A stretch of 64,000 nt of DNA. Source: Eledone cirrhosa (Eukaryota). Where the stretch lies: positions 21,142,001-21,206,000 of the forward strand of contig OZ024766.1 in NCBI GenBank assembly GCA_964016885.1, in the 5' to 3' direction. Under the pieces are notes generated by a model. That model was given only the letters and a program-made list of their open reading frames with translations, was not told where the DNA came from and ran no database searches. Shown here in pieces: positions 1-64,000 of the stretch; the first letter of the stretch is position 1; every line of letters starts with the position of its first letter. A program made the position numbers and the translations under genes.

Positions 1-11890: not shown

Positions 11891-12596
11891 TATAAAGAAA
11901 AAGGGATGAAATCGAAAATGCAACTGAAGTCTTATTTTTTTTAAAAATATATATATTTATTTGGTTCCTTTACCGGTTTCGCAGTTCTTCTGCTTTTCAA
12001 AAGGTGAGTTGAGATGGAGGGTCTGTGGTTTTTCTCACATCTGGTTGGTCTCTAAATGTTACTTGTTTTATATGGAAAAACTGGCTCGAAAACCAGGTTT
12101 TTCGAGAAGTAATTTGATTGGTTTGTCAATAATTATAATAAATTTCGCGCCAGTTCGCGTTACAATAGTTCTTCAAATAGAGAGGGGGGGGGGGGGGGGG
12201 GGGCGTTGTCACAGGTTGTTTTTTCATATATGAGTGTTTGAATTTCTTTTTACTTGAAAAAATGAGGCTCACGAAGGCTTTTTTTTGGTTGGTTATAAAT
12301 GTCACGTGAACAAGTTTTCATTACATTTTTGCGCCCTTATTTGGAAAACTATTCTGTAGTCAGTCTTTATAGTGAATGTTATGACAATGGAGAGATAGTG
12401 GTCAAGGGAAAAGAGATTGGGAGAAATGTTCTGGTTCAGTGAATATGGCCAGCTGTCAGAGTTCAGGTGTCAGAGTTCAGATTTTCTATTGAGACTGAAG
12501 ATATATGAACTGCGAAACCGGTAAAGGAACCAAATAAATATATATATTTTTTTTAAAAATAAGACTTCAGTTGCATTTTCGATTTCATCCCTTTTT

Positions 12597-12603
<7 letters not shown>
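11891..12603. mobile_element. Penelope-like fragment with ~97-bp inverted arms and a decayed hammerhead (11967-12004, minus strand)
   Basis: Arms 11891-11987 and 12507-12603 are near-perfect reverse complements. Minus strand reads CCTT-ttgaaaa-GCAG(aagaa)CTGC-GAAACCGGT-A-AAGG. Confidence 0.6.
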
Positions 12604-12666
<63 letters not shown>

Positions 12667-12998
12667 GGAGACAATTGCAGTTACATTGCGTTCACTCAGG
12701 TATATATACATATACACACATACATACATACCTATACAGACAGGCATATATATATATATACACACATACATCCTTCTACTCACTTTACTGACCTTTTTAT
12801 ACTCATTCTTACAAACACACATATATATATGTATGTATATATATATATATTTATATATGCGTGTTTCAGATCCAGCCGTCGGGGTCTTACTTGTTCCTAT
12901 TACCCACTCTACTACCTTAAGTATTGAGTACTCTGGTGCGTTATGGTCCATCTGGTTCCTTACCACATTTCCTTCGTTATATATATATATATATATAT

Positions 12999-13915
12999 AT
13001 AAAATATTAAAAAAATAATGAATAAAACAATGAAACAGTTCCTTATATTAAACAAAAAAAGTTCATTATTTAACGATCGTTTCTAGAATATATATGTGTA
13101 AGAATTGGCATGCATATTCAACAGATCTATGTACAAAATTATACAAAATTATACAAACTATCAAAATTAAATATACATACCAACACATATATATGCCGTC
13201 TTCAGAAATAATGAAATATATTTATTGATAATAACAACAATTCAAAATTACAGGTCTGTGTGTGTGTGAATGTACGTATATGTGTGAGTATATGAATGTG
13301 TGTATATATTTATTTTTATATTTATATGCGTATACGTATTTTATCTGTAGATTATAAACATACAGAGACATTAGCCTTGAATTTTTGTATTTACATACAT
13401 CTTTTCGGCATGCGTATACATGTGAACATATATATTTTTATGCATATCTGTGAACAAAGTTATTTACATATATACACACACCTAACTGTATAAACTTTTT
13501 GTATTTTCATTGGTCAATTTGAACTCTGTTCCCAAACAGACCTGTAATTTTGAATTGTTGTTATTATCAATAAATATATTTCATTATTTCTGAAGACGGC
13601 ATATATATGTGTTGGTATGTATATTTAATTTTGATAGTTTGTATAATTTTGTACATAGATCTGTTGAATATGCATGCCAATTCTTACACATATATATCCT
13701 AGAAACGATCGTTAAATAATGAACTTTTTTTGTTTAATATAAGGAACTGTTTCATTGTTTTATTCATTATTTTTTTAATATTTTATCTTGACTCTGTATT
13801 CCGTTTATCTTTCACCGAAAGTGATTTTTCATTGCATCTCTTCTTTCCATGATATCCGGATTACATTGAGTTCTTCATACGGATTGGACACTACCGTAAA
13901 CTCTTGGTAGATTTA
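12999..13915. mobile_element. Penelope-like fragment with ~250-bp inverted arms (12999-13259 / 13536-13786), each holding a long-stem-II hammerhead motif
   Basis: Arms are near-identical reverse complements. The plus copy (13580-13723) reads TTCATTATTT-CTGAAGA...GAAACGATCGT-T-AAATAATGAA. Confidence 0.65.
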
Positions 13916-13917
13916 TC

Positions 13918-13947
<30 letters not shown>

Positions 13948-13948
<1 letters not shown>

Positions 13949-14771
13949 CATCATCATTTCATTTTACGTCCACTTTTCCCTGCTTGCGAGGGTGGGACTG
14001 GAACTGACTCTGGCTTGATTTCTACAGCTGGATGCCCTTCCTACCACCAACCTCATTTACAGTGAGTGCTGGGTGCTTTTTTGCCGTGGCACCTCCACGA
14101 CCACTTTACAGTGAGTGCTGGGTGCTTTTTTGCCGTGGCACGTCCACTTTATAGTGAGGGCTGGGTGCTTTTTTTGCTGTGGCACCTCCACGACCACTTT
14201 ACAGTGAGTGCTGGGTGCTTTTTTGCCGTGGCACCTCCACATCCACTTTATAGTGAGGGCTGGGTGCCTTTTTGCCGTGGCACCTCCACATCCACTTTAT
14301 AGTGAGGGCTGGGTGCTTTTTTTGCTGTGGCACCTCCACGACCACTTTACAGTGAGTGCTGGGTGCCTTTTTGCCGTGGCACCCCCACGTCCACTTTATA
14401 GTGAGGGCTGGGTGCTTCTTTTGCTGTGGCACCTCCACGACCACTTTACAGTGAGTGCTGGGTGCTTTTTTGCCATGGCACCTCCACGACCACTTTACAG
14501 TGTGGGCTGGGTGCTTTTTTGCCGTGGCACCTCCACGACCACTTTACAGTGAGTGCTGGGTGCTTTTTTGCCGTGGCACCTCCACGACCACTTTACAGTG
14601 GAATGATAGGGACCCCAGTCCCTATCATCTCATTTCTACAGCTGAGTAAACTGGAGCAATGTGAAGTAAAGTGTCTTGCTCAAGGAAACAACACATCACC
14701 CGGTCTGAGAATTGAACTCACAACCCTTCGATTGCAAGGCCAATGCTCTAACCACTAAGCCATGTGCCTCC
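13948..14771 (-). mobile_element. CORE-type SINE with ~11 internal 49-bp repeats
   Basis: Full head, CORE, array and tail in reverse orientation. Confidence 0.85.
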
Positions 14772-15694
14772 CTATATATATATATATATATGGAGGGAGA
14801 GAGGGACTTCTACAATATCGTTTTCTAATAGGGGCTTTTAATAAAAATAATAATGGTTTCGTTTTGTATTATTAACATGTTGTTGTTGTTGTTGTTACTG
14901 TGGTGTTGGTGTTGGCGGGGGTTTGTTCAGTCTCAAACAGAAATCTAAGGGGCGTGTGTGTCTGTGGAATACTCAGCCACTGTCTCAAGCTGAATCTCCC
15001 TGAGAACTAGAGTGTACCAGTAATTTAATGGTAAGCCATGACACACTATCTTATGCTGAATCTCCCTGAGAACCAGACAGTTGTCATGGCTACACTGTGA
15101 TATACTGAGTCTCCCTGAGAACCAGACAGTTGTCATGGCTACACTGTGATATAATGAGTAATTTAAAATTACTGGTACACTCCAGTTCTCAGGGAGATTC
15201 AGCGATGACAGTGTAGCCATGACAACTGTCTGGTTCTCAGGGAGACTCAGCGATGACAGTGTAGCCATGACAACTGTCTGGTTCTCAGGGAGACTCAGTA
15301 TATCACAGGGCAGTCGTGACACACACATCTGGTATACTGAATCTCCCTGAGAACTCCATAAAAGACACACATACTTAGAGATTGCTCGGACACTTAAACT
15401 CCACTCAACCAACGCTCGTTACTTCTTGGCTCACCATTAATTAATCCTTGATTAATACCGTTGCCACGGAAACGCTGTTGGCGTGGCAACAGTCTTGCTG
15501 TTGTTGTTTGTTTTTTTTATTAATTAATTAATTAACACACGTTTAATTGATTGTTGAATAATTGTGTTACTCTCGCGGCTGTTGTTTAGCCCTAGGCCAG
15601 GCCTGAGTCAGTAGACAGATCTATGATCAAAAGTCTTCCAGATGTGGCCATCTCCACATCTTTTTATTCAGGCATAGTTTATTCTAGGACTAAA

Positions 15695-16645
15695 GCACCT
15701 TTGTTAAGTTATGCTCCATTAGAAATATGGTAATGAAAGGGTTAAAGTGTTTATATTTGTGTAAGAACCTTTGTTGAGTTATGTTCCATTAGAAATATGG
15801 TAATGAAAGGGTTAAAGTGTTTATATTTATGTAAGAACCTTTGTTAAGTCATGTTCCATCATAATTTTGTATAAGAACCTTTGTTAAGTTATGTTCCATG
15901 AGAAATATGGTGATGAAAGGGTTAAAGTGTTTATATTTATGTAAGAACCTTTGTTAAGTTATGTTCCACTAGAAATATGGTAATGAAAGGGTTAAAGTGT
16001 TTATATTTATGTAATAACCTCCTTTGTTAAGTTATGTTCCACTAGAAATATGGTAATGAAAGGGTTAAAGTGTTTATATTTGTGTAAGAACCTTTGTTAA
16101 GTCATGTTCCACTAGAAATATGGTAATGAAAGGGTTAAAGTGTTTATATTTGTGTAAGAACCTTTGTTAAGTCATGTTCCACTAGAAATATGGTAATGAA
16201 AGGGTTAAAATGTTTATATTTGTGTAAGAACCTTTGTTAAGTCATGTTCCGTCATAATTTTGTGTAAGAACCTTTGTTAAGTTATGTTCCATTAGAAATA
16301 TTGTAATGAAAGGGTTAAAGTGTTTATATTTATGTAAGAACCTTTGTTAAGTTATGTTCCGTCATAATTCTGTGTAAGAACCTTTAAGTTATGTTCCGTC
16401 ATAATTCTGTGTAAGAACCTTTGTTAAGTTATGTTCCATCATAATTCTGTGTAAGAACCTTTTGTTAAGTTATGTTCCATCATAATTCTGTGTAAGAACC
16501 TTTGTTAAGTTATGTTCCATCATAATTCTGTGTAAGAACCTTTGTTAAGTTATGTTCCATCATAATTCTGTGTAAGAACCTTTTGTTAAGTTATGTTCCA
16601 TCATAATTCTGTGTAAGAACCTTTGTTAAGTTATGTTCCATTAGA
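15695..16645. repeat. Compound 70-bp/40-bp AT-rich minisatellite containing piggyBac-like AAAGGG-TTAA ends
   Basis: Periodicity is visible. The 40-bp subunit resembles 10511-10545. Confidence 0.85.
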
Positions 16646-16689
16646 AAGACTTATCGTTGTTGTTGTTGTTGTTGTTGTTGTTGTTGCAG

Positions 16690-16793
16690 TCGAGAGAGGG
16701 CAGCGAATTCCAGAACCGGATCTTCAAAGCCGGATGAGTTGAAGAGATGGCTTCCTGATCAACCTCCGAATGAGGAGTGGACATCGAAAGAAA
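16690..16793 (+). CDS. PARN: Candidate PARN C-terminal coding exon B (104 nt, phase 2 to 1)
   Basis: ttgcag|...|gtaggt; DRERAANSRTGSSKPDELKRWLPDQPPNEEWTSKE, open and in frame between 7857 and 19577. A unique, purine-rich island among repeats. Confidence 0.5.
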
Positions 16794-16817
16794 GTAGGTT
16801 CAACTCTCTCTCTCTCT

Positions 16818-18785
16818 CTCATCATCATCTTACGTCCCCTTTTCCCTGCTTGCAAGGGTGGGACGGGTCCTATTCAGCACAGCATCTCTTCTCCACTTGT
16901 CACGGTCCTTCGTCATCTCCACCGTGAGCTTCAGCGATCTGAGGTCAGCTCTCACCACCTCCACCCATGTTTTTCGTGGTCTTCCTCTACCACGTCTTCC
17001 TTCTACTGGCATTTCTTGGCACTTCTTTACCCAGCGGTCATCCTCCATGTGCATCACATGTCCATACCATCTCAGTCTTCTCTCCCACACACCACAACTT
17101 ATCCCTCTTATACCCAGTTTCTCTCTCAACACATCACATGTCCATACCATCTCAGTCTCCTCTCCCACACACCACAACTTATCCCTCTTATACACAGTTT
17201 CTCTTTCAACACATCACATGTCCATACCACCTCAGTCTTCTCTCCCACACACCACAACTTATCCCTCTTATACACAGTTTCTCTCTCAACACATCACATG
17301 TCCATACCATCTCAGTCTTCTCTCCCACACAATACAACTTATCCCTCTTATACCCAGTTTCTCTCTCAACTCATCACATGTCCATACCACCTCAGTCTTC
17401 TCTCCCACACACCACAACTTATCCCTCTTATACACAGTTTCTCTCTCAACACATCACATGTCCATACCATATCAGTCCTCTCTCCCACACACCACAACTT
17501 ATCCCTCTCAGACACAGTTTCTCTCTCAACTCATCACATGTCCATACCATCTCAGTCTTCTCTCCCACACACCACAACTTATCCCTCTTATACCCAGTTT
17601 CTCTCTCAACTCATCACATGTCCATACCATCTCAGTCTTCTCTCCCACACACCACAACTTATCCCTCTTATACACAGTTTCTCTCTCAACTCATCACATG
17701 TCCATACCATCTCAGTCTTCTCTCCCACACACCACAACTTATCCCTCTCATACCCAGTTTCTCTCTCAACTCATCACATGTCCATACCATCTCAGTCTCC
17801 TCTCCCACACGCCACAACTTATCCCTCTTATACCCAGTTTCTCTCTCAACTCATCACATGTCCATACCATCTCAGTCTCCTCTCCCACACACCACAACTT
17901 ATCCCTCTTATACACAGTTTCTCTCTCAACTCATCACATGTCCATACCATCTCAGTCTTCTCTCCCACACACCACAATTTATCCCTCTTATACCCAGTTT
18001 CTCTCTCAACACATCACATGTCCATACCACCTCAGTCCTCTCTCCCACACACCACAACTTATCCCTCTTATACACAGTTTCTCTCTCAACTCATCACATG
18101 TCCATACCATCTCAGTCTTCTCTCCCACACACCACAACTTATCCCTCTTATACCCAGTTTCTCTCTCAACACATCACATGTCCATACCACCTCAGTCCTC
18201 TCTCCCATACACCACAACTTATCCCTCTTATACACAGTTTCTCTCTCAACTCATCACATGTCCATACCATCTCAGTCTTCTCTCCCACACACCACAACTT
18301 ATCCCTCTTATACACAGTTTCTCTCTGAACACATCACATGTCCATACCACCTCAGTCTTCTCTCCCACACACTACAACTTATCCCTCTTATACACAGTTT
18401 CTCTCTCAACACATCACATGTCCATACCATCTCAGTCCTCTCTCCCACACACCACAACTTCTCCCTCTTATACACAGTTTCTCTCTCAACTCATCACATG
18501 TCCATACCACCTCAGTCTCCTCTCCCGTACACTACATTCTATCCTTCTCAGACACAGGTTCTCTCTCAACACATCACATGTCCATACCACCTCAGTCCTC
18601 TCTCCCACACACCACAACTTATCCCTCTCAGACACAGTTTCTCTCTCAACACATCACATGTCCATACCATCTCAGTCTTCTCTCCCACACACCACAACTT
18701 ATCCCTCTTATTCCCAGTTTCTCTCTCAACACATCACATGTCCATACCATCTCACTTTTCTCTCCCACACACCACAACTTATCCC
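16818..18785 (-). mobile_element. RTE-like LINE 3' end with a 60-bp segment amplified ~29 times
   Basis: Minus ORF RRLRWYGHVMHMEDDRWVKKCQEMPVEGRRGRGRPRKTW...DRDKWR, with a (GAT)n tail. Confidence 0.88.
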
Positions 18786-19303
18786 AGTGAGTGCTGGGTG
18801 CTTTTTTGCCGTGGCACCTCCACGACCACTTTACAGTGAGGGCTGGGTGCTTTTTTGCCATGGTACCTCCACGACCACTTTACAGTGAGGGCTGGGTGCG
18901 TTTTTGCCGTGGCACCTCCACGACCACTTTACAGTGTGGGCTGGGTGCTTGTTTGCCGTGGCACCTCCACGACCACTTTACAGTGAGAGCTGGGTGCTTT
19001 TTTCCCATGGTACCTCCACGACCACTTTACAGTGAGGGCTGGGTGCTTTTTTGCCGTGGCACCTCCACGACCACTTTACAGTGTGGGCCGGGTGCTTTTT
19101 TGCCGCGGCACCTCCACGACCACTTTACAGTGGTATGACAGGGACCCCAGTCCCTATCATCTCATTTCTACAGCTGAGTAAACTGGAGCAATGTGAAGTA
19201 AAGTGTCTTGCTCAAGGAAACAACACATCATCCGGTCTGAGAATTGAACTCACAACCTTTCAATTGCAAGCCCAATGCTCTAACCACTAAGCCATGTGCC
19301 TCC
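18786..19303 (-). mobile_element. CORE-type SINE 5' portion plus 49-bp array, joined co-directionally to the RTE fragment
   Basis: Head at 19303, array at 18786-19130, normal SINE tail absent. Confidence 0.85.
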
Positions 19304-19319
19304 ATATATATATATATAC

Positions 19320-19405
19320 AGACATATTTAGCGAGGGGTAGGTAGACTTACCCAGATGGTTTGCCATTCCAATAAAGCATAACCCTGTAATGAATGCGTC
19401 ATAAC
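19320..19405 (-). pseudogene. Exact inverted copy of PARN exon 3' half plus splice donor and intron start (source 520-605)
   Basis: 86/86 identity to the reverse complement of 520-605 by manual comparison. Confidence 0.92.
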
Positions 19406-19576
19406 GAGCTCCCATCGGAGCACGCAAGCCCCGTTTCTTTCCAATCTAGGCAAGGGTACAGCGCATAGCGCTGTAGGTAGGTACCCGAACTTTCGAACTT
19501 TCAACCTACAAAAAAAAGGGGTCTGGCATAGAATTTCACATCTTTTTTGTTTTGTTTCCTCGTTTATTTTCCACAG

Positions 19577-19623
19577 GCAAACAGGCGACTGTGCAGCTGT
19601 TTGAAAAGGACGATAACTGGTAG
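19577..19623 (+). CDS. PARN: PARN terminal coding exon
   Basis: ccacag|; phase 1; [14 protein letters not shown] matches the human C-terminus ATLFEVPDTW*. Confidence 0.88.
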
Positions 19624-19719
19624 AGCTCCTGCCCTAAACAGGAACTGCTGCTGATGATACTACTTCTACTACCACCACCACCACCACTACTACTACAGCT
19701 ACTAAGAGATATTGCTACC

Positions 19720-22280
<2,561 letters not shown>

Positions 22281-22635
22281 TTTTTGTAACTCATTTTAAA
22301 CAAGATTTCTTCTCCATTTAATCAACCAAACATTACCACCACCACTACTACTACAACTAGTACTACTACAACTACTACAACTAGTACTATTTTATTATTT
22401 CTGTCAACCCTACCCCCTACCCCACCCCTTACAATTCTACAATAAAAAACAGCCAGAAGTGTTGTTAAAGGCTCCCTTGATCCCTTGAACCCTTAAAAAA
22501 TACAAGTCACAAACCTTAAAACATACTCAGGCCTTTGTTTTTTTTTTTTTCATCTGTCCCCTAATTTTTTGGGAGGGTTTTATGTTGTTGGGGGTTGTTT
22601 TTTTTTTTTTCTGGGGGTTTTTTGGGGTTTTTTTC

Positions 22636-23470
22636 GGTGTGCAGGAGAGGCGGTTGCGTTGGTATGGACATCTGATGCGTAAGAAGGACGACAGCTGCAT
22701 GAAAAGGTGCAGAGCACTAGAAGTCGATGGAAACCGCGGAGTAGGGAGACCCAAGAAGACTTGGGATGAGGTAATAAAAGCTGACCATACCCAATTTCAC
22801 CTCTCAAGGGCGATGACACACGACCGCGACCTCTAGCGTCACTCAAAAATACTGCTGTAAAGTGGTCGTGGAGGTACCACGGCAAAAAAAAGCACCCAGC
22901 ACTCACTGTAAAGTGGTCGTGGAGGTGCCACGGCAAAAAAAAGCACCCAGCACTCACTGTAAAGTGGTCGTGGAGGTGCCACGGCAAAAAAAGCACCCAG
23001 CACTCACTGTAAAGTGGATGTGGAGGTGCCACGGCAACAAAGCACCCAGCACTCACTGTAAAGTGTTCGTGGAGGTGCCACAGCAAAAAAGCACCCAGCC
23101 CTCACTGTAAAGTGGTCGTGGAGGTGCCACGGCAAAAAAGCACCCAGCCCTCACTGTAAAGTGGTCGTGGAGGTGCCACAGCAAAAAAGCACCCAGCACT
23201 CACTGTAAAGTGGTCGTGGAGGTGCCACGGCAAAAAAGCACCCAGCACTCACTGTAAAGTGGTCGTGGAGGTGCCACGGCAAAAAAAGCACCCAGCCCTC
23301 ACTGTAAAATCGATGGAAGCCGCTGAGTGGGGAGACCCAAGAAGACCTGGAATGAGGTGATAAAGGCCGACCTTACCTTACCCCCCCCCCCCCCCCCCCA
23401 ATTGCACCTCGCAAAGGCGATGACACACGACCGTGACCTCTGGCGTCACGCAGTAATACAGAAGACTGAA
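22636..23470 (+). mobile_element. RTE-like LINE 3' fragments (22636-22850, 23310-23470) bracketing a 49-bp SINE-type array (22855-23308)
   Basis: VQERRLRWYGHLMRKKDDSCMKRC...GRPKKTW; the GRPKKTW...HDRDL part is present twice. Confidence 0.75.
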
Positions 23471-23494
23471 GAATATCGACAATATGCCCCCATC

Positions 23495-23770
23495 AACATC
23501 ATTTTACGTCTGCTTTTCCCTGCTTGCAAGGGTGGGACGGGAACTAATTCTGGCTTGATTTCTACAGCTGGATGCCCTTCCTAACACCAACCTCATTTAG
23601 AGTGAGTGCTGGGTGCTTTTTTGCCGTGGCCCCTCCACGACCACTTTACAGTGGAATGATAGGGACCCCGGTCCCTATCATCTCATTTCTACAGCTGAGT
23701 AAACTGGACCAATGTGAAATAAAGTGTCTTGCTCAAGGAAACAACACATCACCCGGTCTGAGGATTGAAC
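23495..23770 (-). mobile_element. 5'-truncated CORE-type SINE with a single 49-bp unit
   Basis: Homologous to the other copies; shows the unexpanded state. Confidence 0.8.
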
Positions 23771-23861
23771 TGTATGTATATATATATATATATACGTTAT
23801 TCCGGGTTGAATCGGAGGTAACCACAGTAAGTAAGGTACTCAATACATTGCAGAGTATAAA

Positions 23862-23990
23862 AGTTCTAATATAGATGAGATTCTACAGGACTAGAACTGT
23901 TTCATTCTTTAGAAATCATCAGGAATCTCCTGATGATTTCTAAAGAATGAAACAGTTCTAGTCCTGTAGAATCTCATCTATATTAAAACT
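23862..23990. ncRNA. 58-bp perfect palindrome containing a type I hammerhead motif (minus strand, 23877-23929)
   Basis: Minus strand reads GAGATTC-CTGATGA-tTTC(taaa)GAAt-GAAACAG(ttctagtc)CTGT-A-GAATCTC. Confidence 0.6.
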
Positions 23991-24159
23991 ATATATATAT
24001 ATATATAGTACCAGTCAAAGTACTGGGGTCCATTCGTCCTCTAGAAAAAATCTGCTGGAGAGGTTTGGGCTCAGCCAGGTTTAAAAGTGCCCGCCGAGAC
24101 CCACCATTTGACTGACTTTACGACTCCAGAAGGCATTATGGGTTTTTCATCCTTTTATC

Positions 24160-24890
24160 ATCATCATCATCATCATCATCAGGTTTAGCGTCCGTGTTCC
24201 ACGCTTGCATGGGTTTGGACGGGGGTTTTCCCACTTGAGGCAAGAGTGATTGTCTGGCGGGTTTTCTACAGTTGGATGCCCTTCCTAACACCAACCACAT
24301 TTACAGTGTGGGGCTGGGAGGTTTTTACCGTGTTGCCTACACGGCCACATTACAGCGGGTTTTCTACAGCTGGATGCCCTTCCTAACACCAACCATATTT
24401 ACAGTGTGGGGCTGGGAGGTTTTTACCGTGTTGCCTACACGGCCACATTACAGCGTGGACTGTCTGGCGGGTTTTCTACAGCTGGATGCCCTTCCTAACA
24501 CCAACCATATTTACAGTGTGGGGCTGGGAGGTTTTTACCGTGTTGCCTACACGGCCACATTACAGCGTGGATTGTCTGGCGGGTTTTCTACAGCTGGATG
24601 CCCTTCCTAACACCAACCATATTTACAGTGTGGGGCTGGGAGGTTTTTACCGTGTTGCCTACACGGCCACATTACAGCGTGGACTGTCTGGCGGGTTTTC
24701 TACAGCTGGATGCCCTTCCTAACACCAACCACATTTACAGTGTGGGGCTGGGAGGTTTTTACCGTGTTGCCTACACGGCCACATTACAGCGTGGACTGTC
24801 TGGCGGGTTTTCTACGGCTGGATGCCCTTCCTAACACCAACCACATTTACAGTGTGGGGCTGGGAGGTTTTTACCGTGTTGCCTACACTT
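24160..24890 (-). repeat. SINE 3' region with a 112-bp segment repeated ~5.5 times
   Basis: Unit gctggatgcccttcctaacaccaacc...gggttttctaca, with a (CAT)n tail at 24158-24180. An unexpanded relative lies at 55570-55730. Confidence 0.85.
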
Positions 24891-25035
24891 TTATATGTAA
24901 CGGAACTCTCCTGTTAATTACCCCGCGAAGATTCGAAACCGAATCTAAGAATTCTCGCATCTAAGACCACCCATTATAGGGAATTTCCCACGATTGTCCT
25001 GTCTAAAAACAGGATCATAAACTTGCATACAACTT

Positions 25036-26390
25036 GACCTGTGACCCCAGCTTCCTGAGAGAGACTGACCTGTGACCCCCAGCTTCCTGAGAGAGACTGA
25101 CCTGTGACCCCAGCTCCTGAGAGAGACTAACCTGTGACCCCAGCTCCTAAGAGAGACTGTCCTGTGACGCCCAACTTCCTGAGAGAGACTGACCTGTGAC
25201 CCCAGCTCCTGAGAGAGACTGTCCTGTGACCCCCAGCTTCCTGAGAGAGACTGACCTGTGACCCCCAGCTTCCTGAGAGAGACTGTCCTGTGACCTCCAG
25301 CTCCTGAGAGAGACTGTCCTGTGACCCCCAGCTCCTGAGAGAGACTAGCCTGGGACCCCAGCTCCTGAGAGAGACTGAATTGTGACCCCAGCCTCCTGAG
25401 AGAGACTGAATTGTGACCCCAGCCTCCTGAGAGAGACTGACCTGTGACCCCAGCCTCCTGAGAGAGACTGACCTGTGACCCCAGCCTCCTGAGAGAGACT
25501 GACCTGTGACCCCAGCCTCCTGAGAGAGACTGACCTGTGACCCCAGCTCCTGAGAGAGACTGACCTGTGACCCCAGCTCCTGAGAGAGACTGACCTGTGA
25601 CCCCAGCCTCCTGAGAGAGACTGACCTGTGACCCCAGCTCCTTAGAGAGACTGACCTGTGACCCCAGCTCCTTAGAGAGACTGACCTGTGACCCCAACTC
25701 CTGAGAGAGACTATCCTGTGACCCCCAGCTCCTGAGAGAGACTGACCTGTGACCCCAGCTCCTGAGAGAGACTGACCTGTGACCCCAGCTCCCGAGAGAG
25801 ACTGACCTGTGACCCCAGCTCCCGAGAGAGACTGACCTGTGACCCCAGCTCCCGAGAGAGACTGACCTGTGACCCCAGCTCCCGAGAGAGACTGACCTGT
25901 GACCCCAGCTCCCGAGAGAGACTGACCTGTGACCCCAGCTCCCGAGAGAGACTGACCTGTGACCCCAGCTCCCGAGAGAGACTGTCCTGTGACCCCCAAC
26001 TTCCTGAGAGAGACTATCCTGTGACCCCAGCTCCTGAGAGAGACTGTCATGTGACCCCCCAACTTCCTGAGAGAGACTGACCTGTGACCCCAGCTCCTGA
26101 GAGACTATCCTGTGACCCCCAGCTTCCTGAGAGAGACTGACCTGTGACCCCCAGCTTCCTGAGAGAGACTGACCTGTGACCCCAGCTCCTGAGAGAGACT
26201 GACCTGTGACCCCCAGCTTCCTGAGAGAGACTGACCTGTGACCCCAGCTTCCTGAGAGACTATCCTGTGACCCCAGCTTCCTGAGAGACTATCCTGTGAC
26301 CCCAGCTTCCTGAGAGACTATCCTGTGACCCCAGCTCCTGAGAGAGACTATCCTGTGACCCCCAGCCTCCTGAGAGAGACTGACCTGTGG
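25036..26390. repeat. 30-32-bp minisatellite (cctgtgaccccagctcctgagagagactga)
   Basis: Directly visible periodicity. Confidence 0.95.
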
Positions 26391-26444
26391 CTGATTATTA
26401 ACCAAACCTCGTATATCCCTCCTTCTAACTATATAGCATTATTA

Positions 26445-26785
26445 TGTTAGCTTTGCCTTTCATCCTTACGGGGTCGATAAAATAAAGTACCAGTAATGCA
26501 CTGGGGTAATTGCTGGCCTTGTGCCTAAAGTAGAAACAATTATTACAGAGTCAGTAAAATAAAGTACCAGTAATGCACTGGGGTAATTGCTGGCCTTGTG
26601 CCCCCAAAAGTAGAAACAATTATTACAGAGTCAGTAAAATAAAGTACCAGTAATACACTGGGGTAATTGCTGGCCTTGTGCCCCCAAAAGTAGAAACATT
26701 TATTACAGAGTCAGTAAAATAAAGTACCAGTAATGCACTGGGGTAATTGCTGGCCTTGTGACCCCTAAAGTAGAAACAATTATTA
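26445..26785 (+). repeat. Second-family SINE fragment with an 80-bp segment repeated 4 times
   Basis: Same unit as 6770-7570. Confidence 0.85.
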
Positions 26786-26914
26786 TAAATACAAGGGCTT
26801 AAGGAACCCAGGGCACAGACCCGAAGCAGCAGTCGGTGAAAGATAATCATGTCGGCATCAAGACCTTTTTACCCTTTCTCTCTCCTGGCTCTCTGGCCCT
26901 TACTAGCTGTCTGG

Positions 26915-29900
26915 GCCCTTACTGGCTCTCACCTCAGCCACAGACACAGCCAGACCCCTCTCCTGGCCCTTACTGTCTCTCACCTTCTCACCCACAGACA
27001 CAGCCAGACCCCTCTCCTGGCCCTTACTGTCTCTCACCTCAGCCACAGACACAGCCAGACCCCTCTCCTGGCCCTTACTGTCTCTCACCTCAGCCACAGA
27101 CACAGCCAGACCCCTCTCCTGGCCCTTACTGTCTCTCACCTCAGCCACAGACACAGCCAGACCCCTCTCCTGGCCCTTACTGTCTCTCACCTCAGCCACA
27201 GACACAGCCAGACCCCTCTCCTGGCCCTTACTGACTCTCACCTTCTCACCCACAGACACAGCCAGACCCCTCTCCTGGCCCTTACTGACTCTCACCTTCT
27301 CACCCACAGACACAGCCAGACCCCTCTCCTGGCCCTTACTGACTCTCACCTTCTCACCCACAGACACAGCCAGACCCCTCTCCTGGCCCTTACTGTCTCT
27401 CACCTTCTCACCCACAGACACAGCCAGACCCCTCTCCTGGCCCTTACTGTCTCTCACCTCAGCCACAGACACAGCCAGACCCCTCTCCTGGCCCTTACTG
27501 TCTCTCACCTCAGCCACAGACACAGCCAGACCCCTCTCCTGGCCCTTACTGTCTCTCACCTTCTCACCCACAGACACAGCCAGACCCCTCTCCTGGCCCT
27601 TACTGTCTCTCACCTTCTCACCCACAGCCACAGCCAGACCCCTCTCCTGGCCCTTACTGTCTCTCACCTCAGCCACAGACACAGCCAGACCCCTCTCCTG
27701 GCCCTTACTGTCTCTCACCTCAGCCACAGACACAGCCAGACCCCTCTCCTGGCCCTTACTGTCTCTCACCTCAGCCACAGACACAGCCAGACCCCTCTCC
27801 TGGCCCTTACTGACTCTCACCTTCTCACCCACAGACACAGCCAGACCCCTCTCCTGGCCCTTACTGTCTCTCACCTCAGCCACAGACACAGCCAGACCCC
27901 TCTCCTGGCCCTTACTGTCTCTCACCTCAGCCACAGACACAGCCAGACCCCTCTCCTGGCCCTTACTGTCTCTCACCTTCTCACCCACAGACACAGCCAG
28001 ACCCCTCTCCTGGCCCTTACTGTCTCTCACCTTCTCACCCACAGCCACAGCCAGACCCCTCTCCTGGCCCTTACTGTCTCTCACCTCAGCCACAGACACA
28101 GCCAGACCCCTCTCCTGGCCCTTACTGTCTCTCACCTCAGCCACAGACACAGCCAGACCCCTCTCCTGGCCCTTACTGTCTCTCACCTCAGCCACAGACA
28201 CAGCCAGACCCCTCTCCTGGCCCTTACTGACTCTCACCTTCTCACCCACAGACACAGCCAGACCCCTCTCCTGGCCCTTACTGTCTCTCACCTCAGCCAC
28301 AGACACAGCCAGACCCCTCTCCTGGCCCTTACTGTCTCTCACCTCAGCCACAGACACAGCCAGACCCCTCTCCTGGCCCTTACTGACTCTCACCTTCTCA
28401 CCCACAGACACAGCCAGACCCCTCTCCTGGCCCTTACTGACTCTCACCTTCTCACCCACAGACACAGCCAGACCCCTCTCCTGGCCCTTACTGACTCTCA
28501 CCTTCTCACCCACAGACACAGCCAGACCCCTCTCCTGGCCCTTACTGACTCTCACCTTCTCACCCACAGACACAGCCAGACCCCTCTCCTGGCCCTTACT
28601 GACTCTCACCTTCTCACCCACAGACACAGCCAGACCCCTCTCCTGGCCCTTACTGTCTCTCACCTCAGCCACAGACACAGCCAGACCCCTCTCCTGGCCC
28701 TTACTGTCTCTCACCTCAGCCACAGACACAGCCAGACCCCTCTCCTGGCCCTTACTGACTCTCACCTTCTCACCCACAGACACAGCCAGACCCCTCTCCT
28801 GGCCCTTACTGACTCTCACCTTCTCACCCACAGACACAGCCAGACCCCTCTCCTGGCCCTTACTGACTCTCACCTTCTCACCCACAGACACAGCCAGACC
28901 CCTCTCCTGGCCCTTACTGACTCTCACCTTCTCACCCACAGACACAGCCAGACCCCTCTCCTGGCCCTTACTGACTCTCACCTTCTCACCCACAGACACA
29001 GCCAGACCCCTCTCCTGGCCCTTACTGTCTCTCACCTCAGCCACAGACACAGCCAGACCCCTCTCCTGGCCCTTACTGTCTCTCACCTCAGCCACAGACA
29101 CAGCCAGACCCCTCTCCTGGCCCTTACTGTCTCTCACCTTCTCAGCCACAGACACAGCCAGACCCCTCTCCTGGCCCTTACTGTCTCTCACCTCAGCCAC
29201 AGACACAGCCAGACCCCTCTCCTGGCCCTTACTGTCTCTCACCTCAGCCACAGACACAGCCAGACCCCTCTCCTGGCCCTTACTGTCTCTCACCTCAGCC
29301 ACAGACACAGCCAGACCCCTCTCCTGGCCCTTACTGTCTCTCACCTCAGCCACAGACACAGCCAGACCCCTCTCCTGGCCCTTACTGTCTCTCACCTTCT
29401 CAGCCACAGACACAGCCAGACCCCTCTCCTGGCCCTTACTGTCTCTCACCTCAGCCACAGACACAGCCAGACCCCTCTCCTGGCCCTTACTGTCTCTCAC
29501 CTCAGCCACAGACACAGCCAGACCCCTCTCCTGGCCCTTACTGTCTCTCACCTTCTCAGCCACAGACACAGCCAGACCCCTCTCCTGGCCCTTACTGTCT
29601 CTCACCTTCTCAGCCACAGACACAGCCAGACCCCTCTCCTGGCCCTTACTGTCTCTCACCTTCTCACCCACAGACACAGCCAGACCCCTCTCCTGGCCCT
29701 TACTGTCTCTCACCTCAGCCACAGCCACAGCCAGACCCCTCTCCTGGCCCTTACTGTCTCTCACCTCAGCCACAGACACAGCCAGACCCCTCTCCTGGCC
29801 CTTACTGACTCTCACCTCAGCCACAGACACAGCCAGACCCCTCTCCTGGCCCTTACTGTCTCTCACCTCAGCCACAGACACAGCCAGACCCCTCTCCTGG

Positions 29901-32900
29901 CCCTTACTGACTCTCACCTCAGCCACAGACACAGCCAGACCCCTCTCCTGGCCCTTACTGTCTCTCACCTTCTCAGCCACAGACACAGCCAGACCCCTCT
30001 CCTGGCCCCTACTGTCTCTCACCTCACCCACAGACACAGCCAGACCCCTCTCCTGGCCCTTACTGTCTCTCACCTCAGCCACAGACACAGCCAGACCCCT
30101 CTCCTGGCCCTTACTGTCTCTCACCTCAGCCACAGACACAGCCAGACCCCTCTCCTGGTCCTTACTGTCTCTCACCTCAGCCACAGACACAGCCAGACCC
30201 CTCTCCTGGCCCTTACTGTCTCTCACCTCAGCCACAGACACAGCCAGACCCCTCTCCTGGCCCTTACTGACTCTCACCTCAGCCACAGACACAGCCAGAC
30301 CCCTCTCCTGGCCCTTACTGACTCTCACCTCAGCCACAGACACAGCCAGACCCCTCTCCTGGCCCTTACTGACTCTCACCTCAGCCACAGACACAGCCAG
30401 ACGCCTCTCCTGGCCCTTACTGACTCTCACCTCAGCCACAGACACAGCCAGACCCCTCTCCTGGCCCTTACTGTCTCTCACCTCAGCCACAGACACAGCC
30501 AGACCCCTCTCCTGGCCCTTACTGTCTCTCACCTTCTCAGCCACAGACACAGCCAGACCCCTCTCCTGGCCCTTACTGTCTCTCACCTTCTCAGCCACAG
30601 ACACAGCCAGACCCCTCTCCTGGCCCTTACTGTCTCTCACCTCAGCCACAGACACAGCCAGACCCCTCTCCTGGCCCTTACTGTCTCTCACCTTCTCAGC
30701 CACAGACACAGCCAGACCCCTCTCCTGGCCCTTACTGTCTCTCACCTTCTCAGCCACAGCCACAGCCAGACCCCTCTCCTGGCCCTTACTGTCTCTCACC
30801 TCAGCCACAGACACAGCCAGACCCCTCTCCTGGCCCTTACTGTCTCTCACCACCTCAGCCACAGACACAGCCAGACCCCTCTCCTGGCCCTTACTGTCTC
30901 TCACCTTCTCAGCCACAGACACAGCCAGACCCCTCTCCTGGCCCTTACTGTCTCTCACCTTCTCAGCCACAGCCACAGCCAGACCCCTCTCCTGGCCCTT
31001 ACTGTCTCTCACCTCAGCCACAGACACAGCCAGACCCCTCTCCTGGCCCTTACTGACTCTCACCTTCTCAGCCACAGACACAGCCAGACCCCTCTCCTGG
31101 CCCTTACTGTCTCTCACCTTCTCAGCCACAGCCACAGCCAGACCCCTCTCCTGGCCCTTACTGTCTCTCACCTCAGCCACAGACACAGCCAGACCCCTCT
31201 CCTGGCCCTTACTGACTCTCACCTTCTCACCCACAGACACAGCCAGACCCCTCTCCTGGCCCTTACTGTCTCTCACCTTCTCAGCCACAGACACAGCCAG
31301 ACCCCTCTCCTGGCCCTTACTGTCTCTCACCTCAACCACAGACACAGCCAGACCCCTCTCCTGGCCCTTACTGTCTCTCACCTTCTCACCCACAGCCACA
31401 GCCAGACCCCTCTCCTGGCCCTTACTGTCTCTCACCTTCTCAGCCACAGACACAGCCAGACCCCTCTCCTGGCCCTTACTGTCTCTCACCTCAGCCACAG
31501 ACACAGCCAGACCCCTCTCCTGGCCCTTACTGTCTCTCACCTTCTCAGCCACAGACACAGCCAGACCCCTCTCCTGGCCCTTACTGTCTCTCACCTCAGC
31601 CACAGACACAGCCAGACCCCTCTCCTGGCCCTTACTGTCTCTCACCTTCTCAGCCACAGACACAGCCAGACCCCTCTCCTGGCCCTTACTGTCTCTCACC
31701 TTCTCAGCCACAGCCACAGCCAGACCCCTCTCCTGGCCCTTACTGTCTCTCACCTCAGCCACAGACACAGCCAGACCCCTCTCCTGGCCCTTACTGTCTC
31801 TCACCTTCTCAGCCACAGACACAGCCAGACCCCTCTCCTGGCCCTTACTGTCTCTCACCTCAGCCACAGCCACAGCCAGACCCCTCTCCTGGCCCTTACT
31901 GTCTCTCACCTCAGCCACAGCCACAGCCAGACCCCTCTCCTGGCCCTTACTGTCTCTCACCTCAGCCACAGACACAGCCAGACCCCTCTCCTGGCCCTTA
32001 CTGTCTCTCACCTTCTCAACCACAGACACAGCCAGACCCCTCTCCTGGCCCTTACTGTCTCTCACCTTCTCAGCCACAGCCACAGCCAGACCCCTCTCCT
32101 GGCCCTTACTGTCTCTCACCTCAGCCACAGACACAGCCAGACCCCTCTCCTGGCCCTTACTGTCTCTCACCTTCTCAGCCACAGACACAGCCAGACCCCT
32201 CTCCTGGCCCTTACTGTCTCTCACCTCAGCCACAGCCACAGCCAGACCCCTCTCCTGGCCCTTACTGTCTCTCACCTCAGCCACAGCCACAGCCAGACCC
32301 CTCTCCTGGCCCTTACTGTCTCTCACCTCAGCCACAGACACAGCCAGACCCCTCTCCTGGCCCTTACTGTCTCTCACCTTCTCAACCACAGACACAGCCA
32401 GACCCCTCTCCTGGCCCTTACTGTCTCTCACCTCAGCCACAGACACAGCCAGACCCCTCTCCTGGCCCTTACTGTCTCTCACCTTCTCAACCACAGACAC
32501 AGCCAGACCCCTCTCCTGGCCCTTACTGTCTCTCACCTTCTCAACCACAGACACAGCCAGACCCCTCTCCTGGCCCTTACTGTCTCTCACCTCAGCCACA
32601 GACACAGCCAGACCCCTCTCCTGGCCCTTACTGTCTCTCACCTCAGCCACAGACACAGCCAGACCCCTCTCCTGGCCCTTACTGTCTCTCACCTCAGCCA
32701 CAGACACAGCCAGACCCCTCTCCTGGCCCTTACTGTCTCTCACCTCAGCCACAGACACAGCCAGACCCCTCTCCTGGCCCTTACTGTCTCTCACCTTCTC
32801 AGCCACAGACACAGCCAGACCCCTCTCCTGGCCCTTACTGTCTCTCACCTCAGCCACAGACACAGCCAGACCCCTCTCCTGGCCCTTACTGTCTCTCACC

Positions 32901-35900
32901 TCAGCCACAGACACAGCCAGACCCCTCTCCTGGCCCTTACTGTCTCTCACCTTCTCAGCCACAGACACAGCCAGACCCCTCTCCTGGCCCTTACTGTCTC
33001 TCACCTCAGCCACAGACACAGCCAGACCCCTCTCCTGGCCCTTACTGTCTCTCACCTTCTCAGCCACAGCCACAGCCAGACCCCTCTCCTGGCCCTTACT
33101 GTCTCTCACCTTCTCAGCCACAGACACAGCCAGACCCCTCTCCTGGCCCTTACTGTCTCTCACCTCAGCCACAGACACAGCCAGACCCCTCTCCTGGCCC
33201 TTACTGTCTCTCACCTTCTCAGCCACAGCCACAGCCAGACCCCTCTCCTGGCCCTTACTGTCTCTCACCTCAGCCACAGACACAGCCAGACCCCTCTCCT
33301 GGCCCTTACTGACTCTCACCTTCTCAGCCACAGACACAGCCAGACCCCTCTCCTGGCCCTTACTGTCTCTCACCTTCTCAGCCACAGACACAGCCAGACC
33401 CCTCTCCTGGCCCTTACTGTCTCTCACCTTCTCAGCCACAGACACACCCAGACCCCTCTCCTGGCCCTTACTGTCTCTCACCTTCTCAGCCACAGACACA
33501 GCCAGACCCCTCTCCTGGCCCTTACTGTCTCTCACCTCAGCCACAGCCACAGCCAGACCCCTCTCCTGGCCCTTACTGTCTCTCACCTCAGCCACAGACA
33601 CAGCCAGACCCCTCTCCTGGCCCTTACTGTCTCTCACCTTCTCAGCCACAGACACAGCCAGACCCCTCTCCTGGCCCTTACTGTCTCTCACCTCAGCCAC
33701 AGACACAGCCAGACCCCTCTCCTGGCCCTTACTGTCTCTCACCTTCTCAGCCACAGACACAGCCAGACCCCTCTCCTGGCCCTTACTGTCTCTCACCTTC
33801 TCAGCCACAGACACAGCCAGACCCCTCTCCTGGCCCTTACTGTCTCTCACCTCAGCCACAGCCACAGCCAGACCCCTCTCCTGGCCCTTACTGTCTCTCA
33901 CCTCAGCCACAGACACAGCCAGACCCCTCTCCTGGCCCTTACTGTCTCTCACCTTCTCAGCCACAGACACAGCCAGACCCCTCTCCTGGCCCTTACTGTC
34001 TCTCACCTCAGCCACAGACACAGCCAGACCCCTCTCCTGGCCCTTACTGTCTCTCACCTTCTCAGCCACAGCCACAGCCAGACCCCTCTCCTGGCCCTTA
34101 CTGTCTCTCACCTCAGCCACAGACACAGCCAGACCCCTCTCCTGGCCCTTACTGTCTCTCACCTCAGCCACAGACACAGCCAGACCCCTCTCCTGGCCCT
34201 TACTGTCTCTCACCTTCTCAGCCACAGACACAGCCAGACCCCTCTCCTTGCCCTTACTGTCTCTCACCTTCTCAGCCACAGCCACAGCCAGACCCCTCTC
34301 CTGGCCCTTACTGTCTCTCACCTTCTCAGCCACAGACACAGCCAGACCCCTCTCCTGGCCCTTACTGTCTCTCACCTCAACCACAGACACAGCCAGACCC
34401 CTCTCCTGGCCCTTACTGACTCTCACCTCAGCCACAGACACAGCCAGACCCCTCTCCTGGCCCTTACTGTCTCTCACCTCAGCCACAGACACAGCCAGAC
34501 CCCTCTCCTGGCCCTTACTGTCTCTCACCTCAGCCACAGACACAGCCAGACCCCTCTCCTGGCCCTTACTGTCTCTCACCTCAGCCACAGACACAGCCAG
34601 ACCCCTCTCCTGGCCCTTACTGTCTCTCACCTCAGCCACAGACACAGCCAGACCCCTCTCCTGGCCCTTACTGTCTCTCACCTTCTCACCCACAGCCACA
34701 GCCAGACCCCTCTCCTGGCCCTTACTGTCTCTCACCTCAGCCACAGACACAGCCAGACCCCTCTCCTGGCCCTTACTGTCTCTCACCTTCTCAGCCACAG
34801 ACACAGCCAGACCCCTCTCCTTGCCCTTACTGTCTCTCACCTCAACCACAGACACAGCCAGACCCCTCTCCTGGCCCTTACTGACTCTCACCTCAGCCAC
34901 AGACACAGCCAGACCCCTCTCCTGGCCCTTACTGTCTCTCACCTCAGCCACAGACACAGCCAGACCCCTCTCCTGGCCCTTACTGTCTCTCACCTCAGCC
35001 ACAGACACAGCCAAACCCCTCTCCTGGCCCTTACTGTCTCTCACCTCAGCCACAGACACAGCCAGACCCCTCTCCTGGCCCTTACTGTCTCTCACCTCAG
35101 CCACAGACACAGCCAGACCCCTCTCCTGGCCCTTACTGTCTCTCACCTCAGCCACAGACACAGCCAGACCCCTCTCCTGGCCCTTACTGTCTCTCACCTC
35201 AGCCACAGACACAGCCAGACCCCTCTCCTGGCCCTTACTGTCTCTCACCTCAGCCACAGACACAGCCAGACCCCTCTCCTGGCCCTTACTGTCTCTCACC
35301 TCAGCCACAGACACAGCCAGACCCCTCTCCTGGCCCTTACTGTCTCTCACCTTCTCAGCCACAGACACAGCCAAACCCCTCTCCTGGCCCTTACTGTCTC
35401 TCACCTCAGCCACAGACACAGCCAGACCCCTCTCCTGGCCCTTACTGTCTCTCACCTCAGCCACAGACACAGCCAGACCCCTCTCCTGGCCCTTACTGTC
35501 TCTCACCTCAGCCACAGACACAGCCAGACCCCTCTCCTGGCCCTTACTGTCTCTCACCTTCTCACCCACAGACACAGCCAGACCCCTCTCCTGGCCCTTA
35601 CTGTCTCTCACCTTCTCACCCACAGACACAGCCAGACCCCTCTCCTGGCCCTTACTGTCTCTCACCTTCTCACCCACAGACACAGCCAAACCCCTCTCCT
35701 GGCCCTTACTGTCTCTCACCTTCTCAGCCACAGACACAGCCAGACCCCTCTCCTGGCCCTTACTGTCTCTCACCTTCTCACCCACAGACACAGCCAGACC
35801 CCTCTCCTGGCCCTTACTGTCTCTCACCTCAGCCACAGACACAGCCAGACCCCTCTCCTGGCCCTTACTGTCTCTCACCTTCTCAGCCACAGACACAGCC

Positions 35901-38900
35901 AGACCCCTCTCCTGGCCCTTACTGTCTCTCACCTTCTCACCCACAGACACAGCCAGACCCCTCTCCTGGCCCTTACTGTCTCTCACCTCAGCCACAGACA
36001 CAGCCAGACCCCTCTCCTGGCCCTTACTGTCTCTCACCTTCTCAGCCACAGACACAGCCAGACCCCTCTCCTGGCCCTTACTGTCTCTCACCTTCTCAGC
36101 CACAGACACAGCCAGACCCCTCTCCTGGCCCTTACTGTCTCTCACCTTCTCAGCCACAGACACAGCCAGACCCCTCTCCTGGCCCTTACTGTCTCTCACC
36201 TCAGCCACAGACACAGCCAGACCCCTCTCCTGGCCCTTACTGTCTCTCACCTTCTCACCCACAGCCACAGCCAGACCCCTCTCCTGGCCCTTACTGTCTC
36301 TCACCTTCTCACCCACAGCCACAGCCAGACCCCTCTCCTGGCCCTTACTGTCTCTCACCTTCTCACCCACAGCCACAGCCAGACCCCTCTCCTGGCCCTT
36401 ACTGTCTCTCACCTCAGCCACAGACACAGCCAGACCCCTCTCCTGGCCCTTACTGTCTCTCACCTCAGCCACAGACACAGCCAGACCCCTCTTCTGGCCC
36501 TTATGACTCTCACCTCACCCACAGACACAGCCAGACCCCTCTCCTGGCCCTTACTGTCTCTCACCTCAGCCACAGCCACAGCCAGACCCCTCTCCTGGCC
36601 CTTACTGTCTCTCACCTCAGCCACAGACACAGCCAGACCCCTCTCCTGGCCCTTACTGTCTCTCACCTCAGCCACAGACACAGCCAGACCCCTCTCCTGG
36701 CCCTTACTGACTCTCACCTTCTCACCCACAGCCACAGCCAGACCCCTCTCCTGGCCCTTACTGACTCTCACCTTCTCAGCCACAGACACAGCCAGACCCC
36801 TCTCCTGGCCCTTAGTGACTCTCACCTCGGCCACAGACACAGCCAGACCCCTCTCCTGGCCCTTACTGTCTCTCACCTTCTCACCCACAGCCACAGCCAG
36901 ACCCCTCTCCTGGCCCTTACTGTCTCTCACCTCAGCCACAGACACAGCCAGACCCCTCTCCTGGCCCTTACTGACTCTCACCTTCTCAGCCACAGACACA
37001 GCCAGACCCCTCTCCTGGCCCTTACTGTCTCTCACCTTCTCACCCACAGCCACAGCCAGACCCCTCTCCTGGCCCTTACTGTCTCTCACCTCAGCCACAG
37101 ACACAGCCAGACCCCTCTCCTGGCCCTTACTGACTCTCACCTTCTCAGCCACAGACACAGCCAGACCCCTCTCCTGGCCCTTACTGTCTCTCACCTTCTC
37201 ACCGACAGCCACAGCCAGACCCCTCTCCTGGCCCTTACTGACTCTCACCTTCTCAGCCACAGACACAGCCAGACCCCTCTCCTGGCCCTTACTGTCTCTC
37301 ACCTTCTCACCCACAGACACAGCCAGACCCCTCTCCTGGCCCTTACTGTCTCTCACCTCAGCCACAGACACAGCCAGACCCCTCTCCTGGCCCTTACTGT
37401 CTCTCACCTCAGCCACAGACACAGCCAGACCCCTCTCCTGGCCCTTACTGTCTCTCACCTCAGCCACAGACACAGCCAGACCCCTCTCCTGGCCCTTACT
37501 GTCTCTCACCTTCTCAGCCACAGACACAGCCAGACCCCTCTCCTGGCCCTTACTGTCTCTCACCTTCTCAGCCACAGACACAGCCAGACCCCTCTCCTGG
37601 CCCTTACTGTCTCTCACCTCACCCACAGACACAGCCAGACCCCTCTCCTGGCCCTTACTGTCTCTCACCTCAGCCACAGACACAGCCAGACCCCTCTCCT
37701 GGCCCTTACTGTCTCTCACCTTCTCAGCCACAGACACAGCCAGACCCCTCTCCTGGCCCTTACTGTCTCTCACCTTCTCACCCACAGACACAGCCAGACC
37801 CCTCTCCTGGCCCTTACTGTCTCTCACCTTCTCACCCACAGACACAGCCAGACCCCTCTCCTGGCCCTTACTGTCTCTCACCTTCTCAGCCACAGACACA
37901 GCCAGACCCCTCTCCTGGCCCTTACTGTCTCTCACCTTCTCACCCACAGACACAGCCAGACCCCTCTCCTGGCCCTTACTGTCTCTCACCTTCTCACCCA
38001 CAGCCACAGCCAGACCCCTCTCCTGGCCCTTACTGTCTCTCACCTCAGCCACAGACACAGCCAGACCCCTCTCCTGGCCCTTACTGTCTCTCACCTTCTC
38101 ACCCACAGCCACAGCCAGACCCCTCTCCTGGCCCTTACTGTCTCTCAACTTCTCACCCACAGACACAGCCAGACCCCTCTCCTGGCCCTTACTGTCTCTC
38201 ACCTCAGCCACAGACACAGCCAGACCCCTCTCCTGGCCCTTACTGTCTCTCACCTCAGCCACAGACACAGCCAGACCCCTCTCCTGGCCCTTACTGTCTC
38301 TCACCTCACCCACAGACACAGCCAGAACCCTCTCCTGGCCCTTACTGACTCTCACCACAGACACAGACACAGCCAGACCCCTCTCCTGGCCCTTACTGTC
38401 TCTCACCTCAGCCACAGACACAGCCAGACCCCTCTCCTGGCCCTTACTGTCTCTCACCTCAGCCACAGACACAGCCAGACCCCTCTCCTGGCCCTTACTG
38501 TCTCTCACCTCAGCCACAGACACAGCCAGACCCCTCTCCTGGCCCTTACTGTCTCTCACCTTCTCAGCCACAGACACAGCCAGACCCCTCTCCTGGCCCT
38601 TACTGTCTCTCACCTTCTCAACCACAGACACAGCCAGACCCCTCTCCTGGCCCTTACTGACTCTCACCTCAGCCACAGACACAGCCAGACCCCTCTCCTG
38701 GCCCTTACTGTCTCTCACCTCAACCACAGACACAGCCAGACCCCTCTCCTGGCCCTTACTGACTCTCACCTTCTCAACCACAGACACAGCCAGACCCCTC
38801 TCCTGGCCCTTACTGTCTCTCACCTTCTCAACCACAGACACAGCCAGACCCCTCTCCTGGCCCTTACTGTCTCTCACCTTCTCAACCACAGACACAGCCA

Positions 38901-41900
38901 GACCCCTCTCCTGGCCCTTACTGTCTCTCACCTTCTCAACCACAGACACAGCCAGACCCCTCTCCTGGCCCTTACTGACTCTCACCTTCTCAACCACAGA
39001 CACAGCCAGACCCCTCTCCTGGCCCTTACTGTCTCTCACCTTCTCAACCACAGACACAGCCAGACCCCTCTCCTGGCCCTTACTGACTCTCACCTTCTCA
39101 ACCACAGACACAGCCAGACCCCTCTCCTGGCCCTTACTGTCTCTCACCTTCTCAACCACAGACACAGCCAGACCCCTCTCCTGGCCCTTACTGACTCTCA
39201 CCTTCTCAACCACAGACACAGCCAGACCCCTCTCCTGGCCCTTACTGTCTCTCACCTTCTCAACCACAGACACAGCCAGACCCCTCTCCTGGCCCTTACT
39301 GTCTCTCACCTTCTCAACCACAGACACAGCCAGACCCCTCTCCTGGCCCTTACTGACTCTCACCTCAGCCACAGACACAGCCAGACCCCTCTCCTGGCCC
39401 TTACTGTCTCTCACCTCAACCACAGACACAGCCAGACCCCTCTCCTGGCCCTTACTGACTCTCACCTTCTCAACCACAGACACAGCCAGACCCCTCTCCT
39501 GGCCCTTACTGTCTCTCACCTTCTCAACCACAGACACAGCCAGACCCCTCTCCTGGCCCTTACTGTCTCTCACCTTCTCACCCACAGACACAGCCAGACC
39601 CCTCTCCTGGCCCTTACTGTCTCTCACCTTCTCAGCCACAGACACAGCCAGACCCCTCTCCTGGCCCTTACTGACTCTCACCTTCTCAGCCACAGACACA
39701 GCCAGACCCCTCTCCTGGCCCTTACTGTCTCTCACCTTCTCAACCACAGACACAGCCAGACCCCTCTCCTGGCCCTTACTGTCTCTCACCTTCTCAGCCA
39801 CAGACACAGCCAGACCCCTCTCCTGGCCCTTACTGTCTCTCACCTTCTCACCCACAGACACAGCCAGACCCCTCTCCTGGCCCTTACTGTCTCTCACCTC
39901 AGCCACAGACACAGCCAGACCCCTCTCCTGGCCCTTACTGTCTCTCACCTCAGCCACAGACACAGCCAGACCCCTCTCCTGGCCCTTACTGTCTCTCACC
40001 TCAGCCACAGACACAGCCAGACCCCTCTCCTGGCCCTTACTGTCTCTCACCTTCTCAGCCACAGACACAGCCAGACCCCTCTCCTGGCCCTTACTGTCTC
40101 TCACCTTCTCAGCCACAGACACAGCCAGACCCCTCTCCTGGCCCTTACTGTCTCTCACCTCAGCCACAGACACAGCCAGACCCCTCTCCTGGCCCTTACT
40201 GTCTCTCACCTTCTCACCCACAGACACAGCCAGACCCCTCTCCTGGCCCTTACTGTCTCTCACCTCAGCCACAGACACAGCCAGACCCCTCTCCTGGCCC
40301 TTACTGTCTCTCACCTTCTCAGCCACAGACACAGCCAGACCCCTCTCCTGGCCCTTACTGTCTCTCACCTTCTCACCCACAGACACAGCCAGACCCCTCT
40401 CCTGGCCCTTACTGTCTCTCACCTTCTCACCCACAGACACAGCCAGACCCCTCTCCTGGCCCTTACTGTCTCTCACCTTCTCAGCCACAGACACAGCCAG
40501 ACCCCTCTCCTGGCCCTTACTGGCTCTCACCTCACCCACAGACACAGCCAGACCCCTCTCCTGGCCCTTACTGTCTCTCACCTTCTCACCCACAGACACA
40601 GCCAGACCCCTCTCCTGGCCCTTACTGTCTCTCACCTTCTCAGCCACAGACACAGCCAGACCCCTCTCCTGGCCCTTACTGGCTCTCACCTCACCCACAG
40701 ACACAGCCAGACCCCTCTCCTGGCCCTTACTGTCTCTCACCTCAGCCACAGACACAGCCAGACCCCTCTCCTGGCCCTTACTGTCTCTCACCTCAGCCAC
40801 AGACACAGCCAGACCCCTCTCCTGGCCCTTACTGTCTCTCACCTCAGCCACAGACACAGCCAGACCCCTCTCCTGGCCCTTACTGTCTCTCACCTTCTCA
40901 GCCACAGACACAGCCAGACCCCTCTCCTGGCCCTTGCTGTCTCTCACCTTCTCAGCCACAGACACAGCCAGACCCCTCTCCTGGCCCTTACTGTCTCTCA
41001 CCTCAGCCACAGACACAGCCAGACCCCTCTCCTGGCCCTTGCTGTCTCTCACCTTCTCAGCCACAGCCACAGCCAGACCCCTCTCCTGGCCCTTACTGTC
41101 TCTCACCTTCTCAGCCACAGACACAGCCAGACCCCTCTCCTGGCCCTTGCTGTCTCTCACCTTCTCAGCCACAGACACAGCCAGACCCCTCTCCTGGCCC
41201 TTACTGTCTCTCACCTCAGCCACAGACACAGCCAGACCCCTCTCCTGGCCCTTACTGTCTCTCACCTTCTCAGACACAGCCAGACCCCTCTCCTGGCCCT
41301 TACTGTCTCTCACCTTCTCAGACACAGCCAGACCCCTCTCCTGGCCCTTACTGTCTCTCACCTTCTCAGCCACAGACACAGCCAGACCCCTCTCCTGGCC
41401 CTTACTGTCTCTCACCTCAGCCACAGACACAGCCAGACCCCTCTCCTGGCCCTTACTGACTCTCACCTTCTCACCCACAGACACAGCCAGACCCCTCTCC
41501 TGGCCCTTACTGACTCTCACCTTCTCACCCACAGACACAGCCAGACCCCTCTCCTGGTCCTTACTGTCTCTCACCTTCTCAACCACAGACACAGCCAGAC
41601 CCCTCTCCTGGCCCTTACTGTCTCTCACCTTCTCAACCACAGACACAGCCAGACCCCTCTCCTGGCCCTTACTGTCTCTCACCTCAGCCACAGACACAGC
41701 CAGACCCCTCTCCTGGCCCTTACTGTCTCTCACCTTCTCACCCACAGCCACAGCCAGACCCCTCTCCTGGCCCTTACTGTCTCTCACCTCAGCCACAGAC
41801 ACAGCCAGACCCCTCTCCTGGCCCTTACTGTCTCTCACCTCAGCCACAGACACAGCCAGACCCCTCTCCTGGCCCTTACTGTCTCTCACCTCAGCCACAG

Positions 41901-44900
41901 ACACAGCCAGACCCCTCTCCTGGCCCTTACTGACTCTCACCTTCTCAACCACAGACACAGCCAGACCCCTCTCCTGGCCCTTACTGTCTCTCACCTCAGC
42001 CACAGACACAGCCAGACCCCTCTCCTGGCCCTTACTGACTCTCACCTCAGCCACAGACACAGCCAGACCCCTCTCCTGGCCCTTACTGTCTCTCACCTCA
42101 GCCACAGACACAGCCAGACCCCTCTCCTGGCCCTTACTGTCTCTCACCTTCTCACCCACAGACACAGCCAGACCCCTCTCCTGGCCCTTACTGTCTCTCA
42201 CCTTCTCAGCCACAGACACAGCCAGACCCCTCTCCTGGCCCTTACTGTCTCTCACCTTCTCAACCACAGACACAGCCAGACCCCTCTCCTGGCCCTTACT
42301 GTCTCTCACCTTCTCAGCCACAGACACAGCCAGACCCCTCTCCTGGCCCTTACTGTCTCTCACCTTCTCAGCCACAGACACAGCCAGACCCCTCTCCTGG
42401 CCCTTACTGTCTCTCACCTTCTCAACCACAGACACAGCCAGACCCCTCTCCTGGCCCTTACTGTCTCTCACCTTCTCAACCACAGACACAGCCAGACCCC
42501 TCTCCTGGCCCTTACTGTCTCTCACCTCAGCCACAGACACAGCCAGACCCCTCTCCTGGCCCTTACTGTCTCTCACCTTCTCAGCCACAGACACAGCCAG
42601 ACCCCTCTCCTGGCCCTTACTGTCTCTCACCTTCTCAACCACAGACACAGCCAGACCCCTCTCCTGGCCCTTACTGTCTCTCACCTCAGCCACAGACACA
42701 GCCAGACCCCTCTCCTGGCCCTTACTGTCTCTCACCTTCTCAACCACAGACACAGCCAGACCCCTCTCCTGGCCCTTACTGTCTCTCACCTTCTCAGCCA
42801 CAGACACAGCCAGACCCCTCTCCTGGCCCTTACTGTCTCTCACCTTCTCAGCCACAGACACAGCCAGACCCCTCTCCTGGCCCTTACTGTCTCTCACCTT
42901 CTCAACCACAGACACAGCCAGACCCCTCTCCTGGCCCTTACTGTCTCTCACCTTCTCAACCACAGACACAGCCAGACCCCTCTCCTGGCCCTTACTGTCT
43001 CTCACCTCAGCCACAGACACAGCCAGACCCCTCTCCTGGCCCTTACTGTCTCTCACCTTCTCAGCCACAGACACAGCCAGACCCCTCTCCTGGCCCTTAC
43101 TGTCTCTCACCTTCTCAGCCACAGACACAGCCAGACCCCTCTCCTGGCCCTTACTGTCTCTCACCTTCTCAACCACAGACACAGCCAGACCCCTCTCCTG
43201 GCCCTTACTGTCTCTCACCTCAGCCACAGACACAGCCAGACCCCTCTCCTGGCCCTTACTGTCTCTCACCTTCTCAGCCACAGACACAGCCAGACCCCTC
43301 TCCTGGCCCTTACTGTCTCTCACCTCAGCCACAGCCACAGCCAGACCCCTCTCCTGGCCCTTACTGACTCTCACCTTCTCAGCCACAGACACAGCCAGAC
43401 CCCTCTCCTGGCCCTTACTGGCTCTCACCTCAGCCACAGACACAGCCAGACCCCTCTCCTGGCCCTTACTGGCTCTCACCTCAGCCACAGACACAGCCAG
43501 ACCCCTCTCCTGGCCCTTACTGTCTCTCACCTCACCCACAGACACAGCCAGACCCCTCTCCTGGCCCTTACTGACTCTCACCTCAGCCACAGACACAGCC
43601 AGACCCCTCTCCTGGCCCTTACTGTCTCTCAACTTCTCACCCACAGACACAGCCAGACCCCTCTCCTGGCCCTTACTGTCTCTCACCTTCTCAACCACAG
43701 ACACAGCCAGACCCCTCTCCTGGCCCTTACTGACTCTCACCTTCTCAGCCACAGACACAGCCAGACCCCTCTCCTGGCCCTTACTGTCTCTCACCTTCTC
43801 AACCACAGACACAGCCAGACCCCTCTCCTGGCCCTTACTGACTCTCACCTTCTCAGCCACAGACACAGCCAGACCCCTCTCCTGGCCCTTACTGACTCTC
43901 ACCTTCTCACCCACAGACACAGCCAGACCCCTCTCCTGGCCCTTACTGTCTCTCACCTTCTCAGACACAGCCAGACCCCTCTCCTGGCTCTTACTGTCTC
44001 TCACCTTCTCAGACACAGACACAGCCAGACCCCTCTCCTGGCCCTTACTGACTCTCACCTTCTCAGCCACAGACACAGCCAGACCCCCTCTCCTGGCCCT
44101 TACTGTCTCTCACCTTCTCAGCCACAGACACAGCCAGACCCCTCTCCTGGCCCTTACTGTCTCTCACCTTCTCAGACACAGCCAGACCCCTCTCCTGGCT
44201 CTTACTGTCTCTCACCTTCTCAGACACAGACACAGCCAGACCCCTCTCCTGGCCCTTACTGACTCTCACCTTCTCAGCCACAGACACAGCCAGACCCCTC
44301 TCCTGGCCCTTACTGTCTCTCACCTTCTCAGCCACAGACACAGCCAGACCCCTCTCCTGGCCCTTACTGTCTCTCACCTTCTCAGACACAGCCAGACCCC
44401 TCTCCTGGCCCTTACTGTCTCTCACCTTCTCAGACACAGCCAGACCCCTCTCCTGGCCCTTACTGACTCTCACCTTCTCAGCCACAGACACAGCCAGACC
44501 CCTCTCCTGGCCCTTACTGTCTCTCACCTTCTCAGCCACAGACACAGCCAGACCCCTCTCCTGGCCCTTACTGTCTCTCACCTTCTCAGACACAGCCAGA
44601 CCCCTCTCCTGGCTCTTACTGTCTCTCACCTTCTCAGACACAGACACAGCCAGACCCCTCTCCTGGCCCTTACTGACTCTCACCTTCTCAGCCACAGACA
44701 CAGCCAGACCCCTCTCCTGGCCCTTACTGTCTCTCACCTTCTCAGCCACAGACACAGCCAGACCCCTCTCCTGGCCCTTACTGTCTCTCACCTTCTCAGA
44801 CACAGCCAGACCCCTCTCCTGGCCCTTACTGTCTCTCACCTTCTCAGACACAGCCAGACCCCTCTCCTGGCCCTTACTGACTCTCACCTTCTCAGCCACA

Positions 44901-47900
44901 GACACAGCCAGACCCCTCTCCTGGCCCTTACTGTCTCTCACCTTCTCAGCCACAGACACAGCCAGACCCCTCTCCTGGCCCTTACTGTCTCTCACCTTCT
45001 CAGACACAGCCAGACCCCTCTCCTGGCTCTTACTGTCTCTCACCTTCTCAGACACAGACACAGCCAGACCCCTCTCCTGGCCCTTACTGACTCTCACCTT
45101 CTCAGCCACAGACACAGCCAGACCCCTCTCCTGGCCCTTACTGTCTCTCACCTTCTCAGCCACAGACACAGCCAGACCCCTCTCCTGGCCCTTACTGTCT
45201 CTCACCTTCTCAGACACAGCCAGACCCCTCTCCTGGCCCTTACTGTCTCTCACCTTCTCAGACACAGCCAGACCCCTCTCCTGGCCCTTACTGTCTCTCA
45301 CCTTCTCAGACACAGCCAGACCCCTCTCCTGGCCCTTACTGTCTCTCACCTTCTCAGCCACAGACACAGCCAGACCCCTCTCCTGGCCCTTACTGTCTCT
45401 CACCTTCTCAGACACAGCCAGACCCCTCTCCTGGCCCTTACTGTCTCTCACCTTCTCAGCCACAGACACAGCCAGACCCCTCTCCTGGCCCTTACTGTCT
45501 CTCACCTTCTCAGACACAGCCAGACCCCTCTCCTGGCCCTTACTGTCTCTCACCTTCTCACCCACAGACACAGCCAGACCCCTCTCCTGGCCCTTACTGT
45601 CTCTCACCTTCTCAGCCACAGACACAGCCAGACCCCTCTCCTGGCCCTTACTGGCTCTCACCTCACCCACAGACACAGCCAGACCCCTCTCCTGGCCCTT
45701 ACTGTCTCTCACCTCAGCCACAGACACAGCCAGACCCCTCTCCTGGCCCTTACTGTCTCTCACCTCAGCCACAGACACAGCCAGACCCCTCTCCTGGCCC
45801 TTACTGTCTCTCACCTCAGCCACAGACACAGCCAGACCCCTCTCCTGGCCCTTACTGTCTCTCACCTTCTCAGCCACAGACACAGCCAGACCCCTCTCCT
45901 GGCCCTTGCTGTCTCTCACCTTCTCAGCCACAGACACAGCCAGACCCCTCTCCTGGCCCTTACTGTCTCTCACCTCAGCCACAGACACAGCCAGACCCCT
46001 CTCCTGGCCCTTGCTGTCTCTCACCTTCTCAGCCACAGCCACAGCCAGACCCCTCTCCTGGCCCTTACTGTCTCTCACCTTCTCAGCCACAGACACAGCC
46101 AGACCCCTCTCCTGGCCCTTGCTGTCTCTCACCTTCTCAGCCACAGACACAGCCAGACCCCTCTCCTGGCCCTTACTGTCTCTCACCTCAGCCACAGACA
46201 CAGCCAGACCCCTCTCCTGGCCCTTACTGTCTCTCACCTTCTCAGACACAGCCAGACCCCTCTCCTGGCCCTTACTGTCTCTCACCTTCTCAGACACAGC
46301 CAGACCCCTCTCCTGGCCCTTACTGTCTCTCACCTTCTCAGCCACAGACACAGCCAGACCCCTCTCCTGGCCCTTACTGTCTCTCACCTCAGCCACAGAC
46401 ACAGCCAGACCCCTCTCCTGGCCCTTACTGACTCTCACCTTCTCACCCACAGACACAGCCAGACCCCTCTCCTGGCCCTTACTGACTCTCACCTTCTCAC
46501 CCACAGACACAGCCAGACCCCTCTCCTGGTCCTTACTGTCTCTCACCTTCTCAACCACAGACACAGCCAGACCCCTCTCCTGGCCCTTACTGTCTCTCAC
46601 CTTCTCAACCACAGACACAGCCAGACCCCTCTCCTGGCCCTTACTGTCTCTCACCTCAGCCACAGACACAGCCAGACCCCTCTCCTGGCCCTTACTGTCT
46701 CTCACCTTCTCACCCACAGCCACAGCCAGACCCCTCTCCTGGCCCTTACTGTCTCTCACCTCAGCCACAGACACAGCCAGACCCCTCTCCTGGCCCTTAC
46801 TGTCTCTCACCTCAGCCACAGACACAGCCAGACCCCTCTCCTGGCCCTTACTGTCTCTCACCTCAGCCACAGACACAGCCAGACCCCTCTCCTGGCCCTT
46901 ACTGACTCTCACCTTCTCAACCACAGACACAGCCAGACCCCTCTCCTGGCCCTTACTGTCTCTCACCTCAGCCACAGACACAGCCAGACCCCTCTCCTGG
47001 CCCTTACTGACTCTCACCTCAGCCACAGACACAGCCAGACCCCTCTCCTGGCCCTTACTGTCTCTCACCTCAGCCACAGACACAGCCAGACCCCTCTCCT
47101 GGCCCTTACTGTCTCTCACCTTCTCACCCACAGACACAGCCAGACCCCTCTCCTGGCCCTTACTGTCTCTCACCTTCTCAGCCACAGACACAGCCAGACC
47201 CCTCTCCTGGCCCTTACTGTCTCTCACCTTCTCAACCACAGACACAGCCAGACCCCTCTCCTGGCCCTTACTGTCTCTCACCTTCTCAGCCACAGACACA
47301 GCCAGACCCCTCTCCTGGCCCTTACTGTCTCTCACCTTCTCAGCCACAGACACAGCCAGACCCCTCTCCTGGCCCTTACTGTCTCTCACCTTCTCAACCA
47401 CAGACACAGCCAGACCCCTCTCCTGGCCCTTACTGTCTCTCACCTTCTCAACCACAGACACAGCCAGACCCCTCTCCTGGCCCTTACTGTCTCTCACCTC
47501 AGCCACAGACACAGCCAGACCCCTCTCCTGGCCCTTACTGTCTCTCACCTTCTCAGCCACAGACACAGCCAGACCCCTCTCCTGGCCCTTACTGTCTCTC
47601 ACCTTCTCAGCCACAGACACAGCCAGACCCCTCTCCTGGCCCTTACTGTCTCTCACCTTCTCAACCACAGACACAGCCAGACCCCTCTCCTGGCCCTTAC
47701 TGTCTCTCACCTCAGCCACAGACACAGCCAGACCCCTCTCCTGGCCCTTACTGTCTCTCACCTTCTCAACCACAGACACAGCCAGACCCCTCTCCTGGCC
47801 CTTACTGTCTCTCACCTTCTCAGCCACAGACACAGCCAGACCCCTCTCCTGGCCCTTACTGTCTCTCACCTTCTCAGCCACAGACACAGCCAGACCCCTC

Positions 47901-50900
47901 TCCTGGCCCTTACTGTCTCTCACCTTCTCAACCACAGACACAGCCAGACCCCTCTCCTGGCCCTTACTGTCTCTCACCTTCTCAACCACAGACACAGCCA
48001 GACCCCTCTCCTGGCCCTTACTGTCTCTCACCTCAGCCACAGACACAGCCAGACCCCTCTCCTGGCCCTTACTGTCTCTCACCTTCTCAGCCACAGACAC
48101 AGCCAGACCCCTCTCCTGGCCCTTACTGTCTCTCACCTTCTCAGCCACAGACACAGCCAGACCCCTCTCCTGGCCCTTACTGTCTCTCACCTTCTCAACC
48201 ACAGACACAGCCAGACCCCTCTCCTGGCCCTTACTGTCTCTCACCTCAGCCACAGACACAGCCAGACCCCTCTCCTGGCCCTTACTGTCTCTCACCTTCT
48301 CAGCCACAGACACAGCCAGACCCCTCTCCTGGCCCTTACTGTCTCTCACCTCAGCCACAGCCACAGCCAGACCCCTCTCCTGGCCCTTACTGACTCTCAC
48401 CTTCTCAGCCACAGACACAGCCAGACCCCTCTCCTGGCCCTTACTGGCTCTCACCTCAGCCACAGACACAGCCAGACCCCTCTCCTGGCCCTTACTGGCT
48501 CTCACCTCAGCCACAGACACAGCCAGACCCCTCTCCTGGCCCTTACTGTCTCTCACCTCACCCACAGACACAGCCAGACCCCTCTCCTGGCCCTTACTGA
48601 CTCTCACCTCAGCCACAGACACAGCCAGACCCCTCTCCTGGCCCTTACTGTCTCTCAACTTCTCACCCACAGACACAGCCAGACCCCTCTCCTGGCCCTT
48701 ACTGTCTCTCACCTTCTCAACCACAGACACAGCCAGACCCCTCTCCTGGCCCTTACTGACTCTCACCTTCTCAGCCACAGACACAGCCAGACCCCTCTCC
48801 TGGCCCTTACTGACTCTCAACTTCTCACCCACAGCCACAGCCAGACCCCTCTCCTGGCCCTTACTGACTCTCACCTTCTCACCCACAGACACAGCCAGAC
48901 CCCTCTCCTGGCCCTTACTGTCTCTCACCTTCTCAGACACAGCCAGACCCCTCTCCTGGCTCTTACTGTCTCTCACCTTCTCAGACACAGACACAGCCAG
49001 ACCCCTCTCCTGGCCCTTACTGACTCTCACCTTCTCAGCCACAGACACAGCCAGACCCCTCTCCTGGCCCTTACTGTCTCTCACCTTCTCAGCCACAGAC
49101 ACAGCCAGACCCCTCTCCTGGCCCTTACTGTCTCTCACCTTCTCAGACACAGCCAGACCCCTCTCCTGGCTCTTACTGTCTCTCACCTTCTCAGACACAG
49201 ACACAGCCAGACCCCTCTCCTGGCCCTTACTGACTCTCACCTTCTCAGCCACAGACACAGCCAGACCCCTCTCCTGGCCCTTACTGTCTCTCACCTTCTC
49301 AGCCACAGACACAGCCAGACCCCTCTCCTGGCCCTTACTGTCTCTCACCTTCTCAGACACAGCCAGACCCCTCTCCTGGCCCTTACTGTCTCTCACCTTC
49401 TCAGACACAGCCAGACCCCTCTCCTGGCCCTTACTGACTCTCACCTTCTCAGCCACAGACACAGCCAGACCCCTCTCCTGGCCCTTACTGTCTCTCACCT
49501 TCTCAGCCACAGACACAGCCAGACCCCTCTCCTGGCCCTTACTGTCTCTCACCTTCTCAGACACAGCCAGACCCCTCTCCTGGCTCTTACTGTCTCTCAC
49601 CTTCTCAGACACAGACACAGCCAGACCCCTCTCCTGGCCCTTACTGACTCTCACCTTCTCAGCCACAGACACAGCCAGACCCCTCTCCTGGCCCTTACTG
49701 TCTCTCACCTTCTCAGCCACAGACACAGCCAGACCCCTCTCCTGGCCCTTACTGTCTCTCACCTTCTCAGACACAGCCAGACCCCTCTCCTGGCCCTTAC
49801 TGTCTCTCACCTTCTCAGACACAGCCAGACCCCTCTCCTGGCCCTTACTGACTCTCACCTTCTCAGCCACAGACACAGCCAGACCCCTCTCCTGGCCCTT
49901 ACTGTCTCTCACCTTCTCAGCCACAGACACAGCCAGACCCCTCTCCTGGCCCTTACTGTCTCTCACCTTCTCAGACACAGCCAGACCCCTCTCCTGGCTC
50001 TTACTGTCTCTCACCTTCTCAGACACAGACACAGCCAGACCCCTCTCCTGGCCCTTACTGACTCTCACCTTCTCAGCCACAGACACAGCCAGACCCCTCT
50101 CCTGGCCCTTACTGTCTCTCACCTTCTCAGCCACAGACACAGCCAGACCCCTCTCCTGGCCCTTACTGTCTCTCACCTTCTCAGACACAGCCAGACCCCT
50201 CTCCTGGCCCTTACTGTCTCTCACCTTCTCAGACACAGCCAGACCCCTCTCCTGGCCCTTACTGTCTCTCACCTTCTCAGACACAGCCAGACCCCTCTCC
50301 TGGCCCTTACTGTCTCTCACCTTCTCAGCCACAGACACAGCCAGACCCCTCTCCTGGCCCTTACTGTCTCTCACCTTCTCAGACACAGCCAGACCCCTCT
50401 CCTGGCCCTTACTGTCTCTCACCTTCTCAGCCACAGACACAGCCAGACCCCTCTCCTGGCCCTTACTGTCTCTCACCTTCTCAGACACAGCCAGACCCCT
50501 CTCCTGGCCCTTACTGTCTCTCACCTTCTCAGACACAGCCAGACCCCTCTCCTGGCCCTTACTGTCTCTCACCTTCTCAGACACAGCCAGACCCCTCTCC
50601 TGGCCCTTACTGTCTCTCACCTTCTCAGCCACAGACACAGCCAGACCCCTCTCCTGGCCCTTACTGTCTCTCACCTTCTCAGACACAGCCAGACCCCTCT
50701 CCTGGCCCTTACTGTCTCTCACCTTCTCAGACACAGCCAGACCCCTCTCCTGGCTCTTACTGTCTCTCACCTTCTCAGACACAGACACAGCCAGACCCCT
50801 CTCCTGGCCCTTACTGACTCTCACCTTCTCAGCCACAGACACAGCCAGACCCCTCTCCTGGCCCTTACTGTCTCTCACCTTCTCAGCCACAGACACAGCC

Positions 50901-53545
50901 AGACCCCTCTCCTGGCCCTTACTGTCTCTCACCTTCTCAGACACAGCCAGACCCCTCTCCTGGCCCTTACTGTCTCTCACCTTCTCAGACACAGCCAGAC
51001 CCCTCTCCTGGCCCTTACTGTCTCTCACCTTCTCAGACACAGCCAGACCCCTCTCCTGGCCCTTACTGTCTCTCACCTTCTCAGACACAGCCAGACCCCT
51101 CTCCTGGCCCTTACTGTCTCTCACCTTCTCAGACACAGCCAGACCCCTCTCCTGGCCCTTACTGACTCTCACCTTCTCAGCCACAGACACAGCCAGACCC
51201 CTCTCCTGGCCCTTACTGTCTCTCACCTTCTCAGCCACAGACACAGCCAGACCCCTCTCCTGGCCCTTACTGTCTCTCACCTTCTCAGACACAGCCAGAC
51301 CCCTCTCCTGGCTCTTACTGTCTCTCACCTTCTCAGACACAGCCAGACCCCTCTCCTGGCTCTTACTGTCTCTCACCTTCTCAGACACAGCCAGACCCCT
51401 CTCCTGGCTCTTACTGTCTCTCACCTTCTCAGACACAGCCAGACCCCTCTCCTTGCCCTTACTGACTCTAACCTTCTCAGCCACAGACACAGCCAGACCC
51501 CTCTCCTGGCTCTTACTGTCTCTCACCTTCTCAGCCACAGCCAGACCCCTCTCCTGGCCCTTACTGTCTCTCACCTTCTCAGACACAGCCAGACCCCTCT
51601 CCTTGCCCTTACTGTCTCTCACCTTCTCAGACACAGCCAGACCCCTCTCCTGGCCCTTACTGTCTCTCACCTTCTCAGCCACAGACACAGCCAGACCCCT
51701 CTCCTTGCCCTTACTGTCTCTCACCTTCTCAGACACAGCCAGACCCCTCTCCTGGCCCTTACTGTCTCTCACCTTCTCAGCCACAGACACAGCCAGACCC
51801 CTCTCCTGGCTCTTACTGTCTCTCACCTTCTCAGACACAGCCAGACCCCTCTCCTTGCCCTTACTGTCTCTCACCTTCTCAGACACAGCCAGACCCCTCT
51901 CCTTGCCCTTACTGTCTCTCACCTTCTCAGACACAGCCAGACCCCTCTCCTGGCCCTTACTGTCTCTCACCTTCTCAGCCACAGACACAGCCAGACCCCT
52001 CTCCTGGCTCTTACTGTCTCTCACCTTCTCAGACACAGCCAGACCCCTCTCCTTGCCCTTACTGTCTCTCACCTTCTCAGACACAGCCAGACCCCTCTCC
52101 TTGCCCTTACTGTCTCTCACCTTCTCAGACACAGCCAGACCCCTCTCCTGGCCCTTACTGTCTCTCACCTTCTCAGCCACAGACACAGCCAGACCCCTCT
52201 CCTGGCTCTTACTGTCTCTCACCTTCTCAGACACAGCCAGACCCCTCTCCTTGCCCTTACTGTCTCTCACCTTCTCAGACACAGCCAGACCCCTCTCCTG
52301 GCCCTTACTGTCTCTCACCTTCTCAGACACAGCCAGACCCCTCTCCTGGCTCTTACTGTCTCTCACCTTCTCAGACACAGCCAGACCCCTCTCCTGGCCC
52401 TTACTGTCTCTCACCTTCTCAGCCACAGACACAGCCAGACCCCTCTCCTGGCTCTTACTGACTCTCACCTTCTCAGCCACAGACACAGCCAGACCCCTCT
52501 CCTGGCCCTTACTGTCTCTCACCTTCTCAGCCACAGACACAGCCAGACCCCTCTCCTGGCCCTTACTGACTCTCACCTTCTCAGCCACAGACACAGCCAG
52601 ACCCCTCTCCTGGCCCTTACTGACTCTAACCTTCTCAGCCACAGACACAGCCAGACCCCTCTCCTGGCCCTTACTGTCTCTCACCTTCTCAGACACAGCC
52701 AGACCCCTCTCCTGGCCCTTACTGTCTCTCACCTTCTCACCCACAGACACAGCCAGACCCCTCTCCTGGCCCTTACTGACTCTCACCTTCTCAGCCACAG
52801 ACACAGCCAGACCCCTCTCCTGGCCCTTACTGTCTCTCACCTCAGCCACAGCCACAGCCAGACCCCTCTCCTGGCCCTTACTGACTCTCACCTTCTCAGC
52901 CACAGCCACAGCCAGACCCCTCTCCTGGCCCTTACTGACTCTCACCACCTCGGCCACAGACACAGCCAGACCCCTCTCCTGGCCCTTACTGGCTCTCACC
53001 TTCTCAGCCACAGACACAGCCAGACCCCTCTCCTGGCCCTTACTGTCTCTCACCTCAGCCACAGACACAGCCAGACCCCTCTCCTGGCCCTTACTGACTC
53101 TCATCTTCTCAGCCACAGACACAGCCAGACCCCTCTCCTGGCCCTTACTGACTCTCATCTTCTCACCCACAGACACAGCCAGACCCCTCTCCTGGCCCTT
53201 ACTGACTCTCACCTTCTCACCCACAGACACAGCCAGACCCCTCTCCTGGCCCTTACTGGCTCTCACCTCAGCCACAGACACAGCCAGACCCCTCTCCTGG
53301 CCCTTACTGGCTCTCACCTCAGCCACAGACACAGCCAGACCCCTCTCCTGGCCCTTACTGGCTCTCACCTCACCTTCACAGACACATCCAGACCCCTCTC
53401 CTGGCCCTTACTGACTCTCATCTTCTCAGCCACAGACACAGCCAGACCCCTCTCCTGGCCCTTACTGGCTCTCACCTCAGACACAGCCAGACCCCTCTCC
53501 TGGCCCTTACTGACTCTCATCACCTCACCCACAGACACAGCCACA
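26915..53545. repeat. Giant ~26.6-kb minisatellite, units 48/51/54 bp (cagccagacccctctcctggcccttactgtctctcacct[tct]cagccacagaca), roughly 500 copies
   Basis: Directly visible; strongly C-rich on the + strand. Confidence 0.98.
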
Positions 53546-53807
53546 TAGCCAGCAAGAAGCAGCAGTCCTTAAGACGAATAAGGTATTCTAAGAACACACA
53601 CACACACAGTAAGTCCATGTTGTTTACATCCTACGCTCATTCTATTCTTCCATCTTATTGTGATGTTGTAACGTAGTAGGGATACATACAGTCACGCTAG
53701 CTCGTAGCAGCTAGCCAGTTTTTAAAGTAGTGAGAAGTTCTGTCATATTGTTATTGTAAAATAAACGTTGTTAAGAACATAACTCTGGCATTATTCCTTT
53801 CATGAAT

Positions 53808-64000: not shown

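Follow-up and report, generated by a model that had tools for sequence, protein, structure and literature searches.

Recoding sites of the GRIA2 type carry an editing-complementary sequence (ECS) in an intron. ADARs disfavour a G immediately 5′ of the target adenosine, and a perfect duplex is expected to be edited promiscuously rather than at a single site. Among edited human Alus, the mean distance to the nearest inverted partner is 682 bp for partners in one intron and 1993 bp for partners across introns, according to the figures highlighted in PMC2533698, and an inverted Alu lies within 1 kb of 78.3% of edited Alus in the data outlined in PMC4053975. At the DNA level, microhomeology junctions are described for germline MMBIR templated insertions in the account given in PMC8421209. 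An inverted copy of part of a coding exon, located in an intron of its own gene in Eledone cirrhosa, is compared here with these systems.

The window is the whole stretch of DNA analysed, 64,000 bp of contig OZ024766.1 (assembly GCA_964016885.1). Joining of eight GT-AG exons from 463 to 19623 produced a single open frame, the sole stop of which is at its end (Table 1). Pfam searches located CAF1 and RNA_bind (RRM) exons in the gene, and exon 463-573 was aligned to residues 364-397 of human PARN (E value 1.7e-12), with CAT 510-512 opposite H377 and GAC 525-527 opposite D382. With the CAF1 nuclease domain, H377/D382 and the RRM (RNA_bind) all present, the host gene is assigned by homology to PARN, a DEDDh deadenylase. 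H377 and D382 are named as essential catalytic residues of PARN in the relevant part of PMC10493513. The copied tract takes in the D382 codon, and the H377 codon lies outside it; an earlier reading made from the sequence alone (the sequence-only reading) had equated the Asp of the copied part with D382, and the alignment bears this out. The last coding intron of the gene spans 16794-19576 (2783 nt). An open stretch bounded by AG and GT was also observed at 10707-10810, in a long intron; its phase is mismatched to that of the next exon, and the length of the mRNA contig described below is too short to include it.

Table 1. Positions of the features of the PARN locus discussed in the text, numbered from the first base of the window
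Feature	Position	Strand	Remarks
PARN exons	463-573, 1305-1374, 1903-1958, 4875-4961, 6154-6228, 7683-7857, 16690-16793, 19577-19623	+	GT-AG, in frame
PARN exon with H377 (510-512) and D382 (525-527) equivalents	463..573	+	3′ half is the template of the copy; mRNA contig splices the 463 exon to exon 1305
Template tract	515..605	+	Exon part 59 nt, intron part 32 nt; GT donor at 574
TA run and full SINE (head 620-790, four 49-bp units, LINE-like tail)	606..1160	+	In the intron after the catalytic exon
Nearer inverted SINE, a potential competitor for the 620 SINE in pre-mRNA	5092..5703	-	Likewise 4607-4733 and 13997-14784
Penultimate PARN coding exon	16690..16793	+	Last intron begins at 16794; GT-AG, in frame
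Presumed RTE-like LINE 3′ end and GAT tail	16818..17051	-	93-96% identity to the best 39 other full-length matches listed
80-bp-unit tandem array from the end of the LINE ORF, 21.7 units	17052..18785	-	Occurs in further copies of the same LINE
Tail-less SINE: head and 7 x 49-bp units	18785..19304	-	Joined to the LINE array; junction unique genome-wide
TA run and inverted copy of 515-605	19305..19410	-	86/86 exact; 90/91 counting junction-side bases
60-bp remnant of an older RTE-like LINE subfamily	19412..19471	-	At the return junction
Last PARN coding exon	19577..19623	+	Stop at 19621-19623

In an ungapped comparison, 520-605 and the reverse complement of 19320-19405 were identical at 86 of 86 positions, as had been claimed for an exact antisense copy of these codons, the GT donor and the start of the intron. 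Past a single mismatch (519/19406), the four bases 515-518 also match, with a chance expectation of 0.4%; the copied tract probably amounts to 90 of 91 bases (515-605), or else these bases represent microhomeology at the junction. On the SINE side the copy carries one extra TA unit relative to the template. Alignment of 515-995 with 19410-18928 gave 94.6% identity over 483 columns, and the SINE head at 620-810 differs from its inverted partner at 9 of 191 positions, in agreement with the earlier count of about nine differences where the copy continues into the inverted SINE. The last intron is made mostly of repeats and the exon copy, in the minus-strand order exon piece, donor, TA run, SINE head, 49-bp array (7.1 units, 18785-19132), 80-bp array, LINE 3′ end and GAT tail. 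This order is the one given by the sequence-only reading, from which the 80-bp array at 17052-18785 had been omitted. No tRNA was detected in the SINE heads by ARAGORN, and no Pfam match was obtained for the LINE end, which we take to be RTE-like from its C-terminal motif. Nesting of the exon and SINE piece within one LINE copy was considered and ruled out, as 19412-19471 fits the older LINE subfamily (scores of 72-78) far better than the young, array-forming subfamily (19-36), in a comparison that covered 15 of 24 loci. On the minus strand of 19352-19517, an acceptor-like, T-rich site with its terminal TAG near 19506 and the copied GT donor would delimit a possible 154-nt antisense cassette exon; RNA support for this putative cassette was not found.

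Repeats are abundant elsewhere in the surroundings. The largest is a 26.6-kb tandem array at 26914-53543, with a 54-bp unit present in approximately 510 copies matching at 94%. The last 80 bp of the LINE ORF and the 49-bp segment of the SINE have been expanded into tandem arrays at 17052-18785 and 61597-62244 as well as at other loci (L040-L052), in many independent copies found mostly on small chromosomes such as C27. At 61350-62515 two LINE 3′ ends lie inverted around an 80-bp array, an arrangement resembling twin priming and found in similar form at L045. A local inverted intronic duplication (11895-11987 and 12507-12599, 93 bp at 96.8%) and, by eye, a longer palindromic intronic pair (approximately 12990-13790) were also noted, and 36 low-copy dispersed duplications were counted in 256 kb, many of which may be repeat families. 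The GEKPY-type C2H2 arrays that neighbour the locus, the SINE/RTE tails and a genome of 3.0 Gb are in keeping with a coleoid; protein searches added no taxonomic match, and the protein clusters retrieved were generic CAF1 ones.

A genome search with 463-605 returned three matches, namely the exon, the intron copy and a third at G000:C27:21029965-21030055, all within 132 kb. The junction at 19405 had been singled out earlier as the point to be confirmed. Among the short-read contigs of organism A, those of run X2 take in 19293-19430 and, at 0 differences, 19401-19523; run X3 contains a daughter-type path together with contig breaks at 19405 and 19418/19389, where an exon-type path bearing the junction is needed. 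No coverage of the unique part of the copy came from RAD run X21. The organism A runs possibly come from the assembly's own project, and the comparison is to be read as a test of the assembly and not of the population. Because the junction is bridged by contigs from another run and recurs in a second, diverged copy in the genome, the exon copy is real and no assembly chimera. That it should be a chimera or a polishing artefact is scarcely credible, even in a region so rich in repeats (189,366 of 256,000 bases masked) and with reads that may share a source with the assembly.

The third match belongs to a second copy, located 131 kb upstream (L003 1485-1720; G000:C27:21029949-21030184), which the sequence-only reading had missed. 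This daughter copy reproduces 19304-19547 of the window, that is, the TA run, the exon piece, the same junction and approximately 140 bp of flank. Substitutions relative to the window copy number 2 in the 86-bp part and 9 in the flank, where an 8-bp indel is also present. The daughter is entered at a TA run and left with approximately 2 bp of microhomology, has on either side an arm of a 93-bp direct duplication, the arms differing at 3 positions, and is without a LINE tail; a nearby homolog of the repeat in which it sits has no insert. Because of the start at the TA run, the microhomology, the duplicate arms and the missing tail, the daughter copy is read from its structure as a DNA template switch. 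A C2H2 zinc-finger ORF of 394 codons, on the + strand, has its stop approximately 1.2 kb upstream of the daughter copy; were the copy part of the 3′ UTR of that gene, it would be a trans antisense to the PARN exon. The daughter variant at 19388 was present in no X1 contig.

The daughter copy also bears on age. Pairwise divergence is 4.8% (11/229) for the daughter copy, 4.7% (9/191) for the SINE head and 3.2% (3/93) for the duplicate arms; the three clocks agree at 3-5%, and the daughter copy would date the junction to approximately 5% pairwise divergence. When 19412-19471 was polarized with 13 family copies, four of the seven differences (one of them weakly) were derived in the window lineage and three in the daughter. 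As differences are derived in both lineages, the junction is at least as old as the split between the two copies. In the adjacent 143 bp, no fewer than 3-4 substitutions, and probably an 8-bp duplication as well, arose in the window lineage.

A perfect unique part beside a diverged SINE part had been taken to suggest a recent template switch or gene conversion, a self-retrocopy, or selection. Zero differences in the pre-chosen 86 bp, with about 3 expected, has P = 0.03-0.07, and a perfect run of at least 86 bp anywhere in the 291-bp tract has P of approximately 0.3. With base 519 counted, the probability that the first 91 bp hold no more than 1 of the 11 differences is P = 0.10-0.21, and the SINE head has a 91-bp perfect run of its own (693-783). 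The identity of the unique part thus appears not to be anomalous, and the contrast with the SINE, which these values leave short of significance, is suggestive at most. The copy is young, yet the case for a recent origin is weakened by a junction that predates the daughter copy and its 11 differences in 229 positions. Since the deficit of differences is not significant, selection, one of the options suggested earlier, is not needed to explain the identity; it and later gene conversion are both possible.

The data are probably best explained by a neutral, DNA-level templated insertion, in which an ectopic template switch primed by the SINE and TA run produced the inverted copy of PARN 515-605. 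At the outset the last intron would have borne a block of LINE array and SINE with a TA run at its end. There, a DNA end left by a break or a stall may have annealed to the homologous sequence at 606-995 (TA run and SINE), which is inverted and 18 kb away; synthesis would then have overrun the homology by approximately 90 nt, into the donor and the exon, and the end would have come back, via a few bases of microhomeology, into the old LINE remnant. A later switch of like kind, again at the TA run, would have taken the exon copy and approximately 140 bp of flank 131 kb upstream, leaving the 93-bp duplication. The homology available for entry of the window copy comprises the TA run and approximately 380 bp of inverted SINE; at its return junction, 4 of 5 bases show microhomeology between exon and LINE remnant, a short match that is weak when taken alone. 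No target-site duplication (TSD) was found around 16818-19410, the longest word common to the flanks being 6 bp and off the junction; this LINE family often inserts in microsatellites, which can mask a TSD. The SINEs are informative as well. Among 27 SINE heads, 725C occurs only in the copies at 620, 14771 and 19303. The 620 SINE has 796C and 628G and the 19303 SINE has 652G, each found in other family members and absent from the partner, and such mosaic alleles seem easier to reconcile with local ectopic exchange than with a single clean duplication. An origin by template switch or conversion between the inverted SINEs, as put forward by the sequence-only reading, is supported by the hallmarks of the daughter copy, the SINE mosaic and the missing TSD.

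Mosaic alleles would also be expected if gene conversion between the inverted repeats had later made the unique part of an older, functionless copy uniform with the exon, an alternative that we consider possible, if on the unlikely side. The 0/86 differences (P = 0.03-0.07) point in the same direction, against which the deficit is not significant with base 519 counted. One X2 contig joins the SINE end to two daughter-copy variants and may be an unconverted allele; it may also be a product of graph simplification, and X3, from the same sample, separates the exon-type and daughter-type paths. Slightly more doubtful is an RNA-level origin, in which the LINE reverse transcriptase, during target-primed reverse transcription, would have jumped at the SINE array from LINE RNA to nascent PARN pre-mRNA, copied back across the SINE, the donor and the exon, and inserted its product into that same gene. 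All three components, exon piece, SINE and LINE end, are indeed sense on the minus strand with the intron unspliced, the LINE-SINE junction is single in the genome, and the LINE end is 4-7% from its best relatives among the matches listed, a divergence close to that of the SINE. LINE-1 chimeras with sense orientation and with 5′ parts derived from introns are described in the portion of bioRxiv 10.1101/2025.02.02.635956 concerned; the same source gives a TSD as a hallmark, and it is mainly because none was found here that this origin, itself likely neutral in effect, is rated as rather unlikely. The common family alleles that the 620 and 19303 SINEs each bear and the other lacks, the DNA-level switching shown by the daughter copy at the same TA run, and a return flank from a different, older LINE subfamily also count against it.

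Whatever its origin, the copy could pair with the exon. Computed duplex energies are −98 kcal/mol over the 54 bases of exon, −164 kcal/mol over the full 86 bp and −890 kcal/mol with the SINE included, and the duplex of several hundred bp over exon and donor that had been envisaged is, by these values, physically possible. Nearer to the 620 SINE lie other inverted partners, 4 and 13 kb off, with comparable energies (−827 and −821 kcal/mol against −890). The 86/86 complement lies in the last intron of the same frame, separated from the exon by 18,779 nt in the genome and by 3125 nt with the six upstream introns removed, as compared with the averages of 682-1993 bp highlighted for human Alus in PMC2533698. 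There are 14 adenosines in 520-573, 9 of them recoding if edited, with that of D382 among them; the D382 adenosine has G as its 5′ neighbour.

Run X1, taken as RNA solely from its exon-joining contig, contains an mRNA contig (1847 nt, depth 74.9) in which the exon is present, is spliced by its normal donor into exon 1305, and is followed through to the last exon. A>G changes in 520-605 and skipping of exon 463-573 had been named as the signs to look for. No A>G was found over 520-573 in this single contig, the tissue of which is unrecorded and in which, as in contigs generally, minority variants are dropped; the exon was included and normally spliced. Majority editing and majority skipping are excluded, in the X1 sample only. 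No matching X1 contig was found over 19452-19559 and LINE-family pieces only over 19412-19447, which is not evidence on expression. Runs X6 and X7 (organisms B and C, 80% likeness) gave no contigs on 19342-19531 nor on the exon itself, and so are without a positive control.

The role in editing, skipping or donor masking assigned to the copy by the sequence-only reading is not supported: the single mRNA contig is unedited and normally spliced, the 620 SINE has nearer partners, and a G stands 5′ of the D382 adenosine. It is highly improbable that the copy is a functional editing-complementary or splice-masking element, its complementarity kept since the duplex recodes or silences part of the PARN mRNA. 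A perfect 54-bp exon duplex with 9 recoding adenosines, an effective distance as short as 3125 nt and the mild deficit of differences are in its favour; set against these are the unedited, exon-including major mRNA contig, the competing inverted SINEs, the promiscuous rather than one-site editing expected of a perfect duplex, and the youth of an insertion embedded in repeats. The donor belongs to a 731-nt intron 18.8 kb before the copy, an intron probably spliced before the copy is transcribed, and masking would need unusually late splicing. Incidental editing of precursors that retain the last intron is plausible, because the gap is only 3125 nt once the six upstream introns have been removed. 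A bolder proposal, which we regard as improbable, is that the repair accident made a de novo ECS, active only after splicing brings the exon within approximately 3 kb of the unspliced last intron; in a high-ADAR tissue a minority of PARN transcripts would be either retained or hyper-edited along the helix of the active site (Y>C, D382>G, M>V, N>D/S), with conversion or selection keeping the arm identical. If true, it would offer a snapshot of the birth of a recoding site. Under the neutral template-switch reading that is preferred here, copy and exon could form a duplex in precursor RNA, chiefly after loss of the upstream introns has brought them to 3.1 kb of each other; any editing would then be expected as a minor, promiscuous by-product rather than as a recoding switch under selection.

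As a neutral templated insertion the copy matters little in itself. It would illustrate how TA runs and SINEs in a repeat-rich genome shuttle small pieces of coding exon locally, twice at this locus, and how such shuttling can make perfect exon-antisense arms within the host gene. Should editing be found, the locus would record when, and in which lineage, an editing partner arose over a catalytic residue of a deadenylase, and would permit a direct test of whether splice order can draw a distant partner into range. No publication joining PARN, cephalopods and RNA editing, nor any on this locus, was found in a literature coverage that was incomplete.

In relation to known systems, the locus resembles the inverted-Alu duplexes, as characterized in the sections of PMC2533698 and PMC4053975 at hand, in that intronic sequence complementary to a coding exon and its donor runs on into inverted SINEs. 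It differs from a GRIA2-type ECS in that the partner is 18.8 kb and six exons off, in that the duplex is perfect, not imperfect, and young, and in that no editing was seen in the X1 mRNA contig. With the LINE/cellular-RNA chimeras, as portrayed in part of bioRxiv 10.1101/2025.02.02.635956, it shares a cellular part placed 5′ of a LINE 3′ end, in the same sense and with a tail, and departs from them in that no flanking TSD was found, the LINE is RTE-like instead of L1, and the landing site is in the template gene itself. As for retrotransposition hallmarks, the daughter copy has none; the window copy has no TSD, yet has a same-strand LINE tail 2.5 kb off. The MMBIR/FoSTeS templated insertions, in the account given in PMC8421209, are matched in that a short insert was taken, inverted, from a nearby locus (515-605, on the same contig), with junctions of microhomology or microhomeology and with repeated switching. 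These junctions (TA run/SINE entry and 4/5 return bases in the window copy, TA run and approximately 2 bp in the daughter) are short matches. The templates here are 18 kb and 131 kb off, whereas those of that account lie within approximately 100 bp; entry was apparently primed by TA-run or SINE homology, and the captured piece is the catalytic exon half of the host gene. The daughter copy has the duplication-insert-duplication form described for such insertions in the same account.
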